Positions 1 through 64,000 of a DNA stretch of 64,000 nucleotides are shown here, in pieces. The notes beneath the pieces were generated by a model. The model worked only from the letters and a program-made list of their open reading frames with translations. It did no database searches and was not told the DNA's origin. Position numbers and translations under genes: made by a program. Location of the stretch: contig MU004192.1 in the NCBI GenBank assembly GCA_010093605.1, positions 814,882 to 878,881 on the forward strand, read 5' to 3'. The DNA is from Lophium mytilinum. Lineage: Eukaryota. The stretch's first letter is position 1. Each line of letters opens with the position of its first letter.

Positions 1-216
1 TTTACGTTCACCTTTCGACACCCTTTCTGCTCCAAGCTCTTTGGGAGCACGAGGCCAATCGTTTGCTTTCCCGTAGTCGAAAAGAATATCAAGATCGATC
101 ACTTGATCTTCAAGCAACATGCAGTCCACAACTTCCTTTATTGACTTGGTCCATTCATGAAAAGCCCCGCTCCCGTAGAACGCTGCCCCATAAGGCTTGT
201 GCAAACCCTGCGTGAC
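1..216 (-). CDS. Possible exon of an unidentified gene running off the left window edge
   Basis: Stop-free minus-strand frame (VTQGLHKPYGAAFYGSGAFHEWTKSIKEVVDCMLLEDQVIDLDILFDYG...) begins right after a TTAG acceptor-like site and runs to base 1. No recognisable motif. Confidence 0.3.
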
Positions 217-573
217 CTAACAAGCACCGACGAAAAAGTCTAAGCATCGTTTCAGCAACCGTTTGGCGTGCTCAACGCATTATACAAGTTCGCATGGGAT
301 ATCAGAGCCTAAAGAGTGTCAGTGAGACGATGCAACAAACCTACAATTGACTTCGTTGACGTAGGTTTAGACGATCTCAGTACACTACCGGAAATAGACA
401 GGACAGAAGCAATGGCGAAGGTGAATGAAGGATTTGGCCTCCATCCACCCACAGAGCCGGTCCATTCGAACAGAGTTGTATTATCGACATGGCTCTGCCA
501 CTCTGTGCAGCTTCAATGTCCATATTATTCACGTTAGAGAACTGGGCACGGTGAATGAAATGATTGGATGTGA

Positions 574-618
574 ACGCGTGAGGAAATTCAATTTCGCTAG
601 CGTGTCGCGTCGCGCGTG
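574..618. promoter_or_regulatory. Cluster of MCB (MluI cell-cycle box)-like elements upstream of the Cdt1-like gene
   Basis: ACGCGT at 574-579 and TCGCGTCGCGCGTG at ~605-618, about 170-210 bp upstream of the ATG at 784. MBF control of cdt1 is established in fission yeast. Confidence 0.55.
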
Positions 619-783
619 AATCCAGCCTCCTGAACTTTTTGAGCTCCTTCTCCCCTCTCTCTCCCCACCATCCATCATCACAATCACCATCTCTCCACAC
701 ACATCTCACCCCATTGCTCTATTATCCTCTCGCCCAAGTATCCTACCCTGCTATAATTACAAGGGATACATTACTATTTCGCA

Positions 784-1962
784 ATGGCCGCCCACGGCAT
801 GCTCACCCCCCCGATGGACCTCCCAGTCGAACTCAACGACCTCGTCACGCTGCACTCGTCGTTTCTCACCGCGGTCTCCCTCCACTACGCGCACAATGGC
901 AATGCGTCTCCTGTCGATCTGCGCGCCCTCGCTCCCTCGATATCCTCCGTCTGGGGCCGGCGACGCGTGACCCTCGACGACATCAAACTCTGCCTCGGGA
1001 TCCTAAGCGCTGGCGCACCTCATGAATCCCCATTCCGCCTCTCCGACTACGGCTACGGCAAGGTCTGCCTCGAATTGACCGAGCAGATCCAGAGCCGCGG
1101 GGTGATGGCACGACATATTGAGGAGGAGAAGCTGAACGCGAGCTTCATGCAGGCGCTAGAGGGGATGTGGACAACATGGGCCGAGAAGCAAATGCAGGTG
1201 CTGGAGATGCAAAAGCGCGCCCTATTCCTACAGTCTCAACCCCGGAAACGCGGTCGCCCAAGGAAGGCGGTTGCAGAACAGCTTCTCGCCAACCCCAATG
1301 TTTCGATTGAAGCGCCCACGGTCGACACGTTCATCTCACAACTACCGTTAGCCGAAGTCACTGTTTGCGAATCGTTGATCAAGACTCTGCCTCTCCGCGA
1401 AAAGGGCCGCAAGCGCCTACAAGAGATCACCGACGCAGCAGAAGACGCACGCGCGCAGAAGAAGACACGCGTCGCGATCGCGGTTCCGAGATCGCTAAAG
1501 AACCAAGGCCAAAACACGCCCGAACCCGTGGAACCGGTCCAGGCGAAAATCACATCGTTCGCGCCGGTCCGAAAGGCCAACCTCCTGGACCGTATTCTTG
1601 CGAAGCAAGCTGCGCATGCCCTTCTCCCGGATGCGCCAACTCCTGCAGAAATGGCCCGCAAAGCAGCTCTGGGCCGTGCTGAGGAAGTCCTAGGCGTGCT
1701 ATCCATGCTCGTCGCAGCGCGAGGAGGTGGACAACGATGTTCATTCACGATGGCAGCGCTGGTTCAGGCACTACAAGGAAGCGTGAGGAGTCCAATCAGC
1801 AGAGAAGAGGCGTCGAAAGTGGTGGAGGTTATCGCAGCAGAAGTCGCGCCTAGCTATGTGGCGCTGATCCGGATGGGCACGATGTGCAACGTCGTCGTCA
1901 ACCCGATGTACAGGCCTATGGATCTGAGGGGCAACCTGAGGAGCCTAGGTGTTGAGTGCTAG
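784..1962 (+). CDS. DNA replication licensing factor Cdt1-like protein (Cdt1 C-terminal domain)
   Basis: Intronless 392-aa ORF with LHSSFLTAVSLHYAHNG, WGRRRVTLDDI, LLDRILAKQ and C-terminal SVRSPISREEA...AAEVAP, typical of Pezizomycotina Cdt1-like proteins. MCB boxes lie upstream. Confidence 0.7.
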   Translation: MAAHGMLTPPMDLPVELNDLVTLHSSFLTAVSLHYAHNGNASPVDLRALAPSISSVWGRRRVTLDDIKLCLGILSAGAPHESPFRLSDYGYGKVCLELTEQIQSRGVMARHIEEEKLNASFMQALEGMWTTWAEKQMQVLEMQKRALFLQSQPRKRGRPRKAVAEQLLANPNVSIEAPTVDTFISQLPLAEVTVCESLIKTLPLREKGRKRLQEITDAAEDARAQKKTRVAIAVPRSLKNQGQNTPEPVEPVQAKITSFAPVRKANLLDRILAKQAAHALLPDAPTPAEMARKAALGRAEEVLGVLSMLVAARGGGQRCSFTMAALVQALQGSVRSPISREEASKVVEVIAAEVAPSYVALIRMGTMCNVVVNPMYRPMDLRGNLRSLGVEC

Positions 1963-3107
1963 GAGATCTTTTGTTCGAAGGAGCATATCTATGTTTTGTT
2001 GGTTCTGGTGGATGCGTCATGGGTTTTGTTGATTGGCGTATGCATAGCGAAGTATAGCAAGCGTGTTGATATACACATTGCAGTACGTTTATTCGAATTG
2101 ATCTCATCTATCATACTTCTTGTTCTGTGTCGAATAGTGTGCCCATCTACCACCTAGCCCAGTGCTACTCCGCCTTCAAGCCATCTAGAGCTCAGCATAC
2201 CTTCGTACCTCACCTTGGCAGTCCTTTCCTTCTCGTTTCCATGCTTTTGCGGCTTTAGAGTGGGACGGCCTGAAGAGACCTTAGGGCATCAAATTGGGTT
2301 CCCGACAACGCTTTAGACAGCTAATTATAACAGCAAAGACCGTCACAAACATCTAACGTCAAATCTTGACAAAGGTAATCTACCGCTAAGCCCATGGTGG
2401 CTAAGAGATTTGCTGTCTTATAGAACAGGTCAATCAAACGCATACAAATCCTGTTCTTACACTTTATTTAATGCACTATCAACGAAGTCGAGCAATATAC
2501 CCTTTTACTATGCAAAGTGTATTTCCTACTTTTGTACACGCTTTTAAATGGTGTGTCATCAATGGAGTTTAGCACAAGGGGAAGCGGTTTGAGGCTTGAA
2601 GACTTTCAAACTACGTAAAAAGGTTCTTAACACCGATACATGGCGCTATGCCTAGCGTGCCTACCATTCGATTATCACCACCTTCGACAGCGTTAGTAGC
2701 TGCGCGTTACCGCGCGGACTCGTCCGATTAGCCTCCTCTCGTTAAGACATGGTTCGGAGTCTAGCTTCTTGGTTGGCGGAAGTCATGACGTCTGATGGCC
2801 TAAAACGAATCAAGTGCACGAGTCAAAGGCGACACTTCGGGCTCGTCCCGCTAATGCCCCTCACCATTACATGCAGGTCGTCTTAAGTCCGCATGTCTAT
2901 TCTTACAAATGTAGAACTACTTGAAGGGTAAGAGAGGTGTTTGGTGCGTGGTGGTGTATATAGACCCTAAGTTTTTCCTACATGCCTCCTCTTCTCCTCC
3001 GCATCAGCACCCTTTTCTTGTCAAGCATCAAACTAGCAAGAACACATCAATCAACTCATTCTCACATTGCGCAGTATCTTCCTTTACCATTCACAATACA
3101 CCGCACC

Positions 3108-4124
3108 ATGTCTCGCTATGCTGCCGCGCATGCCTCTCCTAATGGAGCTGGTGATGCTCGTCCCACCGCCATCCAGATCCTCGAGGACGAAAACCTCATT
3201 GGCAAGCTTTCCGACAAGGTCATGCTCGTCACAGGTGTCTCCTCCGGCATTGGAATCGAAACATTGCGTGCGTTCCATACCACCGGCGCCCACGTCTTCG
3301 GCACTGTCCGTAACGTTGAGAAGGGCAAGGCTGTTGTCGACAATATCCTGGCCAGCAAAATTCCAACCGGCGGACAAATCACATTGATCGAAATGAGTCT
3401 TGACAGCCTCGAGAGCGTGAGGAAAGGAGCGAAAGACATCCTCAACAAAACCGACAAACTCAACATTCTAGTCAACAACGCCGGTGTGATGGCTTGTCCA
3501 TACGGCAAGTCCGTTGATGGCTTTGAGACGCAGTTCGCAACCAATCACCTCGGTCATTTTCTTCTCTTCAACTTGCTTAGGGATACTCTGCTCGCCTCTG
3601 CGACGCCTGATTTCCCTAGCCGTGTTGTCAGCGTGAGCAGCATCGGCCACCGCGCGGGCAACGTCCGCCTTCAGGACTACAATTTCGAAGAAGAGGGCAG
3701 TTACAGCCCCTGGGCTGGCTATGGACAGTCTAAGACCGCGAATATATGGCTCGCAAACTACATTGAACGCCATTATGGATCGCGGAATTTACACGCCACG
3801 TCTTTGCACCCAGGAGGCATCGACACTGGATTGCAAGTCCATCAACAGGAAATGGTCAACAAGATGAAAGAAAAGCCTGAAGTATTGAGGACTGTGAAGA
3901 GCTCGGAGCAAGGAGCTTCGACGAGCGTCTATGCCGCGTTAAGCGAAGAGTGGAAGGACAAGGGAGGGCGTTATCTAGCAGATTGTGAGGAGCAGCTTGA
4001 GGTGGGGAAGAAGCCAACGCAGGCGCAAGACGCCAATGATGATGGGTACAAGTCCTGGGCGTATGACAGAGATGGGGAGGAGAAGCTGTGGAAGGACTCG
4101 CTCAAGATGGTAGGGTTGGAGTAG
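3108..4124 (+). CDS. Short-chain dehydrogenase/reductase (retinol dehydrogenase/WWOX-like)
   Basis: Likely start MSRYAAAH at 3108. Motifs TGVSSGIG, NNAGVM, FATNHLGHF, catalytic YGQSK and LHPGGI. Confidence 0.92.
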   Translation: MSRYAAAHASPNGAGDARPTAIQILEDENLIGKLSDKVMLVTGVSSGIGIETLRAFHTTGAHVFGTVRNVEKGKAVVDNILASKIPTGGQITLIEMSLDSLESVRKGAKDILNKTDKLNILVNNAGVMACPYGKSVDGFETQFATNHLGHFLLFNLLRDTLLASATPDFPSRVVSVSSIGHRAGNVRLQDYNFEEEGSYSPWAGYGQSKTANIWLANYIERHYGSRNLHATSLHPGGIDTGLQVHQQEMVNKMKEKPEVLRTVKSSEQGASTSVYAALSEEWKDKGGRYLADCEEQLEVGKKPTQAQDANDDGYKSWAYDRDGEEKLWKDSLKMVGLE

Positions 4125-4807
4125 ATGTACTGTGTTCGATGTTTTGTATTTCTTGAAGAGCTTACTACAATCGAAGTTTTGTAACGTCCGCAGTCATAGA
4201 GAAGCACCAGACCTACCAGCTCTCAAAGCCCTTTTCCATCCTCGCACGTGACTCCCCTTTTCCTTCCACAGCCCCCATTCATGTCCGTGCGCTGATCTCC
4301 TTCATGGGGAACGCACGGACAGTGTAATTTATATTACATTAGTAAGCATTGTATAGCACCTCAGCGTCCTGACCTCTGGGCTCAACACGCCTAATGAAAG
4401 CACTCCCATCAGGTGTTCTTCCTAGAGAAACAGCAAAATGGGCTTGGTCAGCGTTTCGTTTGAAATATGCTAACACAGGTTCGGGAACCATGGCGAGGCC
4501 ACCGCTGATCTAATATGGTGAATTCACGCCCTTGATCGATCTCGTTAGCCGCTGAAAGGCGAGCAGCTCTCTCGCAGCGTTCTATTGCGTCAGCAGTGGG
4601 GTCAGGGCTGATCCGAAGGTCGCGGACCGCTTCTCTGGGTTGACGGCTTCTGACGGGAACAAGTTTCTTGTTGACGCGCGCTATGCCGTCGTATGGTTTC
4701 CCATTTACGCAACTAGCAGCTCCTGGACTCGAACTTCTTTCCATTACAACACCCATCCATTCTTCTTGCTAGCGACCATTATCGCTTCAATTTCCTAGGT
4801 TCTGAAG

Positions 4808-6297
4808 ATGACTTCCGGAAATGCTGAGAACGTACCACCACTAACTTTACCGCCGTCCTCTCACCAACCTCTGGAGCTTCAACTACCGCAACCATCTCAA
4901 TCACCATATTGGGAACAACCACCACTTCTACCCCCTCCGCCGCTACCACGGTCTCAATCTCCAGAAGGGGAACAGCCACCGCTCACACCCCCTCCACCAT
5001 TACCACCGTCTCAATCTGCACAATGTTCTTATCTACCACATTTAATTCCGCCGCCACCACCGCGCTCCTCACGTATCCCCAGGGGCGTACGCATACCGAA
5101 TTTGGATTATGTTGAAGATGTGTCCAAGTACCGCCGGGGTGGGCTTCACCCTGTAAATTTGGGTGGTGTACTTGGCCACAAATACAAAGTCATACATAAA
5201 CTAGGCTATGGAGGCTTCGCTACTGTTTGGCTAGCTCGAGTGCTAGGCGAACAGGGATACGTCGCCGTGAAGATCCCCCGGGCAGACTCTTCAAACAAAG
5301 AGATCACTATCTTAACGCATCTACAAAGCGTTGCAAATCACCTCGCTATTGCGAATCTCCTGGACACCTTTACCATCGCCGGTCCGAACGGTATCCACAA
5401 TTGTTTAGTATCTGAGGCGGGAGGACCGAAACTAGGAGCTATTTGCAGATTCGGCAAGCGCCTCCCCATATCTTTTGTTCGACCAGCGGCTCAACAGCTT
5501 GCGGCATGTGTGGCATGTCTTCACTCTGCAGGAATATGTCATGGCGGTTAGTACTTCATGCTCCTTTATAGAAATTCGCCGCTAATTCTTCTTTAGATCT
5601 GACAGACAATAACGTCCTCTTTGAAATTAAGGATCTCCAACAGTGGTCTGAGGCTGAGTTATATCAGCATCTGGGCGCACCGAAAGCGGCCACACTTCTG
5701 CAGTTCAATGGGGACCCTGCCCCACCCTCTGCCCCGGTCGAGGCCGTTTCTGCTATTAACTACTCCAACTTCGATACCGGACTCTTTTCCGGCAGAACTC
5801 GCATAGTAGACTTCGGGGAGGCATTTTCCACAAGCAGTCCACCAGCCGGGCTTGGAACAGCAGCATCATACTTTGCACCAGAGATGCTCTTTGGATATCC
5901 ACCTTCACTAGCGTCAGATGTATGGGCTCTTGGGTGTCTTATATTCGAGATGCATACCTCTCGCGTATTCGCTCCAGCATTCTTCGGTAGTGTCGAGGAG
6001 GCACTCGGGATGACTCATGCGGCCCTCGGAGCTTTGCCGGAAGCATGGCAAGATTCCTGGTGCGATAAGGCCAAGCCTCTTACCTCCGGGCCTGGTAAGA
6101 AACATTATTGGTTTGATGACCAGATTCAGCGAAGTCGCCCCCTCGACTCGGAAGTTCGAAAAGCAATGCCTGAGCTCTCCCTCGAGGAGCTGGACCTTCT
6201 GCTGGACCTTCTCAAAGGAACTTTAGCCTATGAGCCGAGCCATCGTTTGACCGCCGCAAAAGTAGCAAGGCATGCTTGGTTTACCCGCGAACTATGA
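4808..6297 (+). CDS. SRPK-like (CMGC) Ser/Thr protein kinase with Pro-rich N-terminus; intron 5547-5596
   Basis: GGLHPV, KLGYGGFATVW and VAVK motifs. Splicing GTTAGT...GCTAAT...TTAG joins CHG|DLTDNNVL, followed by IVDFGEAF, YFAPE and SDVWALGC. Confidence 0.88.
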
Positions 6298-7000
6298 AGA
6301 GAGCGGTTCAAGATAGTGACTAAGATAGGTAAACGCATCCAACCAGGCGTTGTATAAGGCTCTTCATACGTAGGTAATCTGAAAGGCTGACCAAGTGCTT
6401 CAGATGGCGCTATACATGTATGCACCACCCGTGGAAGTTATTTGTTAGGACGTGATTCTGTTCCTCCGCCGCGTCACCGTTTCCATGTACGGAGCCAGAG
6501 TCTCACTAACAGCCGAACTTGCATCGTGCTAGACCATTTCCGGCGTTCAGTGTACCAATCGCGTAAGAACTGGCCCCGAAGTACCCTCTCGTCAAGGTTC
6601 TTCTGCACGAGGCTGAGTTCCACTTAACTCAAGAAAGTCAGCACGCAGAAGGCTGAGAATCTCGAGGTCTTATTTGCTCTTACCCCGCCATTTCCGTCAC
6701 CTGTCATGCGTCAAATTGCTTACTCTTGCCGGAGCAACTGCACTGCTCTCTATATTTGGGAATCCCTCTACAAGTCGGGCGTTATAGCTTGCACTTCTAC
6801 GAGACGATGATGCAGTCTAGTTTAGCTCGTGGCAACTACCACGTACTTACACCTAATTTGCTTGAAAGTAGTTTTTAGCCTTGGGGTGGAAAGAATAGAT
6901 AGAGGAGGTGTCGTACCGTGGAGAAACAGCCGGTCCACCTAAAAGCATTGATTTTTTATCAGTTTCCAACTTCCAAAACCCCAGCGACGCGAAGTTTTAC

Positions 7001-8624
7001 ATGATGGGCTATGGCGGGTATTTCACTCTCATCAACGCAACTCCCTACAATTGGACTCAAATCTATTCCCATTCATATGAAATGAATACATGGGCATTCC
7101 CGTCAATCATAATCGCAGGTACGCATGTAGGCCATAAGTCTGGCCGCACCGGTATTACTGCTTAAGTGTTGCATTTGCAAACTAGACGCCATTGTTAGGG
7201 GCGGCCCCAGCGCAAGAAAACCTTCTACTTAAGAGGAAGCCTAGACTACGCTTTCTGAAACTTGACATGAAGCGAGCGTTGTGGCCACCCCATAGGGGCA
7301 CTCCTGGCAATAGCAGACGAGTGTGCACAGAGCTGTAGCCTCTCACTGTGTTCCAAACTATGCTGACCATGTCACAGGAGAATCTTTCCGCGTGTATACG
7401 GAGCTTCAAGAAGAGTTCTTTCTACCATCAGACGACGCGGCAGAAGTAAATTACACGATCGCCAGTCCAGATTCATCCGGCGAGACGGCTTTCCAAATTT
7501 CTTTCCAGAATCGGCATGACCCTACAGGCTTCGATATCACTTGGGGCGACATCCCAGTGCAAGACTACAAGCCTGGAGACAAAGCCAACCTTGGGTTCGA
7601 GCACGATTCAGAGAAGGACGTACAACTAGTAATATCCGGCGATGGAAAGGGAGTTCCGTACGCTACACAGTATCCATACCTCAACTGGATGACAGTCAGC
7701 ATGCCCACGATCGGATGTCAGCCTCTACGTCAAATCTGTATCCCAGGCTCTCACGACGCCGGCATGTCGGAATGGAACCCGCATACCTCTGGTGCAGAGC
7801 AGATAAACATTCAAACGCAACAACTCGACATCCTAGGCCAACTCAACGCAGGCGTACGCTGGTTCGACATCCGACCCGTGCTCGCTGGTGGGATCTTCCG
7901 CACTGGCCATTACTCCGCCGTCGGGCCCCAGATGCAGGGAGGTGACGGGCAGAAGATCTCCGATATCATTGAGGAAGTCAACAATTTTACTGCTCCAGAC
8001 GGCATGAACGAACTCATCGTACTCAGTCTCTCAAGTTCCATGGATACTGATACTGGTACAAAGCGTTTCCCAGCCTTCAGCAGATCACAGTATACGGCTC
8101 TACTTCAAGCCTTCCTTGGCCTCAACCACCGCTATGTCGCACCTAGTGGAACCACTGACCTCACCACTATTCCACTCTCTGACATCATTGGAAAGGCTCC
8201 CGCAATCCTAATCATAGTCAACGAGAATGGTGTCGACCTCTCCCCATTCTCCAATATGGGCATCTACCCCGCCAAAGTCTTCCCGGTCTACAACTCCTAC
8301 GCCAATGTCGATGACGTCGCAACCATGAGCGCTGACCAGCTAGGGAAAATGAAAACCAATCGCACTAGTCCTTCGGATAAGATGTTCACCCTGAGTTGGA
8401 CTTTGACCCAGCAAGGGACAGACGTGGGAGTGGTGTGGAGGTCCATCCTGGACTTGGCCGATTGGGCGTACAAGGCACTCTATCGGGAGCTGTGGGGCGG
8501 GGATCTGAGCTCTAACTCCTATCCGAATATCATCGAGGTGGATGATGTGAGGGCGGATGGTGGGGTAACGGCGTTAGCAATGGCGATTAACAGTTATTTG
8601 AGTCCGGGCTGTCCGGGTGAGTAG
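7001..8624 (+). CDS. PLC-like phosphodiesterase (PI-PLC X-domain family); intron 7119-7377
   Basis: Exon 1 MMGYGGYFTLINATPYNW; intron GTACGC...GCTGAC...ACAG. Catalytic-type motifs IPGSHDAGMS, QLNAGVRWFDIRP, GHYS, LSWTLTQ and YPNII. Confidence 0.8.
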
Positions 8625-9213
8625 GGGAAAGGGAGCCGGCGTCATGTCCTGATTTTTTTTCCTGTGCTAAGTCCCCTCCGTCCGGTACATCAACCTCTCG
8701 CTCATTCGAATCTACTTACTCCAGAGGCAAATGTTGTCTTGTGATATGCTCACAATCTTTGGATATTACTATCAAAGGCGAGTTGACGAGTTCTTGATCG
8801 GTCTGGGAGTGTGGCTCTCTTCTATAGTTGAAATAATGGAAGAGTTCCCCTTCTATAAGGATTATACACTGGACTGAGAAAGCCTGTTAGCTGCTTGTAG
8901 CTTTTCCTTGTATGCGATAGTAGCTCACCTCAGGATAGCTACAGCTCAGGCTGGGGCATGAGCGGCACCCTTGTTCCCGTTTTTGACACCCCGAGTGGTA
9001 CATGAGCTTCCGTCAGAACAAGTGGATTTAAGGGGCCAAATTATGCCTCTTCGGGGTATTTACGGCCAACCTGCTGCGGGGTTGGAACGATCCGGTGAAA
9101 AGTAAGAACAACATCATCACCAACCTTCCAACCACTAGCCCAATTCTCGATTCTTATCTGATCTAGAGGCCAATAACCGCTCGTCCAGAACTGTTCAGTC
9201 TAGAATAAATGCC

Positions 9214-11330
9214 ATGGCAGAGCGAACGACTTCTTCTAGCAAAACCTCAGCAATTTGCCCTGTCTGCAACTTACTTCCTCTCCACAAATTAAACACAGAA
9301 AATCCGGACCTTTACATTTTTCCCGTTTCACTAGTCCTTGAAGAGATGGACTTCAAATCTGTCGAGCAATCTGCTTCTGAGTGCGACCTCTGTCGACTAC
9401 TCGTCGCGGTACGAACCCACTGGCTCTCAGAAGAGCGCGATCGTTTCCTGGCATACGATGGGACGCTCTACTGGACCCCATGTGGGAGGAGTCAGACAAG
9501 GTTCCGATACACAGATCATAGCTACCTTGGGCTATGTGTCGACTTCGGTGGGTTGCATATCATACGTAGCCAATTGGATTATCGTTGATTCGGCTTGATG
9601 CATCAGACAGCATTCTAGCTAAGTGCATCGAACCCCGACATACCGATACGGATCCTTCATCTGACCGGTCGAGTCGGTTGATAAAGTATTGGATGTCCAA
9701 CTGCGAAAGGAAGCATAGTACTTGCTCCAGGGTAGATGCCCTTCTTCCTACTCGTGTCATCGACGTCGGAGACGCAACGTCGAAAACTTGAGGCTGGTCG
9801 AAACCGAGGAAATGGGAGACAAGGCAGGCAAATATGCTGCCTTGAGCCATTGTCGGGGTACATGTAGGGCGTTCCTAACTCGAAAAGCAGATCTCGGCGA
9901 CAGGAAACGGGGCTTTACAATGACCGACTTGCCTGCAACTTTTCGCGATGCCGTGCGAGTTGCAAGAAGCCTGGATATACCGTACCTATGGATCGATTCT
10001 TTGTAAGTAACAATATCAAATTAAGAGATTCCACTGCTCAATCCTCCACAGGTGCATCTTGCAGGGCGACCTGGATGACTGGGAGATTGAATCAGCTAAA
10101 ATGGCCGGAGTTTACGAAAACGCAACCTTGGTTGTTGCTGCTGTTAACGCAGCGGATGATGGAGAAGGATTTCTCAAGGAACGCAAAAGGCACTATCCTC
10201 CGGTTAATATCAAATCGACTTCAGGACATATGGCTCGAGTATTCATTCAGCCAGCTTTTATAGCAGATACGTCGTACCCTCCTCTTCACAATAGGGCATG
10301 GACACTACAGGAGAGCTACCTCGGAACCCGTAAAGTACTCTTTAACTCCTTAGATCTCCAATGGCAGTGCAGGCAGGCTATGTGGTTTGAACTAGGAAAA
10401 GAAAACCGGCAAATAGGGAACTCGTTGCAAGACGTGCTACCAAAACGTCTTGAAAATGGCGGCATATCGTACCAAGGATGGTACTTTACGGTCCAAAGTT
10501 ACACAACTCGGGCTATTACATACGAGTCAGACAAACTTCCTGCTCTCTCCGCCCTTGCTCAACGCGTGGCTCAGCATTCTAAGGACACTTATCTCGCAGG
10601 CATCTGGGAACGCGACATCGCCAAAGGCTTGCTGTGGTACCGAGTAGTTCGCCGAGTATTCAGGCAAAATGAAAGTTCTGCTCCCTTCTCGAATACTGGA
10701 AGGCAACCTCAGAGAACAGTTTACCTTGCGCCGACTTGGTCGTGGACCTCGTTCCCGGGGGCGATCCACTTCGTTTTCGCAGATCCTTCGACAGCTGACG
10801 TAGAAGTCCTTCCGGGTCTTGACTTCCTAGGTAGCCAGGTCGAAGTACCCGGAAAGAATCCCTTCGGTGCGGTAGGGCCATGTAGCATTACTCTGAGAGC
10901 GCCCTTGTTGTCGCTTGAACACAACGTTGACTGGGGGGATATCATAACGAGCGGTGAATTAGCTGCGAACAGAGCTGCGAACAGAACTTGGTTCCATGAT
11001 TTGCTGTTTTGCCCAGAACTCGAAGACGTCGATATCGACATGGCATCTTCGTTCGACTATCCAGAAGAATCGATGGGACAGCTTCGTGCACTTCCATTGA
11101 TATTTTCTTGTTGTGAAGATGGTCATTTCTACGAGGCGGAGAACTATGATTTGAAGGAGATTGAAGCCCCTAAAGTATGGCACAAGGTGCACGGCATTAT
11201 TTTATCTACCCAAGACGGCCAGCCGACTTCTTATGAGAGGGTGGGGTGTTTCGACCTTTGGCCGATCGAAATATCGGAGTTCAATAGGATATTGGAAGGC
11301 ATTGGTAGCCATGTAGTAAGACTTGTCTAG
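9214..11330 (+). pseudogene. HET (heterokaryon incompatibility)-domain gene with two apparent frameshifts; intron 10003-10051
   Basis: Motifs LPTRVIDV, YAALSHC(R)G, LPATFRDAV, YLWIDSL|CILQ, MAGVYENA, LHNRAWTLQE and APTWSW are spread over three frames. Frame breaks near 9585 and 9785 have no splice signals. Confidence 0.75.
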
Positions 11331-11541
11331 TCCTCTGAATCAATACTAGAATAGGCGCGCCGTGTAACTAGAATATAGAAGTGGTTCAATAACATCTCGT
11401 TCCGACTCGCTTAAAACTACTCGCTTTTGCTCTACGAAGTACTTCCATGTTTCGCGACGTCACACCTCACACAACGACAAGATGTAGACCCAAAGCTCCA
11501 TCACACGCCCAACCCCATAACCCACTCATCTCATCCTCATC

Positions 11542-12535
11542 ATGGCCTCATCTCGACTTCGAGAGCAAGACCTCACCGGCAAAGTCGCCGTTATAACCGG
11601 CGCCTCCCGCGGCATCGGCCGCGCCACCGCCGTGAACTTAGCATCGAGAGGCTGCTCTATCATAGGCACTTGCTCCAGCCCACAAACAATCCACTTCATC
11701 GACGTGCTCGAGAACGAGATAGCATCATGGTACAAAGCCGCCAACCAATCGCAGAGCTCCAAGATCAAAGGCATTGCCGCAGACATCTTCTCGCCCACGT
11801 GCGCGCAGACCATCGCTGATGCCTTGATCCGGCATTTCGATGGTCACGTGGATATCTTTGTTAACAATGCTTCGGATTCTGGTACCGGGATGTTGGGAGA
11901 GCTGAAGGCAGAGGAGATCCAGAAAAGCTTAGTGGGGAATGTGCAGACGCCGGTGTTGATAGTGGATGAGTTGGTTAAGAGGAAGATGTTTCGGCCTGAC
12001 AGCCGCATCATCTATGTTTCGTCGATTAGGACGAGGCAGCCATGGGCAGGTCAGTTGATGTATGCGGCTGGGAAGAGCGCGGGCGAATCGTTATGCAGGA
12101 CGTGGAGTCAGGCGTTTGGGGGAAGGGATGAGAAGGTTGGTTATCGGTCCCATTGCCGAAAGCAACGTTGGAGATTTGTTCATGATGCTAACATACTTTC
12201 AGTTTGCCTTCATGGCTGGAACGACAGCGAATGCAGTGACGGTCGGCTTGACGCAGACGGGCTCGGTGATGAATTGCCCACCTGATGTTTTGGAGGGCTT
12301 CAAGCAGGAATTCATGCCCCTGCAGAGTATCCCGAAGCTTGGACAGCCTGAGGATATTTCCGTGAGTCTCTCGTTAGCAGTTGAATTCAGTCGAAATGGT
12401 TCAATGTCGGCTCAAGAATTCAGACTAACAGAGTTCATCATTTAGGATGTGATAGGGATGCTATGTAGTCGTGATGCCCGATGGATTACAGGCTCGGTCA
12501 TTAGTGCCAGCGGAGGTGGAATCAAAATCGTTTGA
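11542..12535 (+). CDS. Classical short-chain dehydrogenase/reductase (FabG-like); introns 12136-12202 and 12362-12445
   Basis: TGASRGIG, NNA and YAAGK motifs. Spliced C-terminus LGQPEDIS|DVIGMLCSRDARWITGSVISASGGGIKIV*. Confidence 0.88.
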
Positions 12536-12622
12536 GGCGTTGATCATCTTCTATGAACATACCGGGTGGACATTCGAAGGGCCCCGGAGCAAACAACTGA
12601 GATGAGCCCGAACCTAGTGTGT

Positions 12623-13036
12623 AGATCTGATATGAAGTGATCTCCAACAACATGCCAAAATCGAGTTCAAATCGCACGGACTGGCTCCACTTCATACATC
12701 TCAACGCTGCCAAATGTACCCTATATCCAAGGTCTGATATAGGGCGTCCTCCAATAATATGCCAAAATCAAGTTCAAATTGCACGGACTGGCTCCACTTT
12801 ATACATCTCAACACTGCCAGATGTACCCTAAAGCCAAGGTCTGATAAAGAGTGACCTCCAATAGTATGCCCAAATCGAATTCAAATCGCACGGACTGGCT
12901 CCACTTCATACATCTTAACACCGCCAAATATACCCTGAATCCATGGTCTAATATGAGGCCTCCTCCAATAACATACCAAAAGCGAGTCCAAATCGCACGG
13001 ACTGGCTCCACTTTATACATCTTAACCATGCCAAAT
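12623..13036. repeat. 107-bp tandem repeat, about 4 copies, non-coding
   Basis: Core AAAT(C/T)GCACGGACTGGCTCCACTT(C/T)ATACATCT(C/T)AAC, with CGGACTGG at 12677, 12784, 12891 and 12998 (exact 107-bp spacing). Confidence 0.95.
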
Positions 13037-14060
13037 CAAGCCCAAGTTCCTTGTCTTATGCAGGCTGTCAGGCAATTCGCATCGCAAGAGTGACCGATAA
13101 CAAGTGTCGAACGACGTGCAAAAGTCAAGCAATCCGAATTCAGCGCTCTGTTGAATAGGATTGACCTACATTTGAGACATCACACTGGCCCCTCAAGAAT
13201 TATCCTGGGAAAGCGGGTTCGGTGTGTGCTTGAAAGGTTATGCCGGGGTTCGGGTCCTTGTAGGATGATTACTGCTGCGCGGATGCACCGAGGTCAAACG
13301 CGTGAAGTGAAATGATGGAAAGCTTCATATTTGCAGGAGACTAGACAAGAATAAATTATAAATTGGTAGAAGTTTCGTCTTCAGCTTCACATTTCGTGTC
13401 TTCTCTTGTTCTTCTACGCTGTTGAGCGCGCCTACCGATGACAACTTCGATGGAGCATGTCGACTTCATCGTAATAAGCGCTACGAACACATTCAATATA
13501 CTCAGAACTCGATAGATGAGAATCAGGTTTTAGTGCAAAACTCTTTGGACATACTACAGTGGTACATCGGCATATATGTTGTCATGCGAGCAGATCCGAC
13601 GAGTTCACATCAGGCGTAGAGAGTGCCTGGAGAGCTTACGTTGCTAATTCCCACATACATTGTATTTACAGCATCGCAAAACAAAATGGCGCTATCTACC
13701 AAGCAATTACGGCCAACTTCGCTAGCACATGGGACAAGTTCTGTCTAGTCGGTTTTAGCTGTAGTTTGCTTTCAGATCGCAACGTTTTTAGACGCTGGAA
13801 GTTGATGGAAGAGCCGCGCACGATACGAATTCACGTTTTATGAGATACGTCATCACAGAAGGAGCTCATCTTCCACTGACTCGATTCAATTGCTTGACAC
13901 GATCTTCAGGGGGGCCGATAGGCCAAATGCTTTCCAACGCCCGCTCATTACGTACCTGCCGCCCGTTTGATGCCTCGAGAGTACACCGATGTACCCCTCG
14001 AACAGCACAGTCGCATCAATGACAACCACACGGGGCGTCTCAGTGCACTGCCTAAAAGCT

Positions 14061-14636
14061 TTACTGTACTTTCTTCAACTTGCTGTTCCCACTGGGCCCT
14101 CCAACACCCATCCCATACTTGTACACCAGGTTTGCTCCCAGATACGCTGAAATTAGGACCATAGGGAATGTCACAGCTCCACTGATGACAATGTTCAGCG
14201 GTTCCGGCTTGTAATCGGTAGTAGTGCGCCTTGTCCACGCATTGTACACATTCCCAAAGACGACGAGATCGTTCAGAGCCGCGTGCGCGATTCCAGTCAA
14301 TGCCTTGGGGGTCTTCACGCCATCGCGTTGGACCAGGGGCATCAGCTGTGCAATGCCAGTGATCACAGAGGGAACTGCGGTGACTATGGCAAGAATATTG
14401 GTGTAGTATGAGAGGATCGGTATGGTCGCAAGGTAGATGTTGACGTCGGCCTTCTTTAGGGCTGAGAGGATAAGCGGGCCCGTGGTGGAGTTGGTCGCGG
14501 CCGCGTAGAAGATGTCGAGGAGCCCGCTGAGGATTGTGAAGGTAATAGGGAAGTGGACGGTCGCGGGGTGCACTGGGTGGCTACGGTGTGTTAGCTGAGT
14601 TCAATATGAGTATCTGTCCGTTAATTCTCACCCCAT
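14061..14636 (-). CDS. DUF2231-like predicted membrane protein; intron 14581-14631
   Basis: A 5-nt first exon ATGGG spliced (GTGAG...GCTAAC...TAG) to give MGHPVHPATVHFPI. Several hydrophobic segments, HAALN, and C-terminal LGANLVYKYGMGV. Confidence 0.75.
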
Positions 14637-15364
14637 TGTCGCGGTCTGATGATGAGTTCGGTAGGAGTAGTATGATATGCTAATTCGTTCGACACAGAAG
14701 TATACAATGGATGTGAGTAAAAGAAAAAGCGCGATTGGTCCTACATATCTACTGCGTAGCTACCTTTGTACCCTTGCAGATGGACTGGTAATGATGACGG
14801 CTGCATCCGAACCCTAAATCCCCCAGAGTTCTAGACATCTATTTAAAGATGTCATTGCATGTGTCAGTCAGTAGTCCCCTTTCGAGGTATACATTTCAGC
14901 GCAAATAGAAAGGCGTGACGAGCAGGACCACATGCTAGGCCATCGACGGCGCGATGAAGCAAGAGACGGACGCTGGCGTGGCAGGGCGTGGTGGGAATTG
15001 CGATGGGCTACGAACAAGCCAGTGCCACTACACTGCTATTAGACTAAGCCGCAAATGACGAACCACATTCTCAATGACTTTATCTGCCCCATTAGAATGC
15101 TCGCCTCATAGAGCATCAACTCTTGACTCTTGGGACACGAGTGTGGTTCAAAAAATAAGGTAACAGGACATTACGACTCAGTAGACTCGGAGGACGATCA
15201 GCATCAGGGGTCTGAAAGACACCAAGCCAAGCAATAGTGGCTGTGCGGGCTGCGGACTGTGCATGATGGCGTCCGCGTCCGATCTCCATCTCTTGCAGCT
15301 CATCTTGTCTTCTGCTTGATTTTTCATTATCTTGTTCGCGACATGCCCTTAGTGAAGATTCGGT

Positions 15365-17388
15365 ATGGACCAAGCGAAGGGGTCTCCAGCTCTGGTGGAC
15401 TGGCAGTCTGATGCGTATTGGAAGAACCGTCGTCTTTCGCCCGAGCAGCTCCAAGTCCACGACATTCGCTTGGAAGGATGGAGGGCAGATGTTGGTCCGA
15501 TGCTTGAGATGAAGGAGGTGTTGCCATCAACGCTGTTACCCGACTTGCAAAATCGCGACAAGCTTCTTAATTCCATGCGCCTTGAAGAGGCAACCAAAAA
15601 CCGAAATGAGCAGACCCAGCTGAAGAGTCTCGCCGCCGAGTATGGGTGGATGAACTGTTTGAGGAGTCGTGGCGTCCAGGAAACCATTTCCGACCCCCCC
15701 GATCTTCGGAAACTTCGGTGGATGTGAGGCAAAGAGATAGTTCATTGAATCTTCATAGCTAACACGCTTTTAGTCATATTTCGAGCAAGTTCTCTGATTA
15801 CCTTCATGGGGTACGTCAGTCTCCGTAGAGCAACATTTTTACGCAATTTTGGGGCTGACAACACCCTCAGTGCCTCTTAGCGCTTTCGGATTGGAGCGAA
15901 GACCCATCTGCTGTCGTTAACTCCCTCCATCAATTGGAACACTGTGTATCGCAAAATGAGCGTTTTTCGAAGCACGGGAGGTATTTTGCGCCATTCTTTC
16001 AGGATCTTCACAGTGGAAGTCCTCATGGAAAGAGTCCTGAAGACACACCGATGCTTCTCAGTGTTCCCTTTTTAGATTGGGCAATTCAAGGGCAGCCACC
16101 GCCACTACGATTTCAGGTAGATCCTCGTGAGGGCTATCAGTCTAGCAAATCGACATCCCATATGCTACGGTCGATATTGCAACATTTCTACCGCCTCGAA
16201 GATACCAGCGACCGAGAAAGCCAACAGGTAGGCTTATACGGCCCATGATTACGACTTGTCTTACTCGTTCAGGTCTTTACGAAGCATAAGCCATGGATAA
16301 CTGACCGTGACCTCGATCTGAAGGTCCGCCGTTGGTATGGACGCTATCCATCTAGCCTCAACGTCGATGAGCTATGGATCTTGGTCATCGATTCGCGCCA
16401 TATAGTCACGTTCTCAAGCAACCAAAGCTGGAAGTCTCGCTGGCCGCCTCTCCAGCTCGCATCTAGGATAATGGAAGTGTCTTTTCGAGGAATCCGGAAC
16501 TCTTTCCTATCCTCGGACAACCAGGATTACACGTCATCCATTCACGTTATCACGGCCTTGGGTGGTGCTCTAGGCATGTTACATCGAAGCTTTTGGACCG
16601 ACATAACGCTTTGTCTCTCAGACCGCTATGCCAGCTACCTAGGCCAGTTGCAATACCGGCTTCATAGAAGCCCAAGCACGAAGCTTGTCATGGATCTTCT
16701 CCAAGTCCAAGAAGAACTCAACATCATAATCCAGATTATGGATCAGCAAATCGAGCTCGTGACAGATCTTCAAGCTGTGTACAACGGAATCACTGGCAGA
16801 AAACGAGGACAGTCACGCAGCTCGACCAAATCATATCGCCATCATGCGAGCGAGTCTCTACCACATCCAGATAGAGCAACGTACAGGCAGTATTCCTTCT
16901 CTACGCTCACAGACCCAATTTCACAGCTTTTGGAAAATCTCCAGCGCGAATATGTCGACTTGTGCGATCTTCGCGAGAACAGTAACGCACTTATCAATCG
17001 CACGATCCAGCTGGTCAACATTCGCCTCGAAGATCACGGCAAAGCTATTCTGGTGTTCACTATCGTTACCATAATATTCCTTCCTCTCTCATTCGTCTCC
17101 AGCTTCTTCGGTATGAACTTCTCCGATATACGCAATATGGATAGTACGCAGGGTTTATTTTGGATTATTTCCGGGGCTCTGACGGTCGGCACCGTTGGCT
17201 TTGCGATATTCCTGGCATTCTATGGCGGTTCCCTCATGGAATGGTTCTTCGGGTGGAGAGAAAATCGCCGGCGCCGGGTCAAACCCCCAGATCGTCCTGC
17301 CCTATATCCACCAGACAGGCGGCAGGGAGCGTTCAGGAACTTTGAAGTCTTGGATGTTATTCGACCTAGCCGCAGTGGGTTGTTCTAG
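15365..17388 (+). CDS. Fungal protein with C-terminal CorA/ZntB-like Mg2+-transporter domain; introns ~15724-15773, 15811-15870, 16228-16272; 5' end uncertain
   Basis: Spliced reading RWI|HISSKF...LHG|CLLALSDW...ESQQ|VFTKH, then VDELWILVID. Two C-terminal TM segments with FTIVTIIFLPLSFVSSFFGMN (GMN signature). Confidence 0.8.
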
Positions 17389-18076
17389 GGTGCCCACCTC
17401 TCAGCGTGCTCCACGCCTGTGCAGCTAATCCCATGTTCGCGATTGTTCCACACCAGGACCATCCAATGAAACTATGCTTGCCGCTATGGATACCACTCCT
17501 TTGTGTGACAGATATAGCCAATTAGCGTGCCGCGGTGCGAAACTTGCGATAACTTTTCTGTCTCACACGGGTCTGAGCGTCTTGGTTTTAGATGGCGACG
17601 GGCATCCAAACCAATAGCAAATTCCACTACAATGGGTTTGAAGTCAGATTTAAGGCTTGCTGTGGCTGACTAGAACAGCTAGGCAATCCGTCAGACGAAC
17701 TTGAAGCACAGTTTTCTCCCAAGCCTCTACAGCTATGCCTGCACTGCTTTCAAGCTGAGTTGTTTGCGTTGAGATGTAACACACTGTAGGTAGCCGATAG
17801 ACGTGTCACAATCAGCTCGGGTTTTCAGTTAAACGACAATCGCAGCAGCTCATTCTATTTGGCCAGACAATCAGGGTGCCGTTTGTCTTACATCGACCCA
17901 CATATCCTCCCGGCACTTGTAATAAGAATAGCAGGTCTGCCCGCCGCCTCAATTCTCTCATTCCTGTACGATTTGCTTTCGTTCGTCGTCATCGAGATCA
18001 TATAGACTGAACCGATTCACCCGCGGCTTTCCTCATCGACTCAATCTTAGCAGCACTTCCTCTTGCAGCTGTGTTC

Positions 18077-19774
18077 ATGGCTTCTAATCCGGTTCTTAGA
18101 TGGGCTATCACGCGCCAAGGGGGAGGTATAGTGCCTCTGATTCCTGCGGACGAACTCCCGCCAGAGGTTCAACTTCAAGGCATGCCCCGGATTTTGGCGT
18201 TCTCGGACTTGTCTGGCCAGAAACTAGAGTTCATCGAGACTGACGCGCCTGCCATGACACGCACATACCAGCTCGCAGCTCGTATGAATATGGTAGCTCC
18301 TCCACCAGCAACTCAGTACACGGCGCCTGTATTCCAGGCTCCAGATGCTCTGACACGTCCTATTGCTGGGAAGGATGTCGAGGACGTAGCACGGGGAAAT
18401 TTCATTCCTCAAAGTCAATCTTCATCTTTTCCACTATCTTCGGGGCTTCGTTATTCTGCTGTGGGACCGATGGCACGAGAAAGCTGGCGATCTCAACACC
18501 CCACCCCCTCCGTCGCCCCAGGCCGCTCTATAAGCGATGCAATAGCAAGTATCGATCCTGCTGCGGCTGAACGTATTGGCTACCCAGGCGCGCGCCACCC
18601 TCCACCCTCCGGTGTGGACCCCGATTCATCGAAGAAGGTGTATTGTACCTATTGGATCCGGACAGGCGAGTGCGACTATATGCAGCAAGGTTGCATCTAC
18701 AAACACGAAATGCCCAGCCCAGCCAAGCTCAGAGAGCTGGGCTTCAAGGAAGTACCAAGGTGGTGGAAAGAAAAGAACGCGATCATCCCGGGGCAAGGGG
18801 TCTTGCGTCCTGCAATTCGAGACCTTTCGTGGGTTCATCGAGGTGGTCGTCCGGATGAGGCAGTCTTTGACAGTTCCAGTGATGAAAGCGATGGTGCACA
18901 GAATGTCCAAACTCCAAAGTCGTTGCCCTCTGCGACCATCCCCACAGATGCAACCGCTACCTTGAAGGCGAAACCCTCGAAAACAGAAAAGTCGCCTCTT
19001 CCTGAAGACATCCCCGAGTTAGCACCTCCCTTGTATAGTCAAGATGACTCTAGCTCTTCGACGACAACTTCGATGCCCCGGACGCCTCCGATGCCGCAAG
19101 ATGTTGATCTCATTTCCCTAGAGGATGACGATCTTCACTCATTAGATGAGCCGGCGTGTCTCATTCCTAGCAAGCCTGAACATGCTTCTAGTCGCCTCCA
19201 ACAAACACCCGATCGCTCTTCGAATCATCGCGTGTCCCAGCGAAACGTTTCCGCAGAGTGCAAGGCCACAGAGCCAACAGTTTCCTATCCACTGAAGGCC
19301 TCGAAGGCTCGCGTGGTGCGCCCTAGTACTCCCCGTGCAGGCCGCAATGAACCCACGGAAGCCGCATCGCCTTCAAAGATTCTGCCCCATGAACGGCGTG
19401 AGCGACGTTCTACGGAAAAGGACGCCCCTAGCACTGGACTCTCCACTTCCAAGTTCGCCTCAGCCGCTCAGGATCCGAGAAAGGCGAAGGCTGTAGTTGC
19501 TCCTAACAGCTCTGGCGCCGGTCAGCAAGTACGAGAACACCGGACCGAAGCTCACCGCAACGCTGCTAGACACCAGCAGAGCCGCACTTCTAACAGCACC
19601 CACCGTACCCTACCAGAGGTGGCAGATGTCCCAACCAGCATTAATAAACGCGGATATCCGCCATCCAATGCTGGAGGACGCAAGAAGCCCACACCCAGGG
19701 CGACCAGAAAGACCGTTTTCGTTCCTGCTACCGAACCTCGACCCGTTGCGCAGCCTCCGAAGGCAACTACTTAG
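18077..19774 (+). CDS. CCCH zinc-finger protein with long disordered C-terminus
   Basis: N-terminal IVPLIPADELP and CCCH finger KKVYCTYWIRTGECDYMQQGCIYKHEMP followed by LGFKEVPRWW. Confidence 0.82.
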   Translation: MASNPVLRWAITRQGGGIVPLIPADELPPEVQLQGMPRILAFSDLSGQKLEFIETDAPAMTRTYQLAARMNMVAPPPATQYTAPVFQAPDALTRPIAGKDVEDVARGNFIPQSQSSSFPLSSGLRYSAVGPMARESWRSQHPTPSVAPGRSISDAIASIDPAAAERIGYPGARHPPPSGVDPDSSKKVYCTYWIRTGECDYMQQGCIYKHEMPSPAKLRELGFKEVPRWWKEKNAIIPGQGVLRPAIRDLSWVHRGGRPDEAVFDSSSDESDGAQNVQTPKSLPSATIPTDATATLKAKPSKTEKSPLPEDIPELAPPLYSQDDSSSSTTTSMPRTPPMPQDVDLISLEDDDLHSLDEPACLIPSKPEHASSRLQQTPDRSSNHRVSQRNVSAECKATEPTVSYPLKASKARVVRPSTPRAGRNEPTEAASPSKILPHERRERRSTEKDAPSTGLSTSKFASAAQDPRKAKAVVAPNSSGAGQQVREHRTEAHRNAARHQQSRTSNSTHRTLPEVADVPTSINKRGYPPSNAGGRKKPTPRATRKTVFVPATEPRPVAQPPKATT

Positions 19775-21020
19775 CACTAAAGATGGATTGATATTGAGCG
19801 GTGAGCAAGGCATCATTTCAATGGAGAGCTTCTGCCTTGGCGCTTTTCGCGTAGGGCACCGAGCTACGTGAACTATATGGCGGTATGCTTGATATATCTC
19901 AAGAGTTACATTTATCTGGCTTTCTTTCTTCTTTCTTATTTGCATGTATTCTTACGACTCTCGGTACATCCTGGAGGGTGGGGATAATTGGTACATCGGC
20001 TGAGCTGTGTCTGATGATAGTAGACATTCGGGTCCAGCAGGGGTTTCGGTTCTATAGTTCTAAAAAGATATCAATTAACTTTCGGGAATGTTTTCTCCAG
20101 CCCTGTCCCTTCATGTGGCCACAAGTTGATTGTGATGTTCATGCTATATTTAATCAATAGCTCTGTGTGCTAGTAGATGCCTAGTCCCAATGTGATGGAG
20201 ATTCTGGCTCTTTTGTGGAGTATCAAGCTTGCTGCACGCTCCTGACCAACTCACCCAAATTCTGCCCATGAGGAAAAACTATTCCCATAGCTCCGCATCA
20301 AATGATTCACAAAAATCAATGACGACCTCGGCGGTGACAGTCAAAAACGCGATACCAAAAGCGGAAGGAGAATTGCCGAGCTCGTGGGCGTGTTTTGCGG
20401 GGGGACAACCTTGGAACGATAAGCTCCCTGTCTTTCACCACCACCTTTCATCGACTCCGCCCGCTCGGGTGGCAGCCTGCATCCGACAACCCGTTTCCCA
20501 CCTCCATCGCGTCGTCTTGCGAGCTCCAGTAGCATGCGTCATAATGTCCTCCGATGCTTGTTGGCTGCAATCCCGCTGCTTTGCTATCAACACGAGCAAC
20601 CTTGGCCGCCACCGTGAATCCAACGCTCGCTGCATGCCCATGCAGCACCTACAGGCCGAAGGGCGCAAGCCTTGCCCGCTTTACCCAAGCCCCAGGCACC
20701 TGGCTTCGGGTACTTACCATTCCACGTTACCAACATGGATTGTAGACCTTATCGACGAGACTGTGGGGTGCCGATATAGCAGCGCTGACCGTATTTCAAG
20801 GATTCTGCGCCAATGCACAGAGATTTACAAATCCTATTAGAATTGAGAAGATGTGCATGCCTGGCGGTGATCAGAGCTAAGATGAATAGTTCATCCGACG
20901 CTTCCTGTGCAGAGGCTCAAATACTACAAGAGCTGCGGGTGTCTTTGGATATCTATTCGCTCACTGAAGTCTTCACAATCCCTTCTACCTAATTCCTCGC
21001 GGAGTACACTCCCATTCAAT

Positions 21021-23363
21021 ATGGGTCCAGTCGCTCAGTTCCTCAGTGTCATACTAAGCATCTCGTTCACTCGTGTCTACGCTGCCTTTTCTCCATCCGG
21101 ATCCACAGTCTTCGTCAACGACATCGCTTACTTCGTTCCGCCAGACGTCGTGGGAACGCTGCCGAGCAAATCCCAGGACTTCACCTCCAAGTTTCATGGC
21201 TCGCTAGGACCTGTTCCTGTCACTGTAATCACTATCTCGAAACCTGGTTTCCAGGTCTCTGATTTGTCGGCCCTTGCGGCGAACTTTTCCGCTTCCGATG
21301 ATGTTTTCCAGGCTGGGTTCTTAGAAGGTCGGTGACATCTCGGTATCAAAATTGCAGGGCTTCAATATGTTTCACAATTCACTCAATGTGCTTTGGCTCA
21401 ACACCGTCTGAGCCATCCTGGGAAGCTATTAGCCTTGCCAAAATTGTCCAGCTCCTACTTTATCAAAATATCTCAAGTGGTACCAGGCAAGCGTGCACAG
21501 CACTAAAACAGGGCTCGTTCAAGGAAAGACATCATCAAACCTACTTTTGATAGCTCGACGGCGGCTCTAGCGTCCGCGGGCCTACGATCCAGTTGTGTTG
21601 ATAGTTTCCTTGCTTTCATTCAGATGTTTGATGTGCATTCGAGCACCCACAGCAGTGCGCGTAACTGTTGCAGAAATTCTGGAGCTAACCAGATACAGCT
21701 CTCTACGTTCAATACACTGGCCATGGCAATCCTTCGGCGCCCCAAATCTGCTCTCAGAATGCCGCGAAAGCAGTCATTACCAGCAATACGCAACACCCTA
21801 TTCCATCAGGCCCTTACTTTGTCACTTTAGCAGGTACATTGCATAGAGCTTACAGACTGTACTCCGATTTTGCTGGCGCTTTCACCGAGACTGCCATTGA
21901 GAATTCTGAAGGCGTGTTCTCCGTCCTTCCGGCCGGCATTGTCGGCCAATCGCTAGCAGTTGCGGTACCATCCAGGCTCTACTTTACCAAAACTGCGGAC
22001 AAACCACTGGCAGGCGTTCGTCTCGGCGTCAAAGACATCTACGACATTGCAGGCTTGAAAACTAGCAATGGCAATCGTGCTTGGTACGGCCTGTATCCAC
22101 CAGCAAACAAGACGGCCGTCGCAGTGCAGAATTTGATCGATGCCGGCGCAATCGTGGTTGGAAAGATGCTCACCAGTCAGTTTGCCAACGGAGAGACTGC
22201 TACCGCTGATTGGGTTGACTATCACGAGCCATTCAACCCACGTGGCGACGGCTATCAAGACACATCCTCTTCTTCCTCTGGGCCAGGTGCAGGCGAAGGG
22301 TCGTACCCGTGGCTTGACATCACAATTGGATCCGACACTGGTGGATCTATCCGCGGCCCTAGCGAGGTTCAAGGCTTGTATGGGAATAGGCCTTCGCATG
22401 GTCTCGTGGAGTTGACTGGCGTTATGCCACTTGCTCCTGAGCTTGATACTGCCGGACTGCTCACTCGCGACCCCGTTCTCTGGACCGCAGCTGCTAAAGC
22501 CTTATACAAAGAAAACATTACCGTGACGTCGAAGTATCCCTCGAAAATACTTACCGTCGAGTTCCCAGAGTCTGCAGATGTAATCGCCGATGGCTTGATC
22601 CTCGACTTCCTAGCCAATTTGACCGACTTTCTCAACGCCAACGTGACTGCACTCAACTTCACCACTGCATGGGCCTCCGATAACCCCTCTGCCGGTGACA
22701 TCAACGTAATCCTGAATACCACCTACCCCCTACTCATATCCAAGGAGCAGATCAAGCTGGTTAGGGAGCCATTCTACGCCGACTATGCTGCTGCTCATGA
22801 TGGGCGGCGGCCATTCATCGATCCAACCCCCTTGATCCGATGGAGCTACGGCGACAACTCGTCTTCGACTATTGAAGAAGCTGTGGCCAACAAAACTCAG
22901 TTCATGGACTGGTTCAATAGCAAAGTGCTTGCTCCAGATGCTGAGACCTGCTCAAAGAGCTTGTTGCTCTACGTCGGCAGTGACGCGTCGACTGTCTACC
23001 GCAACGTGTATAGGAGCGCACCTGGCGTCCCCTTTGGGTTCTCAAGCGGCAGGATATCGGTCTTTAGTGAGGCGCCGGACTTTGTGGTTCCCAGTAAGTG
23101 ATCTCACTTCGTTTGCGACGATGAAGCTAACTGACAATCACTTCGAAGTTGGTCAAGCACCGTACAACTCAACGGTAACGCAGCATGTTGAGTATCTCCC
23201 GGTCACTGTCGACATGATGGTGGCGAAGGGGTGCGATGGCATGCTTTTCTCCTTGATAGAAGACTTACTGGCTGCTGGGCTTGTCCAGGTCGCGAAGACG
23301 GGATATAGCGGCATTGATGGTGGAGATGTCTTGCTCAAAAGGAGCTTGGAATTCGAGCAATGA
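21021..23363 (+). CDS. Secreted amidase-signature family protein (GatA-like annotation); introns 21328-21698 and 23094-23148
   Basis: Signal-peptide-like [21 protein letters not shown]; spliced [11 protein letters not shown]. Catalytic motifs [16 protein letters not shown] and GSDTGGSIR; final exon IGQAPYNS...GCDGMLF. Confidence 0.88.
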
Positions 23364-24128
23364 AGGGGTCCTCTCTGAATGATGGCGCGCAGATACGCGC
23401 ACCCCATTCAAAAGATATGACTGAAAGTCAAGAGCAGGTGAGACTCGAATAGACTTAATATAGGCATGCCTTGGAGTGGTAGAACCTTCTCTCCTTCTCT
23501 CAAGCGTTCTAGAGTGCCCCATAAACAGATCTATACGCTCAATTGCCACTCTTCGGGGTACTTCACTGGCTCCTCAACAAGTGATCGCGTATCGTTTTGA
23601 CGGCTTTCATAGCTCGTCGAGTTGCCCCAAGAAGTCGTAAACGTGTATAAGCAGACTCATGGCGAGGCGTTGTAATACTCTACTGAACTTCTGTAATGAG
23701 TATTCGAGATCGAATAGCAAATTGAGACAACAGACGACGATATGACTGAATGAATGCGAGCCTATGTGACTGTCGTCAAAACCACGTTCTCGAGCTAATT
23801 AAGTGGCTGCCGCTGGTCAAAGGCTCCTTAGGGAGGCAAATCTGATTGTGGAGTTCCTAGAAGAGACCTCCTGATTCGCCCGTGCACCCAGCCTTGCCCT
23901 AGGGGAAAGCCAAGAACACTTACGCGCTAACTAAAAGACGTGCATACCCTCCACCTCCATTTTCCGTACCTACTTTCACACCCACCACTTCTCCCTCTCC
24001 GTCACGACGCGCAGTCCCCCACAACCAACTTCACGTCTCCATCACGCCAGCCATCAGAATCACGATCGCGCCTCAATTCTCTCTCCCATCAAGCTCCACC
24101 TATATTGCGTATCGCCCGTTTGGGCAGT

Positions 24129-27100
24129 ATGGCTCCCTCACGCAGTCGCAACGCGCAAGTGGACTCCACAGATGTCTCAACCGCCGACGTGTCTATGAAC
24201 GAGGACACCGAGATGACCGACAACCATGTTTCATCCAACGGCGCCGCGAAATTTGGGGTAAGTGCTCCCCTCGTGAAGTCGCGACGGTGGAGGTCCGTCT
24301 GCCTTCTAACCGCGTCTATACAAGATATCGCACGCATTGTTTCTATACTCATACTGACTCTCAATTTAACAGTACTACCAGGACACGCCAGACTACACGG
24401 TACGCGTCTTTCCGCGTCCATCCCCTCCAACGCGACACGACACTGACAGTTGATGACAGGACTCGGACACCAACCCGAACACCACAGCTAGCAGCGTAGC
24501 AGGAGACGCGCAAGGCCCGGATGGACGCAAGCGCCGGTCAGAGGCGTTCCAGATGCGCAAGAACATCTTTGGCAAGAAGCACGACCGCCTCGGCGAATCA
24601 AAGGTTAGGCTACCCATTTGAACATTTTCGCAAACTTCTCTTATGGTTATACTGACGCGTGTCGTGAATTTGTAGGACGATGATTCCATTAGACGCTTCC
24701 GATACCTGCTCGGTCTCACAGACCTCTTCCGACATTTCATCGATTCAAACCCGAACCCTCGGATCAAGGAGATCATGGCGGAAATCGATCGCCAGAACGC
24801 CGAGGATGAGGCCAAGGCGAAGAGCAATAAGATCCGGAAGGGCGGCGCTGCGGCAGAGCGACGTCGGCGCACCGAACAGGAAGAAGACGCGGAGCTCATT
24901 CGCGAAGAGAAGCGTGGCGGTCATGACGAGACAGTGTTCAGGGAGTCACCAGGATTTGTTCAGGGCGGAACCATGCGCGACTATCAGGTCCAAGGTCTCA
25001 ACTGGCTCATCTCATTACACGAGAACGGTATCTCTGGTATCCTAGCAGATGAGATGGGTCTTGGAAAGACTCTACAGACGATCTCCTTCTTGGGTTACCT
25101 ACGGTTTGTTAAAGGCATACACGGTCCCCATCTCGTGGTTGTTCCCAAATCCACTCTGGACAACTGGAAGCGCGAATTCCACCGCTGGACTCCGGATGTC
25201 AATGTGCTAGTCCTCCAAGGTGCCAAGGAAGAGCGTCAAGCGCTCATCAACGAGCGACTGATCGACGAGAAGTTCGACGTCTGCATTACTAGCTACGAGA
25301 TGATTCTACGTGAGAAGTCTCACCTCAAGAAGTTCGCCTGGGAGTACATTATCATTGATGAGGCCCATCGCATCAAGAACGAAGAGTCCTCTCTAGCGCA
25401 AATCATCCGCGTTTTCAATTCCCGAAACCGTCTTCTCATCACTGGAACTCCGCTTCAAAACAACCTGCACGAGCTTTGGGCCCTCCTCAACTTCCTACTT
25501 CCGGATGTTTTCGGTGAATCGGAAGCGTTTGATCAATGGTTCTCAGGACAGGATGAGGATTCCGATACCGTTGTGCAACAACTTCACAAAGTGCTCCGGC
25601 CCTTCTTGCTCCGCCGCGTCAAAAGCGATGTTGAAAAGTCCCTATTGCCGAAGAAGGAAGTCAACCTCTACATCGGCATGTCGGAAATGCAAGTTAAATG
25701 GTACAAGAAAATCTTGGAAAAGGATATCGATGCCGTAAACGGAGCCGGGGGAAAGAAAGAGTCAAAGACGCGTCTACTCAACATCGTCATGCAACTCCGC
25801 AAGTGCTGCAATCATCCCTATCTCTTCGAAGGCGCTGAACCTGGTCCACCCTACACGACCGACGAGCATCTCGTCCAGAACGCAGCCAAGATGGTCATGC
25901 TCGACAAACTTCTCACGCGCATGAAGCGCCAAGGTAGCCGAGTTCTCATCTTCTCCCAGATGAGTCGCGTGCTCGACATTCTTGAGGATTACTCGGTGAT
26001 GCGCCAGTACCAATACAGCCGTATCGATGGATCCACCGCCCACGAAGACCGTATTGCGGCCATCGATGACTACAACCGAGAAGGTTCCGAGAAGTTCCTA
26101 TTCCTTCTTACCACCCGCGCTGGTGGTTTGGGTATCAACCTGACTAGCGCCGACATCGTCGTTCTTTTTGACAGTGATTGGAATCCTCAAGCAGATCTAC
26201 AGGCCATGGATCGTGCGCATCGTATCGGTCAGACGAAGCAAGTGGTTGTCTTCCGTTTCGTCACCGAAAATGCGATTGAAGAGAAGGTCCTGGAACGCGC
26301 AGCTCAGAAATTACGTCTTGATCAGCTTGTTATCCAACAAGGCCGTGCCCAGCAACCCGTCAAAAATGCCGCTTCCAAGGACGACCTTTTGAACATGATA
26401 CAGCATGGTGCCGAGAAGGTTTTCCAATCACAGGGAGGTGTTGGTGCTGTCGGCGGTTCGGCAGAGCTCACCGATGACGATATTGATGACATTCTCAAGC
26501 GTGGCGAGGAGCGTACGGCAGAACTCAACGCCAAATACGAGAAGCTCGGCCTGGATGATTTGCAGAAATTCACATCGGATTCTGCCTACGAATGGAATGG
26601 CGAGAACTTCCAGCCGCGGAAGAAAGATATCGGTATCAGCTGGATAAACCCTGCCAAGCGCGAGCGCAAAGAGATTGGCTATTCCATGGACAAGTACTAT
26701 CGCCAGGCCTTGATGACAGGTGGTCGAACTGCGGATACGAAACCTAGAATCCCACGAGCACCAAAGCAGATTCAGATCCACGACTATCAGTTCTTCCCCG
26801 ATGAGCTTCACAACCTCCAAGAAAAGGAGACAGCCTTCTACCGCAAGGAGAACAACCTCAAGGCTCCCCTGGCAGAAGGCACTGATGAGGATCTTGAAGC
26901 TCGTGTCGCCGAACAAGAACTTGAGCAGCGAGAAATCGATGATGCTGAGCCATTGACCGAACAGGAAAAAGAGGAGAAAACCAGGCTCATTGCTCAAGGT
27001 TTCCCGGAATGGAACAAGCGCGACTTCCAACAGTTTCTCAATGGTTCTGCCAAGTATGGCCGTCACAACTACGAAGGCATCAATGAGGAGGTTGATGGTA

Positions 27101-27816
27101 AGAACACGGAAGAAATCAAGGCGTACGCCAAGGTATTCTGGAAGAAGTACCAGCAAATCGATAGCTATCAGAAGTATGTTGGCATTGTAGAGGCAGGTGA
27201 AGCAGCGACTCGGAGACTGGAAGACAACCGCAAGCTACTCAAGAGGAAATTGGGCATGTACAGGGTCCCGCTCCAGCAGCTCAGGATCCAGTATACCGTC
27301 TCGACGACCAACAAGAAGGTCTACACCGAGGAAGAGGATCGCTTCTTGCTCATACAGATGGACAAATATGGCATTGAGAGCGAGGGCATCTTTGAAAAGA
27401 TCCGAGACGATATCCGCGAGTCGCCATTGTTCCGCTTTGACTGGTTCTTCCTCAGTCGTACGCCCCAGGAAATCAGCCGACGATGCACAACTCTTCTCAC
27501 TGCTGTCATAAAGGAATTCGAGCCTGAAGCGAAGACCAACGGTAGAGGTCCTGGGAAAGGCAAGCGTGCCGTCGAAGAGGATGAATCGGAGGAAGAAGAG
27601 GATGCTCCAGTCAAGAAGAAGGCTAAGAATGGTGTCAAGGTAAGCATCTCTCTTGATTACAACCTTATTATTACTCCAAAGCTAATATACTATCAGAACA
27701 AGCAACTCGATACCATCAAGGGTAGTAAGGCTACTTCCGTCGCCACCTCCCGGGCTGCTAGTGTAGTCTCCAATGGATCAGCTAAAGGCAAGGGCAAGGG
27801 ACGGGGAAAGAAATAG
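24129..27816 (+). CDS. ISW2: ISWI chromatin-remodelling ATPase; introns 24258-24372, 24400-24459, 24604-24675, 27640-27696
   Basis: SNF2 motifs [30 protein letters not shown] and [24 protein letters not shown] region ([14 protein letters not shown]). Splice sites are canonical. Confidence 0.96.
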
Positions 27817-28639
27817 GCTGAGTCTAATGTCAATCTGATGTGCGGGTGCAGTCCAGCGGTTCGGTGCTGTGGGCCGATCGGGCTTTTACTACAGTACTTC
27901 CTTTCTTTTGCTACTTCTTAGGTGCACCTTGGTCTGGGATGGCGTTCGGCACGAGTAGACGAGCCTGTCTGGGGTAGGGGCTCTGTTTGATATGGGCGTA
28001 CAACTCATGAAGCATGGTATGGTGTCTTTCTCAAGGTGTTGCAGGCCTTTGCTTTTCTTTTTGTATGTCCTACTATTAGGACAAGGAGACAGCTTAGTCT
28101 ACTATTGTGGGGTTTGATCAGCTGAGAATATCAAAGTTGAAATCATGCTTGTTCGAATGTATAGTACCAATATGACCCCGTTCACTGGACATGTACAAAG
28201 ATTGACCATGGTGTATGCGTATGCAACTAAATACTACCGTCTGATGTGATTGCTGCCCTTGAAGAGTCTGGAGAGCTCGCAATGCAATATTGAGCTCATT
28301 CTACTGGTCCTGCTCCTTGGCTTGGCGATCTCGCTCTGAGCGATGACGATGTGGGGCGTCGAGCACCTGCTCAAGATTCTGGAGTTCCCATTTCCTTCCC
28401 CTCCCGACTCCTTCAAATCGCGACTCTCGGCGCAGCTTTGAATCGCCTTAGGATACTTAATCTACCCCAAGTAAAGGATCAGCATCCACTGAAGCCATCG
28501 ACCCCAGGCCTTCGCCCGCACTCTATCGCATTCCCGAACCTTCTGTGAGCCTCCGCGTTCTCGAAACCGTGTCCACGACTCCGACTCTCCGCACACCTCT
28601 ACAGCAAAACACACTACCTATACAGGACCTTACTACAAA

Positions 28640-29814
28640 ATGTCAAACGGCGCGGTCGTCCTCGGCGACGATGACCTCCTCGAACCCACTCTCCAATCCA
28701 TCCTCGACCAAAAGACGCTCCGCTGGATATTCGTCGGAGGCAAAGGCGGCGTGGGTAAGACCACAACCTCATGCTCGCTCGCTATCCAAATGGCCAAGCA
28801 CCGCAAGTCGGTGCTGCTGATATCGACGGACCCGGCACACAATCTCAGCGACGCGTTCAGCCAGAAGTTTGGCAAGGATGCGCGGTTGGTGAATGGCTTT
28901 GACAACCTTAGCGCTATGGAGATTGATCCCAATGGGAGCATACAGGATTTGCTGGCCGCCGGGGGCGATGGGGCTGAGGAGGCTATGGGTGGTATGGGAG
29001 GCATGGGGAACATGATGCAAGATTTGGCGTTCAGTGTATGGCTTTCTCTCTATCTATTCCAAAACATGCACATGGCACATATATTCGAGAGTATCATGCT
29101 AACGGTCATTAGATACCCGGTGTCGACGAAGCCATGTCCTTCGCCGAAGTCCTCAAGCAAGTCAAGTCCCTCTCCTACGAAGTCATAATCTTCGACACAG
29201 CACCGACCGGCCACACGCTCCGCTTCCTGCAGTTCCCAACCGTTATGGAGAAAGCCCTCGCCAAGATCTCCCAGCTTTCTTCGCAGTTCGGCCCTATGCT
29301 TAACGGCATCCTCGGCGCTCGTGGCGGGCTTCCCGGTGGCGGGAATCTAGACGACGTGCTGGAGAAGATGGAGTCGCTGCGCGAGACGATCGCGGAGGTG
29401 AACGGGCAGTTCAAGGACGCGGACATGACGACGTTTGTGTGCGTGTGCATACCTGAGTTCTTGAGCCTGTACGAGACGGAGCGGATGATTCAGGAGCTCT
29501 CGAGCTACGAAATCGATACGCATGCGATTGTAGTGAATCAGCTGCTATTCCCGAAGAAAGATAATCCGTGCGAGCAGTGTAATGCGAGGCGGAAGATGCA
29601 GAAGAAGTATCTGGATCAAATTGAGGAGTTGTATGATGAGTTCAATGTGGTCAAGATGCCGCTGCTGGTGGAGGAGGTTAGAGGAAAGGAGAGGTTGGAG
29701 AAGTGAGTTCGATCTGTTTCTTTCTTTCTGTTACTATTTGTGGCGAGGTGTGCTAATGATATACCGTATAGGTTCAGCGAGATGCTGGTCGAGCCGTTCG
29801 TGCCGCCGGAATAG
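28640..29814 (+). CDS. GET3: ATPase GET3/ASNA1 (tail-anchored protein targeting); introns 29036-29112 and 29703-29771
   Basis: [47 protein letters not shown] and the CEQC zinc motif. Confidence 0.97.
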
Positions 29815-30177
29815 TGTGTTTCCCGCGGTAGTCCACATCTGGTGCATACTTGGAGGGCCTATGCAGGATTCGGGCGAGTATATAACATGATACCACGTTG
29901 GCACGGTAATTCAATGATTTACGAGAAATAACGCTCTCCGAGACTTCGTGCAAATATGGCACACTCCTTTTCTCAAACAACTTTTAGAACACCGTAGCGT
30001 CGTACTGTGCAAACTCTTGAGAATATGATCAAGATGCTAACTGACATACAAAGTCAAAGATTGTGAACAGTAGCAGCCTTCGTGTAAAATTGCTCAGGTT
30101 AGACGACCTACATAAGAACCGAAATCCAACTGGAAAAAAGATTTCCTTTGCATAACTACTACTCTCAAGGGTCTTCT

Positions 30178-31137
30178 TTACTGCTTCTCTTCCTCTTCGA
30201 GCATCACATTTCTATATAAGCTCACCGCCCGCACCTCCTCCACCCACCCCCTCCACGCCTTATCCGCCGTTGCTTCGTTCATCTTCCGACACCCCTTCAT
30301 CCCTTCCTCGTCTAAAAAGTCTAACCCCCCAGATCCCAACCCATGCGCCGCCCGCAGCGTCGCGGCATTACTAAGTATCGCGGCATTCTTGTGCGCGTAG
30401 ATCGCGCGGAACACGGCATCTTGGATGCTTTGCCCGCAGGTGGTGAAACCGTGGTGCCGCATCAGCACGACGAGGTTGTCTGGCAATGCGGAGTCGGCTG
30501 GCGACGTCGGGGAGGCAAAATGCGAGGCGAGTGCCGCGCCGAGGGGAACAGAGTTGACGAGCATGTCGCGTTGGGAGGTTGAGGTGTAGAGGGGGGTTAT
30601 GTCGAAGGTTGGGACGGAGGAACCTAAAGAGGTGGTCAGAAGCTTTCTTCAAGCTTTTTCGGGAGAAGATGGAGTGGAAACGAGTCCCGCAGGTAGCGAG
30701 CACGATAATCTCTCAAGAAGGGACTGTAGGTGAAGAATTGAAAGCTTCAGCATACCTAAGAACCCAGCCATATGAAACGCCGGCTTCAACGGCACTCCGG
30801 CCACCATGAATGGTATCACCGCTTCGGAATGGCTGTGGATCACGCAATTTACCCCTGGAAAGCGCTTGAAGACCTCGCCGTGGATGAAGCGCTCTGAGTA
30901 CCCTTTCTTGGCATTGGGGTCGACGGGGGCGCCGTCGGCGATGTGGTATTCGATTAGGTCTTCGGGGGTTGATACGACGGCTGGCGCCAGGTAGCCGGCC
31001 ATGATGTAGACGGAGGGTTGGTCTGGGTGGCGGATGCTGATATGACCGTAGCCGTCGACGATTGAGGCGTGGTGGAGGATGTGGTTTGCGGTTATGAGGT
31101 CCCGCAGGAGGGAGGGGAGGGGGGAAGAGGGGGCCAT
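30178..31137 (-). CDS. Class II aldolase/adducin-fold protein (putative decarboxylase); intron 30624-30755
   Basis: DLITANHIL...DGYGHISIRHP, YSERFIHGE, CVIHSHS, HMAGFL|GSSVPTFD and VLMRHHGFT (metal-binding His residues). Confidence 0.9.
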
Positions 31138-31816
31138 GGTGGTCTTGGAATGGGTTAGGATATAGTTCCGATTATAGAGAGAGTATAGATCAGAGGAGTT
31201 GATATGGAGATTGAAAAACTATGGATTACCATTGACAGACATGACATAAAATACTTCGATTGAAATCATATTGCTCACCTACAGGTATTCTAGTTGGTAT
31301 GTCTGCAAGAAAGAGACAGATATCGAAAAGGAAGTCTATGAAAAAAGGAAGGGTTCTTCTTGAGGATGTTCTGATATCCCAGAAATATGACGATAGTTAC
31401 AAACTCTTTTCCTCTTGTACAACACAGTCCACAGAGACACAATGACGTCTCAACTCCACCGGTGCATATGCATTAGTCACGTGTATCCCCTAATACACCC
31501 TTTCCGCACGACTTCAGAACGACCCCACAGTTATCCATGCAGATCCAAATCGGAGCGTCAACACCCGCCCACGGCTCCCCGCAACCATCCAGGGGCTTCC
31601 TAGAAGATCACCCGGCTGGGCGGCGCCTCCCGGAGCGCGACAAAGGGCGAGCAGCGAGCAAACGCAACGAGAGACTTTCATCTTGGGCATCAACTTTCAG
31701 GCGTGCACGTGACGCTGGTTTCGACGTCAACGCTTGGTATCCTAAAGCATCAGCGTTAACAACCACGGTATTGAGAAGAAGGAAGAATTGAACTATATCC
31801 TGCAAAAGATACTATC

Positions 31817-32826
31817 ATGGCAGACCATCTCCTCCCCCTTGCTCGCCGAGCCGCAGAGAACAAAACTGCCATCGCCGTGGGTGGTGCCGCAGCTCTGCTT
31901 CTCTTGGTCACAGGCGACTATTGGCAGTGGAAGTCTCTTGGTAAATATGGGCTTCCTTAAACTCAGACTCCAAACACTAATTTACTTCAGGAACGGGAGG
32001 AACACCTCCCACAATCCAAGGCTATGGCCGTATGCGCAAAATGGGCATATGGCGCCTCTTCTATGGTGATGACCTGAAAGACGCCTCTCCTTTGAGTAAA
32101 GAAGGGCCTACCTATCTTGACGGCCCAGTACCCAAGCGGGAGGGTGGGAGAGCGAAGGGGTCACGATGGTATATATATCAATATCCTAGCACTGAAGTTA
32201 CTGCTAAACAAAAACCCCAGGACGATGCCACAGCGCCAAATCGCTGAACCAATCACGCCTAAGGCGCTTGAGGTACACTCATGCCTTTCTTCATTTCCTG
32301 CCTCTTCAACTTTCATTCCAATCTCTCTATCCTCTTTCTACATTCTCTCTACCTCGCACTCATCCTCATACCATCACAGCGTCTCACGACTCTAATGCAC
32401 CGCCTCTCTGCCCTACACCCCGAGATCCTCTCTTACGGCGTCTCGAAAACTGAAGGTGGCACCGGCCATGCTATCTACGCTAACCCGGATCTTCCTACCG
32501 TCAACCCGGATGCCCATAAGATTCGGTACGAGATGGCGCATGTGCACCCGAGCGAGAACTCGCTGCATGTGTATGTGAGCCCCAAGGATGCGAGAGAAGT
32601 GGTGGAAGCGGAGTGGGGTGAACGGTTTCCTGTGAGCTGGATTGCGCCGGCGAGTTGGGTGAGATGATTCCCTAGTTTGTTCCTGTGTTTATCGAGGTGG
32701 ACAGGGGGGCACAAGCTAATGAGTCTGCAGATAATGGTGTATGCGCCGAGGAATGAAGAGGAGGTTGATGTCGTGGAGAGGATCGTTAGAGCGGCGGTGG
32801 GGTGGAATACAGGGGTTAAGATTTGA
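31817..32826 (+). CDS. Fungal luciferase (Luz)-like / DUF5519 protein, 242 aa; exons 31817-31940, 31991-32168, 32221-32272, 32380-32658, 32731-32826
   Basis: Four GT-AG introns give one open frame: N-terminal TM, DYWQWKSLGTGGTPPTIQGY, PKREGGR, PQRQ, SKTE, EMAHVHPSENSLH, DAREVVEAEWGERFP, WIMVYAPRNEEEVDVVERIVRAAVG. The motif order matches the Luz family as I recall it. Confidence 0.85.
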
Positions 32827-33068
32827 GATGAGGGTTGAGGGGTTTGTGATAGGAGTCTTATCGAGTTAATGCAGGTGTTTGATTTTGTGTAATTCCGGCT
32901 TGATGGCGTAGCTTAGTTGGGGAATATCAATCTCGATTTTAATTCATATAGTCTGTTAGGAATAGTCATTAAGAAGAGGGCCTGTTCAAGATCTAAGGCC
33001 AAGAAGCAAGTAAAAGTCGAGAACCAATCAACTCCACGAACGAAATATTAAACATCATCCATCGTAGC

Positions 33069-34548
33069 TCACGCCTGAGCAGCCTTCGCACTTTCCGGCA
33101 GCTCAAAGGCCGCCACCGGCTTCGTCCCCATCGAAATGACCGGACTATTCTTGAACGCGGCCCAGTCATGCGTAAAGAAAGTTTGCGACTTCGAAATCTG
33201 AACCTCCTTCGCCCCTCGCTCTTGCACATTACTGTCGTATTCGTCCACAGCCTCCTTGAGCGTCTTCTCTCCAGACTTGACCTTCTTCATTGCGAGCACG
33301 AAACCGTACGCATCCCCGAAGGCGTTGTTAGCCCCCTGTCCACGATCTAGGTGTACTTAGCTTTGATAGGTGACTGGGGTCAAAGTTAGAACTTACGAAA
33401 CGTCATAGCATGCGCTGCATCGCCCGCCAACGTCGCCCTACCCCCGTGGTTGTCCCACGGTACTGTCTTCCAAATCTTGAGCTGATCCCTGAGCACCTCC
33501 GTGTCATCCGGCGCCCACTCCACCGCCGAGCGGTACGGCTCCGCCCAGTTATCTCTCCGGAAATGCTCCTTTAGTCTCTTCAGTCGGTCAGTCTCATTAT
33601 CATAATCTTCAACGCACTTCGGCGCCCACGTCGAGAGGATCTGGAAACTCCAAGTCTCAGGCCTATCTCGGTCATCCATGTCTAGCACGTTGAGACGGAT
33701 GTAGTGCCCAGACGGGTTAATGGCGATATCGACGAGCGGATGTAGCCGCTCTTTGATGAAGAGGGCTTGCTCGGCTGTGTATTTGGCATTGAAATTCATG
33801 AGCACGAAAGGGAGGACTTCAGCTTGCGCTGCGCGGCCCAGGAGGCACCGTCTAACCTGAGAACTGGCACCGTCAACACCAATGAGGATGCTACCGGCTT
33901 CAGAGGTGCCATCGTCGAAGTGGGCGGTTACGCCGTGGTCGTGATACTCAACATCTGATAGTTTCTTGTTGTACTGGAGAAGTCACGTGTGAATATATAT
34001 TCATCGAGCGGGAGATTCAATTCGGAGCTCACCTGGATATCAAGATTCTCGGCGCACATAGTTCGGATCTTTCGCATGTTGATCTCCTTGCCGCCTGGGA
34101 CCGGAAACTTGAATTCATCTTTCTTGGTCACGCCGTTGTATATAACGATTTCGTCCTTTCCGATGCTCTGGCAGTCAATAGCTGGATCAACTTGACACTC
34201 AGTCAAGCGGTTCGCGAGCTCTTCGGGCAAAAGGTCGCATAGGAAAGGTCGACTCCAGCCGACGGTGAAGGCCCAGTGGCGGGTTGCTTCCACAGACTTG
34301 GCCCTGTCGAAGATGCTGAATGATATGTCGTTCTTAGAGGGAATCAGCACTGTCATATAGACCTTGTTTTTATCTGGGCCTGGATTCGAAGCTTTACCTT
34401 TTTCAAGCCGTGAGCAATCGCGCATCCAGCCGGTCCTATGTCTTGTAAGCATGAACTCCTCACGATGGAAATCACAAAAAGTACCTGCGCCGATAATGAG
34501 AACCTTCAACTGTGCCTCAGTACTCGTATGTCCGTTCATATTGCCCAT
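33069..34548 (-). CDS. FAD-dependent monooxygenase (aromatic hydroxylase family), four introns
   Basis: Spliced KVLIIGA|GPAGCAIAHGLKK (GxGxxG), ILIGVDGASSQVR (DG motif) and TLAGDAAHAMTFH|RGQGANNA (GD motif). Confidence 0.9.
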
Positions 34549-36046
34549 GTTCTAGTATTACAAATGCTGGTATATGGTCTAGGTCCCAAATGAATGGATG
34601 CAAAAGATGAATGTCGGCTTCGATTCTGGAAGACAGAGACCCGGTTTTGAGACAGCCCAAGTGCAACGTCGAGCATACTAACCCGTCACGTGAAATTGAA
34701 TTCGCGTATTAAATTAATGGAGTTCCGATGCGCTTCGGTCTACGACCCGCATGATCGTCCCGACTCTCGGGAACTTGCGCACTCCGAACGACCATGGCTT
34801 GGCTAGATTGTGAATAAGATGAAGAGAGGCATTCCCAAGGCTCTTGGCTGTCAATTAGTCTATTGGTCAAGACTTTTTCCTCTGCGCAAGCCGCGAATAG
34901 TGCGAGAGAGATAGATTGAGACTTGTGAAACAGAAATGTACACAGTAGGGAGTTTCGGCGTACTTCCGTACAATGCAAGCCGACGGGGCGATACATGTCG
35001 GTGCGACCTCCACTGCGTTATGGCCGCATCCCTTACCCTTGCTTGCCCCTCACTATGTACGCACTCTGTCATCGCTAACTCATGTCTTACCAAGAGTCAA
35101 CGCCTTGGCGATAAGGACATCTAGTCGTTTAGGATATTGAATCAGCGGAGAGTTCACGACGCGTTGCAGATCGTCAAGATGGGCCTGCTTTGCCGATCAT
35201 TTACTGCTAAGCCCTTTCCGAGCTAGCCAATATCAACACTCGTCCTTACCTCAACGCGACGCCGACCTCCTATATAATCCGGCCTCGGACTTGACGTTTG
35301 GGAGGCCGAACGACTCTTGGAAGTTCATTATAGTAATGTGGCGATGCAATAAGTTTTGATGCCACATTGTCTTCAATCAGTCTTAAAGACGCCCGATTGA
35401 CTGACATCAGCCTGTCGGGAGCTCGACATCCAAGGCCAGATGTGTAGAATGAAAAGGCATCGCAAATGCATGCAAAATTTAGGTAGAGTCAGGGCTCTGG
35501 GTTGGTAAGCATACGCCCCGTGGAGGACAATCCTGGATCAACACAGCGTAACAGAAAGAAAATCGAAGTGACGGTAAACGAAAAGCTTGGTCCAGATAGT
35601 AGAGAACGTGATGAACCTAAGGCGAATTGCAATTAAGATCTGTCACACCTCCAGTCAAAATATACGACCAGAAACAACCTGCCCGTTATCTCTGCCCCTC
35701 AACAACCAACTCTCTCAAAAGCCACCCTCTTTTCTCTTTCCCAAGCTTGGAAATTCCTCAAACCGCGTCCTTCTACCAGTCCAGACTTCTCAACACCAAT
35801 CCAACCACCCTTGCCCAAATGATGACAGAGAACCAAAGACCGAGTCTCAAGCCCAAGCTTCGCAACTCAGATCCCACCGCTCATCCGTCGCAAACAGCAC
35901 ATCAGATCCCGTGCACCACTCCCCAGCATCCCATCCATCTCTCATCCGCCCCCTCCGCCCCATCGCGCCTCATCAACCCCTCTAAACCGGCTCCTAGCAG
36001 CATTCGCTAACGCCCATCATCCCCCGTCTCCTCCCTGCACCCTCCT

Positions 36047-36394
36047 CTAATCATCCCCATACCTATACTCCCTCACCCACGCCTCCCTCGGCGTCTCCAC
36101 ATGCCAACAAAACCTACACGCATCAAAAAACCCCTTCTCGCAATCCCGCTTCGGGCAATTCTTCCCATCCGGCTCAAACACCAGCCGCTTCTTCAAGTAA
36201 AACGTAACTCTCTGCATCTCGTCGACGGTCAGGAAGAGGGGCTTGGTCAGGTCGTTGGCCTGGAAGCCGCCGTCGAGCTCGGAGACGTGGTCGGGGTCTG
36301 GGGAGTGGAAGCCTCCTCCTGGGGTCGGCGCGGCGAGGGAGCCGGGGAAGAGGAGGAGGAGGGCGGCGAGGAAGGCGGTGGTGGGTGGTTTCAT
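36047..36394 (-). CDS. Small secreted protein, 115 aa (effector/peptide-precursor candidate)
   Basis: Signal peptide MKPPTTAFLAALLLLFPGSLA-AP, an acidic pro-region, a KKR dibasic site and a C-terminal segment with 4 Cys. Confidence 0.65.
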   Translation of the reverse strand: MKPPTTAFLAALLLLFPGSLAAPTPGGGFHSPDPDHVSELDGGFQANDLTKPLFLTVDEMQRVTFYLKKRLVFEPDGKNCPKRDCEKGFFDACRFCWHVETPREAWVREYRYGDD

Positions 36395-37189
36395 CTTGGG
36401 CGGGTTGGGTTTTGGGTGTGAGAGAGGGGAGAGATGTAAGGACGGTGTGTGGTGGGTGGTGGCGTGGCTGGGTCGGAGAGGGAGTTTTGATGCGATGTGG
36501 GATGTGGGTAATTCATGTAGGCGCGCGGGGTTTGAAGCCTGGTGGCGTGTTTCTAGATGTGCTGGTGCGTATTTGGTGGACCATGGTAAGGCTTTGGAGG
36601 GGTGTGGGTTTGATTTGTGTAAGTATGGAAAGTGTGGAATGCGGTGAAGTGTACTTGGCTATCTTCTTTGGGTGTCGTTTCCTAGAATAGCGCAGTCGAA
36701 GTCGAGAAAAGAAAGATTTGTCTTAAATATGACATGCACGCCTTGTGATTGGATGTTCTGGAAGCAACCCACCCAAGGTACGCTAATGTTCGGGATTGTC
36801 CTGTATTTGATTTAGTACCAGGCCTCATTACGCACTATACAGGTCGCGAACACGTACGTTGCCTCGACTACCGTTTTTAGAACACTATTAGTACGAGAAT
36901 AAGGGGACTTTGGGTATATGTTTCCTAGGTTCAATCTACCAAATGCTCTGCCTCGCCAAAACACATGCAACCAAAAGACTCGCTGCAGTGGTATCCGCTT
37001 TCTTTAACGCGCAGGCATAGAAAACAATGCAGACAGAATGCATGCAAAAGAGAAGCCCTTCGCTGACCCGCCAGCTGGAAAGAAAGCAGATGTCTTGACT
37101 ACCCACCGTCAATGCGCATGTTGAAGCATATACAAACCGTATCATGAGAGTAGGAAATCATGGAAGTCATCGCACCGTTATGTCGCCCT

Positions 37190-39407
37190 TTATTCTCCCT
37201 TCGCTCCTGCAACGCCATGATGAGTGGCCGCGGCGGTGTGCTCGCGACCGAAGTAGTCGACCACAGGGTACCTAGCACGTCGCTCCAGATCGTCAAGAGG
37301 AATGTGCGAGCGAATATACCTAGTTGGATTGTCAATTAGTGCTCAATGAAAAATTAAGTCGTTTACTTACTTCTCTCTCGCATCATCGATAGGCTGGTAG
37401 TCCCAGCTCTCCCAGCGGCCCTTCTTCAAAGCACTGTAGCACAGCCTCCGCTGGCGCTGGCTCTTGAGCACATCCGCATGGATAGCTTTGAAGTCCCATT
37501 TCTTTTGCGCCTCGTCCTCGAAAGCAGCTAAGACACCTGCATGTTCCGGCTTCTCGGAGATAGCTAAATTGAAGATTTCTTTCGGGTCTGAAACTAAGTC
37601 GAACAGCTGTGGAGGATCGACTGGCGAGGTCACATACTTCCACTTGCCGCGACGAATCATCATGACTGGTGAGATTGTACCCTCGCCCATGTACTCACCG
37701 AACACTTCGTCTCGGCCAGGACGATCGATGACAAGATAGTTGAACAAGCTGTTTCCATCTACCGGGAGGACGTCCTGGGAGTTCCCACCTGCCAGATCGA
37801 CGAACGTGGGTAGCAAGTCCATGGTGGAAACGGACTCGCTCACTCGTTTAGGCGCAAAGTGCGATGGGTAGTTGACGATTAGTGGAACTCGGGCGCTCAT
37901 CTCGAACCACGACATCTTGTACCACAGATCGCGCTCACCGAGCATGTCTCCGTGATCACCGCTGAAGACAATGATGGTGTTCTTGTCGAGACGGCAATTC
38001 TTGAGAATAGTCAAGAGCTTTCCAACTTGATCATCGACAAAGGTGCAAGCCCCAAAGTAGGCTCGTCGAGCGCGCTTCACAGCATCCTCGGGGATTGGGT
38101 TGTCCCAAAGGTCGACAGCCTTAAGCAGGCGAGTTGAGTGAGAATCTTGCTGGTCCTGGGGGATGTGCACTTTGGGAAGAGGAATCTCGACGTCCTCGTA
38201 CTTGTCCCAATACTCCCGAGTCATGGTGTAGGGGTCGTGCGGATGGGTGAGCGAGACAGTTAGAGCGAATGGTCGGGCACCTGGGCCCTGACGAACGTGA
38301 TCGTACAGATACTGTGATGCCTGTTGAACAGTCAGCGACTCATTCGTAGCTTGAGAGGTTGCGCCAGCACTTGGAACCCGCTCATTAGAGCTACAGCATA
38401 CCAGTCGCCATTTCGATGCGACTTCACTCAGTGTTGAACTCCCAGACAATCAAACAGTTGGTTTCCTGAAACCACCCTGAAGTTTTGATAGTAAGACTGT
38501 AACGGAGGAAGCTCTTACCTTGTGCATAACGTCCTCGTCATAATCGAGCTGGTTGGAACGCACGCAAGGGCCTGCCTGCATAACGGAGCTCATATTGTGA
38601 TACCATTCCGGACGCTCTTCTGGCTTGTCCCAGTTGACGGTCCATCCCATATCACCGGGATAGATGTCAGAGGTCAATCTACATGGCTGTTAGCAGGTCG
38701 TCTTGGTACGTTCCTTGTAGATGTCCTTACCGGTTTTCGAAGCCATGCAGCTGATCCACTCCGATGAAGTGCATCTTGCCGGCTAAGGCAGTCTCATAAC
38801 CCTCTCGTCGAAGGTAATGAGCGTAAGTAGGAACGTCGCTGTTAAGCACTGACGCATTGTCATAGCCGCTGATCTTTGAGGGGAGCTGTCCGGTACACAT
38901 GGAGAACCGGGACGGGGCGCAGAGAGGGCTGTTGCAGTATGCACTAGTGAAGACAACACCAGACTGCGCCAGTTTGTCGATGTTAGGAGTGCGGATGGGT
39001 GAGTTTGCATCATGCATCTTGAGAAGGGGCGCGGCCATTTGGTCGGCCATAATGTAAAGTATGTTTGGTTTTTCTGCAGATGCGGACTCTCCTGCTCCTC
39101 CAAGCCTCTGAATGAAAGAAGAGGGCGGAGCGAAGTTCTCAGAAATGAAAGTATGGACGTTTTCTGAGGCATTTGCAACTCTTCCTTTGCTGATAGGCAC
39201 AGCCCGACCATTCACTGAAGCGCCACCATCTAGATCAGAGCCATACTGCACATAAGCACCATCGCTCAAAGAGTCCAAATTGCCAATAGAAGAAACACTG
39301 CCTGCAAAGAGATCGCTGCCTGCGATCACGCTTGGAACAGAGTGGACGTTGGGCGCAGCGCCATCAGTAGATTGGGCCTCCGCTGAGCGAAGGGCACTTG
39401 GAGCCAT
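37190..39407 (-). CDS. betC: Choline sulfatase; introns 38679-38730, 38321-38518, 37320-37370
   Basis: PNILYIMADQ, formylglycine motif CAPSR, GKMHFIG, R|LTSDIYPGD, SLTHPHDPY, GDHGDMLGER and the choline-sulfatase C-terminal motif WDYQP...K|YIRSH..LDDLERRARYP. Confidence 0.93.
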
Positions 39408-41281
39408 AGTGATGGCCTTCCTGGGGGGGAAAGAGCGAGTGAGTAGTACCGCAGAAGCGATGGCAATGGAAGCTGGTCCGTGGTCGCGTGCGATAGATAG
39501 GGTATTTCCGGCAAAACCAAGTGGGGGAGGTAAGGAATAGCTGATTATATGGCAATCAGGATGAGTCAGGTGCAGCAAGACGGGTACAGAATCAAAGAGC
39601 GATTTCGGTAGGAATTGTTTGCTGGTGGTGAGTGTAGGAATCCGAAGGGTGGAGTGCGGGCTAAATAGAATTGTGTGGAGGAGTAGGCGGTGAAACGAGG
39701 GCCGGGCAATATCTCGAGCACGCAACACATAGAGGCCGGTTATGCCATCGACTAGCCCCGAATCGGGGGCCTGTCGCGTGTGAATTCCAGGGACTGGATT
39801 GGCCTAGGCTGCTGCTGGCCGGTAAATTACTCTGTAAAGTGTTGCAACTGTCGGAATCGAGAAGCGTGACGGCAAAGACAAAGACTCGCCACAGCCAAGA
39901 CGACTTAGACAATCATTGAGATAATGAAACCAGGCACTGAGATAAAGAGGTAATGATACGCCACAGCCCGTCTCGTACATACGGCGGTAGCAAATAAGTT
40001 GATCTCCTACGATGAAGCCGATGCGGAGGTGACTCCTGTCCTCCAACTCACGACAGCCCGCGTCATTTGCCTCCGATAGGATCATGACTGAGCGGGGAGC
40101 AGCAGAGACTGCCAGATCGATGCGCTAGATATGAGCCATGTGACATTCATTCAGCTTACGGAGTGCATCCGCTGGTCGAAGAAGTGGAACGTGATGGAAG
40201 GAGTAAACGATTCCTCCCGGCCAGGCCGGGCTCACTGACGAGGTTAGAAGATGCCCTTGGCGGCGGTGTCGGACAGCCTCTCCAGACGCCACATGCAGGA
40301 ACTCGGAAAAGGTCATCATTGCATTCGTACCTCTGACCGGAGACGATAGCAGTTTTCAAAGCCCCAAATACCCTCCATCTGCCCTGCCAGTGGAATATAA
40401 AAAAACACCAAAATGCTACGAGCCGTAGATCGGCCGTGCGGAAATCAGGGTCCTTCATGGATAAAAAAGTAAGCTTGCGCAGCGCCAGCCGGGTCCTCCC
40501 CGAGGCCGCTAGCCATGCAGAGTAGTGCATATCCAATCATAACGAAGATGTGTCAACGTTGCTTGCTATCTCAAGCCACCTCTATGCTTCTCTAGACGTT
40601 ATCTCACGGCCATCTGGCTGTGCTCTCCGTCATCTGGAGCTCTTCTATTGTGGAGACCCTATCGTAGATCCATACCGAATTACGGGTCTGTCATTTACAT
40701 AGGTTGATGTGGATACCTATTGGACGGACCCTAATACATCTACCCCATAGTTATGCAGATATGCACCTAGGAGCTTAAAGGATCTACTCAAGGTATCCAC
40801 CTATATCATCAGACATGCCCAGTCCGAGCGGGCGGGGAACTATACACGATGTGCCACTTACGTAGTTTATCAAACACGTAGCTGCGTATACATATACGTA
40901 CTACTACAAACCAAGGAAAGAATTCCCCATGATACCACATTGTACTCACCAACACGACTCAGACCCTTGTCCAACTCCCTCCTCTTGATTGTCTCTTACG
41001 CGTTTGGTCGTCATCAGAGTAATGCCTCACCTTCACATCAAACGTCTCTTACGCGTCCACCGGACATCACCAGCAGATCTTAATGCATTACTTCATTCCC
41101 GATCCGCTACCGATGACCACCGACCCTACAATCCTCTCTGCACGCTAAACAAGAATCTGTAAACCCTCGCCTGAGTACTGACACCCTCCGTGCAACTGCG
41201 AACAACCTCAAGTCAGCCACTGGCGACCTCACTCTGACAGCTAACTACACATCAACACTCACGCATAACCACAGCACCATT

Positions 41282-41640
41282 TCAAACTCTCAAAAGTATA
41301 AAGAAGAGTTTTCCTTGCTCTGATTGGAGATGATAAGAGCACCCTACCCAGATACTCCCCCGACTCGGTATGAATAGCCAGCAGAACTTTGGCCCGTAGT
41401 GACGCGAAGGGCCCTCTTGCGCTGATCTCGTGTTCAAAATCAACCGCACATTGGGGTACATATCGCAGAGCTCCTCCACGAAGTAGCACGCCGGAGCCCC
41501 CAAACAGCCCAACCCAGTGCCGTGCAGTCCAACACGAATCTAAAAACCCCGAGCCCAACAGCGAACCGCTCAACCGAAACATCATACTCCGATGCAGTCG
41601 TCTGCCTAGATCCCGAAAAAACCGCAACACCCGAGATCAG
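41282..41640 (-). pseudogene. Degenerate remnant of a P-loop sulfotransferase-like (Sulfotransfer_4) gene
   Basis: Fragment GAPACYFVEELCDMYPNVRLILNTRS resembles the family's D.P...F.EEL...YP.AKVIL..R motif. The upstream LGR/TTAS/SM motif is split over frames, and there is no intact ORF. Confidence 0.5.
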
Positions 41641-41724
41641 ACATCCCATCTATACATATGATACAAGCCATTATACATCCCGAAACTTTCCTCTTTCACT
41701 CTTGCTTTTGTTTTTTAGGGGGAT

Positions 41725-43927
41725 CTAGAAGTCCGCATCATAGTTGCGTCCCCTGGTCTCCCTCTCACCGCCCCTCGGCCGCGGGCTCGACCTGTCTTGA
41801 AAGCCTCCTCGCGAGTTACCCTGGTAGCCGCCACCGCCCTGCGAGCTGCCTTGGTAGCCTCCCCTATCGCCTCCCCGGTAGCCGCCTTCCCTCGGGCTGC
41901 CTCCCCTCGAGCTACCTTGGTAGCCTCCCCTGTCGCCCCCACTGGAGCGTCCCTGGTACCCGCCTCCTCCACTTCTGGAGTAACCTGAATCTGAGCCCCG
42001 CCTGCTGAACGACGACTGCGAGTCGTACGCTGAGCTCTCATAGCTCTCTTCTGAACCTATATTGATGCCTGGAACGCGGTTCAAGCCCAGCTTACGCGCA
42101 AGGCTTGGGCCGACCTTTGGAGCCTCGTCCATACCCCAGCCGTGCTTAGTAAGGCCGTTGAGCGAGTCGATGAGCTCGTGCTTGTCGCGCATGCCCTGGT
42201 AGACACCGAGGTAAGCCATGTACACTTTGGTCTTGTGCTCGCGGTGGACCTGGCGGTAGGCGTCGACCATGCTGGAGAGAATGGTTGCGACATCTTCCGG
42301 CAGCTGGGCTTCGCGGGACATGTCAACCGAGGCAGTTTCGAGCGAGGTGTCGTTCTTGAGCGGGAGGCTGTGGAGACGGCGGCGGACATCAGACGAGTCG
42401 AGCGGCGAAGTGATGATCCAGCCCTCGCCTTCTTTGCCGGCACGGCCAGTCCGGCCAATACGATGGATGTAGGTTTCGCGCTCGCGGGGCACACCGACTT
42501 GGATCACGTGCGTGACATTGGGGAAATCCATTCCTCGGGCTGTTACGTCGGAGGAGAGGAGAATACCCGACTTCGAATTTCGGAAGTCATCAGCAGCCCG
42601 AGTTCGTTGACCCTGGTTCAACTTGCCGTGGATCTCGAACACCCTAGCGGGGTGCAGAGCATGTTGACGTGGATCGCTTCCACGGATTTTCCTGAAGACG
42701 TTGGAAGCAAGCGAAGCTTCAGCAGTGGAGTTGAAGTAAACGATCGCCTTGAAAGGCAGAGTGTCACCCGCCTGAGAGCTCTGCAGTGCCGTTGTGCACA
42801 GTTCGAAGAGTGCAGGCATCATGTTCTCGAGGCCTTTCGCGTGAACGAGCTTCTGTGGAATTCTCTCGTGTGTTGCCTCCTCATCGTCACGAACGCACTT
42901 GACGAAATGAAACCCAGGCTTCAATGTCTGCCGCACAAGCCCAACAACTTCCTTGGGGACCGTGGCGGAGAACATGAGGGTTTGGCGATCTTGCTTCTTG
43001 GGATCTGGGAGGTATTTTCTGATCTCGTTAATTTCCCGCGTGAATCCATCATCCAAAAGTCGATCAGCTTCGTCCATAACAAGGGCTGACAGCTTCGGGG
43101 CTTCCACTCCCGAATACTCATCCGACAACAGATCGTTGAGTCGTCCAGGGGTTCCAATGAGGATATGGCAACCCTCCCTCTTAATTTGCTGCAACATCAT
43201 TCTCTTCTGTGTTCCACCCACGCCGACCTGAACGACGACACCGGTGTTGCGTGTGAGCGTTCGCGCTTCCACAGCAATCTGCTCCGCTAGTTCTCTGGTT
43301 GGTGATATGATTATAGCCCTGATGTCGCCGGGGGTCGTCCGCGGGGGACGAGCCCCGCGTGTTGCAAGCCCAGGATCTTTTGAAATGATGTTTTGTAGAA
43401 CAGGGAGAAGGAATCCAAGGGTCTTTCCGGTACCAGTCTTCGCTTGGGCAATGCTGCGACATATTAGAACAAATTCGCGGAAAGGTGAAGAGATGGAGAA
43501 CATACATATCAGCCCCCTTCAACGCTTCGTTGATAGTGCGAGTCTGCACCTCCGTCATAGTGTGCAGTCCCATGTCCTTCGTTAGGGTGTTGACGATATT
43601 TTTATGAACATATCCTCGAGTCGCCAGATCTTCGAATTTCGTAACGGGGCCTCCGGCGACAGCATTGTCGATTGCTCCATCTGACGGCGGGCTTTTCGCA
43701 TTGACCTCTTGTTCCACCTCCGCCTCGACAACGTAGCGCTCGGCGGCATGTTGTCGCCACTGGTTACTCTGGTGTAGGGACGCGACCGAAACTCTGGACA
43801 CCGATATGGTAGACCGCCATGCGGATGTCGAGGTAGCTTGTGCGGGTCGAAGAAGTCGTGGCGCAATAACTGAGGTCGATATACTCCTAGGGAGAGATGC
43901 AGGGCATCTCCGAAAAGCTGCGAGCAT
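41725..43927 (-). CDS. MSS116: Mitochondrial DEAD-box RNA helicase (Mss116/CYT-19); intron 43454-43505
   Basis: Arg/Ser-rich presequence MLAAFRR; Q motif MTEVQ, AKTGTGKT, PTRELA, TPGRL, DEAD, SAT, ARGMDF and HRIGRTGR; Gly/Arg-rich C-terminal tail. Confidence 0.93.
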
Positions 43928-44359
43928 GATGAGGTGATGGAATCGAGAGCGGACAGCCGTGCAAGAGGTATCTATTACAATGTAGTTGAGGAGAGAGGGA
44001 CAAGCTAGAAGAAATCGCGATCCAGGGTGTGGCAATTGGAAAGTTCCTACAAGTGGTGGGAAAGGAACGTCGATGGGGCACGTCAAGGAGTTCTCTGAAC
44101 TTTTTTCGAGGAGATGAGATAGCGCGGATCCTGGCTAACCGCATTCAATGCCATACCTCACGTGACGGGCAAGGGAGCCATTTTTAAAAATTCTTCTAAG
44201 AAGTGGAAAGTGTAGCAGAAATTCACTTAGAGCTGCCATGATTTGAACGTCTGGTAACTCAGAGTGGATCTAATGTCTATATCCTTGTTCTTCATTCATA
44301 ACTCGTAACTTCATCCGCTTAACGAACCTCTAAAAAGGCAAATATATCAGGAACACCAA

Positions 44360-45479
44360 CTACCGTCGCCCATCTACCTTCCTCCTCGTCCTCGGAATCT
44401 TCCCATCCGCTCCCAGAATCACTACACCTTCCGAAACTCCCTGATGAATGCCCCCGGTGACCCCTTGTACCCACCAAACCGTCATTTCATTCAACGCTTG
44501 CCCAACCTTGCCATTATTCATGCTGTACACCGAATTCGTGAACTTGATACTTTTCCGTCCCACCTCATCAATCATGTTGACTCCCACGCTGAATAGACGC
44601 TCGAAAACGCGATTCTCGCGCTCATATTGATATGCATGTCCGATGAAGAGTTTGACGTAGGGCAGTAAGAACTGTGCGATTATGAAGAGTTCGAGGATGA
44701 GAGTTGCGGTTATGCGGTGAATCATGGAAGGATCTTCTTGTAGGACTTCAGCGGGGGTCTGAGGCCGGCGTGATAAGGTTGAGATTAGATCTTGGGTTGA
44801 AGGGTCAAGGTCGAAGTGGTCGAGAACGTGAGGTGGGATGGCCGCTTGGATGCTCAGGACTTCTTCTGGTGTCATATCCGCCGGAAGCCCACGCAGGACG
44901 TAAGTGATGCCATGGATGTATAGTTGACGGCTGAACGGTGGTAGGCCGTCGTCATTTTCTTTGGTGGAGGAAGAGTATTCACTATAGGCTTGGGTGATGA
45001 GGTTTAGGCCTGTTGAGATTAGCGTAGTTATAGTGAGAGGGTATAGTATACATACCTTGGTTTGCATACTTCCAGTTGACTCCGCTTTGCTGTTCGGACA
45101 GACCAAAGGCTGGCGGAGTAGAGCTAGACGATACAGGCCGCTCATATGCTGAAGTCTCGGCCTCCGATTCGCTGGCATCCGCAGTAAACGCTGAGATCCG
45201 GTCTGATACTCGAATCTCCTGTCTAGACGAGTATCTCGGGGGCGGTGTTTCCGATCCACTAGTCCAGGCGCTCTCACTTGAGCTTCTAGCATGATCCGGC
45301 CGTCCCCGAAAATCATTGACAGAACGTCGAAGTGACGAGAAGCGGGGAATACGGCTCTGCACAAGCGTGGGGAGCATTCCATACACCAGCGAGGTCGCCA
45401 TCTGGCCGTCGTCCGCAGCAGATAACGGCTCGAGTATGGGAGTAGAAGCGGAGGCTGATCTATGTTTTCTCGGGGCCAT
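44360..45479 (-). CDS. Hypothetical fungal protein with C-terminal hydrophobic segment; intron 45010-45055
   Basis: GTATG...GCTAAT...CAG intron joins WKYANQG|LNLITQAY. Later motifs RQLYIHGITYVLRGLP, LLPYVK, YERENRV and GGIHQG. Confidence 0.75.
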
Positions 45480-45993
45480 GCTGAGTCTTAAGGAATGCGA
45501 GGGAGAACAAAGACACTGTCACCGCTAGCAGTGCTGCATATCCGCATGCAAGAGGTCATCTGAAGGAGGGCGAAAGTGGGTTTCGAGACAGGAGCGTCCC
45601 GGTAGCGTTCCAGGCGGCTATCTATCATGATGAACAAAAGGTTATCAGGAGGGCTGTGACCCTAGCCTGGTGGTGACATGTGAAAGAGGAAGAGGCGTTT
45701 TGTTGAACGCCGTGCGATTGGCTCGCCTTTTTAGCGACCGTTTTACGACGAACTCCGACATCGCCTGTCAGCTTGCGCATCAAGCAAGCCGCACCTCTGC
45801 CCTATCACTTCAAGCTGCCAGACCACACCTCATGCCTGCGAGGTTTGCTTCCTCCCGGGGTGGTCCTGGGGGTTCCCAAGTCACTAAACAGATTATGAAC
45901 GCTACATTGCAAGCGGTGCGATCTGAAGTCTTATCTTTCGAGGAATGCTTCCCGTCCCGAGTCCCTTGCAAAGGCCAAAAGTAATTCGCCTCA

Positions 45994-47515
45994 AGCCTGA
46001 TTCTGACCTTCCAGATCTCGAAATTCGTTCGCCAATCTTGAAGACGCCTCAAGGATCTTCAAACAGCGTCAAGCTACGAGCAGACAAGTACTGCCAAGCG
46101 CCTGAACTATGCTCTCAGATTTCTATCTCTTCGTTTCCTGTCCATATTACCTACAATCCAGTAATAGGTCCAATTTTGCCCTTCTAGATCTTGACTTTCG
46201 TTCTCAATTTTCATGCTGTTTCAAAGCCCTTCAAACGGCGTCACACCTTAAGCTAAGTCGCGGTATCAACCTCCTTAATCACACTTCTCAGACCGGCAGG
46301 CATTACTATACCGCCCAAATCACTTGCAGCCCCACAGTAGGCCTTATTCCGCCCTTCCAAATCTTAACATCCGTGCACAGAATTCCTGCCATCTTGAAGT
46401 CGCTCAAATAGCGGTAAGATATGCGCAACCTCGCACTATTCACCTCTTAGATTACGTTTCTCAACCTACAAATATCAAATTTATACCTATACCTCCAATT
46501 GTCTCACATGTGGTCTAATTCTGCCCTCTCAGATCTTACCATCCATTCGCAAAACTCCTGCCGTCTTGAAGCCGCTTAAACAGCGGCAAGACAGGCGTAA
46601 ACCTGCATTATTAACCTCCTAGATCACGGTTCTGAACATTCGCATATTAAACTTATATCCATATCGCCGACCACCTTACTTGTAGTCTAATTCCGCCTTA
46701 CCGGTTCTCAACATCTATTCATAAAATTCCTGCCATCTTAAAGCGCCTCAAACAGCGGTAACCCAGGCGCAAATCTGTGCTATCAACCTCCCAGATTACG
46801 CTCCTAAACCCTCAAAATCTTAAATCTATATCTAGATTACCAACCACCTTACATGTAGCCTAATTCTGCCCTCCTAGATCTTTACATCCGTTCAAAACCT
46901 TCCTGCCTTGTTAGAGCGCCTCAAACAGCGTTAAGCCGGTCGCAACCTCGTAGTGTTACCCCTCTAGATCAAGCTCCCAGGTCTTCACCTGCAATTATGC
47001 TATCTAAATCGCTTGCAATCGACCTAGGTCCGATCCCGCTCCTTCTAACCTTTACATCCATCTGAAAAATCTTGGGTATCTTAAGGGCCTTCAAACAGTA
47101 TCAAGCTAGGCGCAAATTCACAGCGCCAACCTCCCAAATTACACTTTAAGATTTTTATATGCAACTCTGCCACCAAACAATACTTGCAGTTAACTTGGGT
47201 CCAATTCCGCTCTTCCTAACCTTTACATCCCTCTGAAAAGATACCCGCCATCTCAAGGGCCTCCAGCCAGTAGCAAGCCAGTCGCAAAGTCTTACTCTTA
47301 ACCTTCCAGATTACGCTCTCAGATCTCTACATGCAATTCTGCCATCAATATCACTTGTGAGGTCCTTAGACCCAATTCCGGTCTTTCAGATCGTGACATC
47401 TGCTCTAAAAATTGCCGATATCTTAAGGTTCTTCAAACAACGTCAAGCCAGGAGCGATTGGGTAGTAGCAACCATCTGAACTACGCCCTCACAGCTATAC
47501 CTCTGATCCTAACAT
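45994..47515. repeat. Diverged ~172-bp tandem array, 9 copies, non-coding
   Basis: The AAACAGCG-like anchor recurs at 46061, 46233, 46406, 46578, 46750, 46923, 47093, 47265 and 47435 (spacing 170-173). Shared blocks AATTCYGCCCT..AGATCTTTACATCC, CCTGCCATCTT and AACCTCCCAGATTACG. Confidence 0.93.
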
Positions 47516-47801
47516 CCATATCACTCACCACAGCAAAGTACGTGTGAATCATAGGGTACAGACACCGCAATTGCTGCGTTTCATATACTATCGAAGCTCT
47601 CCCATCCCGTCACGTCCTCGTCCACAAATGAAGGAAACCAGCTCCAATTCAAATGCTACAAACCCAACCCAGCCGATCTACAGCTCAATCCGCACCGCTT
47701 CTGCATAACCCCCAGGACCAGCCCTTCAAACCCACACCACTACCGAAGGCCATCACCACCCAATCCCCCCTCCGCCCCCTCACCCACCCCGCAAAACCCC
47801 C

Positions 47802-48668
47802 TCAATTCTTCTCCGGCATCTGATGCTGCCTCTTCGCATACGCCGTCTCATCCAATTTATCCGCCAATCTACAATTGTCCTCCACCACCCTGCGAATCTC
47901 CTCATGCACACTCCCCTCCAGCCTAACCTTACACCCCTTCGGCAACCACCGCAATATATGAAACGCGTTCGCATAGACGTTCGTCGTGCTCGCCACACTC
48001 CTGTCCTCCGGGAACATATACGGCAAACTTATGCTAAAGCTCTGCAGGTTCCAACAATACCGCAGCCCGAGGCGCACCAGGTCCGCAAACGACTCCAGAA
48101 TATCGTGATGTGTTGGGATTGTGAGTGTAACGTGTTTGATCAGCGACCGGTTGCGCTGCGTGAGCGAGTTGATGCTCGCGAGCGCCGAGTCGAGCCGCAA
48201 CCGGATCGTGTTGTCGCCGTACAGCACGGGGCGCGCCTCGCGGCACACGGTCTTGCACGTCGCGATGAGGGAGGGCGCGAGGGGCTCGGTGGCCGGGTGG
48301 TGCGGGGGCGCGGGTTTGGGGCGGCGGGCGCGGCGTGTTTGGGTCCGGTAGTGGTCGCCGTATTCGTCGACGAGCTCGACCTCCGGGGTGGCTTTGAGGG
48401 AGGTGGGGATGTGGAGGGTGAGGGCTTCGGGTGAGCTCAGAGCGTAGCGGTAGACGTTGAGGCGGAGCTCGGTGGGCAGGTCCATGAAGCGGAATGAGGG
48501 CTCGGGCTCTTGGACGACGAGGGCGGCGGCTTCGAGGGCTTTGGTTGCGCTCGCGGAACGTGTGGTGCGCAGCTTGGGGCTTTTGGACTTCGTGACACGC
48601 TTCGTGGAGCGGGTGGAGGAGGCGCGGCTCGAGGTCCGGCTGATGCGACGGTTGGCGCGTGGAGGCAT
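47802..48668 (-). CDS. Hypothetical protein with F-box-like/2EXR-like motif
   Basis: 288-aa intronless ORF with a basic N-terminus, FRFMDLPTELRLNVYRYAL and LIATCKTVCREARPVLYG. Confidence 0.75.
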   Translation of the reverse strand: MPPRANRRISRTSSRASSTRSTKRVTKSKSPKLRTTRSASATKALEAAALVVQEPEPSFRFMDLPTELRLNVYRYALSSPEALTLHIPTSLKATPEVELVDEYGDHYRTQTRRARRPKPAPPHHPATEPLAPSLIATCKTVCREARPVLYGDNTIRLRLDSALASINSLTQRNRSLIKHVTLTIPTHHDILESFADLVRLGLRYCWNLQSFSISLPYMFPEDRSVASTTNVYANAFHILRWLPKGCKVRLEGSVHEEIRRVVEDNCRLADKLDETAYAKRQHQMPEKN

Positions 48669-49446
48669 TGTGAAGATGTTGAGATGAGTAGAGTCTGTTC
48701 TGGTGACGTAGCGATGGACGAGAGAAAGGATGGATCGGCTTGTCGTTCCAAGACTGCAGAAGATGAATTGAAAGAGAAGGTTGCTGAAGAGTTGAAGAGG
48801 AGAGCAGAAAAGGTTTAAGTACTACACAGGTAAGAATACTGCTATTGTGTTGCTATTGTGATCCTCATGCTATTGTTCCTATAGACGAGAGGGTGAAGAT
48901 GCAGATCCCCGCTGCCACCCCGGTCGAACGAGAGCTTGGCGGGTCACGTGATTAGCAGGCCTGAGCTTGTTCTAGGTACGACTCGATAACGTCCACTATT
49001 GGAAGCTAAGAGAGGGCTTCAGAGGCAGAATGCAAATCGCCGGAGCTAAGGTAGGATGAGATAATATACGGCAAGGCTTTTGACTGTCTCAAGAAAAGCA
49101 ATTCAACCCCCGTTTACCGCCGGCTCCTCTGAGCATCCCACGTCCACGTCTATACACAGTATGAACAGAACAGGTAAGTCTGCCATGAGAAGAAATTAGG
49201 AAGAGTACGATTTGCCCAGTAGGGACCCACTCATGCCAGATGCACACTGAGCCTCCCGCAAAGTTTGGATAATGGATAGTACAGCTTCAACACCCGTGAA
49301 CCCGTCGAAAAGCAAAGCACCGTGGCCGTCAAAAGCCTCCTTTGGCAGACCTATGAGTGGCCTCTGAAGGCAGAAGGGGATACAAAATCACTCTGGAAAC
49401 GCTCTAAGCACCCAACACAAGGAAAACACATGAGCCAACCAAGACC

Positions 49447-51353
49447 CTACAAGTCTATCAAGCTTCCACCCTGCTGTTGCTGTCCTTGGTGCTGCGCGCC
49501 GCCAAACGGGTTTCCGCCGCCATATGGGTTGGATCCAAAAGACCCTGCCGGCCCGGTTTGCGCCGGTACCATTCTCTGCTGGCCGAACTGCTGTTGCGGC
49601 ATGCCGGTGAATTGCGAGTGCAAGAATGGGTTGTTGCCAGTCGCATTGGCGTTCAGCTGATTCAACCCTGCACCCGCAGAGTTCACAAAGGTTCCAGGGG
49701 CTGTGTGTTGAGCGGGAAGACGCAGGTTCCCGACGTTGCCGAAAGTGTCCTGGCCCTCGCCAGTAGCAAGAAGGGCATTGAGCTGGGCGTGGTGCGGATT
49801 CTGCTCTTTCTGTGGTTGCGGTGTCTGCTGCGGAGAGAAGGAGACTGGTGGGTTGAAGCTGGTGTTGTTGAATTGCGTCTGTGTCTTCTGCTCCTGTAAG
49901 GTGCTAAGAGTTGGCTGTCTTTGTGGCTGCGCAGTCTGAGGCCTGTTGAACGACGACGCAAATGGGTTGTTCGATCCAGTCGGCTGGGGAAGAATTGACT
50001 CCTGGTGAGGTTGATTCGATGCCCATGGATTGTGGCTCCCCGGCTGGAGTGTGCTTTGTTGCTCCACTGGCTGCTGTTGCTGTTGCTGTTGGCCCAGACC
50101 CCCCATCTGCTGTCCATATGGATTGTTCATGTTGAACGCAGTCTGCTGGGGCTGCATGTAACCCTGACCACCTCCAAAGGCCTGGTCGAAGGCAGTCTGC
50201 TGGGGCTGCTGGGGTTGCTGCTGGTAGCCATTGTAGCCGCCAAACCCGTTTTGGACTCCAGTCTGCTGGGGCTGTACACCAGTAGGCTGAGAATAGGCAT
50301 TGTTCAGGAATCCGGTATTCTGAGGCTGCTGTGCAGTCTGCTGCTGCTCGACGGGATTGCCAAACCAATCGACCGCACTCTGTTGTTGGTATCCTTGGTT
50401 GTTGCCAGTCGGTTGGTATGCGGATGGCTGAGTGGGAGTATCGTCAAACAATAAAGAGGAATTGGTTTCCTCAAGTTCTCTCCGACGGAGCTCCTCCTCT
50501 TCTTTGCTGAGCTTGATCGCTTTGGCAAGATCGTCGTCCCCAACCTCGCGGCCCGCCGCTCTGTCGCGCCTCTTGCGATCCTCCTCCGCTTCATTCTTGC
50601 TCGCTTCCAAAGCCAATCTCAGCTCCAGATCATTTTCCTCCGTAGTCCGGTTAGACCGACCTTCTCGATGGCGAGGCCTTGTGGCTTCTCCGCCGTTCCC
50701 ATGTCCGCCATGTCCACCTGAATATTCCATTTCGTTGATGCCCGTAACACGGGACTTCCAGGTCTTCCGATCTGAACGTTCCGCACGAAGCCGTTCTTCA
50801 TCGAGGATAAGAGAGGTGAGCTCTTTAGCCGACACCCTCACTGAATGCCCATATTAGCTGGGGTAGCTCTATGTGGCGAAATTGCGACTCACCATTCTGG
50901 CCCACGTCCCGACCGTCCTCGTCAATATATTGGAACTCTCGTAGAGTCTTAATGATGTAGACATTTTTCCGCGCCCAAGTGACGACCAGTTCGGAGCCTT
51001 CGTGCAAACAGTAGTCGAGCACCTTGAGCGACTTCAAGACGTGGCGCCAGTTCTTCCCCTTGTCATTGAGTCGCTTGTCCAGCATGTCCATCACTTGGTA
51101 GAAATCAGTAGAGCTACGCGACAGTATCAGTATGATTCCATGTGAATCCGTTCAAAGCCTTACTTGTTGAAAGTGATTTGCGCGATCTCGGCCATGTCAG
51201 AGCCCACCGGGCCCCATGGATCGTTGCTAGTTGCTATCTCAGTCAGCGCGTGTCTGCGAGAAGGTCCCGGAAGCTCATACCATTGCGAACCTTGACCTCT
51301 ACTGTGGAGTAGCCCTTTGTGACGTTCTTGACGCTTCTTACGACCTTGGACAT
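49447..51353 (-). CDS. ENT2: Epsin (ENTH domain, UIMs, NPF motifs; Ent1/Ent2 type); introns 51234-51280, 51114-51163, 50841-50892
   Basis: MSKVVRSVKNVTKGYS...VRN|ATSNDPWGP, KGKNWRHVLKSL, UIMs LRLALEASK and LAKAIKLSK, QPTG/NPF repeats, and C-terminal clathrin box LIDL. Ent1 and Ent2 cannot be distinguished. Confidence 0.93.
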
Positions 51354-52654
51354 GTTGGCGATATGGCTGCAAGCGCAGCGTCTCTTCCGGTTGGAGAGAG
51401 GTGGTCAGAGTCAGACGTGAATTGTAGTAGCGTAATCTGAGGTCGAGCAGAGCAACAATGACGGTACGCAGATTCAGACGCTCCCGGCGTGATTGATATT
51501 GGGCTGGGACGGCTTTGCGCGATGATGCAACCTCGCTGCCGTAGAAGGGCCGCTCGAGAAGAACACGATGAGCGGGCAGCGCCGTACGTCCGGGTAGGCG
51601 ACTCTTATTGTAGGGTGTATAAAGAGCGTCGTGTTGCGAGCGGCGGAAGAGCTGGAGGGATATTGGGGCAGTGAGGTGGCGGTAGTTGGCTGATGAGGAG
51701 GTGTTCGTCACGCCCGTGCTGGCTGCGTCTGAGCTTCGTGGGCACGAGGCTGGGACGCTCTTGGTCCGCCCGTACCGGTGGTGTCTTTTGCGGGTCTTCC
51801 AAATCAAACTGATGACGCTTGGCATTCTCCGTGTACCATGGTGAATTTACCTAGGCTGCTCTCCAAGAAACTCTGCCTGTTGCGAGTCTCTCAAGGTTGT
51901 GAGAGTGCGATATAGCCATTGCTTGGCAGAGGCTGGGTTGGATTCTTGGACGCCTTATTGATGTGTGAGACTGCACTGTTAGGACGCCCATTTGCTGTGG
52001 CATCTGCGCTCACTGAAGCTATAACATGCGCATCTAGCGAAGAGTGCTTTACTAAGAACATAAATCAAATCAGTTACTCTCGAAGCAGACGCAGGACTGC
52101 ATCGCCATTTGGTCCTGCCTGAATTTGCCTCACACCAACGCTACATTCACTGTACCGCAGAGGAGCCAGATGTGATAAATTGTGGATTTGAATCCTTCAT
52201 TAATTTGCCAGTCTAGTACGGTAACGCTCGCCCCAAAACCTGCAAAACCTGATAAAGAGCCAATGAGCCAAGGACGCCTGTCCATCCTCTTCAGAGACGC
52301 CGCTTGAAGCCCACCCATGAGAACCCCCGAGAGTGCACCATGCCCATGGCCTTGTGATATATTATTAGGAGACAGTTTCCATGCAGAACAGAGATAAAAA
52401 CAAGGAAAGACAAGCAAAGACCGAGTGATGTAACCACAAAAGAAACCTTGGAAAGGATGTAGCCGATGCACCGGTAACACCGGCAAAATGTATTCTCCAT
52501 CCGATGGTCCTGAAACCCATGGAAAAAAAGAAATGCCATTCAGACAAAGGAAATTTTTGAGAGGAAAAGGGGTATAGCAACTGCCAACACGCCAGGATAA
52601 TCGAGCCCGAGCTCAGCATATAGTTACACTGTTACATAGGAAAATTACACAGAT

Positions 52655-54196
<1,542 letters not shown>

Positions 54197-57100
54197 CGCG
54201 CATGAATTGTGGCCTCCGGTAGAAGCAGGCGGGTGACAACAGACAGGGCGAGATCCGCAACTTGGGAGGAGATGTGCGCACCACTTGGATGACTGGCCGT
54301 CGGCTGGGAAGAACGCTTCAGTCGACAGGAGGGCATGTACTGAGGCCACTGCGGACAGTAGGGGTCGTCGATGAGGCTGCTGGCGTCCAGAAGACCACCT
54401 CACAGATTCAAAGCGCAGGTGGTCCGTCCGACGGTGTCGAGCGTAGGGCGGATCGCGTGCCGGCCAATGCTGAATGGCCACCTATCGAGAGAATCAAGTC
54501 AGCGTCAGGAGCAGAGGCGCAGAGCAGGTGGAACAGGGCGTCTGGCGGCGGGCGGCGACGAAGCGGTGTCGACTGCCAGCACGCCAGGAGGGCGGAATAG
54601 GGGACGCCCGGGTGACGCGCAAGGCAGTCGAGCGGCGGGGCACGGGCAGGACGCACAACTCTACGGGCGGGAACGTACCTGAGATGGATCACGGCGTCTG
54701 AGGGGTGGTGTTGTGGAGTGGGAGGAGAAAGTGTCGAGGAGGATGAAGGTACGAGGGTACTTGCTGCTGTTGCGCGTGTTGGATCTTCTTTTTTCGCTAG
54801 ACCGCTTCGGGCTCGGCTACTTCCGACTCCTCGCTGTGAATTTCACTAGAAGACGTGACTGCACCCCGATTGATCCGCCAAACACGCCGAGGAAATTGTT
54901 GCTGTTGGTGCCCGAGAATGTGCACGAGGCGCGACGAATCCCGACGTCGACAAAGAGAGTTGCGTTGGAAGGAGTCCCGGATTTCCCAGTACTGCTGACT
55001 GTTTCTCAGCTCGCCCACGGTTCAGTTCAGAGATGCTTTCCAGTCCGGTCCAATAGTGCAGTCTCCCGGCGCTTGTGTCAGTCGCTTCTCGCTGTGTCCG
55101 CCGGTCACTGTCTGCGATCTGTCCCAGGGCCTCGACGACGTGCAAACAAATCTAATGTCCAAGAGTTCCCACGACGGCGCTTCCAAACGCTGTCCGCTGC
55201 GGCTACGATACCCAAATCAGATCCGGCTGATTCTGCGGCCGGGATGTGCTGGGGGGCGCGTTGGTGAGGCGAAAATAGGTAGGAGTCTTCTAAGCATCAG
55301 TTCAGTCATCGATCTTCCCGAAACCCAGAGAAACACGCTGGGACGGGGCTGTAGCGCGGGCTCAGTACCTGTCTGTCAAACGCAAATCGACAATGCTGCA
55401 AGCCCGGTCAGCATCTTAATTATGATCATCCCCGTGGAAGAAGAGGCTCACCTACGAAGTAGGACACGAGGGGCACTGGACGCTGCGGGCACTGGCTCCT
55501 AATAGCTGAGTCCTGACGGCGGAGCCTGCGGCGGGTGTCACTGTCGACTGCCGGTAGCCGTGAGGTATTGGGGGTGGGACGGGTGGTGAGCGGTGCGGTG
55601 TTCAGTTCACTCTGCAGGATGAGGGCGGCAGTGGGCGTCACAGTGTCTTCGGAACAAAACGTGGTGCGTGTAACTCGAGCTTTGAGGGAGCACGGCACGA
55701 GCAGGGGCGATTTGCAGTTATAGAGCAGCGTGCCCGTCCACCAGGCCTTTTGATTGCGAGTCAAAAGCAAGTCTATCCCTGCTTGTATGGCACACCCTTG
55801 GCTCGCCAGGCCCGTCAATGCTCGGAGAGCCGCTGGGGATCAGGCCCGCTGAAGCACGCCTGCGGCCATGTTTGACCAGCCCTAGAGGCCGCACGGGCGA
55901 GGGAGCACATCCGGGCGTCATCTGCGGGATGGAGGGCGGCGAGCTGGCAGTAGCGGGAGTGTGGGATGGGATGGACATATTGCTTCTGGCAACACAGCCT
56001 CCGCTATCACGATATGGGCCAGCACATGCAGCGCGACCTCTGGCGGAGGGGGTACGACAGGGTGAGGTTGATCCAGGAACGCTTGGTCCACAGACGCTCG
56101 ACACCGGGATGGGAGGCAAGGGCCACGTTTGGAAGCCCGCTAGAAGGCTTCTGCGCTGGGGCCGCCATGCTGTCACGATGCAGCCAGCGGCGTCGACATC
56201 CTCTTTCGAGCTGGGGAAGCGGCGGCGAGCAGTCGTGGGCTGGGGGGAGGCCCCGTTTTTAGCACGGTGCGAAACAAGTTGAGGCCATGATGCTCCCAGC
56301 GCGCTCCCAGCTGCGGGATCCAGGAGGCGGCCAAGACGCGATGCTGGAGTTGGCCTCCTGAGACGACCCCTGATTGCGATGCGCCCACCACGAAGCCCGT
56401 TACGGGCCCCTTCTGCTGGCCCAAACTCCCTGAGCGACGCAGGGCTCCGGGCTCCACCGACACCAGCCACACCAGGCCGCAGAAGTCACAGTTGCATGAC
56501 ATCAACGGTGGCCTCGCAGCCCTCGCAGCCTGGTGCCACACTGCTGCCCGGCCCGCCTCCTTTGACGTGCAGCAGGCCCTGATATCCCTCACGGCCCGCC
56601 GTCGCGTCCCTGCGCTCCAACGACGTCCAGCCACAGCTCTTGCAGGTGAATACTCTGACGCACGGCCGAATCACCGCGATACGCAGCGGATGTTGCTCCT
56701 CGTCCTCCCATGTGCTTACAGTCGCTGCCAAGCGGGCCTCGGACGATGCCGCCGCCGGCCACGCGTTGCTTCGTAAAATGGTGGCCGAGATAATCTCACT
56801 GTCGCTCGCTATCACGGCGTCGAGTCAGTGCGGCGCCCGGCGGCGTGGCCGCAACGTGGGGATCGGCGCATATGGCACGGCGTGTGTGGTGCGGTTGTGC
56901 GGTCATGGTGAAGCCAAGGCGAGGCTGCGGTGCGACTGCTGGGAGAGAAATGAGAGCGCGGCCTGGGCGCTCGCGAAAGCTTCGAGAAGAAGACGCTCGT
57001 GATGCCCTTGGGACCGGGGCTTCTGCCAGATCCGTCTGTGCAGTCCCACGATTTGGCTGGGCCGGTGCGAAATGCACACACCACGCCCTTCGCCCAAGGG

Positions 57101-60054
57101 AGATCGCTACGTCTGGCGCCGAACGCCACGGCCCGAGTGCAATTCATCAACACGAAGAAACACGCTGCTGGCCCTGTTCCTGCCATCCTGATAGCCTGCT
57201 CTGTACATACCTGCACTCATCCATGTTGGAAGGGTCTGCAGCTCGGTGGCCTGCACTATCAGACTCTCCAGCATCCTTCCCGGCCGGCCGTATTGCAACG
57301 AGACGAATCACACATCGGCCACTCGTTCCCCAACTGCATCCCGAACATCCGCTTCTTCCAGGTCACGCAGGCATCACTTGACAGGCCTCTCATACAGGCC
57401 TTGCCGTTCCAGGAACCGTCCAACACCGGGGCATGAAGCTGGCGAGCTCAGCCTCATACCTACGTTTCACTACCCGAAACCCCCGCGCATCCTCCACCAC
57501 AAACAGCTCACTGTCTGCTTCAGGCCTCGCTTAGCCAGTCTATGCTATTCTTGTTGGCCGCCAGACCAGACGGCGCGGAGCTGAGATCAGAGCATGAAAA
57601 CAGCACCGCGGCTCCGCGTCCCCAGCGTCAGCTATGCAGTCTTGGCTTGGCCCTTAGCTTCACGCAGAGGCCCGGTCGCCAGTGCCATCCCAGCTATAGG
57701 GCGTCGGATATCAGAGCGTCCTTCTGGAAGCCTGCTTCTTTCGGTGTAGCTCGCCCGGGCTTACATGCGGGCAATTTCCAGAAGCCTTCCTGTTGCAGCC
57801 TGCGCATTTGCGCCGCGTCTCGTGCGCCCCGCCCCCTGTTTCTGGAAGACTACTCCTTTTCGTTCGCTGCCACATTCACCCAAAAGAGCTCGGATGCCGT
57901 CCACTTCGGGGTTCTCTAGTCTTGGCTTGCAGTCCACCAGCCTTGCCGAAGTGATGTCGTAGCATGTGCACGCAGCTTCGAGGCGTCTACAAGAGACGGC
58001 CCTTGCAACTAAACACCTGTCAAAGTCGTGGTAGTCATCTCTCTATGACGCACCCTGGTCACGGTTCAAACCGCCCGAACTCCCTGGCCAGGATCGTCCG
58101 GGTAGGAGGATTCACTCTCCAGAAACCTTCATCTCCCCATTGTGTTCAATCAGCGTCTCAATAGCACCAGACGCCGTCCCCGCAGTCCCGAAGCAGCCGC
58201 ACAGCCGTCACCGCGAAACAGCCTCTCCTAAACTTGGATCCCGCAGTCATCCTGAGGCCCGTCGTCAGAGGGGCCCACAGGTCCGGGAAGCCCGCGCTGA
58301 TCCGTGACGACGTTAAGAGGGGCACAGACCTCTGGCAGCCTTTTGGTGAAGCAGTACGCGCCGGTCCTGACTCTCGCACATGGGCCAACGCTGTTCCGAA
58401 TATAGATGTCTGGTTTAATGCGGATACTTACGCCCTCAAGCTTTGAAGCTCTCTCGTTCTATCCACGCGGGCTTACCTAAGGGATCATGCGTTGGCTAAT
58501 GTTCGGCCTTGAGCTGTGGTGCAAGAGTAGCCTTGCCAACCGCATCCTCCCGTTAGTCATGCGGAGATCTTGGTAGGATCGCAGGTACGCGGCTAGTCCA
58601 GACTCGAGTCCGAATACCAGGAACCAGAACCCCAACTTCTGTTCATTGACTACGAAACCCTCGGATGGAAGAAATGCTGCAGTGACCACCTTCCTCGGTG
58701 CTACCTCACGAAACAACCAGGGAGGAGATACTAGACACCAGTTGTTCGCTGTTTTCACTGTCATACAGAAATAGAACTGGCGAACACCGGGAAATGGGAG
58801 GGGCGATCGACTACAAATCGAAAGATCTCAATCGTTCGTTGACTGGTTTGTGGCTTTTGGCGGGTAGATGTTCTACAGGGGCTATCCTCGAACGTGAGTC
58901 TTCTCAGCCTTAAACGGAACTGATGAAACGCGTCCACAGATGAAACGATGACTGTAAGCCAGATGGCAACAACGTGACGCACGCAGGAGACCGTCATTCA
59001 TTCTCGGAAGATATCTCTTATGCTGTCACGTTGTCACTTTTCCACTCTTTTTCTTCTGCAAACCGTTGTTGGCAAAATTATGGAGACTTTGTAAACTGAC
59101 ACACTGACCACGCTGACTGTACCTGGTTTTCCGTCACGATTTTGCTACTAAAACCGCGCAAGACGGATATACCTCACACGAACAGGCCGCGGGTTTTAGT
59201 TGCGAGATATTTAGCTACGAGCAGTCGAGATCGAAAGGCAATAATGCAAGCCTTCCCTAATAAGCACCCCAAAATGGCATCACTAATGACTATTCCGGCG
59301 CGCCCACTAGCGTGATCACCAGAAAGTCTCTTTCTGAACTGATGATTATGGGATGCTTCACTTTCAAGACAGTGTCCACATAGATAGCCATACATTTACA
59401 GGTTGGACTTAGAAAACCACCTCACAAGAACCAAGAAGTTTACTTCGCCTTAGCCTGCTCTGAATCTGCGCCCGAGACGATACCAAACCTCCCCGATTGT
59501 AAGAAAAGGCTTCCTTCTCTAAAAAAAGTACCTCAGATCCCAATTTTCCGCCACAAACTGGATCATTCAAATCCGCCGATTTATTGCGCTTCGGACAGAC
59601 GTTGCAAAAAGGCGAAAACAAATCACCTCAAGAGGACGTACTAGCCGACCAAGCCAACCAAGGTTCACACTATCGAGGGTCTATTTGCTCAGGACCGGAC
59701 TGGCCTCCGATGGTACTTCTCGAGTTAGCCTACAGCTCTCGACGCGTGTGGTAGCCTAGCGCGAATATCAAGCCACAGATACAACAAGTGGAATTGGATC
59801 GGAAGAAGCCCTTTCCTAGATTATATCCTACCGAAACTGAGCTGAGTCTGCTAAAATCACAGGTTCGTTTGACGAAATAGCACCCTTCAACGAAAGACTG
59901 AGTGGCTTGATATTCGCGCTAGGCCACCGCTTGTGCCGACAGTCTGTACTCTATGATCTTATCGGCGTTTTTTGCAACAGCGTGGCAAGATCGGGCACAG
60001 ATTGCACTAACGAGCTCCCGTTTCTACATCCTACCGTCGCGGAACTCAACTCAA

Positions 60055-60300
60055 TCCCTTGGACTGGATTCATATCATTTGGATTTCACGTTAATCTCTG
60101 GGCTGATTTAGGATGTCCTCCAATGATGTGCCAAAACAGAGTTTAAATCGCACGGACTGGCTCCACTTCATACATCTCAGCACCGCCAAATTTAACCCAA
60201 ACCGTTGGGCTGGTTTGGAGCGTCACGAATTGCACATTGTCCTCTGGGCTGCTTTGAGATGTCCTTAAATAGCATTGCCAAATCGAGTCCAAATCACACG
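60055..60300 (+). repeat. Dispersed copies of the 107-bp repeat family
   Basis: TCCTCCAATGATGTGCCAAAACAGAGTTTAAATCGCACGGACTGGCTCCACTTCATACATCTCAGCACCGCCAAAT (~60116-60191) aligns with the 12.7-kb unit. A second partial copy lies ~146 bp downstream. Confidence 0.9.
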
Positions 60301-60492
60301 CAATTTTCTCGTCGCCCCAAACATTAATCTTGCGAGGCATTTCTCCGCGCAGAGCATATGATCCTGCATCCTTATCTCCAGTCTCACTCGCATGATGCAC
60401 CCTTCGCGTAGGCATATCTGTAGATATCAGATTTTAAACTTCGATGTTGGTGTTCGCCCACTCTCTCACCTGACCTCAGCCCTAGCCGCTTG

Positions 60493-60500
60493 CCGCGGAG
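60493..60500 (-). promoter_or_regulatory. NirA-type site CTCCGCGG upstream of flavohemoglobin
   Basis: Exact match to the A. nidulans NirA consensus CTCCGHGG on the minus strand. GATA sites (AGATAAG, minus strand) at 60371 and 60823. Confidence 0.4.
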
Positions 60501-61323
60501 AAACCTCAACACCACGAAAGCACAGCGGAACGGCGCCGCACGGCACGGTGACGACGAATGGAGTGATGTGGCATCAGGGCAGTAGCAGTGGCGGGTATGA
60601 CTGACTCAACTTGCTACTGCATCCTTCGCTCTCTAGCTTCGCCCGCTGGACGCCGTTGGACGGGTGTAGTTCAAAAGCATGCACTAAGAGAGACGTTGCC
60701 GGCCTAACGTAGTTTCTATTTTCTCACTGATTGGCGCTGATTGTAAGCCGGATTCCTGGGGAGATGATTGGGTCGTTTGGGGGTTGCATGCCAAATGCTT
60801 CATCGCTTCGTTGCACCGTACTCTTATCTACAATCTTCTGTAAGCTTACTTCCACAACACGCATCTACATGTCCCTCGCTAACACTAGCCAGCCGGATCC
60901 AGTTACCATACCATACAGACTGCTTGAGCTAGAGGAGGGAGAGAGTTTGGCTGTTGTTGGACTGGGCGATGTACGTAAATCTCGTAAGATGCTGGGCCCA
61001 CCCTGCCATCGGCCGATGCGGGAGTGAGTAAGCAGCGTACCTGGAGGAGTAGGCACAACGGCAGCATTGCAAGGGTTCGCTGAGGGTTTAAGATGCAAAT
61101 CCGCGGGATAGAAGCTATAGGTGTGTATATAAGATGATTGGTAAGTGACGCATTTCGTACCGTTCATCAGTGTGCTTCATACATCGTCAACATCTACTAT
61201 ACACCATCTATCTCTTCAACTTCAAGACATTCTCAGAAAGAGAGCAACACCATACATATCATCAAGCTTCACAACCTTCCACACCCCACTGATTCGCCAA
61301 ACCCCCTCCCCCATCCCACCACA

Positions 61324-62559
61324 ATGCCCAACCTCACCCCCTCCCAAACCGCCATCATCAAATCCACCGCCCCCCTCCTCGCCACCCACGGCACCACCAT
61401 AACAACCCTCTTCTACAGCACCCTCCTCACCACCCACCCGGCCCTCAAATCCGTCTTCAGCAACACCCACCAAGCCACGGGCGCGCAGCCCCGCGCCCTC
61501 GCCGGCGCCCTCCTCGCCTACGCCACCCACATCGACGACCTGGGCGCCCTCTCCCCAACCCTCGCCCTCATCTGCGCCAAGCACGCCTCCCTCGGCATCA
61601 CGCCCGCGCAGTACGCCGTCGTGGCCACCGGCCTGCTCGCGGCTCTCGAAGACGTCCTCACGCCCGCCGTCTTCACCGCGGATGTCAAAGACGCGTGGGC
61701 CGCTGCGTACTGGCAGCTCGCCGACATCATGATCGCCGCCGAAGCCGCGCTCTACGCCTCGGCGAGCTGGCAGGGCTTCCGCGCCTTCAAGATCGCGCGG
61801 AAAGAGGTCGAGAGCGCCGAGATCACGAGTTTCTACCTCGAGCCCGTCGAGGGGGAGAGGGTGTTGCCGGTGTATAAGCCGGGCCAGTATGTGAGCGTGC
61901 AGGTGGCTGTTCCGGCGCTTGGCGAGGGCGTGTTGCAGGCGCGGCAGTACAGTCTGAGCGACGCGCCGGGGAAGCCGTATTTCCGGATTTCGGTGAAGCG
62001 CGAGAGTGGGTACGAGAGTGCGGCGGCGGCACCGGGGAAGGAGAAGCTGCATCCCGGGTGGGTGTCGAATATCCTGCATGCGGAGAAGGGGGTCGGGGAT
62101 GTGGTGGGGGTTGCGCATCCGTATGGGGATTTTTTTCTGGAGGTGCAGGGGGAGGGGCCGGTGGTGCTGATATCTGGGGGCGTGGGGTTGACGAGTTTGA
62201 TGGCGATGTTGAATGCGTTGGTGGAGCGGGGGGCTGGGAGGGAGGTGACGTGGGTGCATTCGGCGAGGAACGCGAGTGTGAGGGCGTTTGGGGCGCATGT
62301 GGAGGAGGTGGAGAGGGCGGCGGGGAACGTGAGGGTGAGGTTGTTTGATACGCATGGCGGAAGAATGGAGTTGGGGGAGTTGGATAAAGAGAAGGAACTT
62401 TTCTTGGGGGATGAGCGGGCGGAGTATTTCGTCTGTGGGCCCGCGCAGTTTATGCTGGATGTAGAGACGAAGCTAAAGGGTTATGGAGTGGACGCTGGCC
62501 GGATCAAGATGGAGCTGTTCGGTACAGGAGGTGTGCCTAGGGGTTTGTCGAAGATTTGA
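61324..62559 (+). CDS. YHB1: Flavohemoglobin (nitric oxide dioxygenase), intronless
   Basis: Globin domain (IIKSTAPLL, QPRALA, ICAKHASLGITPAQY), FAD domain (YKPGQY, RQYSLSD) and NAD domain (ISGGVGLT, VCGP, ELFG). Start MPNLT at 61324. Confidence 0.96.
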   Translation: MPNLTPSQTAIIKSTAPLLATHGTTITTLFYSTLLTTHPALKSVFSNTHQATGAQPRALAGALLAYATHIDDLGALSPTLALICAKHASLGITPAQYAVVATGLLAALEDVLTPAVFTADVKDAWAAAYWQLADIMIAAEAALYASASWQGFRAFKIARKEVESAEITSFYLEPVEGERVLPVYKPGQYVSVQVAVPALGEGVLQARQYSLSDAPGKPYFRISVKRESGYESAAAAPGKEKLHPGWVSNILHAEKGVGDVVGVAHPYGDFFLEVQGEGPVVLISGGVGLTSLMAMLNALVERGAGREVTWVHSARNASVRAFGAHVEEVERAAGNVRVRLFDTHGGRMELGELDKEKELFLGDERAEYFVCGPAQFMLDVETKLKGYGVDAGRIKMELFGTGGVPRGLSKI

Positions 62560-63655
62560 AATGGCTTCTTAGATGTATATATTACAGGATAATGAGTTGA
62601 GGATCTATACTAATTTCACATGTATCCCTCTAGGCTGTATTTGTTCTCAGCTTCGAGTCCAAGGCCTCGTAATTTGACTTAGATTAGGAGGCAATGTGAC
62701 GATCGGATTTCGCTGTCAACACTGCATCAATGCACCAAATGGGATTTGGGTACCAGACGAGAGTTTCAAGCCGTGCAGTTGAGATGATCTGTTTGCGCCC
62801 CTAAATTGAATCAGAGGAACAGCGTGATTGCGAGAAGTATAATGGGGGCCAGTCCGGTATGTTACCCTCAGATGTTAATAAATTCTGGGCTGAATTTGGG
62901 ATGAAAAGTTCGTCGCGCTTTAAAAGTTTAGTTTAAAGCTAGTTTCCAGGCTTGAATGCGAGATAAGGTGTCGAATCGGTGTTCATAGAAGCATATCACA
63001 TAAAACAGGCGTTCATAGTAGAGCAAATAAGATTTATTCGTCCTAGCAACAACTATCAATCCCCCATGAATCACCCTCACTCTAGCCATACTCATCTTCA
63101 CTCCACTTTGCCCCGGCCAACCACTTCCCTCCACAACACCCGGATCCACCACCTAACCACCATAGCCCCAGCCGTCACCACTAACCATCAAACTCAATTA
63201 AGATGTCAGGTATCTCAACCGCAACCAGAGCGCAAAGCATGCCCGATCCGTCCCGCCCATAGGACCTGCTCGCGCAGCCTTGACCGCTCTATAGTACACT
63301 GAAAGGAAAAAGGGGTAGTGTGTAAAGGGTAAGAGAAAGAAAGTCGAAGGTCAGAGAGCCGCACCTTACCACATCATCCGTAACCAGTGAAGGCGTAGAC
63401 GAAATAGAAGGAGCCAGCAGTCTAGCCTCCATGGACCCGAAATTTAGCCCCCATAGACAGGGGGCAAGACAAATCGAGCAGGATTGAAAAAGGGTCAAAG
63501 AGACTGCAGAAGAACTTTTAGAAGCAATCGGTATCCCGCCACGCCGGTGAAAAGTGAGTTTGAGAGACCGTGACCGAGCGCCATTCGCCAGAGAATTGAA
63601 ACCAGGGGAGCCTTAGTGGGAACAGTCGGCATGGAGGAAGGCTGGCGAGGGACAC

Positions 63656-64000
63656 CTAGGCCTTCTCCTCCTGGACCTCTTCCTTCTCGTCGCCGCCCTT
63701 GGTCTTGACATAATCATCGTAAACACTCATAGCCTCCTGGACCTTGGCCCGGAGAGCTTCGTCATCACTCGTCCTAAACGGCTGTTAGCAATATACTCCT
63801 AGATCTTGAGATGTGCACTTACAGGTTGATCAGCTCCGCATTGTCCATCTCCAGAAGCATACCAGTGATCTTGCCGGCCAGCTCTGGCTGCTGCTCGTAG
63901 ATCTTAGGGTAGAGCGCCTCACCCAGCATCTGCTTCTGTTGTGGAGGAGGAGCACTGGTGAGAGTGCCCATGTCGACACCAGCAGCTGGGGGTCCGGGAG
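63656..64000 (-). CDS. PAB1: Polyadenylate-binding protein, 3' end (MLLE/PABC domain); intron 63774-63822; truncated by the window edge
   Basis: Minus-strand translation [63 protein letters not shown]...EEKA*. Confidence 0.95.

Follow-up and report, generated by a model that had tools for sequence, protein, structure and literature searches.

Fungal luciferase, according to the paper that reported its discovery, had no described homologues, and the same paper places the origin of bioluminescence in non-luminous stepping-stone reactions of unknown nature (PMC6294908). What does a Luz-family protein do in an ascomycete, where its gene stands between those of an aldolase-fold protein and a flavin monooxygenase? 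The question is raised by a 64-kb (64,000-nucleotide) stretch of the Lophium mytilinum genome (Mytilinidiales, Dothideomycetes), referred to below as the window, in which positions 30178-34548 are taken up by three intact, transcribed genes: for a class II aldolase-fold protein (minus strand), a Luz-like protein (plus strand) and an FAD-dependent monooxygenase (FMO; minus strand). A search of the literature found no paper on ascomycete Luz-family genes. A conserved and expressed locus that combines a member of this family with a hydroxylase and a ring decarboxylase offers a concrete three-gene system for the stepping-stone question.

Three genes and their products

The identities of the genes, their intactness, transcription and splicing, and the conservation of their neighbourhood are the established part of what follows. 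Pfam, run on exon-wise translations of the window, places Aldolase_II, PF17648 and PF01494 in the three genes, and the family assignments of the initial annotation are all correct. The aldolase gene (31137..30178, minus strand) starts with an ATG at 31137 in exon 1 (30756-31137; Aldolase_II E 8.9e-15) and ends with the stop codon of exon 2 (30178-30623, HMPDdc-like, with the C-terminal part of Aldolase_II at E 9.6e-06). Its one CDS intron (30624-30755, 132 nt) has GT..AG borders on the minus strand and an in-frame stop in the read-through translation; it is retained in the sole RNA contig listed over it (record 2), and the Pleosporales-like homologues are intronless at this position. The spliced 275-aa product is 100% identical to an L. 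mytilinum protein (P0110). A second intron, of 135 bases, lies in the 5'UTR (31144-31278, CT..AC, spliced joint 31143 to 31279), in a transcript contig that extends to 31402.

The Luz-like gene (31817..32826, plus strand) specifies a membrane-anchored protein of 242 aa in five exons: 31817-31940, coding for the N-terminal membrane helix (RNA joint 31940/31991); 31991-32168, bounded by RNA joints and matching the orthologue P0001 through ...GSRWTMPQRQ...; 32221-32272, also bounded by RNA joints; 32380-32658, with the first half of PF17648 (E 2.3e-12), an E-x-x-H-x-H...S-x-H motif and 91% identity to P0001; and 32731-32826, with an RNA joint, the second half of PF17648 (E 2.2e-07) and the stop codon. 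The FMO gene (34548..33069, minus strand) likewise has five exons and a 418-aa product, a group A FAD monooxygenase. Exon 1 (34484-34548) carries the ATG at 34548 and an RNA joint; exons 2 (34398-34434, where the spliced translation completes the GAGPAG dinucleotide-binding motif) and 3 (34033-34332) are bounded by RNA joints; exon 4 (33397-33973) encodes the bulk of FAD_binding_3 (PF01494 E 1.6e-05; 95% identity to P0009); and exon 5 (33069-33346), joined at 33346/33397 and matching P0009, ends with the stop codon.

The divergent ATGs of the aldolase and Luz-like genes (31137 and 31817) are 679 bp apart, and the convergent stops of the Luz-like and FMO genes (32826 and 33069) are 242 bp apart, in agreement with the ~680 and ~240 bp first estimated. 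In the Luz-like and FMO genes, each of the eight introns is backed by spliced contigs from one RNA-derived run, and contigs of this run cover all three genes; a single run cannot rank their expression. In the aldolase/Luz-like intergenic region (31138-31816), RNA contigs leave only about 31403-31543 bare.

The aldolase-fold protein (PF00596, E 9e-24) has as its best solved relative Mlr6791 (PDB 2z7b, E 3.9e-38), which it matches at full length (residues 10-262 against 41-268 of the chain) and which we take to be the hydroxymethylpyridine-dicarboxylate decarboxylase (HMPDdc) of the vitamin B6 pathway. In the alignment with 2z7b its HSH and RHHG segments stand opposite HTH and RHG, so that H-x-H and a later His, presumably the metal ligands of the class II aldolase fold, are kept. 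The top NCBIfam model is that of 3,4-dihydroxyphthalate decarboxylase, PhtC (NF053537, E 4.6e-15), an enzyme that decarboxylates an ortho-hydroxy aromatic acid; at 55.7 bits, far under the 200-bit cut-off, the window protein is not a PhtC equivalog. A homologue with 65% identity over exon 1 (P0168) is named 'Decarboxylase tropJ' by its source, a name that is that source's annotation. With 2z7b and, below its cut-off, PhtC as nearest characterised relatives, the protein is closer to ring decarboxylases than to sugar aldolases, as the initial annotation had supposed, and ring decarboxylation is its predicted activity.

The spliced FMO product is 96.7% identical to P0009, on which PF01494 scores 62.9 bits, and it carries GAGPAG, GVDGASS and GDAAH, which we take to be the GxGxxG, DG and GD fingerprints of group A flavoprotein monooxygenases. 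Its likeness to known hydroxylases is generic: the best PDB match has an E of 2.1e-15, and the NCBIfam matches all fall far under their cut-offs. For the Luz-like protein, PF17648 scores 47.4 and 31.4 bits on the two window exons, each over the 23.7-bit gathering cut-off, and 81.6 bits (E 4.7e-23) on P0001, which is 92% identical to it. An AF2 model has residues 16-40, which span a hydrophobic stretch, as a helix; this helix and a length of 242 aa fit the description of nnLuz (N-terminal transmembrane helix, length about 240-270 aa; PMC6294908). The protein keeps 23 of the 24 columns that are invariant or at least 90% conserved in a 100-sequence alignment (A2), the exception being A for P at position 96.

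A candidate sequence of reactions

The reading that we prefer, and to which we give an even chance of being right, is that the trio forms a small conserved module of the Pleosporomycetidae (Mytilinidiales and Pleosporales) that decarboxylates, hydroxylates and cleaves with O2, in the dark, a hydroxylated aromatic, pyrone or pyridine carboxylic acid. Each catalytic step, the order of the steps and the substrate are what we infer. The metal-dependent aldolase-fold enzyme would first strip off a ring carboxyl group adjacent to a hydroxyl group, in the manner of HMPDdc and PhtC; the NAD(P)H- and FAD-dependent group A monooxygenase would then place a second hydroxyl group beside the first, the kind of step that H3H performs on hispidin; finally, the membrane-anchored Luz-family protein, working without a cofactor, would add O2 to the electron-rich ring, which would be broken with loss of CO2. 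This third step would be the chemistry of fungal luciferase on 3-hydroxyhispidin, minus the useful light. Alternatively, the decarboxylase might come last and act on the ring-opened keto acid, in the role that FAH-family hydrolases seem to have beside other Luz-family members.

Part of this sequence has a bacterial counterpart in the degradation of vitamin B6 by Mesorhizobium loti, in which HMPDdc (Mlr6791) is followed by the FAD oxygenase MHPCO. There, too, an aldolase-fold ring decarboxylase has a group A flavin monooxygenase as its partner, and the pair acts on a hydroxylated heteroaromatic acid; unlike the trio, the M. loti pathway has a bacterial host and no Luz-family protein, and its flavoenzyme itself opens the ring. 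MHPCO is absent from the 32 PDB matches of the L. mytilinum FMO at E<=1e-5.

The other part recalls the luz-h3h(-hisps-cph) cluster of luminous Agaricales, in which a PF17648 protein with an N-terminal helix is likewise encoded beside an FAD-dependent group A monooxygenase (PMC6294908, PMC7733832); the L. mytilinum FMO, whose matches are general group A hydroxylases, is comparable to H3H at the level of that family. Luz-family members elsewhere are also linked to FAH-family hydrolases, and FAA_hydrolase, the family to which the caffeylpyruvate hydrolase (cph) of luminous fungi is assigned (PMC11766655), is fused to Luz-family domains in gene models P0309 and P0334. The L. mytilinum locus differs from the luminous cluster in its ascomycete host, in having an aldolase-fold decarboxylase as third partner, in that no hispidin synthase or PKS is seen and no light is expected, and in that its Luz-like protein falls in a clade apart, within a family that numbers at least 970 representatives (970 at E<=1e-3). 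A quick tree gathers the Luz-like proteins linked to the trio in a single clade (SH-aLRT 96).

Conservation of the neighbourhood

For comparison, 22 metagenome loci were retrieved with the Luz alignment; the 14 Pleosporales-like loci compared reduce to 12 types at 97% DNA identity. The full arrangement, aldolase(-)/Luz(+)/FMO(+), is found in eight types (L001, L003, L004, L005, L007, L008, L009=L010 and L011). L006, L020 and L022 have the aldolase and Luz-like genes, after which the contig ends; L014 (of the same type as L008), L015 and L021 have the Luz-like and FMO genes from the start of the contig; and a partner is missing from none of the Pleosporales-like loci with sufficient flank. Orthologues of the aldolase, Luz-like and FMO genes of M. 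resinicola each lie on a contig of 2,151,008 bp, the Luz-like and FMO genes of Lepidopterella each on a contig of 83,042 bp, and in two Alternaria gene models (P0045, P0053) Luz-like protein and FMO are fused. Since the neighbours recur in related contigs, the arrangement is more than chance; the question that the initial annotation had put, whether the trio keeps together elsewhere, is answered in the affirmative, within the Pleosporomycetidae, by the eight contig types.

Does adjacency signify a pathway? Functionally unrelated neighbours, in an ISWI-GET3-aldolase-Luz-FMO block inherited with few rearrangements in the Pleosporomycetidae, would also stay together, an explanation that we think unlikely. 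Beside the trio in L003, L008 and L009/L010, as in the window, stand a gene for ISWI, 77-79% identical, and one for GET3, at about 89% identity; L007 has the GET3 gene alone there. Because these housekeeping genes are conserved beside the trio too, part of its adjacency is inherited block synteny; the region as a whole evolves slowly, and adjacency is therefore by itself no proof of a functional link. All trio-positive loci, moreover, fall in one subclass, and the FMO adjacency is lost in the Glonium-like L013, where a VOC/glyoxalase-fold gene follows the Luz-like gene and no FMO lies within 8 kb. L018, of the same lineage as L013, and L019, which holds a distant family member, have neither an aldolase nor an FMO partner. 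Against common descent as the whole explanation, the flanks outside the trio all vary between loci: downstream are a secreted protein and a sulfatase in the window, a GMC oxidoreductase in L010, a dynamin-like gene in L005 and an Asp protease in L014, and the upstream flank of L020 holds an amidase and HET. A lipase gene has been inserted, in L003 the GET3-lipase block has turned round, and the FMO gene of the window points the opposite way from that of Pleosporales, yet the three genes are still together. Their enzyme types also suit a single series of reactions, and they parallel the h3h-luz pairing described in luminous fungi (PMC6294908).

The divergent aldolase-Luz promoter region bears on the same choice. 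The 9-mer CCCCGCAAC, which occupies 31577-31585, is counted seven times among 12 aldolase-Luz intergenic sequences (the window included), and its 7-mer core is present in 8 of the 11 Pleosporales-like loci. It has a single site, 31577, in the 64-kb window. Only seven 9-mers of the intergenic region are conserved in at least 6 of the 11 loci, and, of 317 segments of 676 bp slid along the window, only three hold a conserved 9-mer; judged by their position, these should be the ones spanning 31577. That so specific a word is kept across orders argues against mere inheritance of the block; upstream of FMO no shared promoter word was found, which favours the opposite reading for that gene.

That the trio forms a sub-cluster of tailoring genes for a secondary metabolite, with the core synthase encoded elsewhere, we consider quite improbable. 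The comparison that suggests this is with the tropolone pathway, which likewise combines a flavin monooxygenase (TropB, which carries out the first tropolone step) with a decarboxylase; the source name of the aldolase-fold homologue and the presence of the dearomatising enzymes SorC and AfoD among the weak PDB matches of the FMO point the same way. TropJ itself is described as a decarboxylase in stipitatic acid biosynthesis (PMC12006828). The trio, in contrast, has no NR-PKS, TropC or TropD near it. Among the 30 of 93 window ORFs of at least 130 aa that were scanned (the longest window ORF is the 1046-aa ISWI ATPase), none was seen to encode a PKS, NRPS, terpene synthase, transporter or pathway regulator, and the metagenome loci show no such genes beside the trio. 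Housekeeping genes are its immediate neighbours, and strict conservation over many Pleosporales would be less typical of secondary-metabolite clusters.

The role of the Luz family member

The decarboxylate-hydroxylate-cleave reading assigns to ascomycete PF17648 proteins an oxygenase role that we infer by transfer from fungal luciferase, a single characterised branch within a large family (PMC6294908). The Luz-like protein might instead be a non-oxygenase membrane protein, serving in binding, sensing or scaffolding, with neighbours that work without it; this we hold to be very unlikely. Among solved folds the AF2 model finds no clear relative that would hint at chemistry (best Z 6.5, to small alpha/beta domains of the DUF419/YjbR and frataxin-like kinds), and the bacterial homologues are small, two of them adjoining a TetR regulator, and two loci have efflux-type genes in the vicinity; in the eight bacterial loci inspected, the PF17648 genes have no oxygenase or decarboxylase neighbours. 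Catalysis is suggested by polar residues that are conserved family-wide and kept in the window protein (E169, H172, H174, S179, H181, R106, D188, R218 and E222), and by the company that the domain keeps: besides the FAH-fused gene models, Atlas clusters join PF17648 to an ABM domain and, in bacteria (Actinomycetota), to Abhydrolase_2. The sole characterised family member is, moreover, an enzyme (PMC6294908).

That the locus is a working bioluminescence cluster, as its Luz-family gene adjoining a flavin monooxygenase might suggest, is extremely unlikely: neither hispidin synthase nor any PKS was found in the window ORFs scanned, and, according to a 2024 review, no report of a luminous ascomycete has been substantiated (PMC11766655). 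The initial annotation, seeing no PKS, had claimed no light emission, and with no PKS among the scanned ORFs the trio is indeed not taken for a light-emission cluster.

Should the Luz-like protein prove to be an oxygenase that cleaves rings without a cofactor, a general function would be defined for a family with hundreds of uncharacterised members, and new luciferase-like or biocatalytic enzymes might follow. A broader proposition, which we put forward as distinctly doubtful, is that fungi have long paired an FMO with a Luz-family protein to break hydroxylated rings with O2, without light and without a cofactor, and that mushroom bioluminescence branched off late from this route. In the Dothideomycete trio one would then have the first tractable example of the 'dark' ancestral reaction; its Luz-like member could represent a new dioxygenase that cleaves rings without a cofactor and that might emit chemiluminescence when given its own substrate.

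Transcribed genes with the predicted order and spacing

The three families that the initial annotation had assigned to a tightly packed group of enzyme genes are all found by Pfam in exon-wise translations: Aldolase_II on the minus strand at 30178-31137, PF17648 (the luciferase domain; Luz-like) on the plus strand at 31817-32826, and FAD_binding_3 (the FAD monooxygenase, FMO) on the minus strand at 33069-34548. Their spacing also holds, with divergent ATGs 679 bp apart and convergent stops 242 bp apart. The products are 275, 242 and 418 aa long, respectively. The window is fungal (Lophium mytilinum belongs to the Mytilinidiales, Dothideomycetes), and the aldolase-fold product is letter for letter the L. 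mytilinum database protein P0110 (275 aa). Identity to the orthologues is 92.1% for the Luz-like protein (P0001, from Mytilinidion resinicola) and 96.7% for the FMO (P0009). Protein searches return the species' own aldolase at 100%; the Luz-like protein and the FMO have no 100% match, the best being M. resinicola at 91% and 95%, and these two genes may be absent from the public annotation or modelled otherwise in it.

The gene models, built from sequence and orthologues, were then compared with the contigs of one public run. The record of that run carries no RNA label, but its contigs are spliced, with 11 GT..AG or CT..AC joints, and the run is therefore taken to be RNA-derived. All three genes are intact and transcribed. 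In the Luz-like and FMO genes, which have four introns each, every modelled splice junction agrees with the contigs, and a 135-nt intron in the aldolase 5'UTR (31144-31278) is also spliced. The 132-nt intron in the aldolase coding sequence (30624-30755), which contains an in-frame stop, is retained in the sole contig listed over it, a contig in which the 5'UTR intron has been removed; this may be an artefact of the assembly, or the gene may be expressed at a low level with the intron retained. The contig depth of a single run is unable to rank the expression of the three genes.

Conservation of the neighbourhood

Scanning metagenome contigs with a seven-protein Luz-like alignment yielded 22 loci (L001-L022), which were then searched with the three proteins of the trio. 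L001-L011, L014, L015 and L020-L022 are Pleosporales-like, since their best matches are to Alternaria, Ascochyta and Parastagonospora at 68-99% identity; compared as DNA (n=14), they comprise 12 types at 97% identity. The complete arrangement, aldolase (-), Luz-like (+), FMO (+), is present in eight distinct types (L001, L003, L004, L005, L007, L008, L009=L010 and L011). The contig ends after the aldolase and Luz-like genes in L006, L020 and L022; L014, L015 and L021 begin within the Luz-like gene and retain the FMO, L014 being of the L008 type. L002, L012, L016 and L017 are too short for a test of neighbours. No Pleosporales-like locus with enough flank is without a partner. Co-occurrence in other genomes, whose absence the initial annotation had named as a refutation, is seen within Pleosporomycetidae. 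The FMO gene of the window is inverted relative to Pleosporales, with adjacency kept.

Independently of the metagenome loci, two Alternaria gene models (616 and 625 aa) span both the Luz-like gene and the FMO; since the first GxG residues of the FMO are skipped, the likeliest explanation is that two tandem genes were annotated as one. The three M. resinicola orthologues lie on equal-sized contigs (2,151,008 bp), and the Luz-like and FMO genes of Lepidopterella palustris lie on 83,042-bp contigs. Among Sordariales, the aldolase and FMO homologues of Echria macrotheca and of Lasiosphaeris hirsuta are also found on contigs of matching size. That each set shares a contig is judged from size alone. 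Orthologues occur in Parastagonospora, Alternaria, Ascochyta and Bipolaris as well. In a quick tree of 111 rows chosen by the analyst, the Luz-like proteins linked to the trio group in a single clade (SH-aLRT 96), a point in favour of a real link among the genes. A separate paralogue was considered for the Pleosporales aldolase and ruled out: the best named relative is P0219, from Pleosporales, followed by the Glonium and Mytilinidion orthologues.

In part, the pattern is plain block synteny inside a single subclass, which tells against a simple cluster reading. An ORF domain scan of the window places an amidase, an ISWI chromatin remodeller (24676-27816) and GET3 (28493-29706) upstream of the trio; on the downstream side are a choline sulfatase gene and a small ORF of secreted type. 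L003, L008 and L009/L010 have both ISWI and GET3 next to the trio as well, and L007 has GET3 only. In favour of a real link, everything beyond the trio changes among loci. The window, L005, L010 and L014 differ in their downstream neighbour; Pleosporales carry an inserted lipase gene upstream, L003 has the GET3-lipase block in inverted orientation, and L020 has an amidase and HET upstream. The conserved decarboxylase-Luz-FMO arrangement in Dothideomycetes appears to be new; the PF17648 family itself is already in Pfam.

Outside the Pleosporales-like set, three loci also tell against a simple cluster reading. L013 (whose aldolase N-terminus matches its Glonium stellatum counterpart at 82% identity) has the divergent aldolase-Luz pair followed by a VOC/glyoxalase-fold gene (2712-3452), with no FMO within 8 kb. 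L018 has the VOC gene (3511-4203) and no aldolase upstream; the VOC proteins are 97% identical, which places L018 in the same lineage as L013, and their best PDB matches are glyoxalase and dioxygenase-type entries. L019 holds a distant family member with neither trio partner.

The aldolase-Luz intergenic region contains the 9-mer CCCCGCAAC at 31577-31585, with seven counts among 12 intergenic sequences including that of the window. Only seven 9-mers are conserved in at least 6 of 11 loci, and only 3 of 317 sliding 676-bp segments of the 64 kb contain a conserved 9-mer; since the 9-mer has a single position, those three should overlap 31577. The word is a candidate regulator site, and its conservation counts for a real link. 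No word common to the aldolase-Luz intergenic and FMO upstream regions was found. The form GTTGCGGGGA (reverse complement in the window) occurs at 9617 in L003, 1369 in L004, 1334 in L005, 1243 in L006, 9406 in L020 and in others; relative to the Luz-like gene, the window and the Pleosporales-like loci have it in opposite orientations.

Introns also distinguish the window. In L001-L011 the Luz-like gene (from about residue 40 onward) and the aldolase gene are single uninterrupted tblastn segments, as is the FMO gene in all of these but L011; the window has four introns in the Luz-like gene, four in the FMO gene and one in the aldolase coding sequence.

The three proteins and their proposed chemistry

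The aldolase-fold protein aligns over its full length with PDB 2z7b, Mlr6791 (E 3.9e-38), keeping the H-x-H and a later His; Mlr6791 is, we take it, the 3-hydroxy-2-methylpyridine-dicarboxylate decarboxylase of the vitamin-B6 pathway. Among NCBIfam models, 3,4-dihydroxyphthalate decarboxylase scores best for it but stays far under the cut-off, and one homologue, 65% identical, bears the source name 'Decarboxylase tropJ'. These matches make ring decarboxylases, not sugar aldolases, its closest characterised relatives. The FMO is a typical group A flavoprotein monooxygenase (PF01494 match; GAGPAG, GVDGASS and GDAAH present), with generic similarity only, to HpxO, salicylate hydroxylase, TetX, NicC, SorC and AfoD.

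The Luz-like protein matches PF17648 well over the cut-off, has an N-terminal helix spanning a hydrophobic stretch, and keeps 23 of the 24 family-wide conserved residues, the E-x-x-H-x-H...S-x-H group among them. The AlphaFold model of its orthologue P0001 is very confident (pLDDT 96.1). Foldseek finds no match to it in the PDB at E<=0.001, and a PDB sequence search with the Luz-like protein returned nothing meaningful. The best hit of a wide VIA-align structural search is DUF419 (2a1v; Z 6.5), followed by YjbR and frataxin-like entries; a Z of 6.5 is within the range common for this tool, and the fold is therefore left unassigned.

The family is large, with 970 representatives at E<=1e-3 and 450 at E<=1e-10, and the Atlas clusters shown for it are mostly ascomycete. 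Prokaryotes have the domain too: of 301 genomes sampled from one bacterial phylum, 17 have a PF17648 match over the cut-off, as does Haloferax volcanii among the control genomes. The bacterial proteins are mostly 119-220 aa. FMO, aldolase, FAH and VOC neighbours were absent from eight bacterial PF17648 loci, in five of which the ORF picks recovered the PF17648 gene itself; a TetR regulator is adjacent in two of the inspected loci, efflux-type genes are nearby in two, and the genes are otherwise unrelated. Two weak bacterial matches from a scan with A1, a Luz-family alignment, were discarded: their genomes have no PF17648 match.

Of 20 over-long family representatives, two (P0309 and P0334) are joined, by fusion or merging, to FAA_hydrolase and two (P0244 and P0276) to Zn2Cys6 regulators, a hint of other recurrent family neighbours. 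Caffeylpyruvate hydrolase, of the FAA hydrolase family, is stated in PMC11766655 to recycle oxyluciferin in luminous fungi. The Atlas adds PF17648 with Abhydrolase_2 in Actinomycetota clusters and with an ABM monooxygenase domain in clusters without recorded taxa. Such partners would suit an enzyme producing ring-opened keto acids; they are leads, not tests.

The data establish which genes these are, that they are intact and transcribed, and what their neighbours are; the chemistry is entirely what we infer, and its best-supported reading is a three-step pathway. The aldolase-fold enzyme would decarboxylate an ortho-hydroxy (hetero)aromatic acid non-oxidatively; the FMO would then perform ortho-hydroxylation, and the membrane-bound Luz-like protein cofactor-free O2 addition and C-C cleavage. 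The initial annotation had placed decarboxylation or cleavage after hydroxylation and ring opening. That interpretation is supported in part. As an alternative to the decarboxylase-first order, the decarboxylase might act after ring opening. In the decarboxylase-first pathway, the FMO and Luz-like steps would be analogous to those of H3H and Luz on hispidin as described in PMC6294908.

The trio locus is no luciferin-making cluster: no PKS, NRPS, transporter or Zn2Cys6 regulator is found in the 30 scanned of 93 window ORFs of at least 130 aa. PMC6294908 speaks of no described homologues of nnLuz, PMC11766655 of bioluminescence gene clusters as not known in ascomycetes, and one paper on fungal luciferase/luz homologs and Ascomycota reports no homologue in Xylaria hypoxylon; the luz trees in the supplements of these papers may include non-luminous homologues. 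No paper in the literature searched mentions PF17648, IPR040841 or a 'luciferase domain-containing protein'.

Other features of the window

A 172-bp tandem repeat occupies 46346-47385 in two adjacent arrays (3.5 and 2.0 copies; 72-74% matches), in the bin of the window's strongest C-over-G skew (-0.398); the arrays lie a short way upstream of a DUF7730/2EXR gene (47802-48821). The segment 54001-58000 is GC-rich (0.60-0.625), with long ORFs overlapping on both strands, and a flavohaemoglobin-type gene (Globin and NAD_binding_1) lies at 61138-62559.
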